Shown here piece by piece: positions 1 through 64,000 of a DNA stretch of 64,000 nt (its first letter is position 1; each line of letters begins with the position of its first letter). The DNA is from Vicinamibacterales bacterium (GTDB lineage Bacteria > Acidobacteriota > Vicinamibacteria > Vicinamibacterales > UBA8438), in assembly GCA_965203525.1 (NCBI GenBank), contig OZ241898.1:4695164-4759163 (forward strand), in the 5' to 3' direction. The notes beneath the pieces were generated by a model, which saw nothing but the letters and a program-made list of their open reading frames with translations, had not been told where the DNA came from and ran no database searches. A program made the position numbers and the translations under genes.

Positions 1-72
1 ATTCCGGCGAAGCAGGTCGTCAAGGCGCGCATCGCGAAGCAGCTCAAGGACGCCGTGCTCCCCGAGGGATGA
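1..72 (+). CDS. 3' end of an ORF entering from the left edge (partial); product not assignable
   Basis: Frame 1 is open from base 1 to TGA at 70-72 (...IPAKQVVKARIAKQLKDAVLPEG*). Its position just upstream of an E2 gene makes an E1 subunit plausible but unproven. Confidence 0.3.
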   Translation: MPAKQVVKARIAKQLKDAVLPEG

Positions 73-101
73 CGTTCCCCGCGGATCGACCGCGCGATTC
101 G

Positions 102-128
102 TCGATCCGGCCGGCGAGGCCGGATCGA
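102..128 (+). terminator. GC-rich hairpin after the upstream ORF (terminator-like, no U tract)
   Basis: tcgatccggcc-ggcga-ggccggatcga forms a perfect 11-bp stem with a 5-nt loop, 30 nt after the stop at 72. Confidence 0.35.
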
Positions 129-227
129 CTTCGATCCAGCCTTCTGCTCCGTACGTGACTTCGGAGGGCCGGCGCCGGCCCGCGCGAGGTCACGGCACGC
201 CTTTCGCCGCACGGCCGGAACCAGCCG

Positions 228-1448
228 ATGGCCACCCACGTGCTCATGCCGCAACTCGGCGAATCCATCGCCGAGGGCACGATCGTGCGCTGGAACAAGC
301 GCGTGGGCGAGCGGGTCGACCGGGACGAGCCGCTGTTCGAGGTGTCGACCGACAAGGTCGACGCCGAGGTGCCGGCGCCGGCCGGGGGCATCCTGACCGC
401 GGTGCGCGCGCAGGCGGGCGAGACCGTGCCGGTGGACAGCATCGTCGCCACCATCGGCGCCCCGGGGGAAACGCCCGCCGCGGACGGCGGGACGCCGGGC
501 GCGGACCCGGACGCGGCGGAGTCGGAGACGCCGGCGCACCCGGCCCCGGTTCGTCCCCCGGCGGAAAGGGACGGGGCGGGGCGCGTCTCGCCGGTCGTCC
601 GGAAGCTGGCCCGCGAGCACGGCGTCGATCCGACCGACGTGGCGGGGACCGGCGCGGGCGGGCGGGTCACGAAGGCCGACGTCCTGCGGTACGTCGCAAC
701 GAGGCCGCCGGCGAAGGGCGCGGATGCGACGCCGCGGACGGACGGACGGCGCGTCGAACCGCTGTCGGCCATGCGGCGCGGGATCGCGGAGCACATGCTC
801 CGCAGCCGGCGCACGTCGGCGCACGTCCACACCGTGTTCGACGTCGACTTCTCGCGCGTCGCGGCGCTGCGGGAAGCGCACCGGGACGCGTACGCGCGGC
901 GCGGCATCCGGTTGACGTTCCTGTCGTTCGTCGCGAAGGCGGCCGTCGACGCGCTGGCCGACGTGCCGCTGCTCAATGCATCGCTCACGAGCGACGGGAC
1001 CGGCGTGATCCGTGCGCCGGGCGTCCACCTGGGCATCGCCGTGGCTCTCGACGACGACGAAGGCCTGGTCGTCCCGGTGATCAGGGACGCCGGCGGCAAG
1101 AGCGTCCCCGAGTTGAGCGCGGCGATCGCCGACCTCGCCGCCCGCGCCCGTTCGAAACGCCTCGCGCCGGAAGAAGCGCAGGGCGGCACGTTCACCATCA
1201 CCAATCCGGGGGCGTTCGGATCCCTCTTCGGGATGCCGATCATCAACCAGCCGCAGGTGGCCATCCTCTGTCTGGGCGCGGTCGAGCGGCGGCCGGCGGT
1301 GGTGGACGACGCCGGGACCATCGCGGCGCAGCCGCGCGCCTGCCTGACGCTCGGTTTCGACCACCGGTTGATCGACGGCGCGGTCGCGGACCGGTTCATG
1401 AGCAGGGTCAAGTCCGGCCTGGAACGGTTCGACGGCAGCGCGCTGTAG
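228..1448 (+). CDS. 2-oxoacid dehydrogenase complex E2 (dihydrolipoamide acyltransferase)
   Basis: N-terminal lipoyl domain (EVSTDKVDAEVPAPAGG), E3-binding domain (SPVVRKLAREHGVDPTDVAGTGAGGRVTKADV) and catalytic DHRLIDGA motif. The substrate class (BCKD, OGDH or PDH) is not resolvable from sequence alone. Confidence 0.95.
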   Translation: MATHVLMPQLGESIAEGTIVRWNKRVGERVDRDEPLFEVSTDKVDAEVPAPAGGILTAVRAQAGETVPVDSIVATIGAPGETPAADGGTPGADPDAAESETPAHPAPVRPPAERDGAGRVSPVVRKLAREHGVDPTDVAGTGAGGRVTKADVLRYVATRPPAKGADATPRTDGRRVEPLSAMRRGIAEHMLRSRRTSAHVHTVFDVDFSRVAALREAHRDAYARRGIRLTFLSFVAKAAVDALADVPLLNASLTSDGTGVIRAPGVHLGIAVALDDDEGLVVPVIRDAGGKSVPELSAAIADLAARARSKRLAPEEAQGGTFTITNPGAFGSLFGMPIINQPQVAILCLGAVERRPAVVDDAGTIAAQPRACLTLGFDHRLIDGAVADRFMSRVKSGLERFDGSAL

Positions 1449-1538
1449 CCCCCGGCGGGCTTCGTCATGCGTCCACGGCCCGACGCTGTTTCCCGATCCG
1501 GACGCCCCGGGCGCGCCGTAGCCCCGGCGGGCTTCGCC

Positions 1539-2267
1539 ATGCGTCCGCCGCTGGAGGTGCGGCGGCTCGGCCGCGTCCCCTACCGCGCCGCGGCCGCGCT
1601 GCAGCAGAAGCTCGTGGCCGAGCGCCAGCGCGGCCGGATCGCCGACCAGTTGCTGCTGCTGGAGCATCCGCCGGTCATCACCCGCGGCGTACGGGCCGCC
1701 GCGGACAACGTGCTGGCGTCACCGGCCGTGCTGCGCCGGCGCGGCGTGGAGCTGCACGAGGCGCGGCGGGGCGGCGACGTGACCTACCACGGTCCGGGGC
1801 AGCTCGTCGGGTATCCGATCGTGCTGCTGAAGCCCGATCGCTGCGACGCGCACCGGTACGTCCGCGACCTCGAAGAGGTCCTCATCCGGGCGGTGGCCGA
1901 ATTCGGCGTCCGCGCCACGCGGATCCCGGGACTGACCGGGGTCTGGGTCGGCAACGACAAGCTGGCCGCGATCGGCGTGCGGCTGTCGCGCTGGGTCACG
2001 AGTCACGGGTTCGCGCTGAACGTGGCGACCGACCTCGACGACTTCGCGCTGATCCGGCCGTGCGGTCTCGCGGACCGCGGCGTGACCTCCCTCGCCCGGC
2101 TCACCGGCGCGAAGATCCCGGACACCGCGGTGGCCGGCAGCGTCGCGGGACGGTTCGCGGAGGTGTTCGAGCGCGAGATCACGTCCGTCGGCGGAGCGCG
2201 CGGCGCGGCGAGCGCGCCGGCCGGGCCGCGGGGAGCCGAGGAGGAGCAGGGGGCCGAGGAGGAATAG
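1539..2267 (+). CDS. lipB: Octanoyltransferase LipB
   Basis: GGDVTYHGPGQLVGYP and KLAAIGVRLSRWVTSHGFALNV motifs. The ORF is open from 1467, but the ATG at 1539 (MRPPLEVRRLG) gives a typical length. The 1467 ATG lies in a duplicated copy of the same junction sequence. Confidence 0.9.
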   Translation: MRPPLEVRRLGRVPYRAAAALQQKLVAERQRGRIADQLLLLEHPPVITRGVRAAADNVLASPAVLRRRGVELHEARRGGDVTYHGPGQLVGYPIVLLKPDRCDAHRYVRDLEEVLIRAVAEFGVRATRIPGLTGVWVGNDKLAAIGVRLSRWVTSHGFALNVATDLDDFALIRPCGLADRGVTSLARLTGAKIPDTAVAGSVAGRFAEVFEREITSVGGARGAASAPAGPRGAEEEQGAEEE

Positions 2268-2438
2268 GGGCGCGCGGACACAACGCGGCCCGGTGCCGCG
2301 AGGCAGCCCGCGCGCGGCTTCGAGCCGCGAGATCGGCGTCAACGAGTCGGCGCCGACAAAGTGCCGCGAGCCAACCGGCGCGCGGCTTCGAGCTGCAAGA
2401 TCGGCGTCGACGAGGCGGCGTCCGCAAAGCGCCGCGAG

Positions 2439-3287
2439 TCAGCCGGCGCGCGCGGCTTCGAGCCGGCCGCGCTCGCGGGGGGTCAGCGCCGGCTCGACGA
2501 TGCGCGCCACGCCGCCGGCGCCGAGCCGGACCGGAGCGGCCAGCGCCTGCCGCCGAACACCGAATTCCCCGTCGAGGGCGACGAAACAGGACGTCTGGCG
2601 GCGGCTGCCGGTAACCAGCGTCGCCGCGACCCGGCCGGCCGCGGCCGCGAGCGCGCAGGGACCCGGCGGCCACAGGGCGGCCGCCCGCTCGCGCAGCCGC
2701 CGGTGCCGCGGGGGCGGAAGGATCGCCTCCAGCGACAGCCCGCCGACCGTCGCCTGGCTCCAGGGCACGACGACGTGCCGGGGCGGGGCGCCGAGCACGG
2801 CGAGGGCGACTTCCGAGGCTTCGCAGCCGACCTCCAGCGCGACGACGGCCCGCAGGGCGCCCCGCAGCGCTTCCGGGGCGGAGCCGAGCAGCCGGCGCCG
2901 GTCGAATCCCGCCTCGAACACGCCCCGCTCGACGAGCCCGCGCTGGCCGGCGCCCGCGCAGACGACGACCGCGCCGCGACCGAACGCGGCCACCTGGCGC
3001 AACCGGTCCAGACCGTCGTCGGCGCCCCATTCGGAAGCGGGCCCCGCCGCCGGGCCGGTCAGGACCACCACGTCCGCTCCGGTCGCCGCCGAGGGGCCGG
3101 CGTCCCCCACGACCGTGGTTCCGAAGCCCTCGATCGGTCCCGCCTGCAGGACGTCGAGCGCCTTTCCGGCCGCCACGCCGCGGGCGTCGTCGATCAGCCG
3201 CACTTCGCGCCAGAGGTCGTGCGACGCGGCGCGGTGGGCGAGCGCGCCGCCGAGCGTTCCGGCGCCGAGGATGGCGAGGATCGACAT
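2439..3287 (-). CDS. Lactate/malate dehydrogenase-fold protein (divergent)
   Basis: N-terminal Rossmann signature MSILAILGAGTLGGALA...EVRLIDD...GKALD typical of MDH/LDH. The canonical substrate-Arg loop and the GHGD-type His motif are not recognisable. Confidence 0.6.
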   Translation of the reverse strand: MSILAILGAGTLGGALAHRAASHDLWREVRLIDDARGVAAGKALDVLQAGPIEGFGTTVVGDAGPSAATGADVVVLTGPAAGPASEWGADDGLDRLRQVAAFGRGAVVVCAGAGQRGLVERGVFEAGFDRRRLLGSAPEALRGALRAVVALEVGCEASEVALAVLGAPPRHVVVPWSQATVGGLSLEAILPPPRHRRLRERAAALWPPGPCALAAAAGRVAATLVTGSRRQTSCFVALDGEFGVRRQALAAPVRLGAGGVARIVEPALTPRERGRLEAARAG

Positions 3288-3324
3288 GTCGCGCCGCCCG
3301 CGGCGTGCCGTGCGCGGCTCGCGG

Positions 3325-3330
3325 TATTCT
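3325..3330 (+). promoter_or_regulatory. -10-like hexamer TATTCT 7 nt upstream of the SDR ATG
   Basis: TAnnnT hexamer in a GC-rich divergent intergenic region, directly upstream of the ATG at 3338. Confidence 0.3.
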
Positions 3331-3337
3331 AGTGGCG

Positions 3338-4111
3338 ATGACGAACGACGAACGGACGCCGGCGCAAGGGGGAGACGCCCGTTTCCGCGGGTTGGCGGCG
3401 GTCGTGACCGGCGGGTCGCGCGGGATCGGACGCGCCGTGGCGGAGAGCCTGCTGCGGCGCGGCGCCGACGTCCTGATCGCGGGGCGCGCGGCGGGGCCGC
3501 TGGCCGCCGCGGCGGCCGAACTGGCGCGGGTCGCGGCGAGCGCCGGCGCCGGCCGCATCGAGACCCTGGCCGCCGACGTGCGTCGTCCCGCCGACGCCGA
3601 GCGGCTGGTCGCCGCCGCGGCGGACCGCTTCGGCGGCGTCGACGTCCTGGTCAACAACGCCGGGGTCGGACGCTTCGAGGCGGTCGCCGAGCAGTCCATC
3701 GACGACTGGGCGCAGGTGATCGAGACCAACCTGAGCGGGGTCTTCTACTGCTGCCGGGCCGCGATCCCGGTCCTGCGGCGGCGGGGCGGCGGGTGGATCG
3801 TCAACGTCAGCAGCCTCGCCGGCAGCTACCCGTTCGCGAACGGCGCCGCCTACTGCGCGTCGAAGGCGGGCCTCGACGCGTTCACCGCCGCCCTGATGCA
3901 GGAAGTGCGTTTCGACGGCATCCGGGTGAGCGCGGTCGCGCCCGGCTCGGTGGGGACCGCGTTCGCCGGCAGCGACGACCGGCACGCCGCGGCGCCCTGG
4001 AAGCTGGCCGCCGACGACGTCGCGCAGGTGGTCGTCGACCTGCTGGGCCACGAGGCGCGGAGTCTGCCCAGCCGGGTCGAGATCCGTCCGTCGCAACCCC
4101 GCAAGGGCTGA
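3338..4111 (+). CDS. Short-chain dehydrogenase/reductase (SDR)
   Basis: TGGSRGIG cofactor motif, NNAG, and the YCASK catalytic Tyr-x3-Lys. The ORF is open from GTG 3305; the ATG at 3338 is preferred. Confidence 0.9.
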   Translation: MTNDERTPAQGGDARFRGLAAVVTGGSRGIGRAVAESLLRRGADVLIAGRAAGPLAAAAAELARVAASAGAGRIETLAADVRRPADAERLVAAAADRFGGVDVLVNNAGVGRFEAVAEQSIDDWAQVIETNLSGVFYCCRAAIPVLRRRGGGWIVNVSSLAGSYPFANGAAYCASKAGLDAFTAALMQEVRFDGIRVSAVAPGSVGTAFAGSDDRHAAAPWKLAADDVAQVVVDLLGHEARSLPSRVEIRPSQPRKG

Positions 4112-4129
4112 GCGCCCGGGTGAGGAGCC

Positions 4130-4468
4130 ATGTGGATTCTGCGCGCGACCATCGAGGAACGGACCCGGACCTTCCGGTTGCCGCCGGGCGCGGTGCGGAC
4201 GCTGGGAAGGGGCACGAACGCCGACTTCATCGTCGCCGACGCGCTCGTCTCGCGCGTCCACTGCCGGCTCACCGCGACCGAAGAGCATCTCGTGATCGAG
4301 GATCTGAAGAGCACCAACGGCATCTTCGTCAACGAATCCCGCGTCCAGCTCGCCACCCTCGAAGACGGCGACCGCGTCAAGATGGGCCACGCGGAGTTCC
4401 GCGTGAACCGGGCGGCCCCGGACGGGCCTTCCCGCATCCGGACGGACGAGCACGTCTCCGGCGCATGA
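4130..4468 (+). CDS. FHA domain protein (stand-alone, 112 aa)
   Basis: RTLGRGTNADFIVADALVSRVHCRL...EDLKSTNGIFVN matches the FHA core (G-R ... S-x-x-H ... N-G). Confidence 0.85.
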   Translation: MWILRATIEERTRTFRLPPGAVRTLGRGTNADFIVADALVSRVHCRLTATEEHLVIEDLKSTNGIFVNESRVQLATLEDGDRVKMGHAEFRVNRAAPDGPSRIRTDEHVSGA

Positions 4469-4528
4469 CACGCGGACCGCGGATCGCCGACGCCATCGGC
4501 GGCCGCGGCGGCCGCGGCGGCGCGCAGG

Positions 4529-6265
4529 CTATTCGGCAGGCAGGTTCCGTTCGATCCAGTCGATGAGGACCTCGGCGACCCGCGGCGTGATCTCGCGGTT
4601 CGCCGGCGGCGCATCGTCGCCCCCGGCGCCGGCCGCCGGCAGCAGCAGGTGATCGACGCCCTCGAGGGTGGCGAGCTCCACCGTCGACTCCCGGCGCCCC
4701 CGCAAGCGGGCCACCCGCTCGAGGCGTTGCGCGTGATACGGCGGCACTCGACGGTCCGCGGCGCCCTGGATCAGCAGCAGCGGCTGGCGCACCCGGCGCA
4801 CGGCGGCGGTCGGGTCGAAGGCGAGGAAGCTGCGGAACAGGGGCGTGTCGGCCTGCCTGCGCAGCGCGTCGGGGATGCCGTCCCACCCGCCTTCGCCGAG
4901 GACGGCGCGATGGATGCGGGTCTGCAGATCGATGCGCTCCCGTCGTTCCTCTCCCGTCGTGCCGGTGCGCCGCAGCTCGTCCCGCTGCTGCTCCAGCACG
5001 AACGCCGCGCCGTTGGCGCCCGGCGTCGCCAGCAGCGCCAGCCCCCCGATCCGGTTCTCGCGGCGCGCCGCCAGCAGGCCGATCCAGCCGCCTTCGCCGT
5101 ACCCCACCGCGACGATGCGGTCACGATCCACGTCGTCGCGCCGCCGGAGGTAGCGCACCATCTCGCGCACGTCGCCGGCGTAGTCGCCCAGCGCGGCCGA
5201 TTCGGCCCGGCCGCCGCTCTGTCCGAAACCGCGCTTGTCGTAGCGGGCGACCACGAACCCGCCGTCCGCGAGCGCCCAGGCGAGCTGGCGGAAGATCGGG
5301 ACGCCCGCCACCGTCTCGTCCCGGTCGACCGGGCCGGTGCCGGGCACCAGCAGCACCGCCGGCCAGCGGCCGCCGGGCGGCGGCGGCGCGTCCACCGGCG
5401 TGATCACCGTGGCCGCGAGACTGAACCCGGCCGCGCGCACGCGCACGCGCTCGCTGCCGGGGTGCGGCGGATCGGTGGTCAGCCGCGCCGAGACCGACGC
5501 GACGTCGCGCCGCGCGACCTCCACCGCGGCGTGCGGCAGGCTGACGCGCAGCAGCCGGCCGCTCTCGTCGATCCACACCTCGGCGTCGAGCGGCTGCCCG
5601 GGATCGACGAACGTGATGCGGTAGGTCCGCGCCTCGATGATCCGTTCGGCGGTCTCGACGTGCTGAATGCCGGCCGCGTCGACCCGCGCCGACAGGAAGC
5701 CGCGGGGCGGGACGTAGATCGGCAGCTCGTCGCCCGGCTGCGACACGCCCAGCCGCGCGGCCAGCGCTTCGTAGCCGGCGAAGATCGAGTTGGGCAGCAG
5801 GACCGCCGCCGGATCGATCCGGTCGCCGGTCGTGCTCCGCCGGTCCCCCTCCTGCAGGGTGTTGGCCGCGGCGCCGTCCGCGAAGGTGCTCTCGAGGCGG
5901 AAGGGAACGCCCGCCCGCGAACCTTCGAGGACGAGCCGCCGGGGGCGCCACCGCGGGTCGTACTCCGCTTCGAAGACCCGCGTGTCGACCGGGACCGGCG
6001 CCGTCAACTGGCCGCTCGCCTGCACCAGCCACCCGCCGTCGTCCGTCCGGACCACGCGCACGCGCTCGAAACCGGCGGGCGTCGAGCCTGCGAAGACGTT
6101 GAAGAGAGCCTCGCCGGCGGCCGGATCGGCCGCCGGCTGCGCCCGGCCGGCGCCGGCGACCGCGACCGCGGCCGCCGCCAGCACGCAGAGCGCCAGGCGC
6201 ATGCCCGGACGAAGTCGTTGCCGCACGAAAGTCAGCATATCATCCGGCAGACCGCGGGGACACAT
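4529..6265 (-). CDS. Secreted alpha/beta-hydrolase-fold protein with N-terminal extra domain; nucleophile Ser apparently absent
   Basis: Signal-like N-terminus (LALCVLAAAAVAVAGAGRAQ) and an alpha/beta-hydrolase region (VLLVPGTGPVDRDE ... IQGAADRRVP ... GVDHLL). The nucleophile elbow reads GYGEGG instead of G-x-S-x-G. Confidence 0.7.
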   Translation of the reverse strand: MCPRGLPDDMLTFVRQRLRPGMRLALCVLAAAAVAVAGAGRAQPAADPAAGEALFNVFAGSTPAGFERVRVVRTDDGGWLVQASGQLTAPVPVDTRVFEAEYDPRWRPRRLVLEGSRAGVPFRLESTFADGAAANTLQEGDRRSTTGDRIDPAAVLLPNSIFAGYEALAARLGVSQPGDELPIYVPPRGFLSARVDAAGIQHVETAERIIEARTYRITFVDPGQPLDAEVWIDESGRLLRVSLPHAAVEVARRDVASVSARLTTDPPHPGSERVRVRAAGFSLAATVITPVDAPPPPGGRWPAVLLVPGTGPVDRDETVAGVPIFRQLAWALADGGFVVARYDKRGFGQSGGRAESAALGDYAGDVREMVRYLRRRDDVDRDRIVAVGYGEGGWIGLLAARRENRIGGLALLATPGANGAAFVLEQQRDELRRTGTTGEERRERIDLQTRIHRAVLGEGGWDGIPDALRRQADTPLFRSFLAFDPTAAVRRVRQPLLLIQGAADRRVPPYHAQRLERVARLRGRRESTVELATLEGVDHLLLPAAGAGGDDAPPANREITPRVAEVLIDWIERNLPAE

Positions 6266-7301
6266 GGACGTGAAAGCCGACGACTACCGGATTCTGCGCG
6301 CCGGCGCGGGTTTCGTCGAGCTCGCGGACCGCGGCTGGCTCGAGGTCGCCGGCCAGGACCGCGCCGCGTTCCTGCAGGGACTGCTGAGCAACGACGTCGC
6401 CGCCCTGCCGCCGGGGGGCGGGTGCTACGCCACCATGCTGACGCCGCGGGGGCGCATGATCGCCGACCTGCACGTCTTTGCCGACCGCGGCCGCCTGCTG
6501 CTGGACGTCGACGGCGGCGTGGCGGACCGGTTGCGGCAGCGGTTCGACGATCTCGTCTTCACCGAGGACGTGCGCATCGACGACCGCACGGCCGGCCTGG
6601 CCGCGTACGGGGTGCACGGGCCGGGCGCCCGCGCGGTGGCGGAGGCGCTGACCGGGGCGCCGGCCGGCCGGATGGCGGTCTGCGAGCATCGCGCGCTGGC
6701 GATCGGAACGGCCGCCGGTCTGGTGGCGCGGACCGACGACCTGGGCGTGGAGGGCTACCGCGTCGTGGTGGAGCGGCCGGCCGCCGAGGCGCTGCGACGC
6801 GCGCTCGCGGCGGCCGGCGCCGCCGCGGTGGAGCCGGCCGCCGCCGAAGTCGTCCGCGTCGAATCGGGCCGCCCGGCGTTCCCCGGCGACATGGATCAGG
6901 ACACGATCCCGCTCGAGGCGGGGATCGCCGACCGCGCCGTCAGCTTCGACAAGGGCTGCTACGTCGGCCAGGAGGTCATCGTCCGGATCCTCCACCGGGG
7001 CGGGGGGCGGGTCGCGCGCAGGCTCGCGGGGCTGACCTGCGAACGGTCCGCGGACCCGGATTCGCCGCTGCCCTCCCACGGCGCGGCGATCTTCAGCGGA
7101 GACGACGAAGTGGGGCGCGTGACCAGCGCGGTGCGCTCGCCCGCGGTCGGGGCGGTCATCGCGCTCGGTTACGTCCGCCGGGAGCTGGCGGACGCCGCCG
7201 ACGCCGGCGGGGCGCCCGCGCAGGTGGCGTTGGGGACCGAGCGCGTTCCCGCCGCCGTGACCGCCCTGCCGTTCGTGCGCTCCGGCGACCCCGGCGGGTG
7301 A
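6264..7301 (+). CDS. ygfZ: YgfZ/GcvT-family folate-binding protein
   Basis: Aminomethyltransferase-like N-terminus (GWLEVAGQDRAAFLQGLLSNDV) and the KGCYVGQE signature. The ATG at 6264 is in frame within a longer ORF starting at 5790. Confidence 0.85.
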   Translation: MDVKADDYRILRAGAGFVELADRGWLEVAGQDRAAFLQGLLSNDVAALPPGGGCYATMLTPRGRMIADLHVFADRGRLLLDVDGGVADRLRQRFDDLVFTEDVRIDDRTAGLAAYGVHGPGARAVAEALTGAPAGRMAVCEHRALAIGTAAGLVARTDDLGVEGYRVVVERPAAEALRRALAAAGAAAVEPAAAEVVRVESGRPAFPGDMDQDTIPLEAGIADRAVSFDKGCYVGQEVIVRILHRGGGRVARRLAGLTCERSADPDSPLPSHGAAIFSGDDEVGRVTSAVRSPAVGAVIALGYVRRELADAADAGGAPAQVALGTERVPAAVTALPFVRSGDPGG

Positions 7302-7544
7302 CGTCCCCCGGCCGTTCGACGACGTCGCTCGCAGCCCGGCCGCAAACACGCACCCCCGGCGCGGGATGGCCGGAGGAGACCGAAGAGTCCCCGTGCCCGC
7401 GCGAGGAACAGGCGCGGACGAGGATCGATCCGCCGCTCAGGCGATTCCACACGCGGTCACTCGGGGGATTCGTTCCCTGTGCGTCCGGGCTCGGCGGTAG
7501 CTCCTTCTCGACGCGGAGCCCGTGCATGTAGTTTCGACAGAACG

Positions 7545-8251
7545 TCATCTACTTCTCGTGGGTGTATGGATCTTCTCCGTCTTGGTTTCGTCTGCTGATG
7601 GTTCCTCTGTCTGCTCAACTATCTTTTTTATCCACCATGGCTCCGTTTCCAAGAAGTGACTGATTGCCTTCCGTATTACCATCGGCGGATTCATTCCGTC
7701 TTTTAGCATGGCGTTCCATGCCTGCGTCACTTCTTCGTCTCTCTCGGGTTTAACGGTCCCGCTGTGTGTCAGGGAGTTCCTGGCCCGATGGATCGCTTGC
7801 AGATCCGGCCACCATCTGGTTTGCGTTGGCCGGCTCTTTTTCGTCAGCTCCGGAAGGACATCCTTCAATAAGTCTATCACGCTACTTCGTCCTACCATTT
7901 TTGGTTCTTCCTTGCAATGCTCGTACATCGTCTCGTGTACGAATGTTTCTATCGCCGCGGTTGCGCTGTACACCGTCAGTGTTACTGCTTCCATCCAATC
8001 CAAGCCCAATTTTTCGATCTCTTCCTGTTCGTGTCCTGTCAGTTTCTTCAGTTTCTCAAGTGCTCTTGCAGCTCTCTTCCATTCCTTTGCTGTCGAGCTC
8101 AGGTGCAGCGCCTTCTTGTTTGCTGCTTGTAGCTGTGACCGCCTCAGTTGTGGAACTTGCTCATAGAGCGCATTGCATGCGTAGATGAACAGTCGTCGTC
8201 CGCCCATGTTCTCGTCGTCGTCCACTACTCTTACCGGCTCGTTGTCCTTAG
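7545..8251 (-). pseudogene. 3' part of a HEPN-like gene interrupted by an IS element (the longest self-contained ORF is 7545..8225)
   Basis: AT-rich coding region. R-N-S-L-T-H (Rx4H, nt 7764-7781) follows predicted helices. The frame stays open upstream of GTG 8225 right up to the IS junction at 8251. Confidence 0.6.
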
Positions 8252-10011
8252 CCTGGATTATTCATGAAGGTCGGGCATGAGGCCCCGACGGGCCATGCTC
8301 GGCCACGAAACGGGGTCTCGGACACGCGTCGGTGCGCGGGCCGCGACGCGTGGAACAGCCTTCACGGGTCTGGCGGTTGCGGACAGACGGATTCAGGACC
8401 GCCGAGGGCGAGCAACCGTCATCGAAGGCGTCGTTCGCGGGCCCGGCGGTTGCGGACAGGCGGGTTCAGGCAAGGCTCCGCCGTCGCGGGCGGTGCGGTT
8501 CGGGCTACGGGCTGCGCGGGTTTCGGACTACCCGGCGCGGGCGCCGAGGGCCAGCGCGATGCGCCGCCATGCGTTCAGATGCGGCGTCCCCCGGGGCAGA
8601 TGCAGGACGATGCGGCGCACGGAGCCGACGACGTGCACGCCGAGCTTCAGCAGCCGGTTGCGCAGCCACGTCACCTGGGTGCGGGCACAGCCGGTTCGCG
8701 CCGCCCGCAGCCGCAGTTCCTGCATGAGCACGTAGGCGGCAGCCGTCAGCAACACGCGCAACTGGTTCGCCAGGAACCGGCAGCAGCTCGTGCGGTCGAT
8801 CTGCAGACCGTCCAGCAACTCCTTGATCCGGTTCTCGACGTCGCCGCGGGCGCAGTAGACCTTCTCGTAGACGAAGCGCGGATTCTGCGGGAGATTCGTC
8901 ACGACGAAGCGCGGATTGTCCCGCGGCTCGCGGCCCGGATGCCGGACCACTTCGGCCTTGATCACGACCCGGCGTTCGCGCTTCCACGTGCGGGCCGCGT
9001 AGCGGGTGTCGGTATAGACGTGCTCGGTCCGGCCGCTGGCCCCGCTCTGCGCGCGGGCCGCCGCCATGGCGGATTCGGCCTGCCGCACCAACACCGCGTT
9101 CCTGCCCATCGCCACCACGTAGTCGAGTCCCGGTTCCGCCTCCAGGAAATCGAAGACCTCCGGGGTCGCAAAGCCCCCGTCGAGCCGGACGAGAAACGAC
9201 GTCCGCGGAAACGCCGCCCGCAGCATCGGCAGCAGCCGTCTCAGCAGGCCCAGGCTCCCGTCGGCCGCCACCGCATTGCCCGGCCGCAGCACCGCCGCGC
9301 ACAGATACTGCTCCGTCTCGTCGTTGAAGGTCAGGAACGCGAGCAGCGGCAGATAACACCAGCCGCCGTAGTGTCCGTTGAAGAACGAAAGCTGTTGTGC
9401 GCCATGCGTCAGGTCGTCGGTCGGGTCCAGATCGATGGTGATGCGCCGCACCCGCCGCCCCAGCCGGCGCCGGTGTCGCTCGATGACGCTCGCGGCCAAC
9501 TCCCGCGCCATGCGATAGAGCGCGCCGCGGCCCGGGCTGTTCTCGAACCGCGAGATCGTCGGTTGCGACGCCAGCGGCGCGCCGGCCACCGGGTCCCGTC
9601 CGAGCAGCAGCTTGTGAACGGGGTCGTCGGCCAGGTCGTCGGCATCGTTGCCGTCGGGGTGACCGCACGCGATGCCGAAGATCCGCTGCCCGACCAGTTC
9701 CGCGAGCGTGTGCCGAATCTTCTCCGGGTCGCGCCGGTCGGCGAGACAGCGGGCAAACGTCTTGACGAGGCCGTACACGCGCTCGGCCGCCTTGAGGAGA
9801 ACGGCGCCGCCGTCGGAGCTGGCGTGCTCGCGGTCGAAGGTGGCGACGAGGGGCTTGTCGAACAGTTCCGGGAACAGGACAGTCTGTGGTATCGTGTCGG
9901 TCGTCACGCAGGGGCCTCCGTGGTGGTGAAAATGGCTGTTGCCACTGCGATTTTACCGCGCGGAGGCCCTTGTGTCTCTCCCGGATCGGCACCCCCGGTG
10001 AATAATCCAGG
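8252..10011 (-). mobile_element. IS1380-family insertion sequence (complete: IRs, transposase, 4-bp TSD)
   Basis: Perfect 13-bp terminal inverted repeats CCTGGATTATTCA (8252-8264) and TGAATAATCCAGG (9999-10011). A TTAG direct repeat flanks the element (8248-8251 and 10012-10015). One 459-aa transposase ORF lies inside. Confidence 0.9.
8528..9907 (-). CDS. IS1380-family DDE transposase
   Basis: The N-terminus FDREHASSDGGAVLL...RRDPEKIRHTLAELVGQRIFGIACGHPDGNDADDL...LASQPTISRFENS is characteristic of IS1380 transposases. Confidence 0.9.
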   Translation of the reverse strand: MTTDTIPQTVLFPELFDKPLVATFDREHASSDGGAVLLKAAERVYGLVKTFARCLADRRDPEKIRHTLAELVGQRIFGIACGHPDGNDADDLADDPVHKLLLGRDPVAGAPLASQPTISRFENSPGRGALYRMARELAASVIERHRRRLGRRVRRITIDLDPTDDLTHGAQQLSFFNGHYGGWCYLPLLAFLTFNDETEQYLCAAVLRPGNAVAADGSLGLLRRLLPMLRAAFPRTSFLVRLDGGFATPEVFDFLEAEPGLDYVVAMGRNAVLVRQAESAMAAARAQSGASGRTEHVYTDTRYAARTWKRERRVVIKAEVVRHPGREPRDNPRFVVTNLPQNPRFVYEKVYCARGDVENRIKELLDGLQIDRTSCCRFLANQLRVLLTAAAYVLMQELRLRAARTGCARTQVTWLRNRLLKLGVHVVGSVRRIVLHLPRGTPHLNAWRRIALALGARAG

Positions 10012-10241
10012 TTAGCTGACAACTCTGCGACGCGCGATCGTGGATCGCACGTTTGCTTTTCCCGTTCGTCCTTTGTCATTGGCCCAGGCCTGGTAACCAG
10101 CACTGGCTTGTTCGGCCTTGGCTTGATCTTCTTCAACATCAAGGTTTTCTTGTCCCTCCAACCGTCTGGCACGGTCCAGCTTCTTGTTGCTCCCGTGCGG
10201 ACTTTCGGTCCTCTCGACCGTTTGATTTTACGTACTTCCAC
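10012..10241 (-). pseudogene. 5' fragment of the IS-interrupted HEPN-like gene
   Basis: AT-rich. The minus-strand frame from GTG 10241 (MEVRKIKRSRGPKV...MTKDEREKQTCDPRSRVAELS) runs without a stop into the IS. It is in phase with the 7545..8251 part once 8252-10015 is removed. Confidence 0.5.
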
Positions 10242-10246
10242 CCGGG

Positions 10247-10666
10247 TTAATCGACGAGATCGGCTTCGAGGATCACTGCGGCTTCCTTGCCGCCGAACGT
10301 CGATGTGAACACCGTCATGCCGACGTACCGGTAAGCCGGCGGCGCCTCGTTCATCTCGCGGTGCATGGTGCCGGTGCGGCTGGTGGCCAGCAGGATGTAC
10401 CGATACTTCCTGCCATCGGGGTCGAGCTGCATGATCACAACCGCTTCGCGCCCGCCGAAGGCGGTCTCACCGCCCTGCGCTCCGGCAAATCGGTAGCCTC
10501 GAGCGCCGGCCTCGTTGAGTTCCCGTTCCATCGTCCCGGTACGGTTGGTCGCAAGAAGGAGATACTTCTCCATGCCGGTCCCGGCATCGTCGTCCTGCGC
10601 CATCGCGGGTGCCCATGAAAGCAGAACCGCCATCAGCACCCCGATCCCAGCTCCGGATGTCCGCAT
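10247..10666 (-). CDS. Secreted small protein with an internal two-fold repeat (function unknown)
   Basis: Signal peptide (GIGVLMAVLLSWAPAMA-QD). Two repeats are visible: YLLLATNRTGTMERELNEAGARGYRFAG...GGREAVVIM and YILLATSRTGTMHREMNEAPPAYRYVGM...GGKEAAVIL. Confidence 0.7.
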   Translation of the reverse strand: MRTSGAGIGVLMAVLLSWAPAMAQDDDAGTGMEKYLLLATNRTGTMERELNEAGARGYRFAGAQGGETAFGGREAVVIMQLDPDGRKYRYILLATSRTGTMHREMNEAPPAYRYVGMTVFTSTFGGKEAAVILEADLVD

Positions 10667-10961
10667 CGTCAGCCCTCCCAGATGATGGAAACTCGATCCG
10701 ATCAGATACTAACACGTGGAAACTGGCACCGCCACCAAATGCACAAGACCTTCTATTCGCGGGACGCTGGCCGAGGCACGCGAGGCGGTTCGCAAGGACG
10801 CCGCGGTGCTCGAAGAAGCATGGCGCGTCTGCCGGCGCATCCCCCGAACCACACCGTGACGTACTGCCCCGGCGGATGCCGGCCGGCGCGAACCCGAACG
10901 CGCTTGCGCCGGCGATCGCCCCTGGTCGGGTTCCGCCACGCCGCGACCTCTGGCGAGGGCG

Positions 10962-10967
10962 TATGAT
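10962..10967 (+). promoter_or_regulatory. -10-like hexamer TATGAT 8 nt upstream of the adenosyltransferase ATG
   Basis: TAnnnT hexamer directly upstream of the ATG at 10976. Confidence 0.35.
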
Positions 10968-10975
10968 CCCAGCCG

Positions 10976-11515
10976 ATGCCTCTCTATACCGGCGCGGGAG
11001 ATCGCGGCGCCACGGCGCTGTTCGACGGGACCACGGTACCGAAGGACGACGCGCGCGTCGCCGTCTACGGCGACGTCGACGAGCTGAACGCGGTGGTCGG
11101 TCTGGCCCGCGCGGCCGGGCTGCCGGACGACCTCGACGAGATGGTCGCCGCGCTGCAGCGCGACCTGTTCGCGCTCGGCGCGCGCTTGGCCGATCCGCGC
11201 GCGCGCATCTCGGCCCGCGTGACCAAGGCGCGGATCGGCGATGCCGACGTCGAGCGGCTGGAGGCGTGGATCGACCGGGTCGACGGCGCCCTGCCGCCGT
11301 TGCGGGCCTTCGTTCTGCCGGGGGGCGCCCCGGCCGGGGCGGCCCTGCACCAGGCCCGCGCCGTCTGCCGCCGCGCCGAGCGGCGGATCGTCGGGCTCGG
11401 CGTCGAGTCGGTGGAGCCGGCGCTCCTGCGGTACGTCAACCGGCTGTCCGACCTGCTGTTCGCGCTGGCGCGCGCCGTGAACCACCGGGCCGGCGTCGCC
11501 GAAATCGAATGGTGA
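10976..11515 (+). CDS. ATP:cob(I)alamin adenosyltransferase, PduO type
   Basis: MPLYTGAGDRGATALFDGTTVPKDDARVAVYGDVDELNAVVG is the typical PduO/MMAB N-terminus; the length of 179 aa also fits. Confidence 0.9.
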   Translation: MPLYTGAGDRGATALFDGTTVPKDDARVAVYGDVDELNAVVGLARAAGLPDDLDEMVAALQRDLFALGARLADPRARISARVTKARIGDADVERLEAWIDRVDGALPPLRAFVLPGGAPAGAALHQARAVCRRAERRIVGLGVESVEPALLRYVNRLSDLLFALARAVNHRAGVAEIEW

Positions 11516-11648
11516 GCGCTCTCCGTCCATGCGCCCCGCCCCCCGCCGGGCACGCGGCGCGTGGCGAGGGCGGGAAGCCGGGTCGCCGCCCGGCGGGCGC
11601 GCGATCAACGCCGGGATTAGATGGCGCGCCTCTGCAACGGCGAAAAGG

Positions 11649-12354
11649 TCAGTCGACCTCAAGGATGCAGCCCAGAGATTGATCGGCGACGACAGCTCCG
11701 TGCTGGATCGAGACGACGTGAGACGCACCGCGCTCGAAGGCCGGGCCAAAGATCGATGGGGGAGACGAGACCGCCCGAAAGTAGAGAGCGGAGTACGGAG
11801 CATGGTGATCGAAGGAAGTGGGATCCACGATCTCGCAGTTCGTTCCCTGCATTCCGTCTGGCGGCCCGACAGGCGGGGAACCAGCGAACAGCCCGCAGAC
11901 ACCGGGTCGCAGGCAGAAAGAAGATGCCCCGGAAACGAACCCGTGCGCCAATCCCGTGCGCCACGTCCGCGAGGGAGCTCTTCTTTGGAGCCCGCAACCC
12001 GATGAAGACGAGTGGAGGCGTGTGGCCACCGCCCCATCCCCTGTGAAGTCGGACGAGAACATCGTCGTGCGGCCCGACCACCCGCACGCGTTGCGTCAAA
12101 CCGGTACGCAGAACCTCCGCGACGGTATCCTCGGCCGCCCTCGCCACTTGGGACAGGTTGTACCGGGCTTGGTCCACAGGATCGACATCCGAAGAGTGCT
12201 CGTCGAACCCGATCGGAATACTGTGAACCTCGATGCTGCTGGCCACCGCATCCTGCTTCCGAACCGGAACGCAGGCGTTCAAAAGCGGCGACCTCGCCCA
12301 GACGGTTGTGAGAGCCTGCTTCGCAACAGCAAGCCAGTCGACAGAAGAACTCAT
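11649..12354 (-). pseudogene. ~230-codon gene of unknown function broken by a 13-bp tandem duplication (possible toxin partner of the upstream RHH-like ORF)
   Basis: Protein-like text switches from the frame starting at 12354 (MSSSVDWLAVAKQ...SSLADVAHG) to the frame ending at 11649 (...GTNCEIVDPTSFDHHAPYSALYF...ILEVD*). The switch falls exactly at the tandem 13-mers aacccgtgcgcca/atcccgtgcgcca (11938-11963). Confidence 0.5.
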
Positions 12355-12360
12355 TCTCAG

Positions 12361-12546
12361 TTACCTCACGCGGCCAGAGTATTGGAAAGCCTTTCGACCA
12401 CGGCCTCGGCGACCCACCGTGCCGAGCGTCACGCCGTGCGCCGCCGCCAACTGATCCAGCCGCTCCCGCACATCCACCGGAACGAGAGCCGAGCCCCGCA
12501 CCGGCGACGGGCCGAATGACCGCCGCCTCTTCGTCTCCGTCGCCAC
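12361..12546 (-). pseudogene. Small RHH-like (antitoxin-like) ORF, probably frameshifted near its 3' end
   Basis: ALVPVDVRERLDQLAAAHGVTLG resembles a ribbon-helix-helix N-terminus. The +1 frame continues as ARWVAEAVVERLSNTLAA* (stop at 12366-12368), which looks more protein-like than the annotated tail GRRGRGRKAFQYSGRVR*. Confidence 0.4.
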
Positions 12547-12919
12547 AGCAGGATGATACCACAGCCCGGCCAGGATTGCGGCACAGAGAGCAGGCTTGAC
12601 AGAGGAAATCCGCGGGTGAGAAACAAAGGAGGATGGAAGCCGATGACTACCTCGATACGAGACTTGATGCGAGAAGAGCGTGGTTCAAGGATAGAACGGA
12701 GTACCTGAACTGCTTGGGGAATGACATGGCGAGGATCCGAAGGTCGCAGAATGCGCAGAAGGCTTGGGAAGATCAGCCGGAAGCGGAAGGTGACTGCGCA
12801 GACGCTTCGACCTCAAGCGGAGACGCAGGCCACAGCGCGAGCGGATTGAGGAGCAGGCGGTCGGCGGCCTCGTCGATCGCCTGCCGCGAAGACTTCAAAG
12901 ACGGACGGCGGGCGGGCGA

Positions 12920-13408
12920 TCAACGCCTCGCTTCGATGGCGCCCTTCACCGCCTCGAAGACGTCGCGGGCGAGCTCCTGCGAGATCCGCTCGCGGATCGC
13001 GCCGCACGGAACGAGAACGGTGCCCTCTTCGGTGTCGATGGCGACGTCCCACCGGTCGCGGGCGAGTCCCTCCGGCCGCTGCTGGATCAGCTCGCTCGAC
13101 GTCGTGGCCGCGGCCTGGTGATCGGGCCGGGCGGCGGCGGCGATGGGGGCGCCGTTGATCAGGACCCGCGCGGCGGTGATCGCCGCCTTCGGGATCGGGC
13201 GGTCACCGAGATGGAACGCCTCGGCGTCCTCGGTGAAGAAGCGCAGGCCCGCGTCCGACGGGATCTCGGCCAGGATCGTCCGCCCGCCGGCCGCCAGCGC
13301 CTCGCGTTCGCCGTGGCGCCGGCGGCGGTCGCGGGTCAGCGCCGTCGCGAGCCGCAGGGCGAAGAAGACGAGCAGCATCGCGACCAGCGCCGCCACGACG
13401 TCGCGCAT
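12920..13408 (-). CDS. Membrane-anchored hypothetical protein
   Basis: The ATG at 13408 gives MRDVVAALVAMLLVFFALRLATAL (one TM helix) followed by a soluble domain. The ORF is open to 13576, but that extension is Arg/Pro-rich. Confidence 0.6.
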   Translation of the reverse strand: MRDVVAALVAMLLVFFALRLATALTRDRRRRHGEREALAAGGRTILAEIPSDAGLRFFTEDAEAFHLGDRPIPKAAITAARVLINGAPIAAAARPDHQAAATTSSELIQQRPEGLARDRWDVAIDTEEGTVLVPCGAIRERISQELARDVFEAVKGAIEARR

Positions 13409-13581
13409 GCGCCCATGGTAACGCCTGCGCGCATCGCGAGCCGGCGGGCTGGACCGCGGCCGGGCCGCCGGACGTTCGGGGCCGTCGCGGCGGCGGGGCC
13501 GCCCGGCCGCGCTCCGGCGGTTGGACCGCGGGCCGGGGCGCCGGGTACGATCCCGGCGCGCGCGCCGCCGGGTCACGTCCG

Positions 13582-14805
13582 ATGGAATCGGTCATCGTCC
13601 ACTACCACGAGATCGCGCTCAAGGGGCGGAACCGTCCCTGGTTCATCGACCGCCTCGCGGGCAGCCTGCGCGCCGCGACGGCGGACCTGGACGTCACGCA
13701 CGTGCGCCCGCTCATGGGGCGGATCGAGGTGGGCCTGGGCCCGGCGGCCGAATGGTCCGCGGTGCGCGAGCGCCTCGGCCGGGTCTTCGGCGTGGCGAAC
13801 TTCGCGCGCGCCCGGAGCACGGGACGCGGGATCGAGGAGATCGCCGGCGCGATCGTGCGGCATCTCGACGAACCCGACGCCGGCGCGGCCCGCGTCGCGA
13901 GCTTCCGGGTCCGGGTCAGCCGGGCGGACAAGACGTATCCGCTGACGTCGCCACGGGTGGAGCGCGAGGTGGGCGGCCGGATCAAGGCGGCGCGGGGCTG
14001 GCGGGTGGACCTCGGCGCCCCGGATCTCGCCGTCGGCGTCGAGATACTCCCGGACCGCGTGTTCTACACGCTGGGCAAGGAGCCGGGCCAGGGCGGGTTG
14101 CCGACCGGCGCCAGCGGCGCCGTGCTCTGCCTGCTGTCCGGCGGAATCGACTCGCCGGTCGCCGCCTGCCGCCTCATGAAGCGGGGCTGCCGCGTGCGGT
14201 TCGTCCACTTCCACGCGTACCCGATCCTGTCGCGGGCGTCGCTCGACAAGACGCGGGAGATCGCCGGCCTGCTGACGCGCCACCAGTTGCGCTCGCGGCT
14301 CTACTCCGTCCGCTTCGGGGAGATTCAGCAGACCATCGTGCTCTCCGCGCCGCCGCCGCTGCGGGTCGTGCTCTACCGGCGGATGATGATGCGGATCGCC
14401 GAGCGGCTGGCCGGCGTCTGCGGGGCGCAGGCGCTGGTCACCGGCGAGTCGGTGGGGCAGGTGGCGTCGCAGACCGTCGAGAACCTGGCGGTGATCGACG
14501 ACGCCGCCGCGCTGCCCGTGCTGCGGCCGCTGATCGGCTTCGACAAGGAGGAGATCACGCGGGAGGCGCGCCGTCTCGGCACCTATCCGATCTCCATCGT
14601 TCCGGACCAGGATTGCTGCACGCTGTTCGTGCCGCGCCGGCCGGCGACCCGGGCGCGCCGGGAGCAGGTCGAGCGCGCCGAGCGGAATCTGCCGGTCGCG
14701 GAGCTGGTCGACAAGGCGGTGGCGGCGGTCGAGCGGCAGGACTTCCGGTTCCCGCCGCCGGCGCGGGCCGCTGCTATCATCGATCCACCCCCGGATCCCG
14801 CATGA
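13582..14805 (+). CDS. thiI: tRNA 4-thiouridine synthase ThiI (no rhodanese domain)
   Basis: N-terminus HYHEIALKGRNRPWF, a THUMP-like middle region, and the PP-loop LLSGGIDSPVAA. Confidence 0.9.
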   Translation: MESVIVHYHEIALKGRNRPWFIDRLAGSLRAATADLDVTHVRPLMGRIEVGLGPAAEWSAVRERLGRVFGVANFARARSTGRGIEEIAGAIVRHLDEPDAGAARVASFRVRVSRADKTYPLTSPRVEREVGGRIKAARGWRVDLGAPDLAVGVEILPDRVFYTLGKEPGQGGLPTGASGAVLCLLSGGIDSPVAACRLMKRGCRVRFVHFHAYPILSRASLDKTREIAGLLTRHQLRSRLYSVRFGEIQQTIVLSAPPPLRVVLYRRMMMRIAERLAGVCGAQALVTGESVGQVASQTVENLAVIDDAAALPVLRPLIGFDKEEITREARRLGTYPISIVPDQDCCTLFVPRRPATRARREQVERAERNLPVAELVDKAVAAVERQDFRFPPPARAAAIIDPPPDPA

Positions 14806-15032
14806 GCCGAAAAAAGCAGGTCGCGACGGACCGTGAGTGGCTGGTGGCTGTGATAACCGCTGCCGTGCTTCTCCCCGCCGGGTTCTTCTTTCTCCTGCAC
14901 GCCTTCGATGACTGGCCCAAGGCGCTGATGTGCACCTGTATCACCGCCGCCGGATTGCAGGCCGAGTGGGAGCGCCGGTTCACGGCTCCAGATCGAAACG
15001 TTCGCCCTCGCGGCCACCGCTGCCGGCGCTGA
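14802..15032 (+). CDS. Possible small membrane protein (76 aa)
   Basis: The ATG at 14802 overlaps the thiI stop (ATGA). MSRKKQVATDREWLVAVITAAVLLPAGFFFLLHAF contains one or two hydrophobic helices. No other support. Confidence 0.3.
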   Translation: MSRKKQVATDREWLVAVITAAVLLPAGFFFLLHAFDDWPKALMCTCITAAGLQAEWERRFTAPDRNVRPRGHRCRR

Positions 15033-15055
15033 GTTGGCGCGCGAGGGGAGCGGGG

Positions 15056-15658
15056 TCAGAGCAGATCCGGGTGCAACAGGCCCCGCCGGTGGTCGCGCAG
15101 CGCGTCGCGGGTGCTCCGGAAGGCGAGGTCCGGCCACGGGACGTCGTCCGGGGCGAACCACGCCGCCTCCAGCGACTCGTCGGCCGCGGCCAGCGTCCCG
15201 CCCACCACCGACGCCTTGTAGACGATGACGATCGGCGCCGCCCCCGCATACGCGTAGACGTTGACGAGCCCGTCGAGCCGGACGTCCAGGCAGGCTTCCT
15301 CGCGCGCCTCGCGGACCGCGGCGACGGTCGGCAGTTCCCCGCGGTCCACGTAGCCGCCGGGAAAGACCCACTTGCCGTAGCCCGGCTCGATCGCCCGGCG
15401 GACCAGCGCGAGCCGGCCGCGCCCGTCCGTGATCACGGTTCCCGCCGCCACCTTCGGGTCCAGGTAGACGACGTGTCCGCAACGGGCGCAGACCGGCCGC
15501 TCCGGTTCGCCCTCCTTGATCCGCCGCGGCGCGAGCGGGCCGCCGCAGGACGAGCAGAACCGCGGGACGGAGGCGTGATCGTGCGGGTCGTTCACGTGTC
15601 GGGCGCCGGCCGCGAGGATGTCCGGGCGCCGGCCGGCGCAACGGAGCGCGGGGCGCAA
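15056..15658 (-). CDS. Nudix hydrolase with N-terminal zinc ribbon
   Basis: CSSCGG...CARCGH zinc ribbon and a Nudix box GGYVDRGELPTVAAVREAREEACLDV. The start is uncertain (TTG 15658 or GTG 15595). Confidence 0.85.
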   Translation of the reverse strand: MRPALRCAGRRPDILAAGARHVNDPHDHASVPRFCSSCGGPLAPRRIKEGEPERPVCARCGHVVYLDPKVAAGTVITDGRGRLALVRRAIEPGYGKWVFPGGYVDRGELPTVAAVREAREEACLDVRLDGLVNVYAYAGAAPIVIVYKASVVGGTLAAADESLEAAWFAPDDVPWPDLAFRSTRDALRDHRRGLLHPDLL

Positions 15659-15676
15659 CGCGACCGGCGCCGGAAG

Positions 15677-15682
15677 TATAAT
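15677..15682 (+). promoter_or_regulatory. Consensus -10 hexamer TATAAT 8 nt upstream of the def ATG
   Basis: A perfect TATAAT in a ~70% GC context; the ATG is at 15691. Confidence 0.45.
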
Positions 15683-15690
15683 CCGGCCCG

Positions 15691-16224
15691 ATGTCCATCC
15701 TGAAGGTGGCGCGGATGGGACACCCGGTGCTCCGCCGCCGCACGCCGCCTCTCGACCCGGCCGACGTCGGCTCCCCGGCCGTCCAGCAGCTCATCGACGA
15801 CATGTTCGCGACGATGAACGAATACGCCGGCATCGGGCTGGCCGCGCCGCAGGTGCACGAGAGCCTGCGGCTGTTCGTCGCGGGCGTGGACGACCCGGAC
15901 GGCGGCCTGCCCCCGGTCGTGATGATCAACCCGGAGATCGAGCTTCTCGACCGGACCGAGGAAGAGGACTGGGAGGGGTGCCTGAGCATCCCGGACGTCC
16001 GGGGCCGCGTGCCGCGCGCGGCGAACGTCCGGGTCCGGTCGCTCGACCGCCACGGCGCGCCGCAGCGCATGACCGCCAGGGGCTTCGCCGCCCGCGTGAT
16101 TCAGCACGAGACCGACCACCTCGACGGCGTGCTGTTCCTCGACCGCATGCGCTCGTTCGACAGCCTGACCTTCCTCGCCGAGTACGCCCGCTACTGGGAG
16201 AAGGACGGCGGCCCGGAGGATTGA
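15691..16224 (+). CDS. def: Peptide deformylase
   Basis: GIGLAAPQV, EGCLSIP and HETDHL motifs. Confidence 0.95.
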   Translation: MSILKVARMGHPVLRRRTPPLDPADVGSPAVQQLIDDMFATMNEYAGIGLAAPQVHESLRLFVAGVDDPDGGLPPVVMINPEIELLDRTEEEDWEGCLSIPDVRGRVPRAANVRVRSLDRHGAPQRMTARGFAARVIQHETDHLDGVLFLDRMRSFDSLTFLAEYARYWEKDGGPED

Positions 16225-16328
16225 CGCGGACGGTCCGGCGAATTCCCGCCTTGCCGAGTACGCCCGCTACCGGGAGAAGGACGGCGGCCCGGAGGATTGA
16301 CGCGGACGGTCCGGCGAATTCCCGCCTT
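16177..16328. repeat. 76-bp tandem duplication x2 (one mismatch) covering the def 3' end and the thyX-like 3' end
   Basis: 16177-16252 equals 16253-16328 except for T/C at ...cgctacTggg / ...cgctacCggg. Confidence 0.9.
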
Positions 16329-17937
16329 CGGCGCGCTTCCTGTCGAGCGCCCGCTCGGACGCGAGCCGCCCGAGCGCGACCGGCGAATGGTCCGCGAACG
16401 TCATCGCCGCCGCGATCGCGGCGTGACCAGCCCGCTCCGCGATCAGCCGGTGCATCCGCTGGCAGATCCGCCGGTACGCCGGGTGTCCCTGCGGGGTCGT
16501 TCTGAGCTCGACGACGTGCATCGCTTCCCGCGCGTTCATCCGCATGTAGAAGCGGATGCGGTAGGCCATCGAGACGGCGTACTGCGCCGCGGCCGGCGAG
16601 CACCGGCGCGCAAGACGCTCGTGCAGCGCGGCGGAGTCGTCCATCACGCGGCGCCAGTCGGCTTCCGCGCCGGCTTCCGAGCCGGCGTCGGACAGGGGCG
16701 CGTATCCGTGCCGCGTCGTCAGATCCTGCCAGTCGACGGTCAGCATCCGGTGGCGCTGCAGGTCCCGGAACGCGCCGTAGTCGGACACGACGTCGAACGT
16801 GTAGGTCGCATGCTCGAAGGCCCGGCCGGGGCGGTGCCGGCGGTTCTCCCGGTTCCCGGCGCAGGTCCGGAGCACCCGGACCCGCTCTTCGGTCGTCATG
16901 CCGCGCGCCACGGCCAGCAGACGGTCGAGCGGGAGCGCGGAGGCGGGGTAGAGGGCCGCGGCCACCACCTTGACCTCGCCCTCGGGGTCGAAGTCGGCCA
17001 GCGTGACCTCGGCGCCCGGCCCGGAGTCCGCAAGATCGGCCGTCGCCTCGGCGAGCGCCCGCGTCTCCCGTTCGCACGCCGCGAGATAGCCGCTCCAGCG
17101 GACGCCGCGGTCCGGGCGGTCGACCCGCTGCAGGAACGCCGGAATCACCCGCCTGAGCTCCTCGAGCAGCAGGCCGGCCACCTCGCGCGTTTCGGCCAGC
17201 GGATGGGCCCGCATGCGCAGCAGCAGCATCTCGCAGGCCTGGCCGGAGCCGTAGATTCCCACGTTGGACCGGGTTGCGGCCGGCAGGAGGCCGCGCAGCG
17301 TGTCGAGCGCCTTGGCGCGGATCACCGCGCGGTAGACCGCGTCCGAATCCGCGGCGGACCGCGGGTGCCGCGCCCGGAAGTGCTCCTGCAGCGGCCCGAT
17401 CCAGCGCGCGTAGGTCTCGAACGCCCGATCGAGCGCCGCCTCGAACGCCCGGCGGTCCGAGTCGTCCTCCAGTTCGGCCGGGACGACGTACTTCCAGCGT
17501 CCGCCGGGCCGGTCGGTGTACGGCACGTAGCGGGTCGACTGCTCCAGGTACGACATCAGCCGGCCGCGCTCGAGCACCTTCGTGAGGACGTTCGACACGC
17601 CCTCGCAGGCGACGTGCGCGCCGCCGAGCTGCGCCACCGAGTCGTCGCCGTACTGTTCGAACACCCGGCGGTACAGCCGCTCGGCGCGTTCGCGGCCCGG
17701 CTCGCCGCGGGCGCCGCCCGCGTCCCCGCCGGCGCCGGCGAGGAATTCGTCGAGGAAGAGGCGCCGCAGCGATTTCGCGGAGCGCGAATACCGCGCGAAG
17801 AGCGCCCCCTTGACCGTCTCGGGAAGGTTGGTCAGCGCGAAGATCGGCCGGTCCGTGTTGCCGAAGCGGGACGCCAGCGCGGCGGTTTCCTCCGGGGTGA
17901 AGGTCTCCGGGACGGCGAGCGTCGAACGCACGGTCAT
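16267..17937 (-). CDS. thyX: ThyX-like (Thy1 family) FAD-dependent thymidylate synthase-related protein, long two-domain form
   Basis: ETVKGALFARYSRS and DYGAFRDLQRHRMLT (RHR motif), 556 aa. The last ~20 codons are encoded antisense to the duplicated def 3' end. Confidence 0.7.
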   Translation of the reverse strand: MTVRSTLAVPETFTPEETAALASRFGNTDRPIFALTNLPETVKGALFARYSRSAKSLRRLFLDEFLAGAGGDAGGARGEPGRERAERLYRRVFEQYGDDSVAQLGGAHVACEGVSNVLTKVLERGRLMSYLEQSTRYVPYTDRPGGRWKYVVPAELEDDSDRRAFEAALDRAFETYARWIGPLQEHFRARHPRSAADSDAVYRAVIRAKALDTLRGLLPAATRSNVGIYGSGQACEMLLLRMRAHPLAETREVAGLLLEELRRVIPAFLQRVDRPDRGVRWSGYLAACERETRALAEATADLADSGPGAEVTLADFDPEGEVKVVAAALYPASALPLDRLLAVARGMTTEERVRVLRTCAGNRENRRHRPGRAFEHATYTFDVVSDYGAFRDLQRHRMLTVDWQDLTTRHGYAPLSDAGSEAGAEADWRRVMDDSAALHERLARRCSPAAAQYAVSMAYRIRFYMRMNAREAMHVVELRTTPQGHPAYRRICQRMHRLIAERAGHAAIAAAMTFADHSPVALGRLASERALDRKRAEGGNSPDRPRQSSGPPSFSR

Positions 17938-17963
17938 GATACGCGGCGCGCGCCGCGTCCGGT

Positions 17964-18875
17964 TCAGTTCAGGTTCGCGACCCGCCGCCGCAGCGCCTTG
18001 ACGTGCTCCCAGATCTGCTTGTGCTCGTCCCGGCCCTCGGCGTCGCCTTCCTCCGCGTCGCCCACGGGCCCGCGTGACGAGAACCGCAGGTACGCCTCCA
18101 GGTCCCGCAACGCGGCGGGGTAGTCGTTCAGATGGTAGGCCAGCAGTCCGCGGTCCCGCAGCTCGGTCGTGGCGGAGGGATCGAGGGCCAGCAGCAGCTC
18201 GGTGATCGCGTGCGCCTGCGGGAACGAGCGCATGCGGACGTAGATGCGCTTCAGGTTGACCAGCATGCGGACGATGATCTCCGGCTTGGTGGCCCGCGCC
18301 AGCAGCCGGCGGTCGAACGGCGCCTCGCCCCCGGCGTGCGAGCGCAACAGCTTGCGGCAGTCGAGCTCCGACAGGATCGTGCCGCCGTGGAAGGGGTCGA
18401 CGATCACGTGCTCGCCGCCGGCGGGCGGGTCGTCCGGGCCGTCCGGCTGCGCGCGCAGCAGGAAGTGGCCCGGGAAGTTCACGCCGTCGGTCCGCAGGCC
18501 GGCCCGGCGCGACACCTCGATGTAGACGAGGGCGAGCGTGATCGGGATGCCGGTGCGGCGATCGAGGACGTTGTTGAGGAAGCTGTTCCGCGGATCGTCG
18601 TAGTGTCCGCGGTTGCCCGCGAAGCCCTGTTCCCTGAACAGGTAGGCGCTGACGCCGCGAATCCGCTGCGCCAGGCCGGCGTCGGCGCCGAGCGCCGCGA
18701 GCCGATCCGCGGCCTCCGCGCCCATCCGGTCGAGCGCCCGCAGGTACCGCGGCGCGTCGAGCTGCGGATACTCGAGGCGGGCGATCGCCAGGGCGGCCGG
18801 CGCCAGATCGGGCGACGGGGCCCGGGCCACCTCGGCGAACCGCCGGATGAAGTCGGCCGAGACGACGTTCGTCAC
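17964..18875 (-). CDS. SirB1-like transglutaminase-fold/TPR protein
   Basis: GFAGNRGHYDDPRNSFLNNVLDRRTGIPITLALVYIEVSRRAGL...GVNFPGHFLLR is typical of the SirB1/UPF0162 family, followed by a TPR-like C-terminus. Confidence 0.7.
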   Translation of the reverse strand: MTNVVSADFIRRFAEVARAPSPDLAPAALAIARLEYPQLDAPRYLRALDRMGAEAADRLAALGADAGLAQRIRGVSAYLFREQGFAGNRGHYDDPRNSFLNNVLDRRTGIPITLALVYIEVSRRAGLRTDGVNFPGHFLLRAQPDGPDDPPAGGEHVIVDPFHGGTILSELDCRKLLRSHAGGEAPFDRRLLARATKPEIIVRMLVNLKRIYVRMRSFPQAHAITELLLALDPSATTELRDRGLLAYHLNDYPAALRDLEAYLRFSSRGPVGDAEEGDAEGRDEHKQIWEHVKALRRRVANLN

Positions 18876-19657
18876 GTCACTCCAGTCCGCGCCGGCCGCG
18901 GGCGCGCGTCGACCCGTTCCGGATCGCGCGGCCGGCGGACGGCGGCCAGGAAGGGAAGGTCGACGTCGGCGAGACGCGACACGAGGGCCGCCGCGCCGGA
19001 CAATTCGCCGGCATCGTAGGTCGTGGTGACGCCGACGCAGGGCAGCCCCGCGGCGGCGGCCGCTTCGACGCCCCAGCGGGAATCCTCGATCGCGACGAAG
19101 CCGGCGGGCGACGGGGCGCGCCCGAGGCGCGCGCTCAGCAACTCCACCGCGCGGGCGTAGCAGTCCGGGGCCGGCTTGGCGCGGGCTACGTCGTCGGCCG
19201 CGACGACGGCCGAGAAATGCCGGCGGAGTCCGGCGCCGCGCAGGACGTCCTCGATCTCCCGGTGGAGCGCGCCGGAGGCGATCCCCAGGACGAGGCCGGC
19301 GGCGAGCCGCTCGATGCAGGCGGGGGCGTCCGGGAACACGACGTTCCCCGCGCCGGCCAGCTCGTCGAACCGCCGCCCCTTGGCCGCGATCAGCCGGTCC
19401 AGCTCGCCGCCGCCGAGGGGAAGACCGCGGTCGGCGGCGAGGGCGGTGAACACCCCGGCGTCGTCGAAGCCCAGGTAGCGGGCCATGTATTCATCCTGCG
19501 ACAGGGTCGTCCCGCGGACGCGCAGGACATCCTGGTACGCCCGCAGGTGCAGGCGCTCGGTGTCGGCGATGACGCCGTCGAAGTCGAAGACGACGCCGAG
19601 CAGCGGCCCGGCGTCCGCGCTCCCCCGGCCGGGGCCCCGGACGCCGGACGCGGTCAT
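18872..19657 (-). CDS. HAD-superfamily hydrolase (beta-phosphoglucomutase-like subfamily IA)
   Basis: VVFDFDGVIADTE (DxDG motif I) and ...FVAIEDSRWGVEAAAAAG (motif IV). The ATG at 19657 overlaps the upstream stop (ATGA). Confidence 0.85.
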   Translation of the reverse strand: MTASGVRGPGRGSADAGPLLGVVFDFDGVIADTERLHLRAYQDVLRVRGTTLSQDEYMARYLGFDDAGVFTALAADRGLPLGGGELDRLIAAKGRRFDELAGAGNVVFPDAPACIERLAAGLVLGIASGALHREIEDVLRGAGLRRHFSAVVAADDVARAKPAPDCYARAVELLSARLGRAPSPAGFVAIEDSRWGVEAAAAAGLPCVGVTTTYDAGELSGAAALVSRLADVDLPFLAAVRRPRDPERVDARPRPARTGVT

Positions 19658-20502
19658 GGGTCCGCCGCGCCGGCCGGCATGGTGACCGGCAGCCGGCGCT
19701 CTTCGACGGGCGGCAGCTTCTCGCCGGCGCGTATCGCCGTCCGGAGGCGGTTCTCCGGGGGCGGAAACGGGCAGTCGTACTGCTCGTCGAAGTAGCACGT
19801 GGGATGGTAGGCGCGGTTGAAGTCGAGGTCGTAGACGCCGGTCGGGCTGAACGGCAGATCGATGTAGCGTCCGGCCGGATAGGTTTCGTCGCGGCTCGTG
19901 TCGTCGCGGAACGGCACGAAGAGGCCCTCCTCGTCGGACAGCAGCGCGGTCAGCCGCCGCGGCTCGCCGTGGAGCACGAACTCCAGATGGCCGATGCGCT
20001 GCATGCGGCGGATCTGTCCGGTCGACGTGGGAACGTCGTAGACCGGCTGCTCGTCGGCGACGGCGAGCCGCGCCGGCACCCGGTAGGACGGGTCCGGCTC
20101 GTAGTAGCGGAGCGGCACCATCCACGAGCGCCGGTCAAGCGGCACGAAGGACTCGGGGTCGCTGGCGAGGAACTCGTCCTTGTAGGCGCGGGCTTCGACG
20201 AGCTGCTCCAGGTACCCGCCCTCGTCCGGCGCGGGCGGGCCGCAGGCGGCCAGCGGCAGGAAGACGAGCAGCAGGCCGGGCGCAGTCCGGCGGGCGGGCT
20301 TTTCCCGTGTCGGCGCGCCGGCCGCGGCGCCAGGGCGTCTTCGAGCGCCGGCGGCGCGCCGGACGATCGCTTCCGCCGCCCCGCGCACGCCGCGCGGCAG
20401 ACGGCCGGGCGCGGCCGTGCCGCCGCGCGATCGGCCGCTTCCCGTGGCGCCCGCCCGTGCCGGCCGTTCTCGTACGATCTCGGTCATCGACTTCCAAAGC
20501 AA
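19654..20502 (-). CDS. DUF1684 family protein (probable lipoprotein)
   Basis: LLLVFLPLAAC lipobox, then YRVPARL...GQIRRMQRIGHLEF...LFVPFRDDTS..ETYPAGRY...FNRAYHPTCYFDEQYDCPFPP, typical of DUF1684. The start codon is uncertain. Confidence 0.75.
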   Translation of the reverse strand: MLWKSMTEIVRERPARAGATGSGRSRGGTAAPGRLPRGVRGAAEAIVRRAAGARRRPGAAAGAPTREKPARRTAPGLLLVFLPLAACGPPAPDEGGYLEQLVEARAYKDEFLASDPESFVPLDRRSWMVPLRYYEPDPSYRVPARLAVADEQPVYDVPTSTGQIRRMQRIGHLEFVLHGEPRRLTALLSDEEGLFVPFRDDTSRDETYPAGRYIDLPFSPTGVYDLDFNRAYHPTCYFDEQYDCPFPPPENRLRTAIRAGEKLPPVEERRLPVTMPAGAADP

Positions 20503-20735
20503 GGCGCCGGCGAGACCGGCGGCGCCGGGAACGCCGGATCGCCGACCGTTCCCCCGCCACTATATCCCGACGTCGGGGACGTCGACCGCCCGGCAAGGCG
20601 GCGCGCCCGGGCGCAGGCGCCCGCCGCCGGTGCGGCGGCGGGCCGCGAAGAAACGAACCGCCGCCCGGCAAGGGCGCGTCCGGACGCCGCGGCGGGTCGG
20701 CGGCTGGCCGGCGCCGCGACGAACGGACCGCCGCC

Positions 20736-22508
20736 CTACAAGGGGTACGCGCCCCGCTCCACCGCCGCCTCCGAGAGCCGCCTCCGGATGCGCACGTCGT
20801 TGACCGGCGTCACCTTCAGCAGCCGGCGCAACGCGGCCAGATGCGTCCTCAGCTCGTCGCCTTCCGCCAGCGCGGCGAACGCGGAGCGGGCCGTCGTCTC
20901 GATGCGCATCGCCGCCCCGTCGACGTACGACACGGCCGCGTCGGCCTGCAGGCCGGCCCCGGCCGCCCCGGTCCGCGCCGCGGCCCGAGCGCGGGCGACG
21001 GCGCTGTCGGCCGCATAGGTGTCGATCGCGACGTCGGCCGCGAACGAAAGCACCTCCTGCTGCTCGCCGAGCTGCTCGCCGTACGTCTGCATGGCGAGGC
21101 CGACGACGGCCAGCCCGACCTTGCGGAACGCGCCGGCGGCGGCCGCCGCGGCCGCCAGCGGGCCGTCCGCCGGGGCCGCGGCGGCCCGCGGCGCCAGCAA
21201 TTCGTCCTGCAGCTTCTTCGCGGCGGGGATCAGGGGCAGCGCGCCCTTGACGGCCCGCTTGACGAGCATGCCCGGGATGAGCAGGCGGTTGATCTCGTTC
21301 GTCCCCTCGAAGATGCGGTTCACCCGCGAATCGCGGTAGTGGCGCTCGGCCGGGTAGTCCCGGACGAACCCGTTGCCGCCGTGGATCTGCACGTTCTCGT
21401 CGAGCACCTCGTGCAGCGTCTCGCTGCCCGCCACCTTGAGGATCGACGACTCGACGGCGTACTCCTCCAGCGCGCGGAGAACGGCGCCGTCGTCGCCGGG
21501 GTCGGCGCCCTCGAGCATCCCGTCGATGAGGCCCACGGTGCGGAAGACCATCGACTCGAGCGCGTAGGTGCGGGCGACCATGCCGCCGATCTTGTGCTTG
21601 ACGGCGCCGAAGCCGGCTATCGGCTGCCCGAACTGCCGCCGGCCGGCCGCGTAGCGCGCCGCTTCGCCGATGGCGCCCCGCGCGCCGCCGGCGGTCGACG
21701 CGCCCAGCTTGAAGCGGCCGTAGTTGAGCACGTTGAAGGCGACCTTGTGGCCCTTGCCGACTTCGCCGAGCAGGTTGCCGGCCGGAACCCGCACGTCCTG
21801 CAGGATCACCGGCGTCGTCGACGAACCGTGCAGGCCCATCTTGTGTTCTTCCTTGCCGGTGGAGACCCCGTCGAACCCGCGCTCGACGAGGAACGCCGTG
21901 AAGTGCTCGCCGTCCACCCTGGCGAAGACGACGTAGAGGTCGGCGAACCCGCCGTTGGTGATCCACATCTTCTCGCCGTTCAGGACGAAGCCGCCGTCCG
22001 CCTGGCGCGTCGCGCGGGCCCTGGCCCCGAGCGCGTCCGAGCCGGAGCCGGCCTCGCTCAGGCAGTAGGCGCCGACGGTCTCCCCGGTCACCAGGGACGG
22101 CAGGTAGCGCTGCTTCTGCTCGCCGGTGCCGAACATCCGGAGCGGCAGGACGGCGAGGTTGGCGTGCGCCCCGTAGGTGGCGCCGAACGATCCGCACCGG
22201 CCCAGGGCGCCGGAGATGATGGCCGCGCTGGCCTTGTCCAGCGCCAGGCCCCCGTAGGCCTCCGGCACGTCGGTGCCGAGCAGGCCCAGCTCGCCGGCGC
22301 GGCGCAGCAGCTCGCGGGCCAGATCCCAGTCCTTCGCCTCCAGCCGGTCGTTCTGCCCGGCGACCTCGTCGGCGAACTCCTGCGCCGTCCGCTGAATCAG
22401 CCGGTGCTCCTCGGTCATGCGCTCCGGCGTGAAGACGGCGTCGGGCTGCGCCGCCTCCAGGAGCCACTCTCCGCCGCGCGGCACGGTCTCGACTGCGGTG
22501 GTCGTCAT
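20736..22508 (-). CDS. Acyl-CoA dehydrogenase (long form, ~590 aa)
   Basis: ACAD N, middle and C domains are recognisable (GAYCLSEAGSGSDA...WITNGGFADLYVVFA...IHGGNGFVRDYPAERHYRDSRVNRIFEGTNEI), plus a C-terminal extension. Confidence 0.9.
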   Translation of the reverse strand: MTTTAVETVPRGGEWLLEAAQPDAVFTPERMTEEHRLIQRTAQEFADEVAGQNDRLEAKDWDLARELLRRAGELGLLGTDVPEAYGGLALDKASAAIISGALGRCGSFGATYGAHANLAVLPLRMFGTGEQKQRYLPSLVTGETVGAYCLSEAGSGSDALGARARATRQADGGFVLNGEKMWITNGGFADLYVVFARVDGEHFTAFLVERGFDGVSTGKEEHKMGLHGSSTTPVILQDVRVPAGNLLGEVGKGHKVAFNVLNYGRFKLGASTAGGARGAIGEAARYAAGRRQFGQPIAGFGAVKHKIGGMVARTYALESMVFRTVGLIDGMLEGADPGDDGAVLRALEEYAVESSILKVAGSETLHEVLDENVQIHGGNGFVRDYPAERHYRDSRVNRIFEGTNEINRLLIPGMLVKRAVKGALPLIPAAKKLQDELLAPRAAAAPADGPLAAAAAAAGAFRKVGLAVVGLAMQTYGEQLGEQQEVLSFAADVAIDTYAADSAVARARAAARTGAAGAGLQADAAVSYVDGAAMRIETTARSAFAALAEGDELRTHLAALRRLLKVTPVNDVRIRRRLSEAAVERGAYPL

Positions 22509-22551
22509 GATGTCCCTCGTCTCGTGAACGTTCGCCGGTCCGCGGCGCGGG

Positions 22552-23736
22552 TCAGAGCCGTTCGAAGATGCCGGCCGCGCCCATGCCGCCCCCCACGCAC
22601 ATGGTGACCATGCCGTAGCGTCCGCCGCGCCGTTCGAGCTCGTGCAGCAGGGTGGCGGTCAGCTTCGCGCCGGTGCAGCCGAGGGGATGGCCGAGCGCGA
22701 TGGCGCCCCCGTTGACGTTGAGCTTGTCCGGATCGATCGGCAGCTCGCGCAGGCAGGCGAGAATCTGCGCCGCGAACGCCTCGTTCAGCTCCACCAGATC
22801 GATGTCGTCGAGCGTCAGGCCGGCCGTCGCGAGCGCCTTGCGCATGGCCGGCACGGGGCCGATGCCGAACAGTTCCGGCTCGACGCCGGCCGTCGCGCAG
22901 GTCACGAAGCGCGCCAGCGGCTTCAGTCCCGCCCGCGCGGCCCGCTCGGCGGTCGTGACGACCACCGCCGCCGCGCCGTCGCTCGTCTGGGAGGAATTGC
23001 CGGCGGTGACCGATCCGCCGGCGCGGAACACCGGGCGCAGCTTCCCGAGCGCCTCCAGCGAGGTGTCCGCGCGCGGCCCCTCGTCCTTCTCGAACGCGAC
23101 CTCCCGCACGGCCGGCGCCGCGCCGCCGCCGTTCCCCGGCTCGGCGACGCGGACCGTGACCGGGACGGTCTCGGCGTCGAAGCGGCCGGCGGCCAGCGCC
23201 GCGAGCGCGCGCTGGTGGCTGCGCAGGGCGTAGGCGTCCTGTTCCTCGCGGGTGATCGACGACTCGCGGGCGTGGTTCTCGGCGACGAGGCCGGTGCCGA
23301 GGTAGACGTCCGGGTAGTGGGCCACCAGCTCCGGGTTGGGGGCGACCTTGTGCCCCCCCAGCGGCACGAGGCTCATCGATTCGGTTCCGCCGGCCACGAT
23401 CGTGTCGGCCCCGCCGGCCAGGATCCGTTCCGCCGCGAAGGCGATCGACTGCAGCCCCGACGCGCAGAAGCGGTTGACGGTGACGGCCGCGGCGGCGACC
23501 GGGATCCCGGCCCGCAGGCTGGCGATGCGGGCCACGTTCATGCCCTGCTCGGCCTCCGGCATCGCGCAGCCGAGGATGACGTCGTCCACCGTTTCCGGTT
23601 CGATGCCCTCGGCGCGGCGGAGCGCTTCGCGGATCGCGACGGCGGCCAGCTCGTCGGGGCGGGTCGTGCGCAACGCGCCCTTCGGCGCCTTGCCGACCGG
23701 GGTGCGGACGGCGGATGCGATGACTGCGTCTCTCAT
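22552..23736 (-). CDS. fadA: Acetyl-CoA C-acyltransferase (thiolase)
   Basis: NRFCASGLQ (active Cys), GNSSQTSDGAAA, NEAFA, and GHPLGCTGA...CVGGGMG. Confidence 0.95.
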   Translation of the reverse strand: MRDAVIASAVRTPVGKAPKGALRTTRPDELAAVAIREALRRAEGIEPETVDDVILGCAMPEAEQGMNVARIASLRAGIPVAAAAVTVNRFCASGLQSIAFAAERILAGGADTIVAGGTESMSLVPLGGHKVAPNPELVAHYPDVYLGTGLVAENHARESSITREEQDAYALRSHQRALAALAAGRFDAETVPVTVRVAEPGNGGGAAPAVREVAFEKDEGPRADTSLEALGKLRPVFRAGGSVTAGNSSQTSDGAAAVVVTTAERAARAGLKPLARFVTCATAGVEPELFGIGPVPAMRKALATAGLTLDDIDLVELNEAFAAQILACLRELPIDPDKLNVNGGAIALGHPLGCTGAKLTATLLHELERRGGRYGMVTMCVGGGMGAAGIFERL

Positions 23737-23767
23737 GGTCTCGGCTCGCTTGCGTCAGGATGATCGA

Positions 23768-24580
23768 TCACGCGGGGATCCGCAACGGCGCGGCGGCGCG
23801 CGCCGCGTGGGAGTGGATGAACCGCGCCACGGCGCCGGCGAAGCGCTCGGGGCGCGTCACGAGGCCCAGGTGGCCCGTCCGCTCGAGGCAATCGTAGCGC
23901 GCGCCCGGGATCGCCCGCAGGTACTCGCGCGTGGCGGCGACCGCCACGACGCGGTCGAGGTCCGGCTCGCCGGTCACGATCTGGGTGGGAGCCGTGATCC
24001 GGGCGCAGTCGGCCGCGAAGTCGACGCGCCCCGCGCAACGCACGCGCTCGGCCATGCGGACCGGCGCCATGGGATAGCGGGTGACCCGCAGCAGATGGCC
24101 CGCGGCGAAGCGCATGCGCGCGCCGAGCGGCGGGAAGGCGGCGGCGAGCTCGGGGTGGAGCCGGAAACAGGATCCGAGCGCGTAGAGCGGCGACGTCAGC
24201 CGGGGGGCGGCGAGGTACCGGCTCACGTCGCATCCCGGCCGCCACGAGGGCGGCGGCGCGGACACCAGCGTCAGGGTCCGGACGCGCTCCGGGCGGGCGG
24301 CGGCGTAGTGCACCGCGATCCAGCCGCCGTAGGACACCCCGCACAGCGACACCGGGCCGCGGACGCCGGCCCGGTCGAGCAGGGCGTCGAGCCACTCGGT
24401 GTGGCGCTCGAAGCCGGCCGCCGGGTCGGCCCCGGCGATCGACCCGGGGTCGCCCGGCAGCGATCCGGTGATCACGCGGCAGCGCGCCGCGAGCGCGTCC
24501 ACCGCGGGACGCATCCACTCCCAGCGGCCCTGGATGCCGGGGACGAGCGCGAGCGGCAGGCCGGCTCCGCGGTCCGTCAT
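23768..24580 (-). CDS. Alpha/beta hydrolase
   Basis: Nucleophile elbow GVSYGG, ...GEPDLDRVV and ...TGHLG. It sits between fadN and fadA in the same operon. Confidence 0.8.
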   Translation of the reverse strand: MTDRGAGLPLALVPGIQGRWEWMRPAVDALAARCRVITGSLPGDPGSIAGADPAAGFERHTEWLDALLDRAGVRGPVSLCGVSYGGWIAVHYAAARPERVRTLTLVSAPPPSWRPGCDVSRYLAAPRLTSPLYALGSCFRLHPELAAAFPPLGARMRFAAGHLLRVTRYPMAPVRMAERVRCAGRVDFAADCARITAPTQIVTGEPDLDRVVAVAATREYLRAIPGARYDCLERTGHLGLVTRPERFAGAVARFIHSHAARAAAPLRIPA

Positions 24581-24653
24581 CAGTTCCTCCGGGGCAACCG
24601 GGAGGATGCCGCGGACATCCCGGAGTGCGGCAGGCCGGCTCCGCGGTCCGTCA

Positions 24654-26957
24654 TCAGTTCCTCAGCGGTTTTCCGGTCTTGAGCAGGTGGGCGATGCGCT
24701 CCTGCGTCCGCGGTTCGCCGCACAGGCTCAGAAACGCTTCGCGTTCGAGGTCGAGCAGCCGCTGCTCCGACACCGCCGCGGCGTGCGGGAGGTCGCCGCC
24801 GGCGAGGACGCGGGCGAGCGTGCGCCCGACGTGCGCGTCGTAGTCGCTGATGCGCCCCGCGCGCCACGCCAGATGCACCCCGAGGTCCAGCGCCGCGCGC
24901 ACCCCGGCGCCGCCCACGGGAACGTTGCCGCGCGGCGCCGGCGGCTGGTAGCCGGCGCGCGCCAGGCCCAGCGCCGCCGCTTTCGCGTCCGCCAGGAGCC
25001 GCTCCCGGTTCATCGTGACCGCGTCGGTGTCGCGCAGGAGGCCGAGGCGCCGGGCGTCGGCGGCGCTCGTCGAGACCTTGCCGAGGCCGACGAGCTCGAA
25101 CGCATGCCGGACGTACGGCAGCGGGTCGGCCGCGCCGGCCGGCGCGCGGGCCATGAACCGGACGAGCAGCTCCTTCGTCCCGCAACCGGCCGGGATCAGG
25201 CCGGCGCCCACCTCCACCTGGCCCAGGTACGTCTCGGCCGCGGCCTGCACGCGGTCGGCGTGCAGGACGATCTCGCAGCCGCCGCCCAGGGCCAGCCCGG
25301 CCGGGGCGGCGACCACCGGCACGGCGGCGTACCGCAGCCCGAGGACGGCCGCCTGGAACGTGCGCACCAGCAGGTCGATCTCGTCCCAGTCCTCCTCCCG
25401 GGCCGCGAGCAGCAGGAGCATCAGGTTGGCGCCCGCCGAGAACGCCGGCGCGTCGTTGCCGACGACCAGCGCCTCGAAGTTCCCGGCGGCTTCCTCCACG
25501 CCGGCCTGCATCATGGCGACGGTGTCGCCGCCGATGGCGTTCATCTTCGAGTGGAACTCCAGGCCGAGCACGCCGTCGCCGAGGTCGACGAGGCTCGCGC
25601 CGGCGTTCCGTCTCACCGGCGGCCGTTCCTCCTTCGCGCGCCGCAGGAGTTGCAGATCGGGCGCCCGCGGCGGAACCGCGCCCGGCCGGAAGCGGACCGC
25701 GGCGGCCGGGGCCGGGGCGGAACGCCGCAGATCGCGCACGAGCGCCGGCGGGTCCTGCCGGCCGGCCGCGCGCAGCACGGCGTCGACCCCGACGGCGTCC
25801 CAGAGCTCGAACGGACCGAGCTCCCACCCGAAGCCCCAGCGCATCGCGCGGTCGACGTCGTCGATGGAGTGCGCGATCGCCGGCGCGGCCTCCGCCGCGT
25901 ACACCAGCGTGGGGGCGAGCGTGGCGCGCAGGAACTCCCCGACGCGGCCGCGGTCCTCGAACAGGGTCCGGATCCGCTCGGCGGGGTCGCCGATCGCGGC
26001 GGCGGCGTCCAGCGCCGGCAGCCGCGGCGGCCGGCGGGGACGGTAGTCCATCGTGCGCGGATCCAGCGTCAGGATCTCGCTGCCGCCCCCGGCCTCGCGC
26101 TTGCGGTAGAAGCCGCCCCCCGCCTTCGCCCCCAGCCGGCCCCGTTCGACCATGCCGGCGACCAGCGGGGGCAGTGCGAAGGAGGCGCGCTCCTCCGCGT
26201 CCTCGAGGCGCTCGGCCAGGTTGGCGGCCACCTGGGCCAGGACGTCCAGGCCCGCGAGGTCGAGCGTGCGGAACGTCGCCGAGCGGGGCCGGCCGACGGC
26301 GGGGCCGGTCATGGCGTCGATCTCCTCGATCGTGTGCGCGTCCCCCGCGAGCTGCTCCAGCACCCGCAGGACGCCGAACATGCCGATGCGGTTGGCGATG
26401 AAGTTCGGCGTGTCCTTGGCGACGACCACGCCCTTTCCGAGCGCGCGCTCGCCGAAGCGCACCATGGCGTCGACCACCGCCGGATCCGTGTCGGCGGCCG
26501 GGACGATCTCGAGCAGCGGCAGGTACCGCGGCGGATTGAAGAAGTGGGTACCGAGCCAGCGGCGCCGGAACGCCGCGCCGCGCCCGGCCGCGAGGCTGCC
26601 GATCGGGATGCCCGACGTGTTGGAACTGACGACGGCGCGCTCCGCCCGGTGCGGCTCGACCCGCGCCAGCAACTCCTGCTTGACGTCGAGCCGCTCGACG
26701 ACCGCTTCGACGATCCAGTCGCACCCGCCGATGCGCGGCAGATCGGCGTCGAACCCGCCCGTGGCGATGCGCCGCGCCGTCTCCGGCGTGAAGAACGGGT
26801 CGGGCTTCAATCCGCGGGCGCGCCGCAGTCCCGCGCGCGCCGTCCCGGCGTCGAGGTCCAGCAGCAGGACGGAGAGGCCCGCGTTGGCGGCGTGGGCGGC
26901 GATCTGGGCGCCCATGGCGCCGGCGCCGAGCACGGCGACCGAGTGTATCCGCTGCAT
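24654..26957 (-). CDS. 3-hydroxyacyl-CoA dehydrogenase / enoyl-CoA hydratase fusion (FadN type, 767 aa)
   Basis: The ATG at 26957 gives MQRIHSVAVLGAGAMGAQIAAHAANAG (Rossmann fold). A HADH C-domain and a crotonase-like C-terminal half follow. The ORF is open to 27692, but that extension is antisense to the AAA+ gene. Confidence 0.9.
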   Translation of the reverse strand: MQRIHSVAVLGAGAMGAQIAAHAANAGLSVLLLDLDAGTARAGLRRARGLKPDPFFTPETARRIATGGFDADLPRIGGCDWIVEAVVERLDVKQELLARVEPHRAERAVVSSNTSGIPIGSLAAGRGAAFRRRWLGTHFFNPPRYLPLLEIVPAADTDPAVVDAMVRFGERALGKGVVVAKDTPNFIANRIGMFGVLRVLEQLAGDAHTIEEIDAMTGPAVGRPRSATFRTLDLAGLDVLAQVAANLAERLEDAEERASFALPPLVAGMVERGRLGAKAGGGFYRKREAGGGSEILTLDPRTMDYRPRRPPRLPALDAAAAIGDPAERIRTLFEDRGRVGEFLRATLAPTLVYAAEAAPAIAHSIDDVDRAMRWGFGWELGPFELWDAVGVDAVLRAAGRQDPPALVRDLRRSAPAPAAAVRFRPGAVPPRAPDLQLLRRAKEERPPVRRNAGASLVDLGDGVLGLEFHSKMNAIGGDTVAMMQAGVEEAAGNFEALVVGNDAPAFSAGANLMLLLLAAREEDWDEIDLLVRTFQAAVLGLRYAAVPVVAAPAGLALGGGCEIVLHADRVQAAAETYLGQVEVGAGLIPAGCGTKELLVRFMARAPAGAADPLPYVRHAFELVGLGKVSTSAADARRLGLLRDTDAVTMNRERLLADAKAAALGLARAGYQPPAPRGNVPVGGAGVRAALDLGVHLAWRAGRISDYDAHVGRTLARVLAGGDLPHAAAVSEQRLLDLEREAFLSLCGEPRTQERIAHLLKTGKPLRN

Positions 26958-26994
26958 GTCAGCCCCCCGGCTGCGGACCGCTTCCTGCAAGTAA

Positions 26995-27000
26995 TATAAT
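26995..27000 (+). promoter_or_regulatory. Consensus -10 hexamer TATAAT 9 nt upstream of the AAA+ ATPase ATG
   Basis: gtaaTATAATggctttccgATG lies in the divergent intergenic region shared with fadN. Confidence 0.45.
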
Positions 27001-27009
27001 GGCTTTCCG

Positions 27010-28149
27010 ATGACGGCGCCGCCGCAGCGCGTGTTCACTCCCGGCGACGGCGCCGTCCCCCCGGCGCTCACCGGCCGCGAACGGGAGGAGGAGGTGCTGC
27101 TGGGGTGCCTGGCGGATCTGGCCGTCGGCCGGGCGCCGCCGCACAACGTCGTCCTCACGGGCCCGCGCGGCAACGGCAAGACCGCGCTGCTCCACTGGTT
27201 CCAAAGCGCCTGCCGCGAACGCGGGAAGGGCGTGGAATTGGTGCACGTGACACCGGCCGACGTCCCGAGCCGGGAAGACCTCGTCGACGTCCTGGCGCCG
27301 CCGGCCGGCCTGGCGAGGCTGCTGCCCCGGAAGCTCGGTCTCGCGGCCGTCGGATCGGTCGAATGGGCGTCGCCGCAACGGACTGCGAGGACCCTGACGG
27401 CGCGGCTCGCCGCCCGTTGCCGCAGGCGGTCGCTCGCGGTGCTGCTCGACGAGGCGCACACGCTGGACCCCGCGGTCGGCCGCATGCTTCTCAACACCAG
27501 CCAGCAGGTGCGCGCCGAGGCGCCGTTCCTGCTGGTGCTGGCCGGCACGCCGGGCCTGCCGGCGCACCTCGGCGCCATGAACGCGACTTTCTGGAGCCGT
27601 CTGGCGGAAGGGCGCCTGGGGATCGGCCGCCTGAGCGACGAAGCCGCCCGGAACGCGCTGGTCGAACCGTTGAAGAAATACGGCGTGCGCATCGACCCGG
27701 AGCCGCTCGACGCGGTCGTCGAGAGCAGCCAGCGCTATCCGTACTTCATCCAGCTCTGGGGCGCTTCCCTGTGGAAGCAGCATGCGGCCACCGGCGCGGC
27801 GCGGCTGACCGCCGCCCACGTGGCCGCGGCGCGGCCCGCCGTGACGGCCCAGGTCGCGGACTACTACAAGGATCGCTGGCGGGAACTGGAGGCCGGCGAA
27901 CTGCTGCCGGCGGCGGTTGCCACGGCGCGGCTGTTCCGGGCCGGCGCCGACGCCGCGGCGTCCGACCACCAGATCGACGAAGCGCTCGCCGCGACCGGCG
28001 CGGACGCCGCGGGACGCCGGGCCGCCCGCGAGGCGCTGCACCGGCTCGGCTATTTCTGGGAGCCGCCGGACCAGTCGCCGCCGCTCACCTGGGTCGCCGG
28101 CATCCCGTCCCTGATGACCTACGTGGGCAGCCGGGCCGCGGAGGAATGA
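27010..28149 (+). CDS. Orphan AAA+ ATPase (ORC/Cdc6- or ATPase_2-like) with helical/wHTH-like C-terminus
   Basis: LTGREREEEVLL...VVLTGPRGNGKTALL (Walker A) and LAVLLDEAH (Walker B). No partner gene is present. Confidence 0.75.
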   Translation: MTAPPQRVFTPGDGAVPPALTGREREEEVLLGCLADLAVGRAPPHNVVLTGPRGNGKTALLHWFQSACRERGKGVELVHVTPADVPSREDLVDVLAPPAGLARLLPRKLGLAAVGSVEWASPQRTARTLTARLAARCRRRSLAVLLDEAHTLDPAVGRMLLNTSQQVRAEAPFLLVLAGTPGLPAHLGAMNATFWSRLAEGRLGIGRLSDEAARNALVEPLKKYGVRIDPEPLDAVVESSQRYPYFIQLWGASLWKQHAATGAARLTAAHVAAARPAVTAQVADYYKDRWRELEAGELLPAAVATARLFRAGADAAASDHQIDEALAATGADAAGRRAAREALHRLGYFWEPPDQSPPLTWVAGIPSLMTYVGSRAAEE

Positions 28150-28340
28150 ACGTTCATTCATCGGCCGGAGTGAACGAGCACAAGGGAGAAGTCAAAGGGA
28201 TATACCTGACTCTCCGATGACGGTGCCGCCGCGGCGCACATGCCCCCGGAGGAGCCCCTCCGCCTGGTCGCGGACTGCCGCCGGAGATGACGGAGGCGGA
28301 CGGCGGCCCCGTTTCCTTGATCGCGGGGATACCCGCAATC

Positions 28341-28346
28341 TACACT
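28341..28346 (+). promoter_or_regulatory. -10-like hexamer TACACT 7-10 nt upstream of the epimerase start
   Basis: TAnnnT hexamer just upstream of GTG 28354 / ATG 28357. Confidence 0.3.
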
Positions 28347-28353
28347 TCACTTC

Positions 28354-29454
28354 GTGATGGACGATCTCGTCGTCGTCACGGGCGGCGGCGGCTTCATCGG
28401 CGGCCACCTGATCGCGCGGCTGCGCGAACTCGGACATACCCGGCTGCGCTCGGTCGACGCGAAGCCGATCGACGAGTGGTACCAGCGCTTCGACGACGTC
28501 GAGAACCGCCGGCTCGATCTCCGGCGCCCCGAGGCCTGCAAGGAGGCGTGCCGCGGCGCGCAACAGGTTTTCCAGCTCGCGTCCGACATGGGGGGCATGG
28601 GCTTCATCGAGACGCACAAGGCCGAGTGCATGCTCTCGGTGCTGATCAACACGCACATGCTGGTCGCGGCCAGGGACGGCGGCGTCGAGCGTTTCTTCTT
28701 CTCGTCGTCCGCCTGCGTCTATCGTGCCGCCAGGCAGCGCGACGCCGACGTCACGCCGTTGCGCGAGTCCGACGCCCATCCGGCCGATCCGGAAGACGGC
28801 TACGGCTGGGAAAAGCTCTTTTCCGAGCGCATGTGCCGGCACTTCCGCGAGGACTACGGGCTGGCGACCCGGATCGCCCGGTACCACAACGTCTACGGGC
28901 CCGGCGGCGCCTGGGACGGCGGGCGGGAGAAGGCGCCGGCCGCGATCTGCCGCAAGGTGGTCCATGCGCTCGCGACCGGCGAGCGCACCATCGAAATCTG
29001 GGGCGACGGCGCCCAGACCCGCTCGTTCACGTACGTCGACGACTGCATCGAGGGAACCTTGCGCCTCATGGCGAGCGGCGTCGAAGACCCGCTCAACGTC
29101 GGCTCCGACGAACTGGTGACGATCGACGGCCTCGTCGACGTCGTCGAAGAGGTCGCGGGCGCGTCCCTCGAGCGCCGCTACCGGCTCGACGCGCCGCGCG
29201 GCGTCATGGGGCGCAACTCGGACAACACCCGGATCCGGCGCGACCTCGGTTGGGCGCCGGGCATCGGCCTGCGCGACGGGATGGCGCGCACCTACGCGTG
29301 GATCGAGAAGCAGTACCACGCCGGCGGCGCGCGACGCCTTCCCCGCTCCGACGCGGGCCGCAACGGAATCGAACGCATTCGTTCCGCCGCGCCGACCTGC
29401 AACGCCCCGGGCGCTCCGGACGACAAGTGCCATCCTCCGCAATCCTCATCCTGA
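28354..29454 (+). CDS. NAD-dependent sugar epimerase, GDP-mannose 3,5-epimerase-like
   Basis: VTGGGGFIGGHL, FFFSSSACVY, and YGWEKLFSERMCRHFREDYGLATRIARYHNVYGP, which closely recalls GME-type enzymes. Confidence 0.8.
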   Translation: MMDDLVVVTGGGGFIGGHLIARLRELGHTRLRSVDAKPIDEWYQRFDDVENRRLDLRRPEACKEACRGAQQVFQLASDMGGMGFIETHKAECMLSVLINTHMLVAARDGGVERFFFSSSACVYRAARQRDADVTPLRESDAHPADPEDGYGWEKLFSERMCRHFREDYGLATRIARYHNVYGPGGAWDGGREKAPAAICRKVVHALATGERTIEIWGDGAQTRSFTYVDDCIEGTLRLMASGVEDPLNVGSDELVTIDGLVDVVEEVAGASLERRYRLDAPRGVMGRNSDNTRIRRDLGWAPGIGLRDGMARTYAWIEKQYHAGGARRLPRSDAGRNGIERIRSAAPTCNAPGAPDDKCHPPQSSS

Positions 29455-30698
29455 GCCAGGTCTACGTGCCGGATCCGGCGAGCGTCGGCCAGCACCTGGC
29501 CGACGTGGCGGCCGAGCTGCGGCGGCGCGGCCGCCGGGTGGTGGTGCTCACTTCCGCGCGCGGTTACGGCGATCCGAGCCGGCGCTACCCCGCGCGCGAG
29601 CGGCGGGACGGCGTCGAGATTCGGCGCCTCCCCCTGGCTTCCTTCGGCAAGGGCTCGATGCTGCCGCGCCTCGCCGGCGCGGCGTCGTTCCTGCTCCAGG
29701 CCCTCGTGCGCGGGATCTTCACCCGCGGGCTGGCCGGGGTGCTGGTGAGCACGTCCCCGCCGATGGCGACGCTGGCCGCGCTCGGCATCTCGGCGCTGCG
29801 CCGGTCGCCGATCTGTTTCTGGGTGATGGACATCAACCCCGATCAGGCGGTCGCCCTCGGGCAGATGCAGCCGGCCGGCCTCGCGGTGCGCGCGTTCGAG
29901 ATGCTGAACCGCGCCGCGCTGCGCCGAGCGCGGAGCGTGGTGACGCTCGATCGCTTCATGGCCGAACGTCTCGAGCGCAAGGCGCACATCGGCGGCCGCC
30001 TCGCCGTCCTGCCGCCGTGGCCGCACAACGATCCGCGCCGCGCGCCGTCCCGAGGCGAAAACCCGTTCCGTCGCGAGCAGGGCCTGGACGGCAAGCTGGT
30101 CTTCCTGTACAGCGGCAACCACTCGCAGGCGCACCCCCTGACCACGCTGCTCGAGGCGGCCTGGCGAGTGCGGGACCTCGAGCGCGTCGTGTTCCTGTTC
30201 GTCGGCTCCGGTTCCGCCCGGCGCGAGGTGGACGCGGCGATCGCGGCGGGCGTCGGCAACGTGCGCGCGCTGCCCTATCAGCCGCTCGAGCGCCTCGACC
30301 GGTCGCTCGCCGCCGCCGACGCGCACCTGGTCACGTTCGGCGACCCGATGGTCGGCATCGTCCATCCGAGCAAGGTCTACGGCGCCATGGCGGCGGCGCG
30401 CCCGATACTCCTCGTCGGCCCGGAGCGATGCAGCGCCGCGGACCTCGTCCGCCGGCACAGGATCGGCTGGATTCACCGGCACGGCGACGTGGACGGGGTG
30501 GAACGCACGGTGCGCGCCGCCGCGGCGGCGGAGGCCGGCGAGCTGGAGGCGATGGGCGCGCGCGCGCGAAGAGCGGCCGCGCCTTTTGCGAAGGCGGAGC
30601 TCTGTCCCCGCCTCTGCGATCTCGTGGTCGACGCGCTGCCGGTCCGGGACGCCGGGACGTCGCCGGCCGGCGCCCGCGCGGAAGCCGGCCGAACGTGA
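29427..30698 (+). CDS. GT4-family glycosyltransferase (WcaI-like)
   Basis: ILILSQVYVPDPASVGQHLADVAAELRRRGRRVVVLT is a WcaI-type N-terminus. The C-terminal half is GT-B-like, but I did not locate the E-x7-E motif itself. The GTG at 29427 lies in a longer ORF open from 28287. Confidence 0.8.
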   Translation: MPSSAILILSQVYVPDPASVGQHLADVAAELRRRGRRVVVLTSARGYGDPSRRYPARERRDGVEIRRLPLASFGKGSMLPRLAGAASFLLQALVRGIFTRGLAGVLVSTSPPMATLAALGISALRRSPICFWVMDINPDQAVALGQMQPAGLAVRAFEMLNRAALRRARSVVTLDRFMAERLERKAHIGGRLAVLPPWPHNDPRRAPSRGENPFRREQGLDGKLVFLYSGNHSQAHPLTTLLEAAWRVRDLERVVFLFVGSGSARREVDAAIAAGVGNVRALPYQPLERLDRSLAAADAHLVTFGDPMVGIVHPSKVYGAMAAARPILLVGPERCSAADLVRRHRIGWIHRHGDVDGVERTVRAAAAAEAGELEAMGARARRAAAPFAKAELCPRLCDLVVDALPVRDAGTSPAGARAEAGRT

Positions 30699-30842
30699 TC
30701 GCCCGCCGTTCCCTGCCCGTCATGCCGGCGCCGGACAGGTCGACGCCCGCGCGGAAGCCGGCCGAACGTGATCGCCCGCCGTTCCCTGCTCGTCATGCCG
30801 GCGCCGGACAGGTCGACGCCCCGCGCGGAAGCCGGCCGAACG
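30671..30842. repeat. 73-74-bp tandem repeat, ~2.3 copies, starting in the GT4 3' end
   Basis: The unit cgcccgcgcggaagccggccgaacgtgatcgcccgccgttccctgc(c/t)cgtcatgccggcgccggacaggtcga starts at 30671, 30744 and 30817. Confidence 0.9.
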
Positions 30843-30919
30843 GGGTCGGTCGCGGTCGTCAGGCAGCCATGCCGCCGTCCTGACGGCGCCCGGCTTGACG
30901 CACGCCTGCGAGACGGCCG

Positions 30920-31909
30920 TCAGGCGCCCTGCGCGGGGTCGTCCAGCGACCTCACCCAGCGGGCGGTTTCCCGGACGCCCTGTTCCACGGCGCACGGCAG
31001 GTCGCCGCAGACTTCCCGGATCGGCGCGACGTCGATCCGCGGCTCGGCGAGAACGTTCCGGAGCCGAAAGGAATTGAACGGAAAATTCCGGAACCCGACG
31101 AAATTGATCAGATCGCCCGCTCCGGCGGCCAGTCTGGCGAGGGGCGTCGGGAGGGTCCGAATCGGCGGCGCGCCGAGTTCCCGCTGCAGGCCGTCGCACC
31201 AGCTCCGCAGCGAGAGCGGCCGGTAGTCGGCCAGGTAGAAGACCTTGCGGTGGATCGCCGCCGCCGGCGCATCGAGGAGCCGCTGGTACTGGTGCGCCAC
31301 GTTCCCCACGTAGCCGTACGCCTTCCACCGCGGCTCGCGCCCCACGTGAAAGTACCAACCCCGCCGGATCATGCGCAGGAAGCGGAGGTAGTGCCGTCCC
31401 ATGCCGGGACCCCACACCGTCGTGGGGCGTACGATGCACCATTCGGGAACCCCTCCGCGCCGCTCCCGGATCGAGCGCTCCATGATCGCCTTGCTCGCGC
31501 CGTACAGGTTGGGCGGCCGGAGGTCGTCCGGGCCGGCGGGAACGTATCCGGCCGGACAGACCAGTTGGGTGGAGGTGAAGATGCAGCGCCGCACGCCGGC
31601 GCCGGCCATGGCGTCCATCAGGTGGATGGTTCCGCGGGTGTTCACCCGGTATTGCGCGCCGCTCCCGGTGTCCGCCAGATCGGTGCGGGCGGCGAGGTGG
31701 ACCACCGCGTCCGGCGCGACCTCGCCCACGACCTCCGCCACCCGGTTCCGGTCCAGCAGATCGCAGAGCCGGAACCTCCGCCGGTGGCCTTCCGCTGATG
31801 GAGGGACCAGGTCGGCGCCCCACGCGTCGCAGCCGACCGCCAGCAGCCGCTGGAGAAGATGGCGCCCGATGAAACCCGAGCTGCCGGTGACGAGGACCCT
31901 TCCGGTCAT
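30920..31909 (-). CDS. NAD-dependent epimerase/dehydratase
   Basis: VLVTGSSGFIGRHL Rossmann motif and YGASK catalytic dyad. Confidence 0.85.
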   Translation of the reverse strand: MTGRVLVTGSSGFIGRHLLQRLLAVGCDAWGADLVPPSAEGHRRRFRLCDLLDRNRVAEVVGEVAPDAVVHLAARTDLADTGSGAQYRVNTRGTIHLMDAMAGAGVRRCIFTSTQLVCPAGYVPAGPDDLRPPNLYGASKAIMERSIRERRGGVPEWCIVRPTTVWGPGMGRHYLRFLRMIRRGWYFHVGREPRWKAYGYVGNVAHQYQRLLDAPAAAIHRKVFYLADYRPLSLRSWCDGLQRELGAPPIRTLPTPLARLAAGAGDLINFVGFRNFPFNSFRLRNVLAEPRIDVAPIREVCGDLPCAVEQGVRETARWVRSLDDPAQGA

Positions 31910-32137
31910 CGCTGTTGCCCGTCACGCGGCGGGCGCCGCCGCTCGACCGGCCGACGCGCGACCGCATCGCAGAGGCGATCGGCGACGGAGGCGCCGGGAC
32001 TTCCCCGCCCCCGCCCTTCGGCGCCGGCCGGAAACCTTCGGCGTGGCGCGCGCTCCCGGGAACGGGGTCGACCCTGCGCCGAACCGGAGAGGCGCGCAAC
32101 GCTTTGCGCTCGGGAGCGCAACGCCGGGGCGCAGGCC

Positions 32138-33310
32138 ATGACCGGCGCGACCTCCGGCCGGATGCCGGACGCGGGCGGCGTGGCCGGCCGGACGCGGCGG
32201 ATAGCCATGCTCATGCCTTCGCTGGCGGGGGGCGGCGCGGAGAAGATGTTTCTGATGGTCGCCGCCGGCCTCGCGCGCCGCGGCTTCGCGGTCGATCTGC
32301 TCATCGAACGCGCCGAGGGCCCGTACGTGGAACTGGTGCCCACGGGGGTCCGGCTGCTGCGTCTCGATGCGCGGCTGTCCGGCACCACCCTTCCCAAGCT
32401 GCTGCGGTACCTCCATCGGGAACGTCCCGACGTGCTGCTGTCGAACCTGGACTGGACCAACGCCTTCGCCCTGATCGCGAAGAAGTGCTTCGCGCGCGAG
32501 CCGCGGGTCGTGGTGCGGCAGGCGGCCGTTTTTTCGGCGGCGCTCGCCGAGAGCCGGTTCCGGATCCGCGGGGTCGTGATGCGGGCGCTGAAACACCTCC
32601 TGCCCTCCGCCGACGCGATCATAGCGGTCTCCCGCGGCGTGGCGGAGGATCTCGAGCGCCACCTGCCCGGGGCGGCGCGAGATCTGGTGCGCGTCGTTCC
32701 CAACCCGGTGGTCGACTCCGAGCTGGCCGCGCGGGCGGCGGCGCCGGTGGCCCACCCCTGGTTCGCCGACCGGCGGGTTCCGGTGGTGCTGTCGGCCGGA
32801 CGCCTGCATTCCCACAAGGACTTTCCGACGCTGCTCAGGGCGTTTTCCGAAGTGGCGCAGGCGCGCCCGGCGCGCCTGGTGATACTCGGCGAGGGCCCTC
32901 TTCTTGCGAGGCTGCGGGCGCTCGCCCGGGAGCTGCGGATCGAGCGGGCCGTCGACTTCCCCGGGTTCCGGACCAACCCGTTCGCGTACATGGCGAAGGC
33001 GCGGGTGTTCGCGCTCTCCTCCACGTCCGAAGGGCTGCCGTCCGTGCTGATCGAGAGCATGGCGTGCGGGACGCCCGTGGTCGCCACGGACTGTCCGTAC
33101 GGTCCGCGGGAGATACTGGAAGGCGGCAGGTGGGGGCGGCTCGTGCCGGTGGGAGATCATCAGTCGCTGGCCGGGGCGATCCGGGACACCCTGGACCGCC
33201 CCGGCGACCCCGGTCTCCTGGTTGCCAGAGCCGGCCGGTACGCGGTGGAGCCGGCCGTCGACCAGTACTTGCGCGTGCTGCTGCCGAAACGCCGGAGCCG
33301 CCTGCGATAG
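32138..33310 (+). CDS. GT4-family glycosyltransferase
   Basis: MLMPSLAGGGAEKM...SSTSEGLPSVLIESMACGTPVVATD. Paralogous to the gene at 42862..43977. The start may be slightly downstream. Confidence 0.85.
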   Translation: MTGATSGRMPDAGGVAGRTRRIAMLMPSLAGGGAEKMFLMVAAGLARRGFAVDLLIERAEGPYVELVPTGVRLLRLDARLSGTTLPKLLRYLHRERPDVLLSNLDWTNAFALIAKKCFAREPRVVVRQAAVFSAALAESRFRIRGVVMRALKHLLPSADAIIAVSRGVAEDLERHLPGAARDLVRVVPNPVVDSELAARAAAPVAHPWFADRRVPVVLSAGRLHSHKDFPTLLRAFSEVAQARPARLVILGEGPLLARLRALARELRIERAVDFPGFRTNPFAYMAKARVFALSSTSEGLPSVLIESMACGTPVVATDCPYGPREILEGGRWGRLVPVGDHQSLAGAIRDTLDRPGDPGLLVARAGRYAVEPAVDQYLRVLLPKRRSRLR

Positions 33311-33475
33311 CGCAGACGTTCCTTGCGTTGCTCGTTCCGGCAACTTGCGCGCGGCGCGGGCGCGCGCGTCCGCGGACTGCCGGTCACGACGCTCTTCCGT
33401 TGCTCGTTCACGTGCTCGTTCACGATTCCGGCCCGATGTCCGCGCTGCCGAGCGCAACCATGCGCGGCCGGGTGC

Positions 33476-33481
33476 CATAAT
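33476..33481 (+). promoter_or_regulatory. -10-like hexamer CATAAT 6 nt upstream of ATG 33488
   Basis: gtgcCATAATcgggccATG. Confidence 0.35.
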
Positions 33482-33487
33482 CGGGCC

Positions 33488-35095
33488 ATGCGCTTCTTCA
33501 ACACGGAAGGGCCGGTGCGCCCGGACGACCACTACGCCATTCCGCCGCTGAGCCGGGTGGACGTCGACGAACTGCTGGATCTGGTTCGGTCCAAGCGCTA
33601 CTTCGTGTTGCACGCGCCGCGGCAGACCGGCAAGACCTCCACTCTGATCGCTCTGCGCGACCTGCTCAACCGCGGCGAGGCGGGCGATTTCCGTTGCGTG
33701 GACGTGAACGTCGAGGTCGGTCAGGTGGCCCGCGACGACACCGCGCGGGGCATGCGGGCCATTCTGAGCAGTCTGGCCTCCGGCGCACGGCTTCTGGGCG
33801 ACGACTACCCGGACGGCGTCTGGCCCGACCTGCTCGCCAGAATCGGGCCGGAGGACGCCCTCCGGGAATTGCTCACCCGCTGGTGCATGGCCAACCCGAC
33901 GCCGCTGGTGCTGCTGGTGGACGAGATCGATTCGCTGGTGGGCGACACCCTGCTGTCGGTGCTGCGCCAGCTCCGCGCGGGCTATCCGCAGCGCCCCGCG
34001 GGCTTCCCGCAGAGCATCGTGCTGTGCGGCGTGCGCGACGTCCGCGACTACCGCATCCGGTCGAGTTCGGGCGAGGTCGTCGCGGGCGGCAGCCCGTTCA
34101 ACGTCGCCGCGAAGTCGCTGCGCCTGGGCGACTTCACCGAGGCCGAGACCCGATCGCTGATGGCGCAGCACACGGCGGAGACCGGCCAGCGCTTTTCGGC
34201 GGCGGCGCTCGACGCGGTGTGGACGCAGACGCGGGGCCAGCCGTGGCTGGTGAACGCGCTGTGCGCGGGGGCGTGCTTCGACGACCGGGCGGGGCGCGAC
34301 CGCTCGCGCGCCATCGGGGAGGACGACGTCCACGCGGCGCGGGAGGAACTGATCCTCTCGCGCCGCACGCACCTGGACCAGCTCGCCCACAAGCTGGAGG
34401 AGGAGCGGGTGCGGCGGGTCGTCGAGCCGATCCTGAGCGGCGGCGAGGCGCGGCACCACGTGCGCGACCTCGAATACGTCCGCGACCTGGGTCTGATCGA
34501 CGGCGGCGCGCCGCCGCGCATGGCGAACCCGATCTACGCGGAGGTGGTGCCGCGCGAGCTGGGTTACGTGTTGCAGAGCAGCCTGGACCAGGACGTGGCG
34601 TGGTACGTGGACGGCGCCGGCGGCCTGGACGTGCGCAAGCTGCTGGCGGCGTTCCGCACGTTCTACGGGGAGCACGCGGAGCACTGGCTGGGGCGCTTCG
34701 ACGACTACCCCGAGGCGGCGCCGCAGCTCATCCTGCAGGCGTACCTGCAGCGGGTGGTGAACGGAGGCGGCCGCATCGAGCGGGAGTACGGGTTGGGCCG
34801 GGGCCGTACGGACCTGCTGTTGCGGTGGCCGCGCGAGCCGGGCCAGCCGGCGGAACTGTGGCAGCGGTTCGTGATCGAGTGCAAGGTGCTGCGCGACGCG
34901 GACCGCAAGAGCCTCGCGGGGACGATCGAGCGCGGGGTGGAGCAGACGCTGGGCTACATGGCGCGGTGCGGCGCCGAGGAAGGGCATCTGGTGGTGATCG
35001 ACCGCCGCGCCGAGGAACGCCGGCGCGGTGACGGCGAGGCGGGGGCCGGCGAGCGCCGGCGGGAGGGCCGCCGGGTGGTCGTCTGGACGCTGTAG
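33488..35095 (+). CDS. AAA-ATPase-like domain protein with C-terminal PD-(D/E)XK nuclease-like domain
   Basis: MRFFNTEGPVRPDDHYAIPPLSR...YFVLHAPRQTGKTS is the typical N-terminus of the predicted-AAA-ATPase family. The C-terminus GRGRTDLLL...FVIECKV fits a D...ExK nuclease core. Confidence 0.8.
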   Translation: MRFFNTEGPVRPDDHYAIPPLSRVDVDELLDLVRSKRYFVLHAPRQTGKTSTLIALRDLLNRGEAGDFRCVDVNVEVGQVARDDTARGMRAILSSLASGARLLGDDYPDGVWPDLLARIGPEDALRELLTRWCMANPTPLVLLVDEIDSLVGDTLLSVLRQLRAGYPQRPAGFPQSIVLCGVRDVRDYRIRSSSGEVVAGGSPFNVAAKSLRLGDFTEAETRSLMAQHTAETGQRFSAAALDAVWTQTRGQPWLVNALCAGACFDDRAGRDRSRAIGEDDVHAAREELILSRRTHLDQLAHKLEEERVRRVVEPILSGGEARHHVRDLEYVRDLGLIDGGAPPRMANPIYAEVVPRELGYVLQSSLDQDVAWYVDGAGGLDVRKLLAAFRTFYGEHAEHWLGRFDDYPEAAPQLILQAYLQRVVNGGGRIEREYGLGRGRTDLLLRWPREPGQPAELWQRFVIECKVLRDADRKSLAGTIERGVEQTLGYMARCGAEEGHLVVIDRRAEERRRGDGEAGAGERRREGRRVVVWTL

Positions 35096-35182
35096 CGTGA
35101 CCGGGCGCGACAGGCGCCCTGAGCGATGCGCGGCGCCGAGACGCTCGCCGGCGCGCCCGGACGCGGCAACCGCGCGTGCCGC

Positions 35183-35314
35183 TCAGCCCGTTTCGGAAGC
35201 GATCCGCCGGGCCCCGAGGTAGCGGTTCCGCCAGTAGCGGACGCTCAGGCTCTCGACGCGGACCTTGCCGCGTTCGCTCGGCGCATGGACGAACCGGCCG
35301 TCGCCGAGCGCCAG
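35183..35314 (-). pseudogene. 43-codon remnant of an unidentified gene
   Basis: The minus frame LALGDGRFVHAPSERGKVRVESLSVRYWRNRYLGARRIASETG* is protein-like. It is preceded immediately by an in-frame TAG and has no start codon. Confidence 0.25.
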
Positions 35315-35351
35315 CTACCGAACCGCGGGAGCCGCCGTGCGGCTCCGCCGG

Positions 35352-35357
35352 TACAAT
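35352..35357 (+). promoter_or_regulatory. -10-like hexamer TACAAT 10 nt upstream of the asnB ATG
   Basis: ggTACAATgcgcgttcgcATGTGT; the Met-Cys start is fixed by the amidotransferase chemistry. Confidence 0.35.
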
Positions 35358-35367
35358 GCGCGTTCGC

Positions 35368-37368
35368 ATGTGTGGCGTGGCCGGCTTTCTCGACGGCGGT
35401 TCCTTCCTTTCGGAAGCGTCGCCGGCGATCGCCGGCGCGATGGCGGACGCGGTCGCGCACCGCGGCCCGGACGACGCCGGGGTCTGGCTCGACCGCGACG
35501 CCGGGGTCGCGCTGGCCCACCGCCGCCTGGCCGTCATCGACCTGTCGCCGGCCGGCCGCCAGCCGATGCCGTCCGCGTCGGGGCGCTACGTCATCGTCTT
35601 CAACGGCGAGATCTACAACCACGCGGACCTCAGGCGCCGGCTCGAAGCGCGGTTTCCGGACGCCGTGGCGTGGCGGGGGCGTTCCGACACGGAAACCCTG
35701 CTGGCCGCCGTCGAATGCCTGGGGCTGGAGGAGGCGTTGCGGTCGGCCGCCGGCATGTTCGCGTTCGCGCTCTGGGACCGCGAGGACCGGACGCTCTGGC
35801 TGGCCCGCGACCGGATGGGCGAAAAGCCCCTCTACTACGGCTGGCAGAACGGCGTGTTCCTGTTCGGGTCCGAGCTGAAGGCGCTCGCCGCACACCCCGC
35901 GTTCGCGGGAGACGTCGACCGGGGCGCGCTGGCCCTGCTGCTTCGGGACCTCTACGTTCCGGCGCCCTGGTCGATCTACGAGGGGATACGAAAACTGCCC
36001 GCGGGCACGTACGTCCGGGTCGCCGCCGGCCGGGCGCGCGCCGGCGAACTGCCGGAACCGCGGCCGTACTGGTCGTTGCGGAACGTCGTCGCGGCGGGCC
36101 GCGCGCAACCGTTCGAAGGCACGCCCGACGAGGCGGTGGACGCCCTGCGCGATCTGCTGCTCGACGCGGTCCGCCGGCAGATGGCCGCGGACGTCCCGCT
36201 CGGCGCCTTCCTGTCCGGCGGGATCGACTCGTCGACGGTCGTCGCGTTGATGCAGGCGCAATCGAACCGCCCGGTGCGAACCTTCACGATCGGGTTCGAG
36301 GAGCCCGGTTACGACGAGGCGCGGCACGCCCGGGCGGTGGCCGGCCATCTGGGAACCGAGCATACCGAGCTGTACGTGTCGGCGCGGGACGGGCTGGACG
36401 TCATCCCGCGCCTGCCCGCCCTGTTCGACGAGCCCTTCGCCGATTCCTCGCAGATTCCGACCTCCCTGGTGTCGGCGCTGGCCAGCCGGCACGTGACCGT
36501 CGCCCTCTCCGGGGACGGCGGCGACGAGCTGTTCGGCGGCTATACGCATTACTCGAGGACGCCCCGGGTCTGGCGCGCGCTGTCGAACACGCCGGCGCCG
36601 TTGCGCCGGCTCGGCGCCCGAGCCGTTGCGGCCGTCTTCGCGCCCGGGCCGTTCCGGCCGCCGGCCCGCCTGCTGCGCCGGACGCGCCTGGGCCGCGGAT
36701 GGCTCCGGATGGGCCCCAGGGCGCGCAAGCTGGCGCTGCTGATGGACTGCCGGACGCCGGAACGGCTTTTTTTCCTCCACCAGCGATCGCCCTGCCCGGA
36801 CCCGTCGGCCGCCGTGCGCGGGGCGTCCGCGCCGGTCACCGTGCTGACCGATCCCGCGAGCTGGCCGGATACGCCCGAACTCGAACAACGGCTGATGGCG
36901 GTCGACGCGCTGACGTATCTTCCCGACGACATCCTGGTCAAGGTGGATCGGGCCGCGATGGGGACGAGCCTCGAAACGCGCGCGCCGTTGCTGGATCACC
37001 GGGTGGTGGAATTCGCCTGGCGCCTGCCGCTGGCGGTCAAGATCCGGAACGGCCGGCAGAAATGGGGGCTGCAGCGGGTGCTCCACGAATACGTGCCCCC
37101 GCGGCTCGTCGAACGGCCGAAGGCGGGATTCGCGGTTCCGCTCGCCTCGTGGCTGCGGGGACCGCTCCGCGACTGGGCCGAGGCCCTGCTGGACGAACGC
37201 CGCCTGCGGTCCGAGGGATTCCTGGACCCGCGGCCGGTCCGGCGGCGCTGGAGCGAGCACTTGAGCTGGCGCGAAGGCTGGCACCAGCACCTCTGGAGCA
37301 TCCTGATGTTCCAGGCGTGGCTGGAGCACGGCCGGCGCGGCCGGCGGCCGGCGGCCCCCGCGTCGTGA
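35368..37368 (+). CDS. asnB: Asparagine synthase (glutamine-hydrolysing) family amidotransferase
   Basis: N-terminal MCGVAGF (catalytic Cys2) and the PP-loop AFLSGGIDSS. Confidence 0.9.
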   Translation: MCGVAGFLDGGSFLSEASPAIAGAMADAVAHRGPDDAGVWLDRDAGVALAHRRLAVIDLSPAGRQPMPSASGRYVIVFNGEIYNHADLRRRLEARFPDAVAWRGRSDTETLLAAVECLGLEEALRSAAGMFAFALWDREDRTLWLARDRMGEKPLYYGWQNGVFLFGSELKALAAHPAFAGDVDRGALALLLRDLYVPAPWSIYEGIRKLPAGTYVRVAAGRARAGELPEPRPYWSLRNVVAAGRAQPFEGTPDEAVDALRDLLLDAVRRQMAADVPLGAFLSGGIDSSTVVALMQAQSNRPVRTFTIGFEEPGYDEARHARAVAGHLGTEHTELYVSARDGLDVIPRLPALFDEPFADSSQIPTSLVSALASRHVTVALSGDGGDELFGGYTHYSRTPRVWRALSNTPAPLRRLGARAVAAVFAPGPFRPPARLLRRTRLGRGWLRMGPRARKLALLMDCRTPERLFFLHQRSPCPDPSAAVRGASAPVTVLTDPASWPDTPELEQRLMAVDALTYLPDDILVKVDRAAMGTSLETRAPLLDHRVVEFAWRLPLAVKIRNGRQKWGLQRVLHEYVPPRLVERPKAGFAVPLASWLRGPLRDWAEALLDERRLRSEGFLDPRPVRRRWSEHLSWREGWHQHLWSILMFQAWLEHGRRGRRPAAPAS

Positions 37369-37387
37369 AAATCGAAACCCGCGCTGC

Positions 37388-38605
37388 TCAGCGGCGCGGG
37401 AACGCGGACAACAGGTCCGAGCCGGCGACGGCGTCGAAGCACCGTTCGTGTCCCAACGCGTTCCAGTGGCCCTCCTGCGGCCACTCGAACCGCTGGCCGT
37501 GCCGCCGGTGGTGGGCGATGAACCGCGACTGCAAGTCGATGGCCGCGTACCCCGCGCGGTCCGCGTTCGCCAGGAAATAGCGGCGCATCACGTCCACGAA
37601 GCTCCCGCGCGCCGCGGCCAGCGACCGGCCGTACCGTATCCCGTCGACCACGAACACGATCCGTCCCGGATCGAGGCCCGCGTATGCGGGCAGCAGGTCG
37701 AGGAACGCATCGACCGCCCGTTTCGAAGCGGCGACCCGCGGCCGCTCCGCGACCCGCGGCCGCTCCGCGCTCGCCGGCGTGTGAACGGGAGACAGCCGGG
37801 GCCCCTGCCGGGAGTCCTCCGCGCCGGTGACCCGGGAACGGACCCGGCGCGCCGATTCCAGCACCTGGAGGTTGTGCCCCAGATACCTGACCAGCGCCGA
37901 CCGCCGCAGCAGCCGGTATGGAAGGGACGGAACGCGGTCGACGCGCTCGAGGGCGAGCCGGCCGCCGCGGTCGGCGAAGTAGTGATACCCCGCCGTCCCT
38001 CCGTACTCGATCAGGCTCTCGTCGTAGTCGTTGCCGATCACGACGACGACCAGCCCGTCCGGCCGGTACGCGTCGCGCGCGTGCCGGGCCCACGCCAGGT
38101 ACTGGCTCAGGGGGGCGCCGGCCATGCCGAAGGAGTAGACGCGGGCGGCCGGTTCCAGCAGGGTCGCGAGCCGGCCGGCGCACGTGGAGCGGAACGGCAC
38201 CATGAACGCTTCGACGTAGCTGTCGCCGACGACGGCGAGGAGCGGGCCGGGGGCGTCCGCCCGGTAGTCGACGTCGCTGACGAAACCGGCGTTGTTGACC
38301 GCCACGGTGTTGACGATCGAGAAGTTCCAGTCCCTGGACCACGTGAACTCCCGATCGGGTTCGAACCGCATGATCGGATGCTCGTCGTCGACCGGCTCGC
38401 GGCGGGTGCTTCCGTGGACCGGCAGGACCCGCAGCAGGAGCTCGACGCCGAGCAGCGGGACGATCCACGCCGCGAGCAACGCCGACGCCCGCACCGTCCA
38501 CGCCGCACGCCGCATCGCAACGGGCCGCGGGGGCCGCCGGCGGAACCATCCTCCGACGAGCCGCCGAGCAGCGGACTGGAAACGAGAGAGCCCCCGCAGC
38601 GCCAC
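37388..38605 (-). CDS. SGNH-fold AlgJ/AlgX-like (DHHW-type) protein, probable polysaccharide O-acyl modification; copy 1
   Basis: N-terminal TM helix, VVGDSYVEA (GDS block), C-terminal EGHWNALGH (D/E-x-H-W). Contains an internal 18-bp duplication encoding ERPRVAERPRVA. Confidence 0.6.
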   Translation of the reverse strand: MALRGLSRFQSAARRLVGGWFRRRPPRPVAMRRAAWTVRASALLAAWIVPLLGVELLLRVLPVHGSTRREPVDDEHPIMRFEPDREFTWSRDWNFSIVNTVAVNNAGFVSDVDYRADAPGPLLAVVGDSYVEAFMVPFRSTCAGRLATLLEPAARVYSFGMAGAPLSQYLAWARHARDAYRPDGLVVVVIGNDYDESLIEYGGTAGYHYFADRGGRLALERVDRVPSLPYRLLRRSALVRYLGHNLQVLESARRVRSRVTGAEDSRQGPRLSPVHTPASAERPRVAERPRVAASKRAVDAFLDLLPAYAGLDPGRIVFVVDGIRYGRSLAAARGSFVDVMRRYFLANADRAGYAAIDLQSRFIAHHRRHGQRFEWPQEGHWNALGHERCFDAVAGSDLLSAFPRR

Positions 38606-38778
38606 GACGGCACCATGCTACACCGGCGCAACGGGAAAGCCGGATCGCACCGGCGGCACGAGCGGCGGTCCGTCGAACTTGGCGCCGGCCGCCGCGAACG
38701 GCGGAAAGCGAAGGCGGGATTCGCGGTTCCGCCCGCCTCGTGGCTGCGGGGGCCGCTCCGCGACTGGGCCGAGGCTGC

Positions 38779-39978
38779 TCAGCGGCGCGGGAACGCGGAC
38801 AACAGGCCCGAGCCGGCCACCGCGTCGAAGCACCGTTCGTGTCCCAACGCGTTCCAGTGGTCGTCCCGCGGCCACTCGAACCGCTGGCGGTGCCGCCGGT
38901 AATGAGCGATGAACCGCGGCTGCAAGTCGATGGCCGCGTACCCCGCGCGGTCCGCGTTCGCCAGGAAATAGCGGCGCATCACGTCCACGAAGCTCCCGCG
39001 CGCCGCGGCCAGCGCCCGGCCGTCGTACAGACGGGGCCGTATCCCGTCGACCACGAACGCGATCCGCCCCGGATCGAGGCCCGCGTATGCAGGCAGCAGG
39101 TCGAGGAACGCATCGACCGCCCGTTTCGAAGCGGCGACCCGCGCCCGCTCCGCGCGCGCCGGCGTGTGGACGGAAAACAGCCGGGGGTCCTCCGTGCCGG
39201 CGATCCGGGAACGGACCCGGCGCGCCGACTCCAGCGCCTGGAGGTTGTACACCAGATACCTGACCAGCGCCGACCGCAGCAGCAGCCGGGATCGAAGGGA
39301 CGGAGCGTGGTCGATGCGCTCGAGGGCGACCCCCTCCCCCCGGTCGGCAAACTGGTGGAACCTCACCTTCGCTCCATACTCGATCAGGCTCTCGTCGTAG
39401 TCGTTGTCGATCACGACGACGACCAGCCCGTCCGGCCGGTACGTGTCGCGCGCGTGCCGGGCAAACGCCAGGTACTGACTCAGGGGAGCGCCGGACATGC
39501 CGAACGAGTAGACGCGGGCGGCCGGTTCCAGCAGGGTCGCGAGCCGGCCGGCGCACGTGGAGCGGTACGGCACCATGACCGCTTCGACGTAGCTGTCACC
39601 GACGACGGCGAGGAGCGGGCCGGGGGCGTCCGCCCGGTAGGCGACGTCGCTGACGAACCCGGCGTTGTTGACCGCCACGGTGTTGACGATCGAGAAGTTC
39701 CAGTCCTTGGACCACGTGAATTCCTGATCGGGTTCGAACCGGTGGATCGGCTGCTCGGCGTCGACCCGCGCGTAGCGGAGGTATCCGTGGACCGGCAGCA
39801 CCCGCAGCAGGAGCTCGACGCCGAGCAGCGGGACGATCCACGCCGCGAGCAACGCCGACGCCCGCACCGTCCACGCCGCACGCCGCATCGCAACGGGCCG
39901 CGGGGCCCGCCGGCGGAACCATCCTCCGACGAGCCGCCGAGCAGCGGACCGGAAACGAGAGAGCCCCCGCAGCGCCAC
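38779..39978 (-). CDS. SGNH-fold AlgJ/AlgX-like (DHHW-type) protein; copy 2 (tandem paralogue)
   Basis: Most residues are identical to copy 1 in a by-eye alignment. VVGDSYVEA and DDHWNALGH are present. Confidence 0.6.
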   Translation of the reverse strand: MALRGLSRFRSAARRLVGGWFRRRAPRPVAMRRAAWTVRASALLAAWIVPLLGVELLLRVLPVHGYLRYARVDAEQPIHRFEPDQEFTWSKDWNFSIVNTVAVNNAGFVSDVAYRADAPGPLLAVVGDSYVEAVMVPYRSTCAGRLATLLEPAARVYSFGMSGAPLSQYLAFARHARDTYRPDGLVVVVIDNDYDESLIEYGAKVRFHQFADRGEGVALERIDHAPSLRSRLLLRSALVRYLVYNLQALESARRVRSRIAGTEDPRLFSVHTPARAERARVAASKRAVDAFLDLLPAYAGLDPGRIAFVVDGIRPRLYDGRALAAARGSFVDVMRRYFLANADRAGYAAIDLQPRFIAHYRRHRQRFEWPRDDHWNALGHERCFDAVAGSGLLSAFPRR

Positions 39979-40172
39979 GACGGCACCATCCTACACTGGC
40001 GCCGGCCGCCTCTGGGGTAGTGTCTCCGTCTGATTTTCTCTAACAAGCCCGATATCCGATCCGCATCAGAGCGTCGCTCCCCGTCCGGCGCGCCCGGCGT
40101 TGCGGCCGGGCGGGTTGCGGGCCGTTTTCCGCCCCACCGCCCCGGCGCCATCTGCCTCGTCGCCTTGCGCAT

Positions 40173-40211
40173 CACTGGACAGCGGCGCCGGGATCCGGGA
40201 CACTGGACAGC
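40173..40211 (+). promoter_or_regulatory. 11-bp direct repeat CACTGGACAGC x2 abutting a start codon (operator-like)
   Basis: Copies at 40173-40183 and 40201-40211; the second ends immediately before the ATG at 40212. Confidence 0.3.
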
Positions 40212-40377
40212 ATGGGCAGCAAGCAGCCGGGGCGCCCCTGGACGCTCGAAGAGGACGACGCGATCCGCGCGGCGGCCGCGGCCGAAGCCGCACGGGGCCA
40301 CCCCGAATCTGCAGGCGCGGCTGGCGGAAGTGGCGACGCGGCTCGACACCGGCGACTTCACGCCCGCGGAGGTATGA
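40212..40377 (+). pseudogene. Small Myb/SANT-like HTH ORF, apparently frameshifted
   Basis: The frame from ATG 40212 reads MGSKQPGRPWTLEEDDAIRAAAAAEAARGH. The +1 frame continues PNLQARLAEVATRLDTGDFTPAEV* (stop at 40375-40377). The switch falls at a gggg/cccc run near 40295-40305. Confidence 0.35.
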
Positions 40378-40399
40378 CGAGCTACCAAGGGGGGCGACG

Positions 40400-41005
40400 A
40401 TGGACTTGGCAGTCGTGATCGGATTCGCAGCGCTGCTCGTGACGGTCGCGGGCTTCGGGCTGGGACTTGTGGCGCAGGGTCGGTCAACGAGGAAGAGCAA
40501 CGAGGCAGCGTACCAAGCCATCAAGGAAGACTTCAACAGAAGGTTCGACGGGGTGCAGGCGCAGATGAATCAGCTCGACGCGAAGAACGACGCCGCGTAC
40601 CAAGCCATCAAGGAAGACTTCAACAGAAGGTTCGACGGGGTGCAGGCGCAGATGAATCAGCTCGACGCGAAGAACGACGCCGCCGTGAAGGACCTGAAGG
40701 AAGACGCGCGGACGGCGCACGCCGAGATCGGCGCGAACATCCGCGAATCAGGGGCGCGACTCGACGCCGCCGTGAAGGACGTCAAGGAAGACGCGCGGAC
40801 GGCGCATGCCGAGCTCGGCGCGAACATTCTCCGGGTTGACGAGAACGTCAAGGCGGCGGAGAAGAGGGTCACCGACAACTTCAACGCGCGGTTCGACGAC
40901 CTCCGGGACTACGTCCCACGGGACCCGGCGGGACCCGTGATTGACGCCCCCCGGCTGGATCGGCGATCATGCTTTCGGCCGGTGCGCCCCGCGCGCGCGG
41001 GATGA
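40400..41005 (+). CDS. N-terminally membrane-anchored repeat protein (K-N-x-A-A-[HY] repeat family, unknown function), paralogue 1
   Basis: MDLAVVIGFAALLVTVAGFGLGLV is a TM helix. It is followed by two identical 29-aa repeats (AAYQAIKEDFNRRFDGVQAQMNQLDAKND) and two diverged 29-aa repeats (AAVKD[LV]KEDARTAHAE[IL]GANI). Confidence 0.7.
   Translation: MDLAVVIGFAALLVTVAGFGLGLVAQGRSTRKSNEAAYQAIKEDFNRRFDGVQAQMNQLDAKNDAAYQAIKEDFNRRFDGVQAQMNQLDAKNDAAVKDLKEDARTAHAEIGANIRESGARLDAAVKDVKEDARTAHAELGANILRVDENVKAAEKRVTDNFNARFDDLRDYVPRDPAGPVIDAPRLDRRSCFRPVRPARAG
40508..40681 (+). repeat. Two identical 87-bp in-frame tandem repeats
   Basis: 40508-40594 equals 40595-40681 in my reading. Confidence 0.85.
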
Positions 41006-41063
41006 ACCTCGACGGTCTCGACCTTCATGGCCCGATCTTACGTCCGCGCCACCTTCGCAGGGT

Positions 41064-41384
41064 TCAAGACCCTGCCGGGCGCCGCTCGTCTTCCGGGCGG
41101 CCGGCGCTCTCCATCTGTCGGCCCTTGACCTCGCCGACTTCGAGGAAGAGCTTGTGGAAGTTGCTGTTGACCTCCCGGAAGCCATCCTTGACGTCCCGGT
41201 TGGTCTCCCGGAAGCCGTCCTCGAGCCGGGTCACGATCCGGGCGTGGGCCGTTTCGTTCTTCGCGTGCGTATCCCGGATCTCGTCGCGCAGCTTGTCCTC
41301 GCTGCGGGTGACGATCTTCCAGACCGCCGCCGCGGACAGCCCCACAACCCCGACCACCAGCGCCGCGAGCGGAATCAGGTCCAT
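41064..41384 (-). CDS. N-terminally membrane-anchored helical protein, divergent member of the same family (paralogue 2)
   Basis: MDLIPLAALVVGVVGLSAAAVW is a TM helix. DTHAKNETAHARIVTRLEDGFRETNRDVKDGFREVNSNF shares the AKNE-AHA motif. Confidence 0.65.
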   Translation of the reverse strand: MDLIPLAALVVGVVGLSAAAVWKIVTRSEDKLRDEIRDTHAKNETAHARIVTRLEDGFRETNRDVKDGFREVNSNFHKLFLEVGEVKGRQMESAGRPEDERRPAGS

Positions 41385-41424
41385 CGCAGCATTCTACTCC
41401 GCGCCGGAGCGTAAAGCGTAAAGC

Positions 41425-41824
41425 GTGCTACCGTGGCGTGTGGGCCAAGAGCCGAAGATCAACGCCGGCGAAGGCGCGACCATCCGTGCGATGCTCGGCG
41501 CCGGCGAGAGCATGGGGACGGCCGCGCGCGCCATTGGCGTGACGAAGATGGCCGTCTCGGCGTGGTGCGCCCGCGAGCGCGCAGCCGGCCGTGCCGTGCC
41601 GATCGCCCCGCAGCGGAAGCGCGCGACGCCGCCGACGTCCGGACGGCACGCGGTTCTACGTCGGCGGCCTCGACCAGCGGCGGCGCCCGTTGCGGGCCGG
41701 CGACCTCGACGCGGCCATCGCCGAGGCGGCCGGGCTGGACGCGGCCGACGTGGGGCAGATCGTCGACGTCTGGCGCTACGGCAGCCCGGACCCGGTGGCG
41801 GTCTCGGTGGACGTGGGGGGTTGA
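41425..41824 (+). pseudogene. HTH protein gene, apparently frameshifted (+1) near 41630
   Basis: The frame from GTG 41425 reads GEGATIRAMLGAGESMGTAARAIGVTKMAVSAW (HTH). The frame ending at 41824 reads PDGTRFYVGGLDQRRRPLRAGDLDAAIAEAAGLDAADVGQIVDVWRYG...VDVGG*. Its stop lies 3 nt before the next gene's ATG. Confidence 0.45.
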
Positions 41825-41827
41825 ACG

Positions 41828-42616
41828 ATGGACGACTGGATGGCCCCGATCGGATTCGGCACGCTGCTCGTGACGGTGGCGGGGTTCGGGGTGGCGCTGG
41901 TGATGCTGGTTCAGTCGATGCGGAAGAGCAACGACGCCGCGCACGCGCGGACCGAACAGAACCTCCGCGACATCAAGGGTGAGGTGACGGCACAGGTGCA
42001 GGCGCTCGACGCGAAGAACGAGGCGGCGCACGCGAAGACCGAGCAGCACGTCCGGGACCTCAGGGGCGAGGTGCAGGCGCTCGACGCGAAGAACGAGGCG
42101 GCGCACGCGAAGACCGAGCAGCACGTCCGGGACCTCGACGCGAAGAACGAGGCGGCGCACGCGAAGACCGAGCAGCACGTCCGGGACCTCGACGCGAAGA
42201 ACGAGGCGGCGCACGCGAAGACCGAGCAGCACGTCCGGGACCTCGACGCGAAGAACGAGGCGGCGCACGCGAAGACCGAGCAGCACGTCCGGGACCTCGA
42301 CGCGAAGAACGAGGCGGCGCACGCGAAGACCGAGCAGCACGTCCGGGACCTCGACGCGAAGAACGAGGCGGCGCACGCGGGGACCGCGGAGCGCATCGAC
42401 ACGTCGCGCGCCGAGGTGTTGGGGCAGGTTCGTCATCTCGACGCGAAGAACGAGGCTGCGCACGCGGGGATCGTGGAGCGCATCGACTCTTCGCGTGGCG
42501 AGGCGCTGGCGCGTGCGGACGAACACGCGCGGAAGCTCGACGCGGTTGCGCACGACGTGGCGTTCCTGGCCGGCCGCCAGAAGGAACGCGACCACCGGGA
42601 CGGCAGCGGTGCTTGA
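41828..42616 (+). CDS. N-terminally membrane-anchored repeat protein (K-N-x-A-A-H repeats), paralogue 3
   Basis: MDDWMAPIGFGTLLVTVAGFGVALVMLV is a TM helix. RKSNDAAHARTEQNL follows, then six copies of LDAKNEAAHAKTEQHVRD and two diverged copies. Confidence 0.75.
   Translation: MDDWMAPIGFGTLLVTVAGFGVALVMLVQSMRKSNDAAHARTEQNLRDIKGEVTAQVQALDAKNEAAHAKTEQHVRDLRGEVQALDAKNEAAHAKTEQHVRDLDAKNEAAHAKTEQHVRDLDAKNEAAHAKTEQHVRDLDAKNEAAHAKTEQHVRDLDAKNEAAHAKTEQHVRDLDAKNEAAHAGTAERIDTSRAEVLGQVRHLDAKNEAAHAGIVERIDSSRGEALARADEHARKLDAVAHDVAFLAGRQKERDHRDGSGA
42005..42380 (+). repeat. 54-bp in-frame tandem repeat: 6 identical units (one separated by 21 bp) plus a partial seventh
   Basis: The unit ctcgacgcgaagaacgaggcggcgcacgcgaagaccgagcagcacgtccgggac occurs at 42005, 42080, 42134, 42188, 42242 and 42296. 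A partial unit starts at 42350. Confidence 0.9.
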
Positions 42617-42627
42617 GGAGGGACACC

Positions 42628-42861
42628 ATGCCGAAGACGAGACGAACCCCGGGCGTCGCCGCGGTTCGCGCCCGCGCCGAGCAGGGCGACGCAGCCGCGC
42701 AGAACAACCTGGGGTTCATGTATGAAACCGGCGCGGGCGTCCCGCGGGATGACCGCCAGCGAGTCAGTCCGCCTCACGGCCGACGACCACGCCCTCAGGC
42801 CCCGTCGATCCGGCCGCCGGTCGCCGTGAACGGCGACCGGCGGCCGCTTCTCGGCCGGCCC
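42628..42861 (+). pseudogene. Sel1-repeat protein fragment read through into the downstream GT4 frame
   Basis: A GAGGAGG Shine-Dalgarno sequence precedes the ATG at 42628. MPKTRRTPGVAAVRARAEQGDAAAQNNLGFMYETGAGVPRDD is one Sel1 repeat. The following sequence is Arg/Pro-rich junk in this frame. Confidence 0.4.
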
Positions 42862-43977
42862 GTGGCCCTGTTCATACCATCGCTCGACGCCGGCGGCGCG
42901 GAGCGGGTCATGGTGGAACTCGCGCGCCAGTTGGCGCGGCGCCGGTTCGCCGTCGATTTCCTGGTGACCCGCGGCGGCGGCGCGCTTTGGGGATCGGTTC
43001 CGGAGAACGTCCGGCTGCTGAACCTGAACTCCTGGAAGGCGGTGGCCTCCCTTCCCGGACTGGTTCGGTACGTCCGGCGCGAAAGGCCGGCTGCGCTCCT
43101 TTCCTCGCTGGAAGCGTGCAACGTGGCGGCCCTGCTCGCCAAGCGGTTCTTCGTGCGGGACCTGCGTCTGATCGTGCGCCAGCAAAGCAACCGCACGGCC
43201 CAGTTCCGGGCCGGGGGATTCCGCACGCGCATGGCGCTCGGCGCCATGAAGCGCCTGCTGCCCGCCGCCGACGCGGTCCTCGCCGTGTCGTCCGGCGTGG
43301 CCGAAGACCTGCGGCGGACCGTCCCGCGCGCCGGCCCGGTGTGGCCGGTCCCGAATCCGGTGGTGACGCCCGCACTGCTCGAGAAAGCCCGGGCGCCGGC
43401 GGATCATCCCTGGTTCGGCGACCCGCGCACGCCGGTGGTCCTCACCGCCGGCCGTCTCGCCGCGGAGAAGGACCAGCCGACCCTGCTCCGGGCGTTCGCC
43501 GCGGTGCGCAAAGCGCGTCCCGCCCGGCTGATGGTGCTGGGAGACGGACCGGACCGCGGCCGGCTGGAGACTCTCGCGCGCGAGCTGGGCATCCGGGACG
43601 ACGTCGACTTCCGCGGGTTCCAGCCCAACCCCTTCGCCTGCATGGCCCGCGCGCGGCTGTTCGTCCTCTCTTCGACCTTCGAAGGACTGCCCGCGGCGCT
43701 GATCGAAGCGATGGCGTGCGGGACGCCGGTGGTCAGCACGGACTGTCCGAGCGGCCCGCACGAGATCCTGGAAGGGGGCAGGTGGGGGAGGCTGGCGCCG
43801 GTGGGCGACTGGCGCGCGCTGGCGCGGGCGATGCGGGACACGCTCGACGATCCGATCGCGCCGGCGCGTCTGATCGCCAGGGCCGGCCACTACTCCGCGG
43901 CGGCGTCCATGGCGCGGCACCTGGAGCTGCTCCATTGGGTCGCGGCGCGCAAAACGAGACCCGCGGGGCCGTCATGA
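42862..43977 (+). CDS. GT4-family glycosyltransferase
   Basis: VALFIPSLDAGGAERVM...SSTFEGLPAALIEAMACGTPVVSTD. Paralogue of 32138..33310. The GTG at 42862 is my suggestion; the ORF is open from 42613. Confidence 0.8.
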   Translation: MALFIPSLDAGGAERVMVELARQLARRRFAVDFLVTRGGGALWGSVPENVRLLNLNSWKAVASLPGLVRYVRRERPAALLSSLEACNVAALLAKRFFVRDLRLIVRQQSNRTAQFRAGGFRTRMALGAMKRLLPAADAVLAVSSGVAEDLRRTVPRAGPVWPVPNPVVTPALLEKARAPADHPWFGDPRTPVVLTAGRLAAEKDQPTLLRAFAAVRKARPARLMVLGDGPDRGRLETLARELGIRDDVDFRGFQPNPFACMARARLFVLSSTFEGLPAALIEAMACGTPVVSTDCPSGPHEILEGGRWGRLAPVGDWRALARAMRDTLDDPIAPARLIARAGHYSAAASMARHLELLHWVAARKTRPAGPS

Positions 43978-45296
43978 CGCACCGCCGTCCTGCGGGGCCA
44001 CGGTTCGCCCTCCCGGAGCTGGCGGCGCGGTTCGTCGTCTTCGTGTCGCTGGCGGGCGTCGTGGAGCTCCTCGTCGGCACCTTCGGCCTGCGCTTCGTCG
44101 TGACGGGCCTGCTGGGGCCTCCCGCCGCGGTTCTGCTCGCGTGGCACTGGCCGTACGCCGCCGGCAACCGGTTCGTGCTGGCGGCGGCCGCGCCGCTGCT
44201 GGCGTACATCGCGTTCGCCTTGTTGCACGGCTCCTCGGAAAACACCGAGGGCCTCCTGCCCGTCTATCTGTTCAACTGCCTGCTCCTGGCCCTGGTGGCC
44301 GCCCACGTCGCCAGAAGCAGCGGCGTGGCGGTTCGCGGTCTGATCGGCGTTGCGCGAATCGCCTTGCTGATCTCCGTGGCCTCCATCCTTTTCGGGTCTT
44401 TCGATCCTCCGACGGGCTACGGCAGCGACGTGTTCCGATTCGACGGTTTCTTCTGGAATCCGAACGAAGCCGCGATGGCTTCCGTGCTGCTGCTGAACTT
44501 CGTTCTGTACAGACCCTGGAACCAGAGACTCCTCAACTGGTTCGCCGTCGCCGTGGCGCCGGCGGCGACCTTTCTCACGCTGTCCAAGACCGGCGCCGCG
44601 CTGCTGCTCGTGAGCCTCCTGCTGTTCCTGTGGATCAGGCGGCAGTGGGTGGTTCTTGCCGTCGTGCCGGTCGCGGCCCTGCTTGTCCTGTCGTCGGCGC
44701 GGCCGATTCTCGACGCCTACGAAGAACAAATTGTGGAGGTGTTCATAACGGACCGCTATCGTCAGGAGTGGCAGGAGGGGAGGCAGCAGTCGGAGCAGCC
44801 GTTGACGGGGAGCGCAAGGGACAGGATCGATGATGCCGTAGATTTTTTCTCGGGCGAATTTACGACCTCGGCGCTCGGTCCCAGGGGCATTCTCTGGTCC
44901 CTGGGGATTGCGCGCATCCGGGACACCTTTCCGCATGGCTCCGGATTCGGATCGTTTCATGCGCTGGAGGGAGGCGTATTCGCTGCGCAAATTTCGCACC
45001 CGGTTTTCGGGCGCGGCCAATGGCATGGAGTTCACAACATGTACCTCATGGTCGCCGGCGAGGCCGGTTTCGTCGTGTTCGCGCTGCTGGTCTTCTGCCA
45101 TGGCTGGTTGCTCGCAAGGGCCTGGCTCTCGTCGAGGGACGACGGATTGCCGTTCGCGATCATCGCCGTCACGTTGATCGGCTGGAGCGCCACCCACAAC
45201 TTCCTGGGCAACCGGTACTACGTCGTGGCGTTCGCCGTCGCCGTCGGCCTGCTCGCCCGGCGCGCTCCCGCGGCACATGGCGCGCGGACGGACTGA
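43974..45296 (+). CDS. O-antigen ligase/polymerase (Wzy-like) membrane protein
   Basis: About 10 hydrophobic segments, FFWNPNEAAMASVLLL...LSKTGAALLLVSLLLF (Wzy_C-like) and a large periplasmic loop. The ATG overlaps the upstream stop. Confidence 0.75.
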   Translation: MTHRRPAGPRFALPELAARFVVFVSLAGVVELLVGTFGLRFVVTGLLGPPAAVLLAWHWPYAAGNRFVLAAAAPLLAYIAFALLHGSSENTEGLLPVYLFNCLLLALVAAHVARSSGVAVRGLIGVARIALLISVASILFGSFDPPTGYGSDVFRFDGFFWNPNEAAMASVLLLNFVLYRPWNQRLLNWFAVAVAPAATFLTLSKTGAALLLVSLLLFLWIRRQWVVLAVVPVAALLVLSSARPILDAYEEQIVEVFITDRYRQEWQEGRQQSEQPLTGSARDRIDDAVDFFSGEFTTSALGPRGILWSLGIARIRDTFPHGSGFGSFHALEGGVFAAQISHPVFGRGQWHGVHNMYLMVAGEAGFVVFALLVFCHGWLLARAWLSSRDDGLPFAIIAVTLIGWSATHNFLGNRYYVVAFAVAVGLLARRAPAAHGARTD

Positions 45297-45389
45297 ATCG
45301 CCGCGGGGAGGAATCGCGCGGCGCATCGGCACGGTGCGGCCGGTCGGGCTGGTGGTCGATGCGGAGATCGAGCGGCGCAAGACCGATGC

Positions 45390-46994
45390 GTGAAGACCTG
45401 GAGCGATGAAACGATGAACGTCCGCGCCACGGAACGGACCCGCGCCGCGGCGGCCGCCGCGGCGTTCGCCCTGTGCGCGATTGCGCTGTCGTGGCCGGTG
45501 GCCGACCTCGGGACGCCGGGGGCTTTCGACCGCGACGAGTACCAACGCATCGCGTTCAACCTCGCCCGCCACGGAGTGTTCCACGATGCCCGTTCGGTGC
45601 GGGATGTGGGGTCGTATTCGCGCCGGGAGCCGGTCTACCCCCTGTACCTGGCCGCGGTTTTCGCGTCCTCGCCCGAGTTCGCGGCGGTGCCCTCCTGGGA
45701 GTGCATCGAAGACCCGGAATGCGAAGAGGCCGCCCCGGTGCGCGAGCGCGTCTGGCGCCTGACGTTCCTTCTGGCGGGCGCGGCGGTGGCCGTCGCGTTC
45801 CTCGCGACCTTCGTCCTGACGCGAAGCTGGACGGTGTCGGTGGGGATCGGCGGCGGATGGAGCCTGCTGCTGATGCCGCTCGTCCCGACCCGGGACGTTC
45901 CGAGCCTCCTCGCCGGCCTGTTCCTGCTGGTCCATGCGGCCCTGGCCGCGCGGACGTGGCGGAAACCCCGGATCGCGACCGGCGTCCTGAGCGGCCTCGC
46001 CCTGGGCCTGCTGGTCCTGACCAAGGCCGTGTTCCAGTACTGGCTCGCGGGAGTCGCGCTGGTGCTCGCGGCGGGCCTGTGGCGGGACGCGGACCGGCGC
46101 CGGACGCTGGCGCCGGCCTGCGCGGCCCTGGTGCTCGCCGCCTGGGCCCTGACCCTGCCCTGGATGGCCCGCAACGCCGTCGAGGTGGGACACTTCGGCA
46201 TCTCGGGCCGCGGCGGCGAGGTGCTGGCGGTCCGCGCCGAGTACAGCCGCATGACCTGGCCGGAGATCCGCGGGGCGTTCGCGTACTATCTGCCCCACTC
46301 CGCGAGCACCCCATCGAGCGTCCCCTTCCACGGGTTCCGCGCCCTCGCCATGCGGTGGCTCGAACCGGAGACCTTCGGATACGCCCGTTTCGACCGCGAC
46401 AATCCGCGGGGGTTCTACAGACCCGCCATGTCCATGGCGGGAGACGCCGCGGAACGCGCGAGCCGGATCGCCCCCGGGTGGAGAAGTGGCGGCCAGGCGA
46501 CGATTGACGCCGTCCTGAAACGGGCGGCGGCCGATCTGATCCGCGAGGACTGGCTCAAGCACATGGCCCTGACGCTGGTGTTCGCGGAACGCGGGTTGGC
46601 ATTCCCGACCCACGGTTGCAGCACGTTGACCGACCCTGCCGACCAGCGGTTCGGACGCCTGATCGGGTGGCCGGTGGGTCCGGCCTGCCGGCTCGCCCGC
46701 TACGGGACGATGCTGGTCTGGCCGTTCGCCGGCCTGCTGGCGGTCGCCGCCTGGCGGCGGCGCGACGCGAGCCTCGCCCTGCTGCTGCTGCCGGCCGCCT
46801 GGTCGTACGGCGTCCACGCGGCGGCGACCGATTACATCCCGCGCTACTCGCTCCCTCTCCTTCCGGTTCTCGTCGCCGCGACCGCGCTGGCCGTCCACGA
46901 GCTGGCGCCGCGGGCCGATCGGGGCGTCGCCCGGCTCGGGACCGGCGCGCTCGACGCCGTGCGCCGGCGCCTGCCCGCGGGAGGCGGTGGTTGA
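45390..46994 (+). CDS. ArnT/PMT-like (GT39/GT83-type) integral membrane glycosyltransferase
   Basis: Polytopic membrane protein with a first-loop DRDEYQRIAFNLARHG (DE motif). Confidence 0.6.
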   Translation: MKTWSDETMNVRATERTRAAAAAAAFALCAIALSWPVADLGTPGAFDRDEYQRIAFNLARHGVFHDARSVRDVGSYSRREPVYPLYLAAVFASSPEFAAVPSWECIEDPECEEAAPVRERVWRLTFLLAGAAVAVAFLATFVLTRSWTVSVGIGGGWSLLLMPLVPTRDVPSLLAGLFLLVHAALAARTWRKPRIATGVLSGLALGLLVLTKAVFQYWLAGVALVLAAGLWRDADRRRTLAPACAALVLAAWALTLPWMARNAVEVGHFGISGRGGEVLAVRAEYSRMTWPEIRGAFAYYLPHSASTPSSVPFHGFRALAMRWLEPETFGYARFDRDNPRGFYRPAMSMAGDAAERASRIAPGWRSGGQATIDAVLKRAAADLIREDWLKHMALTLVFAERGLAFPTHGCSTLTDPADQRFGRLIGWPVGPACRLARYGTMLVWPFAGLLAVAAWRRRDASLALLLLPAAWSYGVHAAATDYIPRYSLPLLPVLVAATALAVHELAPRADRGVARLGTGALDAVRRRLPAGGGG

Positions 46995-48394
46995 GCGGGC
47001 AACGCCTGGCGCGCCGGCCGGCGGCGCGCGGCGGGCGGCTCCGCCCGGCCGGGGCATCCGTCGAGGGCAGGATTTTCGGCGCGGCGGCGGGCGTCGGGGG
47101 GTTGTCCGCCGGCCTGTCCGTCCTGTCCATGGGCAAGGAAATGTTCGTGGCCGCGTCGTTCGGCACCGACGACGCCCTCGACGCCTTCGTCGTCGCGTTG
47201 CTGCCCGTGTCGTTCGCGGTCACCGTCGTCGCCGAGGCGTTCTCGTCCGCCTTGATCCCGACGTACGTGCAGGAGAGGGAGCGGCGCGGACGAGCGGCGG
47301 CGCAACGCCTGTTTTCGGAAGCCGTGGCCGTGGCCGCGGCGTGGCTGCTCGCCGTCGCCGCCTCGCTCGCGCTGCTGGCGCCGCACTTCCTGCCGCTGCT
47401 CGGTCTCGGCTTCGCCGCCGGCAAGCTGGCGCAGACGCAACGGCTCTTTCTGCTGCTGCTGCCGGTCGTCGTCCTCCGCGGCGTCACGACCATCTGGTCC
47501 GCGGCGCTCCATGCCGGCGAGCGCTTCGGCCTGGCGGGCGCGGCGCCCCTGCTGCTGCCGGCCGCCACGGTCGGCGCGCTGCTCGTCTGGCGCGCGGACC
47601 CGGCCGTCGACGCCCTCGTGGCCGGCGCAGTCGGCGGGCTGGCGCTGCAACTGGCGCTGCTGGGGTGGGGGCTGAAACGGCGCGGGACGGCGCTGGCGCC
47701 GCGCTGGCGCGGCGGGAGTCCCGCCCTGCGCCGGGTGATCGGCCAGTATCTGCCGCTGGTGGCCGGGGCGTCGGTCATGGGCGGCGCGGCGCTGGTGGAC
47801 GGCGCCATGGCGGCGACGCTCGCGCCGGGCAGCGCCGCGGCGCTGCACTACGGGAACAAGGTGGTCGCCGCGGCCCTGACCGTCGGCGCCGGGGCGCTGG
47901 GGACGGTGGTGCTGCCGGTGTTCTCGCGGTTGATCGGCGCGCGGGACTGGGGCGCGGTGCGGCGCGTCGTCAGAACGTACAGCCTGCTGATCCTGCTGGT
48001 GACCGTTCCGGCCGCGCTGGCCATCTGCGTCCTTTCGGAACCGCTGGTGCGCCTGATCTTCGAACGCGGGGAGTTCACGGCGGCCGACACCCGGCTCGTC
48101 GGCCGGGTCCAGGCGCTGTACGCGTTGCAGATCCCGTTCTACGTGCTGGGGATTCTGTTCGTGCGCCTCATCTCGGCGGCGGCGGCGAACCGCGTCCTCC
48201 TGTTCGGATCGTTGCTGAACCTGACCTTGAACGTCGTGCTGAACTACGTGTTCATGCGGCGCCTGGGGGTCGCGGGCATCGCCCTGTCGACCGCCTGCGT
48301 GTACGCCGCGTCCTGCGCCTTCCTGGTGACGGCCGCCTTCAGGATGCTTCCGGGCCTGCGGGGAGGCCGGCCGCGCGACGCGCGATGCGGTTGA
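46991..48394 (+). CDS. MurJ/MviN-family (MOP superfamily) flippase
   Basis: LSMGKEMFVAASFGTDDALDAFVVALLPVSF...SSALIPTY is a typical MurJ N-terminus, followed by about 12 or more TM helices. A TTG at 46991 overlapping the upstream stop is proposed as the start. Confidence 0.75.
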   Translation: MSGQRLARRPAARGGRLRPAGASVEGRIFGAAAGVGGLSAGLSVLSMGKEMFVAASFGTDDALDAFVVALLPVSFAVTVVAEAFSSALIPTYVQERERRGRAAAQRLFSEAVAVAAAWLLAVAASLALLAPHFLPLLGLGFAAGKLAQTQRLFLLLLPVVVLRGVTTIWSAALHAGERFGLAGAAPLLLPAATVGALLVWRADPAVDALVAGAVGGLALQLALLGWGLKRRGTALAPRWRGGSPALRRVIGQYLPLVAGASVMGGAALVDGAMAATLAPGSAAALHYGNKVVAAALTVGAGALGTVVLPVFSRLIGARDWGAVRRVVRTYSLLILLVTVPAALAICVLSEPLVRLIFERGEFTAADTRLVGRVQALYALQIPFYVLGILFVRLISAAAANRVLLFGSLLNLTLNVVLNYVFMRRLGVAGIALSTACVYAASCAFLVTAAFRMLPGLRGGRPRDARCG

Positions 48395-49488
48395 CGCTCG
48401 TCATCTGGTCGCTGTCCTGCGGCGGGGCGGAGCGGGTCCTGTCCCGGATGGCCAACCACTGGGCGGCGCGGGGGTGGGAGGTCACGTTGCTGACCTTCGA
48501 CGGATCCGAGCCGCCGTTCTTCGATCTGCACCCCGCGGTGCGGCATCGCCCGCTCGGCCTCGCGACGTCGCGCGCCTCGGTCCGGAGGCTGGCGAGACTG
48601 CTGCGGGTCCTGCGGCGCGCCATCCGGGAGAGCGCCCCGCGGGCGGTGATCTCCTTCATGGACCAGATCAACGTGCTGGTGCTGCTGGCGACGCGCGGAC
48701 TCGGCTTGCCGGTCGTCGTCTCCGAGCGGGTCTGGCCGGCGCACCACGCAATCGGCCGGCATTGGAACGTTCTGCGGCGGTGGACGTATCCCTGGGCCAC
48801 GCGTCTGGTCGTGCAGCACCGGGACGTCCTGCAGTATTTCGCCGAGCCGGTGCGGAGAAAGGGGCGCGTCGTTCCGAATCCGGTGGCGGCGCCCCCGGCC
48901 GCCCGCGCCGCGCCGCCCGGGCGGCGCCCGAACACCGTCGCCGCGATGGGGCGTCTGGATCCGCAGAAGGGGTTCGACGTGCTGCTGCGGGCGTTCGCGG
49001 ACGTTGCGCCCGAGTGTCCGGAATGGTCCCTGGTGATTTGGGGCGAAGGAGAGCTGCGCGGCGCGCTGGAGCGTCTGCGGGACGAGCTCGGGCTCGGCGG
49101 GCGCGCATTCCTCCCGGGGCGGACGCGGGAGCCCTTCGGGACGATGCGGCAGGCCGACCTGTTCGTGCTGTCGTCACGCTACGAGGGCTTTCCCAACGTG
49201 CTGTGCGAGGCGATGGCGTGCGGGCTGCCGGTGGTGAGCGTCGATTGTCCGGTCGGTCCCTCCCGGATCGTCCGGGACGGGGTCGACGGGCTGCTCGCGC
49301 CTCCCGGCGACCCGCGGGCGCTGGCGGACGCCATGCGGCGCCTGATGCGGGACGCGCCCGGCCGGCGGCGTCTGGCGGCCCGTGCGCCGGAGGTGGTGGA
49401 GCGCTTCGGCCTGGAGAAGGTGATGCGCGCGTGGGATGGGGTGCTGCGCGAGGCGCTGCGAGCGCAGGGGGCGTTCCCGCGCCCTTGA
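48385..49488 (+). CDS. GT4-family glycosyltransferase
   Basis: MRLTLVIWSLSCGGAERVL...SSRYEGFPNVLCEAMACGLPVVSVD. Confidence 0.85.
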   Translation: MRLTLVIWSLSCGGAERVLSRMANHWAARGWEVTLLTFDGSEPPFFDLHPAVRHRPLGLATSRASVRRLARLLRVLRRAIRESAPRAVISFMDQINVLVLLATRGLGLPVVVSERVWPAHHAIGRHWNVLRRWTYPWATRLVVQHRDVLQYFAEPVRRKGRVVPNPVAAPPAARAAPPGRRPNTVAAMGRLDPQKGFDVLLRAFADVAPECPEWSLVIWGEGELRGALERLRDELGLGGRAFLPGRTREPFGTMRQADLFVLSSRYEGFPNVLCEAMACGLPVVSVDCPVGPSRIVRDGVDGLLAPPGDPRALADAMRRLMRDAPGRRRLAARAPEVVERFGLEKVMRAWDGVLREALRAQGAFPRP

Positions 49489-49523
49489 TCGGCGCCGGCC
49501 GGACGCCGGCGGGGGCGCCGGCC
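49477..49523. repeat. 47-bp direct repeat, left copy (covers the GT4 stop codon)
   Basis: ccgcgcccttgatcggcgccggccggacgccggcgggggcgccggcc, identical to 50135-50181. Confidence 0.9.
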
Positions 49524-49560
49524 GCGCGTATTATGATGCGCACGGGAGGGAGAAGGTCCA

Positions 49561-50037
49561 ATGGGTACGCACGACGCGATCTGGCTGGCGCTTCTGAACA
49601 GCGCCAGATGGGAACGCTACTACAGGATCCTGACGGACCGGTTCACGTGGTGGGAGACGGTCATCCGGTCCGTGCTGCTCGCTTCGGCGATGGGCTCCAT
49701 CTCATCGTTCCTCTCCGACATGCCGGCGGCCGTCGGAGTCGTGTTCGGGGTCTTCGTCGCCGCCGCGGTGATCGTCGACTTCGTCGTCAGGCCGGGGCAG
49801 ACCGCCGCCACGCTCGCGCTGATCCGCGACGAGTGCGGGCGCATGCGGCTGACGCTGGACGATCTGCTGCGCCGGTATCCCGGAATGGCCGACGCCGATG
49901 CGAACTGGATGCTCAAGACCCTGAACTCCCACCTGGAGGAAGTCACGGCGAAGGATCCGACGACCTGCCGCGACAAGCTCAACGAAAAGACGACCAGGGA
50001 CACCTTTTCCGAGATGGAGCACTTGTATGCGTCGTAG
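49561..50037 (+). CDS. Two-TM protein of unknown function (158 aa)
   Basis: A GGGAGGGAGAAGG Shine-Dalgarno-like stretch lies upstream. There is an N-terminal helix (WLALLNSARWERYYRIL), two TM helices (VIRSVLLASAMGSISSFL and AAVGVVFGVFVAAAVIVDFVV), and a helical C-terminal domain. GC looks lower than in the flanks. Confidence 0.65.
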   Translation: MGTHDAIWLALLNSARWERYYRILTDRFTWWETVIRSVLLASAMGSISSFLSDMPAAVGVVFGVFVAAAVIVDFVVRPGQTAATLALIRDECGRMRLTLDDLLRRYPGMADADANWMLKTLNSHLEEVTAKDPTTCRDKLNEKTTRDTFSEMEHLYAS

Positions 50038-50134
50038 CGGCGAAGAGACGAGAACCGGCCCACCCATACCGGCCGGCGTTCCGATCCCGAAGCCGCCGGC
50101 GCCGAAGCCTGCGCCGCCGCCGCCGCCACGGCCG

Positions 50135-50181
50135 CCGCGCCCTTGATCGGCGCCGGCCGGACGCCGGCGGGGGCGCCGGCC
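50135..50181. repeat. 47-bp direct repeat, right copy
   Basis: Identical to 49477-49523. Confidence 0.9.
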
Positions 50182-50200
50182 GGACGCCGGATCGCTCCGG

Positions 50201-51514
50201 CTACTCGTCGAGGAGGCACCGCGTGAAGCGGTGCTTTCCCTGGGCGGTCTTCGGAATCCGATCCACGTACCGCCATTCCACCCGGCACCCTCTTCCCAGG
50301 GCGCCGCGTATCCCGGCCTCGACCTCCGCCACGTCGTCCTCGTCGATTCCGGCGCACCGCACGACCGAGATCCGGAGGTGGTCGTAGTCGACCTGATCGA
50401 CCTGGAACTGTTCGATCCAGCTTCGAAAATAGAACAGGTGCGTGAAGAACTCCCCGTGCACGACCGCGCCGTCCCGCGAGCGGAAATGGTCCGTGACGCG
50501 GCCCGTCAACTTCTCCAGAACCGGCAGGGGGGATCCGCAGCCGCAAGGGTGGAAGCGCATCGCTCCGGTGTCTCCGACGTCGTAACGGATCAGGGGCATG
50601 GAATAGTTGTGCAGATTGGTGACGATGATTCTTCCCTCTTCGCCGTCGCCCGCCGGCCGGCCCGCGTCGTCCACGATTTCGACGACGTTGTTCATGATGA
50701 ACACGTGCCGGCGGCCCGCCCGGCACTCGCCGGCGATCGCTCCGACCTCCCTGGAGCCGTAGTAGTCGTACGCCTTCGCGCCGAACCGCTCCTCGATCTC
50801 CTCCCGCATGAAGTCACGCAGCATTTCCGCCGCGGAATGGAGAAATCGCGGCCGTGGCAGGCGCACTCCGTGCTTCCGGGCCGCCCGCGCCATCTGGTGC
50901 AGCGAGCCGGCGTATCCGGCCACGTAATGCGGGCGCCACGATCGCAGCCGCTCGACGTGCTCCAGCCAGCGTCGGTCGTTCGTCATCTCGAACGTATCGA
51001 GCAACAGGCGGTTCTGCAGGTAGCACCCGATCCGCTTGCGCCACGGCTTCGCCGCCGCGAGGTCGCGGTCGGACCCCCAGAGCCAGGCGTTCCTCACGGC
51101 GTACCGCTCCACGCCCAGGAACTCGCGAAAATAGTACTCGTGCGTCGCCTCGGCCTGGAGCGCGTACTCGGCATCCTGGATCAGGACCACCGGCCGGCCC
51201 GTCGAGCCCCCGGACGTGTTTTCATATCTGGCCGCCGTCGGTCCGGCGCTCTGCAACGCGGCGAACTTCCGGCGGATGACGTCCTTCGTCAATATCGGCA
51301 GGCGCTCGAGTTCCCGGGACTTCGCCAGGAGCCCCGCGTAGTGTTCGTTGTGGCCGGCGGCGAACGAAAGCAGCTTTCCGAGACGTGCGCGGGACGCGGC
51401 GAAGGGATCCGCGCCGGTCATTTCGCGGACGGACTCGTCGATGTCCCGGTAACGCCGCCGCACCGCTTGAAGCAGACGAAACTTCAGCTTCGAGGCGCGC
51501 TCACGCCATCGCAT
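50201..51514 (-). CDS. Phenylacetate-CoA ligase-like adenylate-forming enzyme (CapK/F390 synthetase family)
   Basis: ENTSGGSTGRPV AMP-binding motif; size and layout match PaaK/CapK-like proteins found in EPS loci. Confidence 0.8.
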   Translation of the reverse strand: MRWRERASKLKFRLLQAVRRRYRDIDESVREMTGADPFAASRARLGKLLSFAAGHNEHYAGLLAKSRELERLPILTKDVIRRKFAALQSAGPTAARYENTSGGSTGRPVVLIQDAEYALQAEATHEYYFREFLGVERYAVRNAWLWGSDRDLAAAKPWRKRIGCYLQNRLLLDTFEMTNDRRWLEHVERLRSWRPHYVAGYAGSLHQMARAARKHGVRLPRPRFLHSAAEMLRDFMREEIEERFGAKAYDYYGSREVGAIAGECRAGRRHVFIMNNVVEIVDDAGRPAGDGEEGRIIVTNLHNYSMPLIRYDVGDTGAMRFHPCGCGSPLPVLEKLTGRVTDHFRSRDGAVVHGEFFTHLFYFRSWIEQFQVDQVDYDHLRISVVRCAGIDEDDVAEVEAGIRGALGRGCRVEWRYVDRIPKTAQGKHRFTRCLLDE

Positions 51515-52982
51515 CCTGCCATTCCTCCGGAATCTCGAATTCGAGGCCGGACAATCGGGTCAGCGGCGTCGGTTCGCCGTCGTCCAGGATCTCCACTTCC
51601 ATCGGCGACGACACGGGAACCGCCAGCCGGCTCTTCGCGTGCCGGAATCCGTAGCGCAGAAGGCGCACCTTCAACGGATCGAAACCGATGAGCCGCGCCC
51701 CGCCCGTATCGACCAGCAGGGGATTCCAGCCGCCCAGCACGACGCCGGCGGCCTTCGGAGCGGGCCGGAGCGGGCCGTACCCTTCGCCGGCGACGACGCC
51801 GTCGACGACGTGGAGCACGTTGCGGACCGGATCCGCCGCCAGGCCGCGCGCGCGCGGATCGTAGAAGTAGAGCGCGTGGTTCAAGTCGAGGGTGGTCCTG
51901 GGAATCGTGTCGTTTCCCGACCAGCCGCCGTCGAACAGACGGTCCCGGTCCAGCCTCCCGGAGGCATGGTGAAGGACTCGCATCAGCAGGGCCTCCAGCG
52001 TGTTGAGCGCCGTCGCCCGCCGGCCGAGGTTGGCCCAGTAGTCGTCGGACACGCGGTTGAGCAGTGGTTTCACGATGCTTGCGCGCCGATACTGGTCGCC
52101 CCCGGTGGCCGGACTGCCGTTGGTGTGGTGCGGCAGATACTCCTTGCGGCCGTTGATGCCGACGACGTTCTTCAACGCGCCCGTGATCCCCGCCTTGACA
52201 TGGCATTTCAGCTTGGGCAGATTGATGACGAAGTCCGCGGACAGGACGGAGTTGGCGACGAGATATTCGTGCTTGCGTCGATCATGGTGCGTGCGCATGA
52301 GCCGCGGGTCGTACATCGTGACGCGGAACCGCGCGGACCTGTTCTGCACTTCCGCAAGCAGGCTGTCCTGTCCGAGGTCGATCAGGGTGTAGCCGCGCGG
52401 ATCCCCCGTTCCCTCGGACTGGTTCTCGAGTCCGGTGATCCGGCCGTCGTGGCCGCGCAGGACGGTCCTTCTGAGGTCGAGGACGGAAAACGTGATTCCC
52501 GGAAAGCGTTTCCGGTAGCGGTCCATCAATTCCCCGACCGCATTCCGCCGGACGAGGGCTTCGAAGTCGCATCCTTGCAGCGGCGCGTCCGCGACGTCGA
52601 TCTCCCCCTCGCCGTCGAGCGCCAGGATCAGGTAGTCGATCGCCGCGCGAATCAGCGACGTGTGCGTGACCAGCGATTCGATGGATTCGTCCAGCGGGTT
52701 CGAGTGGAGCACCCAGTTCGGCTTGATCAACGCCCTCCGGCCGCGCGTGAGGAAACGCCGCAACGGGTTCCAGGCGGGTTTGCCGAAATTGTCCCGATCG
52801 AGGCCCAGGTCCGCGAGGATGCTCCGCACCGCGTCATATACGTGGTTCGTCGGATCGCATTGCGCTTCGAAGGCGGACAGTTCCGGATAGCGGCGCGGCG
52901 GGTGGTACGGAAAGCGAGGATAACGCGCGGGACCGACCCGCCGCAGCGCGACCCGCCGGTCGCGAACGGCGTCGGTGCTCAC
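51501..52982 (-). CDS. DUF362 domain protein
   Basis: RRALIKPNWV...VTHTSLIRAAIDYL is a typical DUF362 core. The ORF is open to 53051; the GTG at 52982 (VSTDAVRDRRVALRRV) is preferred because it lies in the duplicated junction sequence. Confidence 0.7.
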   Translation of the reverse strand: MSTDAVRDRRVALRRVGPARYPRFPYHPPRRYPELSAFEAQCDPTNHVYDAVRSILADLGLDRDNFGKPAWNPLRRFLTRGRRALIKPNWVLHSNPLDESIESLVTHTSLIRAAIDYLILALDGEGEIDVADAPLQGCDFEALVRRNAVGELMDRYRKRFPGITFSVLDLRRTVLRGHDGRITGLENQSEGTGDPRGYTLIDLGQDSLLAEVQNRSARFRVTMYDPRLMRTHHDRRKHEYLVANSVLSADFVINLPKLKCHVKAGITGALKNVVGINGRKEYLPHHTNGSPATGGDQYRRASIVKPLLNRVSDDYWANLGRRATALNTLEALLMRVLHHASGRLDRDRLFDGGWSGNDTIPRTTLDLNHALYFYDPRARGLAADPVRNVLHVVDGVVAGEGYGPLRPAPKAAGVVLGGWNPLLVDTGGARLIGFDPLKVRLLRYGFRHAKSRLAVPVSSPMEVEILDDGEPTPLTRLSGLEFEIPEEWQDAMA

Positions 52983-53044
52983 CGGCCGCCGCCTCCGCGG
53001 GGGTACCGCGGATCGAATCCGACGGTCCGCTCCAGGCCGCCCAT

Positions 53045-53494
53045 TCAACAACGGGACGCCGACGGACCTGATGCCGCGCGGGCCGCTTTCGCCATGCGAG
53101 CGTGCAGCTCACTCAAGGCCGTCTCGAGGAATCGGGGATCCGCCTTCAGTCGAACCAGGCGGTCCAGCGCCTGCGTCTGGATCTCCCCTCTCCTCCAGCG
53201 CTTGAGCGTGGCGATGCCGATGGACAGGTAGTCGGCGAAATCGGGCCACGTCATCGCCAGGTTCCGCCGCAGGCGGTCGATCTCGCCGATCGTGAGCAAG
53301 CCGACCTTGCGGCGGTACGCATCCGACACCGCCCGGTGGTAGGCGCGGGTGTGCCTGCCCAGGATGACCACGCGCCCACAGCGCATGCACTGCGGCGCAT
53401 GCAGGGTCACCGAGACGCGCTCGCCCTTCAGCTCGGCCTCGATGGTTCGGAGGGCTTCCTGCTCGACGACGTGCCCGCACTTGATGCACTTCAT
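53045..53494 (-). CDS. mqsA: MqsA-family antitoxin (zinc-ribbon + HTH)
   Basis: MKCIKCGH...CMRCG (YgiT-type zinc finger), then an Xre-like HTH IGEIDRLRRNLAMTWPDFADYLSIGIATLKRWRRGE. Confidence 0.85.
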   Translation of the reverse strand: MKCIKCGHVVEQEALRTIEAELKGERVSVTLHAPQCMRCGRVVILGRHTRAYHRAVSDAYRRKVGLLTIGEIDRLRRNLAMTWPDFADYLSIGIATLKRWRRGEIQTQALDRLVRLKADPRFLETALSELHARMAKAARAASGPSASRC

Positions 53495-53519
53495 TCTTCT
53501 GGATTCCGGGATACCCGGT

Positions 53520-53897
53520 TCATGGGTCTTGCGTCTCGGTGGACTCGTGAAAGCTCACGATGATCAGCCGCCCGTCGAACAGCGAGAACTTGACGTACAT
53601 CCGGCGCCGGAGACTTGCAGAGGACCACGCGGCCTCGTACAGACGGTGCCCGGCGCAGAGACCGCCGTAGCCGGGGTCGTCGCGCGCATGGAGATCCTCC
53701 ACGGTGATCTCCGCGAGACTCTTGCGCAGGGAAACGGTAATGGCAGGTTCGCCGCGAACGCCGATCGCGTCACAGTCTCGACGAAGCCGATCGTAGTTCT
53801 CCGGCTCCCAGCCGTCCCCGCGTCGAATGCACCGGCGAGCCGCCTCGAGTACCGGACCGAGGGCATCTTCAGGGCCGGGCTTGGGTTCGTCCGCCAT
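53520..53897 (-). CDS. mqsR: MqsR-family toxin (RNase fold)
   Basis: The C-terminus MYVKFSLFDGRLIIVSFHES parallels E. coli MqsR ...VYLKITVIHDVLIVSFKEK. The toxin-first gene order is typical of MqsRA. Confidence 0.7.
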   Translation of the reverse strand: MADEPKPGPEDALGPVLEAARRCIRRGDGWEPENYDRLRRDCDAIGVRGEPAITVSLRKSLAEITVEDLHARDDPGYGGLCAGHRLYEAAWSSASLRRRMYVKFSLFDGRLIIVSFHESTETQDP

Positions 53898-53962
53898 GGA
53901 CCGCGCGAAACCGTGGTCGACACCTGGATCATCGGGAGTACCCCGCGACCGACATGCCGTAC

Positions 53963-53978
53963 AGTATCAATTGATACT
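53963..53978. promoter_or_regulatory. Perfect 16-bp palindrome AGTATCAATTGATACT upstream of mqsR (candidate operator)
   Basis: It lies 66 nt upstream of the mqsR start and is AT-rich in a GC-rich region. Confidence 0.5.
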
Positions 53979-54135
53979 CCCGCCGTCAAGGGGGTGGCCG
54001 GGCCGGGCGACGCAAGCCGCGTCGGTACTCACCGGCCGCCGCCGTAGCCGAGGCCGGCCTCGACGCCGCCGTGGAGCGTCGGGACCCCGCGGCGCACGAG
54101 AGCCGGGACAACGCGCACGGGTCTGTCGAACGGCG

Positions 54136-56292
54136 TCAAGCGGGTTGATCCCGCCAGGCGAACGGCCGCTTGAAGTTCCGAGAGTAGTAGCGAGGATAAT
54201 CGCGCGGGTCGGCGTGGTTGAGGATGCCCCCCGCCATCCGCGCGTTCACCCGCTGCAACCGTTCCAGGGCGGCGACGGCCGAGGGCCGGGTCGTTTTCGT
54301 GGCGTCGACCACGAACACCACGTCGTTCACGGCGCCGGCCACCAGCATGGCGTCGCCGATCAGCATGAGCGGCGACGTATCGATCACGATCCAGTCGAAC
54401 CGGTTGCCGAGCGACGCCAGTTGCCGTCGGAACCGGGCCGGCTCGATCTGCGTGGCGGGCACGGGGGACGCCGATCCGGCCGGCAGAACCGACAGGTTGC
54501 CGCGGACCTTCCTGATCGCCGCCCCGGCCTCCGTGGCGCCGGCCAGCACGTCCGACAGGCCGGGCTCGCGCTCCACGCCGAAGGTGGTGTGCAGACGCGG
54601 GCGAAGGAAGTCCGCGTCGACGATCAGGACGCGGTCCGACTGCGCGAGCACGTCCGCGAGCAGACTGCTGACGAAGCTCTTGCCCTCCTGCGCGTCGGCG
54701 CTCGTGACGGCTACCGAACGGCAGCCGGGATCCGCCGGCGAGATGACGAGGTGCGCATGGACGTCCCGCATGGTTTCCTGGCACTGCGCACGCGCTTCGG
54801 ACTCGCGGCCGGCGCCCGCCGGCAGCATGCCCAGATTCGGCAGCGACAGAGCGTCCAGCCGGTCCGGCGTGTTGATCCGGTCGTCGAACCGATCCAGGAC
54901 GACCACGAAACCGACGGCGAACAGGATCCCGCCGAACAGGCCGGCCAGCACGGTCAGCCGCCACGACGAACCGCCGGGTCGGAGCGGCACTTCGGCTTCT
55001 TCAATGATTCGCGCGTTGTTCAGGGGCAGATCGATGATTACGTCCGCTTCCTCGATTTGCCCCAGGATCCTCTCGTAGAGCCTTCGGGCCCCCTCGGCCT
55101 CGCGTTGCAGCTCGCTGTACTCTATTCTCTCCCGGTTTATCTCGGTCGCCTCGACCTTCGCGGTTTCGAGTTTCGCCTGAAGCCTCTGTTCTTCGGCCTC
55201 CGCCAGCAGGTACTCGTTGCGTTGCGATTCGATCAGCTTGTCGATTTCGCCGTCGATCATCGCCGTGGCGATCCCGATGGCCCGCCGCACCTTGCGCAGC
55301 TCCGGATGACGGTCGCCCAACGTCTCGGTCAGTTGGGCCTCCTGGCTCCGCAACGCCGCGAGATTCGCTTTCTGGCCCTGTATGACGCCGTTCGCCAGGA
55401 TGTCGGGAAACGTGTCGATTCGCGCGGGGTCGCCGCGGAGCTCTTCCAACCGGGCGTAGTGTGTTTCCTCCCGGATCCGTCTTATCGCGGCCTGGGTCGC
55501 CGCCACGTTCAGATCCACGATCTCCCGGATGACGACGGACTGCCGATTCTCGATGGAAGTGCCGTCGTAACGTTCCAGGTACCGCTGAACCGCGAGTTCA
55601 GCCTCCGAAACCTGCCTGCGCTGCGCCGCGACGTGCTGGCGCAGCGCTTCATGGAAGTTCGACAGGAGATCGCCCCGCTCCTCCGCCAGTATCCGGATGT
55701 ACTCGCTGCCTATCGTGCTCGCCACCTCGGCCGCCAGGTTCCGGTCCCGGGAACGGAACGCGACGCGGACCAGCCGCGAGTTCCGTTCCGGCGCGACCGT
55801 CAGATTGCGAAGGAAGCGGGTGACGGTCCGCGACCTGGTTCGTTCGGCCCGGGTCGCGTCCCGGCCGCCGCCTGACGCCTCGTCCGGAAGCGGCGCTTCG
55901 TCGTTCCCGCCGGCCGTCGGCCTCGGTTTGAACTCGTGGTGATCCCACAGCTCGAGCCGGTCGAGTGTCCGCCGCGCGACCAACCGGCCCTTCAGCCTTA
56001 TGAAATGGGTCTGAATTCGCCTGGCTTCGCGCGGCGCTTCGTCGCGATCCGCGGGGAGTCTCAGTCTGTTCGACTCGACGTTCCCGAACATCAGCGTCGC
56101 CGTCGCCGTGTAGAACCGGGGAACGGACACGGCGTACCAGATGGAAGCAAGGAACACGGGCAGCCCCGCGGCCAGGAACAGCCAGCGCCGCCGGTACAGC
56201 ACGCGCAGGCAGCCGCGCAACGCGCTGACGACGCTCCCGTCGTCGACGTCCGCGAGGTGGGCCGGCTTCCGGTCGTGCGTCGTCATCGTCAT
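54136..56292 (-). CDS. Polysaccharide co-polymerase / tyrosine autokinase (Wzc/GumC/EpsG-like)
   Basis: N-terminal Wzz-like domain with two TM helices and a long coiled coil. The C-terminal ATPase carries a P-loop (SADAQEGKSFVSS) and VLIVDADFLRP. Confidence 0.9.
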   Translation of the reverse strand: MTMTTHDRKPAHLADVDDGSVVSALRGCLRVLYRRRWLFLAAGLPVFLASIWYAVSVPRFYTATATLMFGNVESNRLRLPADRDEAPREARRIQTHFIRLKGRLVARRTLDRLELWDHHEFKPRPTAGGNDEAPLPDEASGGGRDATRAERTRSRTVTRFLRNLTVAPERNSRLVRVAFRSRDRNLAAEVASTIGSEYIRILAEERGDLLSNFHEALRQHVAAQRRQVSEAELAVQRYLERYDGTSIENRQSVVIREIVDLNVAATQAAIRRIREETHYARLEELRGDPARIDTFPDILANGVIQGQKANLAALRSQEAQLTETLGDRHPELRKVRRAIGIATAMIDGEIDKLIESQRNEYLLAEAEEQRLQAKLETAKVEATEINRERIEYSELQREAEGARRLYERILGQIEEADVIIDLPLNNARIIEEAEVPLRPGGSSWRLTVLAGLFGGILFAVGFVVVLDRFDDRINTPDRLDALSLPNLGMLPAGAGRESEARAQCQETMRDVHAHLVISPADPGCRSVAVTSADAQEGKSFVSSLLADVLAQSDRVLIVDADFLRPRLHTTFGVEREPGLSDVLAGATEAGAAIRKVRGNLSVLPAGSASPVPATQIEPARFRRQLASLGNRFDWIVIDTSPLMLIGDAMLVAGAVNDVVFVVDATKTTRPSAVAALERLQRVNARMAGGILNHADPRDYPRYYSRNFKRPFAWRDQPA

Positions 56293-57151
56293 CAGAAGAA
56301 CCGCCGCGGAACGACGATGGTGTCGTCGGGGCGCACCACGTCCGACAACTCCAGGCGAACCTCGGCCGGCTCGCCGTCCACGACCCGCAAGGCGCGGATC
56401 CGGTCGAGCGCGCCCAGCCAGGTGCCGCCGCCCGCCAGCGCCAGCGCCTGCGACACCATCAGGTCGTTCCGGCGCAAGGGGTACTCTCCCGGATTCCGCA
56501 CCGCGCCCCGCACGAAGATCGTGGGGGCCCTGGGCACGATCACCGTGTCTCCGTTCCGGAGCGGGACGCCGCCGTGCCGCGCGATTCCGCGCTGCAGGTC
56601 TCGCAGGTCCACGCGGATCGTATCGGCGGCTTCGGGTTCCGCGAGGAGCCCCCCCCCCCCCCCCCCCCCCCCTCCCGATCCGTCCGCCGCGGCGCCGGCC
56701 GCACCAGGATCACTTCGTGGGAGGCGCGCTTCGTCGTCGGTCCGGCGGTGGCCAAGGCTTCTATCAGCGTCATCTCCCCGAGCAGGGGAAACACGCCGGG
56801 ATTCTCGACTTCGCCGATGACGGACACCCGCCGGCTGCGCAACGTCTCCATCGCCGCTCTGACCCGGGGGTCCCGCAGGTGCCCGTCCGCCAGACGCGTC
56901 GTGAGGAGTTCCTCGAGGGAACGCAGCGTCATGCCGCCCACGGCGATTCGTCCGAGCGGCGGAAAGGCGAAGGAACCATCCGCCTCGACCGTGTAGAGAC
57001 CGCTGAGCTGTTCCTGCTCGTACACGATGATCCGCACCACGTCGCCCGTGCCCAGCCCGCCGCCGGGGTCCGGCGGCGCACCAGCCTGGCTTCCCGCCGC
57101 GCCGGCCGCGGCCGCTCCCCACAGGCACACGACGGCGCCCAGGGTTCGCAT
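56292..57151 (-). pseudogene. Wza-like polysaccharide export protein (Poly_export + SLBB), frame broken at a poly-G tract
   Basis: The N-terminal frame from ATG 57151 has a signal peptide and GDVVRIIVYEQEQLSGLYTVEADGSFAFPPLGRIAVGGMTLRSLEE...VSVIGEVENPGVFPL. The C-terminal frame ending at 56292 reads IRVDLRDLQRG...LRNGDTVIVP...VRGAVRNPGEYPL...DDTIVVPRRFF*. The two frames meet at 56649-56672. Confidence 0.8.
56649..56672. repeat. Homopolymer: 24 consecutive C (G on the coding strand)
   Basis: Counted directly in lines 56641-56680: ...gaggagCCCC(x24)tcccg. Confidence 0.9.
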
Positions 57152-57253
57152 CGACCGGAACGACCCGCCGCCTGTCGTCATGACGTTACAAGGGGAAGTC
57201 AAACTCGATGGCAGCACGGACTTCCACCGTCACGCCGCACCGCGAGCCGGCGC

Positions 57254-58255
57254 TCAGGGGAGCGCGTTCAGCGTCGCCTGCGCCTGCGCGGCCTCGGCCT
57301 GCGACGTCGGATCGTCGACGTCGACCACCCGCTGGAAGTACTCCTTGGCGGTCGCCACGTCCCCCTTGTTGAGCGCCACGAGCGCGAGCTTGAAGAGCGG
57401 CTTGCCCCAGTTCGGGTCCACCATGGTCGCCCGCTCGTACCACTGGGCGGCGTCGTCGACGGCGCCGCGGGCGAAAGCCTGCTCGCCCTGGTTGTAGAGG
57501 TCCTCGCGCGAGGCCGAGAGGCTGGACGCCGCGGCTTCGAGCAACTGCCGGTCGGCGGCGTCGGCCGTGCCGTTCGCCAGCCGCGCCCGGGCGCGGGCGG
57601 CGAGCAGGTCCTGGTTCTGCGGATCGTTCGCCAGCGCGCGCTCGAAAGCCGCGATCGCCGCCTCGTAATCCTGCATCTGGGACCAGGCGTTGCCGATGTT
57701 GAAGTACAGGTTGCTGAGCGCCGGAAGCTGCGCCAGCACGGCTTCGTAGCCGGCGATCGACTCCTCGTAGTTCCCGGCGTTGAACGCGGCGTCCGCCGCC
57801 GCCGTCTGCGCGTCTATCGCATCGAGGTCGATCCCGGCGACCGCCTCGTCGCCGAGCATCTCCGCCAGCGGGTGGCGGATGCGAAGCAGGGCGAAGTCGA
57901 CCGGGGGGTTCCGCGTCTGGGTGATCCGCGCCGGTCCCTCGCTCGGCGCATAGCCGCGCGCCGCCCCGTTGCGCTCGGCGCAGGCGCCCGAACAGTCGGC
58001 CCGGAAGCTCCAGTTGCCGCTGACCAGTCCGAGGATGGCGAACCGCCCGTCTTCCTCGGTCTCGGTGGTGAACTGCGGGGGGTTGGCGGCCGGGTTGGTG
58101 GCCGTGATCCGGACGCCGGCCAACGGTCTCCCGTCCTCGTCGGTGACCTGCCCGGCCACGCGTCCCTGGCCCTGCGCCGCCGCCGGGGCGGCGATCGCCA
58201 GAAGGAGGAAGAAACCGGGCAGGGAACGGATGACGCAACGCGGGCGCAGGCTCAT
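57254..58255 (-). CDS. Secreted CarboxypepD_reg-like domain + TPR repeat protein
   Basis: Signal peptide; GRVAGQVTDEDGRPLAGVRITATN...EDGRFAILGL (CarboxypepD_reg-like beta-sandwich). TPR-like repeats follow in the C-terminal half. Confidence 0.75.
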   Translation of the reverse strand: MSLRPRCVIRSLPGFFLLLAIAAPAAAQGQGRVAGQVTDEDGRPLAGVRITATNPAANPPQFTTETEEDGRFAILGLVSGNWSFRADCSGACAERNGAARGYAPSEGPARITQTRNPPVDFALLRIRHPLAEMLGDEAVAGIDLDAIDAQTAAADAAFNAGNYEESIAGYEAVLAQLPALSNLYFNIGNAWSQMQDYEAAIAAFERALANDPQNQDLLAARARARLANGTADAADRQLLEAAASSLSASREDLYNQGEQAFARGAVDDAAQWYERATMVDPNWGKPLFKLALVALNKGDVATAKEYFQRVVDVDDPTSQAEAAQAQATLNALP

Positions 58256-58366
58256 GTCGTAACTCCTTGTATCTCCCCGGAACCGCCGGGAGAATTGCTC
58301 GCCGGGTACGTGCGCATGCGATCTGCGCTCCTCACGCGCTCCGGGACGCGCGCGGACCCGGTGCGC

Positions 58367-59017
58367 CTACCGGTCCACGCTCGCCAGCAGCGCCTCGATC
58401 GCTCCCTGCGCCTCCCTGCCGGCGGAACCGCCGGCGGGAACGGCGCGATACGCCGCGAGCGCCCGTTCGAGATCGTTCTTCTCGCGGTACGCATGTCCTA
58501 TCTGGACGTGCAGGCCGGTGAGCCGCGGGACGCTGGCCAGCACCGCGCCGTACGCGTCGATGGCCGCGTCGTAGTCGCCGTCGTCGTAGAGCGCGTCGGC
58601 GGCGTTCAGCGCTTCCTGCAGTTCGTCGCCGCGGAGGTTCGCCAGGACGCCCGTCGACGGCGCCGGCGGATGGAGCGGGTCGGTCTCCATGACGAAGCCG
58701 ACGCGCGCCGTTCCCGCCCCGCGCACGTTGGCGAATCCCTGCACCGGCTCGTAGCCCCGCCGTCGGATGAGGAAGAGCCAGCGGCCCCTCTGCAGGCCGA
58801 TGAAGGAGAAGCGGCCCGCGTCGTTCGTCGTCGTCTCGATCCGGCGCTGCCACTCCGTGTTCTCTCCCACGACCTCCGCGCCGACTATCGGCTCCCCTTC
58901 GACGTCCCGCACCGCCCCGGTGACCACGCCGGTCTGGGTGGCGGCCGCCGCTGCGAGCGGCGGCAGAAGCAGCGACGTGACGACCAGCGCCGGAACGGTG
59001 ACCGCGGAACGTGGCAT
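58367..59017 (-). CDS. Secreted CarboxypepD_reg-like domain + TPR protein (shorter paralogue)
   Basis: The ATG at 59017 gives MPRSAVTVPALVVTSLLLPPLAAAAA (signal peptide). GVVTGAVRDVEGEPIVGAEVV...DAGRFSFIGL follows, then TPR-like helices. Confidence 0.7.
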   Translation of the reverse strand: MPRSAVTVPALVVTSLLLPPLAAAAATQTGVVTGAVRDVEGEPIVGAEVVGENTEWQRRIETTTNDAGRFSFIGLQRGRWLFLIRRRGYEPVQGFANVRGAGTARVGFVMETDPLHPPAPSTGVLANLRGDELQEALNAADALYDDGDYDAAIDAYGAVLASVPRLTGLHVQIGHAYREKNDLERALAAYRAVPAGGSAGREAQGAIEALLASVDR

Positions 59018-59122
59018 GGCGTTTCCTCGTGGCCCCCGCCGGGCTTCCGTCCTCAGGCAGGGCCGATGCCGCGTGAGCCGGCTGGAGCGGTCAACAGTAT
59101 ACACTCGGATCCGGTCGGAACG

Positions 59123-60346
59123 ATGCACGCGATCCTGCGCCGTGCCCCCCTCGCCGGAGCCGTCCTGGCCCTGCTCGTCACCGCATCCGGGCAGGCGGCG
59201 CCGCGGGCGCAGGCCGCGCCGCGGGCCGGCGCGCCGCCGCCGGTCGACACGGCGCGCCTCGCGCGGATCGACGCCGTCGTCGGCGACGCCGTCGCCGCGG
59301 GCGAGCTGCCCGGCGCGGTGGTGCTGATCGCCCACCGGGACCGGATCGTCTATCGCAAGGCGTTCGGCCACCGCTCGCTCCGTCCGGCGCGCGAGCCGAT
59401 GACCGTCGACACGATCTTCGACCTCGCCTCGCTCACCAAGGTGATCGCCACCGCGCCGAGCGTGATGGCGCTCGTCGAGGACGGAGCCGTCCGGCTGCGC
59501 GATCGCGCGGCCCGTTTCCTCCCCGGATTCCAGCGGCACGGCAAGGAAGCCGTCACCGTCGAACATCTGCTGACGCACGTGTCGGGGCTGCGGCCCGACC
59601 TGCCGCTCGAGGAGGAGTTCGAGGGCGCGGACGAAGCCCTGCGGCGCGTATTCGAGGAACGCCCGGAGGCTCCACCGGGCGAGGCGTTCGTCTACAGCGA
59701 CCTCAACTTCCTGCTGCTCGGCGAGATCGTCCGGCGGGTGAGCCGGCAGGCGCTCGACGCCTTCGCCGCCGAACGTCTGTTCGCGCCGCTCGGCATGCGC
59801 GACACGTCGTTCCGCCCGGGTCCGGAGCGCGCCGCGCGCATCGCCCCCACCGAGGCGTGCGCGCGCCTCCGGTGGCCCTGCGGCGGGCCGGGGGCGGTGA
59901 TGCTGCGGGGAACGGTCCACGACCCGACCGCCCGGCGCATGGGGGGCGTGGCCGGACACGCCGGCCTGTTCGGCACCGCCGGCGATCTGGCCCGCTTCGG
60001 CGCGATGCTGCTGAACGGCGGGCGCGCGGCGTCCGGCAGGGCCGTGCTGTCGCCGCTGACCGTCGCGCGCATGACGAGGCCGTCGACGCCGGCCCACGTG
60101 CGGGACGTGCGCGGGCTCGGCTGGGACGTCGACTCGCGCTACGCGAGCAACCGCGGCGACCTCTTCCCGCCCGGTTCCTTCGGCCATACCGGGTTCACCG
60201 GCACCTCGATCTGGATCGATCCGGGGACGGAGACCGTCGTCGTCTTCCTCTCGAACCGGGTGCATCCGGACGGCGGCGGCAACGTGGTCCGGCTGCGCGG
60301 CCTCGTGGCGACCCTAGCCGCCGCCGCGATCGGCGCGGCTCCTTGA
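59123..60346 (+). CDS. Serine hydrolase, beta-lactamase (class C/DD-peptidase-related) family
   Basis: Signal peptide, S-x-x-K (ASLTK), Y-x-N (YSDLN), HTGFTG. Confidence 0.9.
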   Translation: MHAILRRAPLAGAVLALLVTASGQAAPRAQAAPRAGAPPPVDTARLARIDAVVGDAVAAGELPGAVVLIAHRDRIVYRKAFGHRSLRPAREPMTVDTIFDLASLTKVIATAPSVMALVEDGAVRLRDRAARFLPGFQRHGKEAVTVEHLLTHVSGLRPDLPLEEEFEGADEALRRVFEERPEAPPGEAFVYSDLNFLLLGEIVRRVSRQALDAFAAERLFAPLGMRDTSFRPGPERAARIAPTEACARLRWPCGGPGAVMLRGTVHDPTARRMGGVAGHAGLFGTAGDLARFGAMLLNGGRAASGRAVLSPLTVARMTRPSTPAHVRDVRGLGWDVDSRYASNRGDLFPPGSFGHTGFTGTSIWIDPGTETVVVFLSNRVHPDGGGNVVRLRGLVATLAAAAIGAAP

Positions 60347-60361
60347 CGGCGCGGCGGGTCC

Positions 60362-60535
60362 TCGCATCCGGTACAGCATCCAGCAGACCGCCACGTCCCG
60401 ACAGGAGCGGTTCGGACGAGGCGCGCCCGCTCGCCGCTCACATCCGGTACAGCATCGCCCCGACAGGAGCGGTTCGGACGGGGCGCGCCCGCTCGCCGCT
60501 CACATCCGGTACAGCATCCAGTAGACCGCCACGCC
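60362..60535. repeat. Local duplications of the DUF420 3' end and adjacent spacer (periods 76 and 62 bp)
   Basis: tc(g/a)catccggtacagcatc... occurs at 60362, 60438 and 60500. The spacer ccgacaggagcggttcggacg(a/g)ggcgcgcccgctcgccgc occurs at 60398 and 60460. Confidence 0.85.
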
Positions 60536-60916
60536 GGTCAGCGACACGTACAGCCAGATCGGCAGCGTCCAGCGCGCGAGCGCGGCGTGCGCCGCGAAGC
60601 GTCCCCGCAACGCCCTGACCAGGGTCGCCAGGGCCAGCGGCAGGATGAGCGCCGCGAGCACGACGTGGCTGATCAGCACCGTGAAATAGACGGCGCGGAT
60701 CGGTCCCTCGCCGGTGAACGCCACGGATCCGACGTGGACGTGGTAGACGACGTACGAAGCAAGAAAGAGGGTGGAGACGCCGCAGGCGGCGAGCATGCAG
60801 GCGCGGTGCGGGCCGACCCGGCCGGCGCGGATCAGGCCGTACCCGGCCGCCAGCAGCAGCGCCGAGACGGCGTTCAGCGCGGCGTTCACGCCCGGCAGAT
60901 CGGTGACCTCCGGCAC
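60500..60916 (-). CDS. DUF420 membrane protein (cytochrome oxidase-associated)
   Basis: Four TM helices; NAALNAVSALLL...H...YFTVLISHVVLA is typical of DUF420. It is adjacent to ctaB and ctaA. Confidence 0.8.
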   Translation of the reverse strand: MPEVTDLPGVNAALNAVSALLLAAGYGLIRAGRVGPHRACMLAACGVSTLFLASYVVYHVHVGSVAFTGEGPIRAVYFTVLISHVVLAALILPLALATLVRALRGRFAAHAALARWTLPIWLYVSLTGVAVYWMLYRM

Positions 60917-60926
60917 GCGGGCGGCC

Positions 60927-61817
60927 TCAGGGCGCCGGGGCCGCCAGCAGCGAGACCCAGAACAGCGGCAGATACGCCAGCGACCCGACGAACAGGGCCC
61001 TTGCCCGCGCCTCGGAACGCCGGGCGAGAAAACGGACGGCGAGGACCACGAACGACGCGCCCAGGAGGCCGGCGACCGCGACGTGGTGCGGGCCGGCCAT
61101 CCCGGTCAGCGCCGGCATGAGGCTCAGGGGAACGAGCACCACGGCGCAGAGGAGCGCATGCAGCGCCGTCCGCCGGCCGTCGGGATCGCGGGTGGCGGCC
61201 AGGGGCAGGCCGGCGCGTCCGAAGTCGTCCCGGTAGAGCCAGGACAGCGCATCGAAGTGCGGCAGTTGCCAGACGAAGACGACCCCGAACAGAAGCCAGG
61301 CGTCCACCGTCAGCGCGCCGCGCGCGGCGGTCCAGCCGATCACGGGCGGCAACGCACCCGGGACGGCGCCGGCCAGCGTCGCCCAGGAGGTCCGCCGCTT
61401 GAGCGGCGTGTAGACGCCGGCGTAGCTGACCAGCGTGGCCAGGGCCACCGCCGCGGAGAGCGCGTTGACCCGCAACGCGAGCTCGAGCAGGCCGGCCACG
61501 CTGAGCGTCACCGCGAACAGGCGGCCCTCGAGCGGGGTGACGCGGCCCGCGGCGACGGGCCGCAGGCGCGTGCGCCGCATGCGCTCGTCGATGTCCCGTT
61601 CGGCGACCTGGTTGAAGGCGGCGGCGCCGCCCGCCACCAGCGCCGAGCCCACCAGCACGTGCAGCGCGATGGTGAGGTCGGGCGCCGCGGCGGCGCCGAG
61701 GTAGTACCCGACGCCGGCCGTCGCCACCACCAGCGAGTTGAGCCGCGGCTTCGTGAGCGCCAGGAAGTCGGCGGCCCGGTGCGGAGCGGCGGCCAGCGTC
61801 GCGGCGGCGCCCCTCAC
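60927..61817 (-). CDS. ctaB: Protoheme IX farnesyltransferase (heme O synthase)
   Basis: UbiA-family motif NQVAERDIDERMRRTRLRP and LTKPRL at the N-terminus. The GTG at 61817 overlaps the ctaA stop (GTGA). The ORF is open to 62183. Confidence 0.85.
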   Translation of the reverse strand: MRGAAATLAAAPHRAADFLALTKPRLNSLVVATAGVGYYLGAAAAPDLTIALHVLVGSALVAGGAAAFNQVAERDIDERMRRTRLRPVAAGRVTPLEGRLFAVTLSVAGLLELALRVNALSAAVALATLVSYAGVYTPLKRRTSWATLAGAVPGALPPVIGWTAARGALTVDAWLLFGVVFVWQLPHFDALSWLYRDDFGRAGLPLAATRDPDGRRTALHALLCAVVLVPLSLMPALTGMAGPHHVAVAGLLGASFVVLAVRFLARRSEARARALFVGSLAYLPLFWVSLLAAPAP

Positions 61818-62797
61818 GCCCGCGCCTCCGAACCGCTGCCGATCGGCCGCGCGGTGGCGCTCGCGGCGGCCCGGACGCCGGCGGCGGCGTCCGGGAACCA
61901 GCCGCGGTGCGCGCGCAGCGCCAGCACCACCGACGTGGCCAGCGTGGCCGCGCCCACCGCGACGTGCGCGGTGTTCACCGCCACCTGCCGGCCGCTCAGC
62001 ACCGTCCAGGCCCCCAGGCCGACCTGCGCGAGCACGAGCGCCGCCAGCAGGAGCGCGGGGCGCGTCAGATCGGTTCGCGCCCGGTGCCGGACCAGCAGGT
62101 GTCCGGCGGCCGCGGCCACGACCGCCGCCACCGCCAGCGCGCCGATCCGGTGGGCGAAGTGGATGGCCGTTCCCGCGTTCCATACCGGGGGCACGAGGTG
62201 GCCGAACGCCAGCGGAAAGTCGGGTATCGCGAGCCCCGCGCCCGTATGCCGCATCGTGGCGCCGAGCAGGATCTGCCCGTAGACGACGGCCGGCGCGGCG
62301 ACGGCGAGCCGGGCCAGGATCCGGTCGCCGCGCGCGTCCGGCGCCCCGGCGCCCGCCCGCCAGCCCGGCGAAGTGAACAGGGCGAGGCTCGCCACCAGCG
62401 CGAAGAAGAGATGCGCCAGTCCCGCGTGGCCGATCGAGACCGGAGCGGGCAGGAAGTACAGGACCGTGATCCCGCCGAGCAGTCCCTGGGTGACGACCGC
62501 GGCCAGGGCCGTCCAGCCGAGGCGGCGCACCCAGCGGCGCGGCTCGACGCCGGCGGTCCAGACGGCCAGCCCGATCGTCAGCAGGCCGACGGCGCTCGCG
62601 AGCAACCGGTGGCCGTGCTCGTAGAAGATGCCGCCCACCATCTTCGAGAACGGAAACGCGAACAGGAAGACGCCGTAGGTGTTCGGCCAGTCGGGCACCG
62701 CCAGGCCGGAGCCGGTGCTGGTGACCAGGCCGCCGGCCACGATGAGCAGCAGCGACGCCGCGGTGACGAACCTCAGGTACAGATGCAGCCAGCGCAT
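61814..62797 (-). CDS. ctaA: Heme A synthase (COX15/CtaA)
   Basis: MRWLHLYLRFVTAASLLLIVAGGLVTSTGSGLAVPDWP...YEHGHRLLA, 8 TM helices and conserved His pairs. The ATG is at 62797. Confidence 0.85.
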   Translation of the reverse strand: MRWLHLYLRFVTAASLLLIVAGGLVTSTGSGLAVPDWPNTYGVFLFAFPFSKMVGGIFYEHGHRLLASAVGLLTIGLAVWTAGVEPRRWVRRLGWTALAAVVTQGLLGGITVLYFLPAPVSIGHAGLAHLFFALVASLALFTSPGWRAGAGAPDARGDRILARLAVAAPAVVYGQILLGATMRHTGAGLAIPDFPLAFGHLVPPVWNAGTAIHFAHRIGALAVAAVVAAAAGHLLVRHRARTDLTRPALLLAALVLAQVGLGAWTVLSGRQVAVNTAHVAVGAATLATSVVLALRAHRGWFPDAAAGVRAAASATARPIGSGSEARA

Positions 62798-62898
62798 GAG
62801 CGGCGGCCGCGCGGGGCCGCGGCCAGGGTGCGGCGGGCCGGGACGTCCGCCACCGGGGACGCCGCGGCCCGCGCGGATTCGTGGTTCCGGCCGGCCGG

Positions 62899-63693
62899 TC
62901 AGCCGACGGTGAACGTGAACGACACGTCGGCGGTCGCGCCGTCGCCGACGGTCACGTTCATGGTCTGCGCGCCGAGCATTTCGTGCCACGCTTCGATGAC
63001 GTAGTCGCCGGCCGGCAGGTTGCCGATGTCGAATGCGCCGTCGGAACCGGTCGTCGCGAAATACGGGTGGTCGAGCACGCCGACGAAGGCGTTCATCCAG
63101 CCGTGCACGTCGCACTTGAACGGCACCATCGGCGAACCGTCCGCGGCCACCTCGACCTGGTCGAAGGTCCGCTCCAGCGACATGCCCTGGATCGGCTGGC
63201 CGGTGTTGAACTCGTCGTTCACGACCGGCGTGGCGTGGATGTTGTGCAGCGTCGGATCGGAGTTGACGATCCGCACCGTCTGGCCGACCTGCACGCCGAA
63301 GACGTGCGGGGTGTAGCGGCAGCCCTGCTGATCCAGGGTGAGGGTCTCGCCGGACGGCGGATACGACCCGGACAGGCCTTCCTTGACGTAGACGAAGACG
63401 TTCCCGAGCCCGCCGCCTTCGCCGACCACGTAGTACTCGGTCTCGGTGTTCGTCGCCTCCTTGACGCAGACCGGATCCGAGTTCATCCGAATCGTCTCGG
63501 CCGCCGGCGGCGTGCCCTCGAGCGTGATCATGCCGCTGACCCGGCTGGTGCCGGTGGCGCCGGCGGCGTTCGCCGCCGCGCCGCCGCCTTCCGGGACGAT
63601 CGACACGGGCGGGACGTCGGAGCGGGAATTGCAGGCCCCCGCGGCCGCGATCGCGGCCAGCGAGACGAGGATCCGGAGCGTACGGTGTCGCAT
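62899..63693 (-). CDS. Cupredoxin-like lipoprotein with CarboxypepD_reg-like C-terminus
   Basis: Lipobox LAAIAAAGAC; H...C-x2-H-x2-M ligand pattern (TLHNIH ... KCDVHGWM). The C-terminal region GAFDIGNLPAGDYVIEAWHE is beta-sandwich-like. Confidence 0.65.
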   Translation of the reverse strand: MRHRTLRILVSLAAIAAAGACNSRSDVPPVSIVPEGGGAAANAAGATGTSRVSGMITLEGTPPAAETIRMNSDPVCVKEATNTETEYYVVGEGGGLGNVFVYVKEGLSGSYPPSGETLTLDQQGCRYTPHVFGVQVGQTVRIVNSDPTLHNIHATPVVNDEFNTGQPIQGMSLERTFDQVEVAADGSPMVPFKCDVHGWMNAFVGVLDHPYFATTGSDGAFDIGNLPAGDYVIEAWHEMLGAQTMNVTVGDGATADVSFTFTVG

Positions 63694-63864
63694 CGAGCTT
63701 TCTCCTGCGCGGACGTGGATACCGGAACGATCGGGCCACGCGCGCAAGGGCACGCCGCCCGGATACCTTGCAAACCCGTTGATTATAACGGCAATCCGGC
63801 GCGCCGGTCACCCCGGAGCCCGGCGCGCCGGGGCACGCGCCGCCAGATTGCGGATCGGCCGGCG

Positions 63865-64000
63865 TCAGGCGGCGTCGCGGTCGCGCCGGCCGGCGAGGAA
63901 TCCTTCGAGCTTCGCCATGCGCTCGCGCTGCTCCGGGAGAGGGGCCACCGCCCGCCCGTGGATGCCGCCGCAGGAGCTGCCCGCCCACTTCGCCGTCGTC
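63865..64000 (-). CDS. 3' end of an ORF entering from the right edge (partial), unassigned
   Basis: The minus frame ...LPEQRERMAKLEGFLAGRRDRDAA* has its stop at 63865-63867. Confidence 0.3.
   Translation of the reverse strand, partial: TTAKWAGSSCGGIHGRAVAPLPEQRERMAKLEGFLAGRRDRDAA

Follow-up and report, generated by a model that had tools for sequence, protein, structure and literature searches.

Homopolymer switches are known from C. jejuni, where intragenic G tracts of about G8-G11 switch operons for surface structures at rates of 1e-4 to 1.6e-3 per division (PMC8355987). These contingency loci act on capsule, LOS and flagellar glycosylation. Slippage alters the reading frame, tract length is strain-dependent, and there are 12-31 tracts per genome, mostly G9-G10 and located in modification genes (PMC8355987). 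A second example comes from the high-GC Bifidobacterium breve, which is no classical pathogen. There, the first gene (bbr_0113, bbr_1889) of sortase-pilus operons, which encode a surface structure, is broken into two ORFs by an intragenic G tract, and in-frame lengths are needed both for this gene and, through coupling, for those downstream (PMC9187656). The B. breve tracts are 10-12 nt long and were studied by error-controlled sequencing and in vivo enrichment; a single-colony culture contained 37% G11 and 60% G12, and the annotated tract length departs from the population distribution (PMC9187656). The phase-variable capsule of Akkermansia was considered as a further precedent and rejected, as it uses an invertible promoter and not a tract in wza.

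The gene discussed here belongs to the OPX proteins. Those of Class 3 are defined by having neither the Wza_C outer-membrane helix nor a GfcC domain (PMC9603273). In M. xanthus, Class-3 proteins of the WzaX/S/B type consist of Poly_export and SLBB domains (PMC9603273, PMC12819527), and their genes are paired with a PCP/tyrosine kinase gene in Wzx/Wzy-type loci. Among a handful of OPX papers we found no report of phase variation of a Class-3 protein.

Below we describe an OPX gene that is interrupted at a run of 24 G within a 64-kb stretch of DNA with a G+C content of 72% (the window, that is, the whole stretch that was analysed). The likeness to C. jejuni lies in a coding G/C homopolymer in a surface-polysaccharide locus whose length alters the frame and differs between strains, here at the level of consensus lengths only. 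The differences from C. jejuni are that there is a single tract, that it measures 11-24 nt, that it is located in an export gene and that it is accompanied by a compensated 7-nt deletion. In comparison with B. breve, we have assembly consensus sequences only, and the target is a polysaccharide exporter.

A Class-3 OPX gene and its neighbourhood

In the window the OPX gene (56292..57151, minus strand) is split: its N-terminal product has 203 aa, and its C-terminal part is out of frame. When the frame is repaired, Pfam finds Poly_export (PF02563) at residues 32-98 with 60 bits against a cut-off of 28 (E 1.9e-16), followed by two SLBB/SLBB_2 stretches (SLBB_2 1.2e-15, SLBB 1.8e-15); in NCBIfam the protein is EpsE-like, under the cut-off. 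The N-terminus, MRTLGAVVCLWGAAAAGAAG, is hydrophobic and signal-peptide-like in appearance. Among named homologues the best are MAG proteins of Vicinamibacterales and Acidobacteria, with only 43-46% identity; of the solved structures, WzaB (9n9a), a Class-3 OPX, is the closest in sequence.

The AlphaFold model of an in-frame allele from the same species (P0003, pLDDT 87) contains two beta-grasp modules and superimposes on domains D1-D3 of the Class-1 protein Wza of E. coli (PDB 2J58) with a TM score of 0.64 and a Foldseek E value of 2.7e-18. The likeness to Wza is thus one of D1-D3 fold and of related Poly_export sequence, whereas the C-terminal amphipathic helix that makes the outer-membrane pore of Wza is missing. 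Neither Wza_C nor GfcC is matched by Pfam in the repaired protein, the model has no C-terminal helix, and the protein ends a few residues past the last strand of SLBB2. As predicted from sequence and model, the product of the split gene is a Class-3 OPX for periplasmic polysaccharide export and not a Wza-type outer-membrane pore. The initial annotation of a Wza-like exporter was right about the gene family (Poly_export, SLBB) and wrong about the pore; 'outer-membrane exporter' overstates what the protein can do alone.

Directly downstream, in the same orientation, lies a gene for a Wzc-like polysaccharide co-polymerase/tyrosine autokinase (54136..56292, minus strand), recognised by the NCBIfam families TIGR01005 (8.3e-56) and TIGR01007 (5.2e-33, the latter above its cut-off) and by weak Pfam matches to GNVR, AAA_31 and Wzz. 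The OPX stop codon and the kinase start codon overlap in TGATG (56290..56294, minus strand; coding-strand sequence TTCTTCTGATGACGATG), and translational coupling of the two genes is possible. Glycosyltransferase, flippase and Wzy-type genes are found close to the pair, and in this as in the pairing with a kinase the locus resembles those of the M. xanthus Class-3 proteins. The gene content of the locus differs between strains. Scanning the window against Rfam revealed no RNA family, and a scan for promoters and terminators around the OPX gene was empty or uninformative.

Unlike the M. xanthus type, the window has no recognisable gene for an 18-stranded beta-barrel partner; tblastn of the window with the BBP2_2 barrel protein of the conspecific strain L005 gave no match. 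Such a gene is frequently near, not obligatorily so, with synteny of about 71% in myxobacteria (PMC9603273), and the partner of this OPX may be encoded elsewhere in the genome. In some conspecific strains a BBP2_2 barrel gene comes after wzc. Nor does the 64-kb window contain a second OPX gene that could provide redundancy.

The G24 tract and the two reading frames

The 24 C on the plus strand at 56649..56672 are present as first reported. On the coding strand they form an uninterrupted, potentially hypermutable G24 of poly-Gly codons, immediately preceded by GGGA (56673..56676), so that a single A turns the whole into an imperfect run of 28 nt. Base composition alone would lead us to expect about 2e-6 runs of at least 24 nt, and the longest other homopolymers in the 64 kb are 7 nt (one C7 and one T7). 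No other homopolymer of at least 8 nt occurs in the window, nor in the loci retrieved from the same species and its relatives; hence these sequences give no sign of a wider phase-variable gene set, or phasome, which is usual for contingency loci though not required.

Translation from the ATG at 57151 runs through the tract and stops at 56540..56542 after 203 aa; the C-terminal frame stops at 56294-56292. If the gene is rebuilt with 25 or 22 G, it becomes a single uninterrupted ORF of 286 or 285 aa, so the frame arithmetic given initially was right. Unit changes in the tract thus alter the reading frame, 24 nt leading to the stop and 22 or 25 nt to one ORF. That the two parts are in different frames is correct as well, except that the break does not separate a Poly_export half from an SLBB half. 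It falls inside the first SLBB domain (SLBB_2 spans residues 108-206 of the repaired protein), with the second SLBB downstream of it. In the model of the in-frame allele the Gly run sits in an unstructured SLBB1 loop (pLDDT <50), and in 96 homologues the corresponding segment is anywhere between 16 and 56 residues long. The disordered loop is tolerant of changes in length and sequence.

How far can the number 24 be taken literally? The source contig, on which the 203-aa fragment (P0123) is listed, is 5,344,657 bp, which implies a long-read assembly, and with an assembly that is probably of this kind the length of the tract cannot be trusted more closely than ±1-2 nt. Consensus sequences from R10.4 Nanopore reads resolve homopolymers of <11 only, and those of >=10 'will probably still be problematic' (PMC9262707). 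G-tract lengths in databases depart from those measured in populations, and artefacts of Illumina sequencing at G tracts have been described too (PMC9187656). The 'off' length in the window could hence be a base-calling error. If it is, the tract is real, its true modal length is in frame (22 or 25, or GGGGA in place of GGGA), the gene is intact and its loop simply tolerates an insertion of poly-Gly that switches nothing. The rest of the region is free of indel errors, which speaks against such an error, though it offers no other long homopolymer as a control. The alleles of related strains bear on this possibility further.

Tract alleles and a linked deletion within the species

Eleven alleles of the same species, the one in the window included, could be compared; their flanking DNA is about 97-99% identical at the nucleotide level. 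Five have the ancestral G4 and no tract. The other six share the tract, a 7-nt deletion and linked SNPs. The deletion (DNA alignment, 56687..56701, minus strand) consists in the loss of one unit of the direct repeat CCGGCG[G/T]CCGGCG, tract-free alleles reading CGTCCGGCG[G/T]CCGGCGCCGCGG and tract alleles CGGCCGGCGCCGCGG. Its junction lies at about 56692/56693, ambiguous in position within the repeat and some 20 nt upstream of the tract. Relative to the tract-free conspecific alleles the G24 expansion is itself an in-frame addition of 24 nt, and it is the 7-nt deletion that changes the frame. Between the deletion and the tract, seven codons are read in a shifted frame as PRRTDRE (56672..56692, minus strand; ancestral AADGSG). 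The C-terminal frame of the window reads the same DNA as AAGAAADGSG, identical to the tract-free allele P0006. For read-through, the imperfect G run, measured from GGATC to CTCCTC, must be 2 modulo 3, that is 14, 17, 20 ... nt.

The tract-bearing alleles have six configurations, all different: G14, GGGAG13, GGGGGAG11, GGGGAG15, G13 and, in the window, GGGAG24. The pure G run in the five others is therefore 11, 13, 13, 14 or 15 nt, and the interrupting A comes after three G in the window and L017, after four in L001 and after five in L016; it is missing from L002 and L015. Four of the six are in frame because the G run compensates the deletion, and the in-frame run lengths are exactly those that do so. 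The out-of-frame alleles are the window and one short scaffold, L015, which has a T>C change right behind the tract, a typical sign of difficulty where a G run ends. At the level of consensus sequences, close strains thus have ON as well as OFF lengths, with the proviso that both OFF calls could be technical; four in frame out of six against one third by chance is not significant (binomial P = 0.10). The six assemblies are independent; among them are a contig of 5.19 Mb and scaffolds that come from four other samples. A chimeric assembly join and a poly-G artefact of Illumina sequencing were considered and rejected: on either side of the run the sequence stays collinear with that of intact alleles, and the tract is found in different samples, in multi-megabase contigs as well as in short scaffolds.

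For the possibility of a length error these alleles count in both directions. Four of the five other tract alleles are in frame, and in L001 the run begins with GGGGA, not with GGGA as in the window, which one extra G at this point would bring into frame. On the other side, an error accounts for the window record only and not for six different lengths, four of them on short scaffolds that are probably from short reads. Moreover, to judge from the rates of G8-G11 tracts (PMC8355987), a run of 24 nt is expected to be unstable in vivo whatever its consensus. We regard an intact gene behind a miscalled length as unlikely, though of the alternatives to switching it deserves the most attention.

Is the exporter simply decaying? 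The haplotype with deletion and tract could represent a degenerating, dispensable gene, in which the frameshift is a fixed loss and the tract a product of neutral runaway slippage. It does carry two lesions, the 7-nt deletion and the expansion; the tract is very long, with an A interruption at shifting places as in decaying repeats; and the variable content of the locus and the lack of a barrel partner in the window would fit a gene that is no longer needed. Several independent lesions and relaxed constraint on the 3' part, which would be expected of a pseudogene, are nevertheless not what is seen. There is a single frame break, and nothing else that would disable the gene: the 3' part contains no additional stop codon and is 1 nt from the in-frame L002 and 0-5 nt from several intact alleles. 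When the window is compared with L002 or L001 over about 17-20 kb, the tract is the sole coding indel of a length not divisible by three (leaving aside a divergent part of the Wzy_C-type gene at the L001 end, which aligns poorly), and the kinase and the other genes of the locus align to those of relatives without frame-breaking indels. The precise framing of four of the six tract alleles, the confident fold of an in-frame tract allele and the lack of a second OPX gene in the window also argue against decay, which we consider improbable.

The backgrounds on which the tract haplotype occurs are mosaic. In its 5' part, L001 is 12-16 nt away from tract-free alleles and 23-25 nt away from the window and L002, which suggests that the allele is old enough to have recombined. 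At the same time five of the 11 alleles of the species, and each of the 87 more distant homologues that were aligned, lack the tract, and hence it is not a conserved regulatory device. Scanning for the exact flank pattern (GGCGGACGGATC N{4,34} CTCCTCGCGGAACC) gave no match in the GTDB representative genomes or in the JGI metagenome collection; in both, scans seeded with protein sequence turned up distant relatives only, with 28-54% identity, so that neither alleles nor a firm taxonomy came from them. The 83-aa fragment P0121 is also present on two more contigs, which may represent other split alleles.

One may also ask whether a cell with an OFF length is truly off. RNA polymerase or ribosomal slippage on the G run might restore the frame in a fraction of the products, and the gene would then never be silent. 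The homopolymer is far longer than the RNA-DNA hybrid, and tRNA-Gly can re-pair in any frame on poly-G; both count for such recoding. Frameshifted SSR constructs keep a low, frame-dependent expression through frameshift suppression (bioRxiv 10.64898/2026.04.01.715767), and RNA polymerase is well known to slip on long mononucleotide runs (PMC1088944, PMC5009743). The sites described in bacteria are, however, A/T runs (PMC1088944), and we found no evidence for G runs. A programmed site would be expected to be conserved in length and out of frame, whereas most alleles are in frame or tract-free. A conserved recoding site was rejected on these grounds: four of the six tract alleles are in frame, and the tract is absent from the five conspecific and 87 distant homologues. 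Recoding would in any case modulate switching at the DNA level, not replace it, and we give little credence to it as the whole explanation.

A possible switch of polysaccharide export

Comparison with orthologues had been proposed as a check of the phase-switch reading. Six conspecific assemblies with the tract, in six configurations of which four are in frame and two are out, favour a slippage-prone switch, and among the orthologues the gene is not generally split at this place without a homopolymer. What had been missed was the linked deletion and the fact that the tract is not conserved; that the tract is real and slippage-prone holds. Since it is real and its length differs between conspecific strains, an on/off switch by slippage is likely. 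On balance we lean towards a locally hypermutable tract that toggles the exporter in this way (SSR phase variation), with a confidence only somewhat above even.

Such a switch might work as follows. The 7-nt deletion, about 20 nt upstream, would have shifted the OPX frame in the tract-bearing lineage. Slipped-strand mispairing at replication would then change the G run by one or a few nt, ON being the full-length exporter of approximately 281-286 aa and OFF the truncated product of 203 aa. The OFF state would probably lower translation of the Wzc-like kinase too, because the OPX stop codon overlaps the kinase start codon. If correct, export and assembly of the polymer would be switched together through this coupling. 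A 24-nt tract is expected to be so unstable that any natural population would be a mixture of lengths, and the '24' in the assembly would be one consensus call from such a mixture, or a miscall. Slippage as the mechanism, its reversibility, a polar effect on wzc and any consequence or benefit with regard to EPS are inferred.

Not everything about the tract fits a well-tuned switch. To judge from Und-P-linked pathways, a block of export rather than of initiation could be costly. The capsule transport genes of C. jejuni are conserved and its switches lie in modification genes; its tracts of G11 or more are biased to deletion (PMC8355987). The 24-mer looks more like a runaway expansion than like a tuned switch.

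A more far-reaching suggestion can be made, which we put forward tentatively and think somewhat less probable than its opposite. The runaway poly-G might serve as a mutable 'frame restorer' of the fixed 7-nt deletion and provide reversible, heritable bet-hedging on EPS export and, by coupling, on the Wzc step. It might be kept as a balanced polymorphism beside the tract-free and SLBB-duplicated alleles, for instance by pressure from phages or grazers. The locus would then be a contingency locus in an uncultured environmental, probably Acidobacteriota, bacterium. A full-text literature search found no report of SSR phase variation in Acidobacteriota, so that this may be the first case, and one that could be recognised straight from metagenome data.

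There is also a practical side. A 'frameshifted' gene of this kind in a long-read genome should be neither auto-corrected nor called a pseudogene before length distributions at the level of reads have been obtained. Nearly all known cases of SSR phase variation are in pathogens and commensals that live with a host, and soil and ocean bacteria are listed among the gaps in knowledge by a recent review (PMC11868660). If the tract switches in vivo, uncultured environmental bacteria would also be using localized hypermutation to turn EPS export on and off. This would have a bearing on the formation of biofilms and aggregates and on escape from phages and predators, and a comparison of homopolymer lengths between metagenome assemblies could reveal further loci of the same type.

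The G tract and the export gene that carries it

The gene for the outer-membrane polysaccharide export protein (OPX; 56292-57151, minus strand) holds 24 G in its coding strand, an unbroken row of 24 C at 56649-56672 on the plus strand; Tandem Repeats Finder reports an imperfect 28-nt run at 56649-56676. G+C content of the window is 72%. Its C runs fall off steeply with length across the 64 kb (11120, 4165, 823, 158, 47, 10 and 1 for lengths 1 to 7), and next comes a single run of 24. About 2e-6 runs of this size would be expected in the window from base composition. On the minus strand, an N-terminal ORF of 203 aa starts at the ATG at 57151 and reads through the tract to a stop at 56542-56540; a second frame leaves the tract and ends at 56294-56292. 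Run and ORFs are thus as the initial annotation described them, two halves out of frame. Its arithmetic is also correct: rebuilt with 25 or 22 G the gene is a single ORF of 286 or 285 aa, and with 24 G it is broken.

Two other claims have to be revised. One placed the break between a Poly_export half and an SLBB half. In the repaired protein, a Poly_export domain (residues 32-98) precedes two SLBB domains. Since the SLBB_2 alignment (residues 108-206) spans the tract, the frame breaks within the first of them, SLBB1. The other made the product a Wza-like outer-membrane exporter. P0003, an in-frame conspecific allele, was modelled with AlphaFold on a 96-sequence alignment (mean pLDDT 87), and the model matches domains D1-D3 of E. 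coli Wza (2J58) with a TM of 0.64. The closest solved structure by sequence is 9n9a, the Class-3 OPX WzaB of M. xanthus, and the nearest NCBIfam match, EpsE-type exporters, falls under the equivalog cut-off. Neither a Wza_C helix nor a GfcC domain was found in the protein. Under published criteria (PMC9603273) it belongs to OPX Class 3, as a module for periplasmic export that cannot cross the outer membrane alone.

A Wzc-like co-polymerase/tyrosine kinase gene (56292-54136, minus strand) adjoins downstream, its ATG overlapping the OPX stop as TGATG. Syntenic loci also encode GT4, MurJ-like flippase, Wzy_C, DUF362 and CapK_C proteins nearby. In the window we found neither a second OPX gene nor a BBP2_2 barrel gene. 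Gene content 3' of the kinase gene (about 50170-53540 in the window) varies among conspecific strains, here the fetched loci L001, L002, L005-L007 and L016. DUF362 and CapK_C genes follow the kinase gene in the window, L001, L002 and L004; in L005-L007 a BBP2_2 beta-barrel gene does, which may encode the porin that partners a Class-3 OPX. L002, L016 and, by alignment, the window carry an MqsA-like antitoxin gene that L001 lacks. At 60397-60518 a 62-bp unit occurs twice in tandem (98% match, TRF score 237). The single copy of about 63 bp in each of L001, L002 and L014 aligns to both by BLAST, which suggests that the duplication is specific to the window strain. Because G+C is very high, long spurious ORFs lie opposite real genes, and ORF length by itself is no proof of a gene here. 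One such ORF, of 1401 aa (56141-60346, plus strand), runs opposite the OPX and TPR genes, and when it is compared with L014, a real gene, of the beta-lactamase family, appears to correspond to no more than its final ~395 codons.

Alleles in conspecific strains

A protein search gave a tight group of homologues (81-95% identity), and we compared the DNA of 11 conspecific alleles whose flanks are ~97-99% identical to the window. Five (L003, L014, L004 and L005, the last also present as the identical copies L006 and L007) are tract-free: they read ...CGTCCGGCG[G/T]CCGGCGCCGCGGCGGACGGA[T/G]CGGGGCTCC..., with G4 only, and encode RPA[A/S]GAAADG[S/A]GL at the site. The other six, window included, have the run expanded exactly at the ancestral G4. 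The orthologue comparison proposed in the initial annotation thus yields a G tract at the same loop, in differing lengths and configurations. All six also share linked SNPs and a 7-nt loss ~20 nt upstream, one unit of a CCGGCG[G/T] direct repeat.

Counted between GGATC and CTCCTC, the run is in frame at 14 nt in L002 (G14), 17 nt in L017 (GGGAG13) and L016 (GGGGGAG11), and 20 nt in L001 (GGGGAG15, on a 5.19-Mb contig). It is out of frame at 13 nt in L015 (G13, then a T>C change), where two genes of 198 and 83 aa are called, and at 28 nt in the window (GGGAG24). The in-frame lengths are exactly those that compensate the -7; a stretch of some seven codons (PRRTDR followed by E or G) is frame-shifted in these alleles relative to ancestral AADGSG. 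In the window, the DNA before the tract still gives AAGAAADGSG when read in the C-terminal frame, the same residues as in tract-free P0006. Since the upstream DNA keeps the ancestral reading in that frame, the window allele differs from the ancestor by an in-frame +24 insertion and an uncompensated -7. Among these sequences the tract is the varying element. Four of six tract alleles are in frame against one third by chance, an excess that is not significant (P = 0.10).

In the P0003 model the tract falls within an unstructured loop of 22 residues (152-173) between two SLBB1 strands, with pLDDT <50 at the glycines. Across 96 homologues this segment ranges from 16 to 56 residues and has no conserved sequence, and GGGG occurs in it only in the conspecific tract alleles. 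We therefore regard the tract as a recent polymorphism of one species in a permissive loop, and not as a family-conserved feature. In its 5' part, L001 is closer to tract-free L004 and L014 (12-16 nt differences) than to the window and L002 (23-25 nt); the deletion-plus-tract haplotype is found on mosaic backgrounds, which implies recombination and some persistence. The 3' part of the window gene has no additional stop and is 1 nt different from in-frame L002, which argues against decay.

Some conspecific strains have a 291-bp tandem duplication of SLBB1 and linker (L004 6001-7137, protein P0001, 455-kb contig; P0133, 10.7-kb contig), and so encode an exporter of 378-398 aa with the layout Poly_export-SLBBx3. 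Counting the tract alleles too, this small region takes three structural forms in one species. An 83-aa C-terminal fragment identical to that of the window (P0121; ~56292-56543, minus strand) is called as a separate gene on three contigs, so two further assemblies may hold split alleles.

Reality and length of the tract

At least five other samples gave assemblies in which the tract occupies an identical position, on short scaffolds and one multi-megabase contig, and both Logan and ENA contain allele P0122. This rules out a join artefact and a read-end poly-G artefact. Over ~17-20 kb shared with L002 and L001, all within-gene indels are multiples of three except the tract and one poorly aligned, divergent stretch of a Wzy_C-type gene at the L001 end. 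General indel quality in the region is good by this alignment. What could be read as a possible error is, on sequence comparison, a real hypervariable tract.

Its exact length is another matter. The 203-aa fragment (P0123) sits on a 5,344,657-bp contig in NCBI and ENA, so the assembly is almost certainly from long reads. Even in R10.4 Nanopore consensus, homopolymers are resolved only if shorter than ~11 nt (PMC9262707), and database G-tract lengths can deviate from the real population (PMC9187656). The window has no other long homopolymer as an internal control. The window reads GGGA at the point where L001 reads GGGGA, and its frame would close with an extra G there. The 24 nt and the out-of-frame (OFF) state should thus be taken as a consensus call only, apart from the existence of the tract. 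In L015 (~5476-5495) the T>C right after G13 (CCCCTC vs CTCCTC) may be a sequencing artefact or a real mutation extending the C run; since it sits right at the tract end, this OFF allele is also suspect.

A putative switch

If the tract acts as a switch, the length of the G run would change by slipped-strand mispairing. Full-length OPX would come from lengths of 2 modulo 3 (GGATC to CTCCTC), and the 203-aa product, with Poly_export and part of SLBB1 and presumably inactive, from all others. Given the TGATG overlap, premature termination 248 nt upstream would probably also lower translation of the kinase. In C. jejuni, tracts of ~G8-G11 have mutation rates of 1e-4 to 1.6e-3 per division (PMC8355987), and a single-colony culture of B. 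breve contained 37% G11 and 60% G12 (PMC9187656). A run of 24 should be no more stable than these, so natural populations are expected to be length mixtures. Slippage on the run in transcription or translation may make OFF leaky (compare bioRxiv 10.64898/2026.04.01.715767); documented bacterial slippage sites are A/T runs (PMC1088944). In A. baumannii, phage select for slippage mutants in capsule loci (PMC10249906), and phage are a plausible selective agent here.

A full-text literature search for Acidobacteria, exopolysaccharide and phase variation gave no paper beyond one incidental match, and a review of phase variation counts bacteria from soil and ocean among the gaps (PMC11868660). The nearest analogues are the poly-G genes of C. 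jejuni capsule, LOS and flagella and the pilus G tracts of B. breve. Unlike these, the tract here belongs to an uncultured high-GC environmental bacterium tentatively assigned to the Acidobacteriota, is long (11-24 nt) and is coupled to a fixed 7-nt deletion. It also targets the OPX export step, whereas transport genes are conserved in C. jejuni (PMC8355987). The mechanism would be of the classical intragenic homopolymer contingency type, with tract-driven switching, its phenotype and its benefit to this bacterium all putative.
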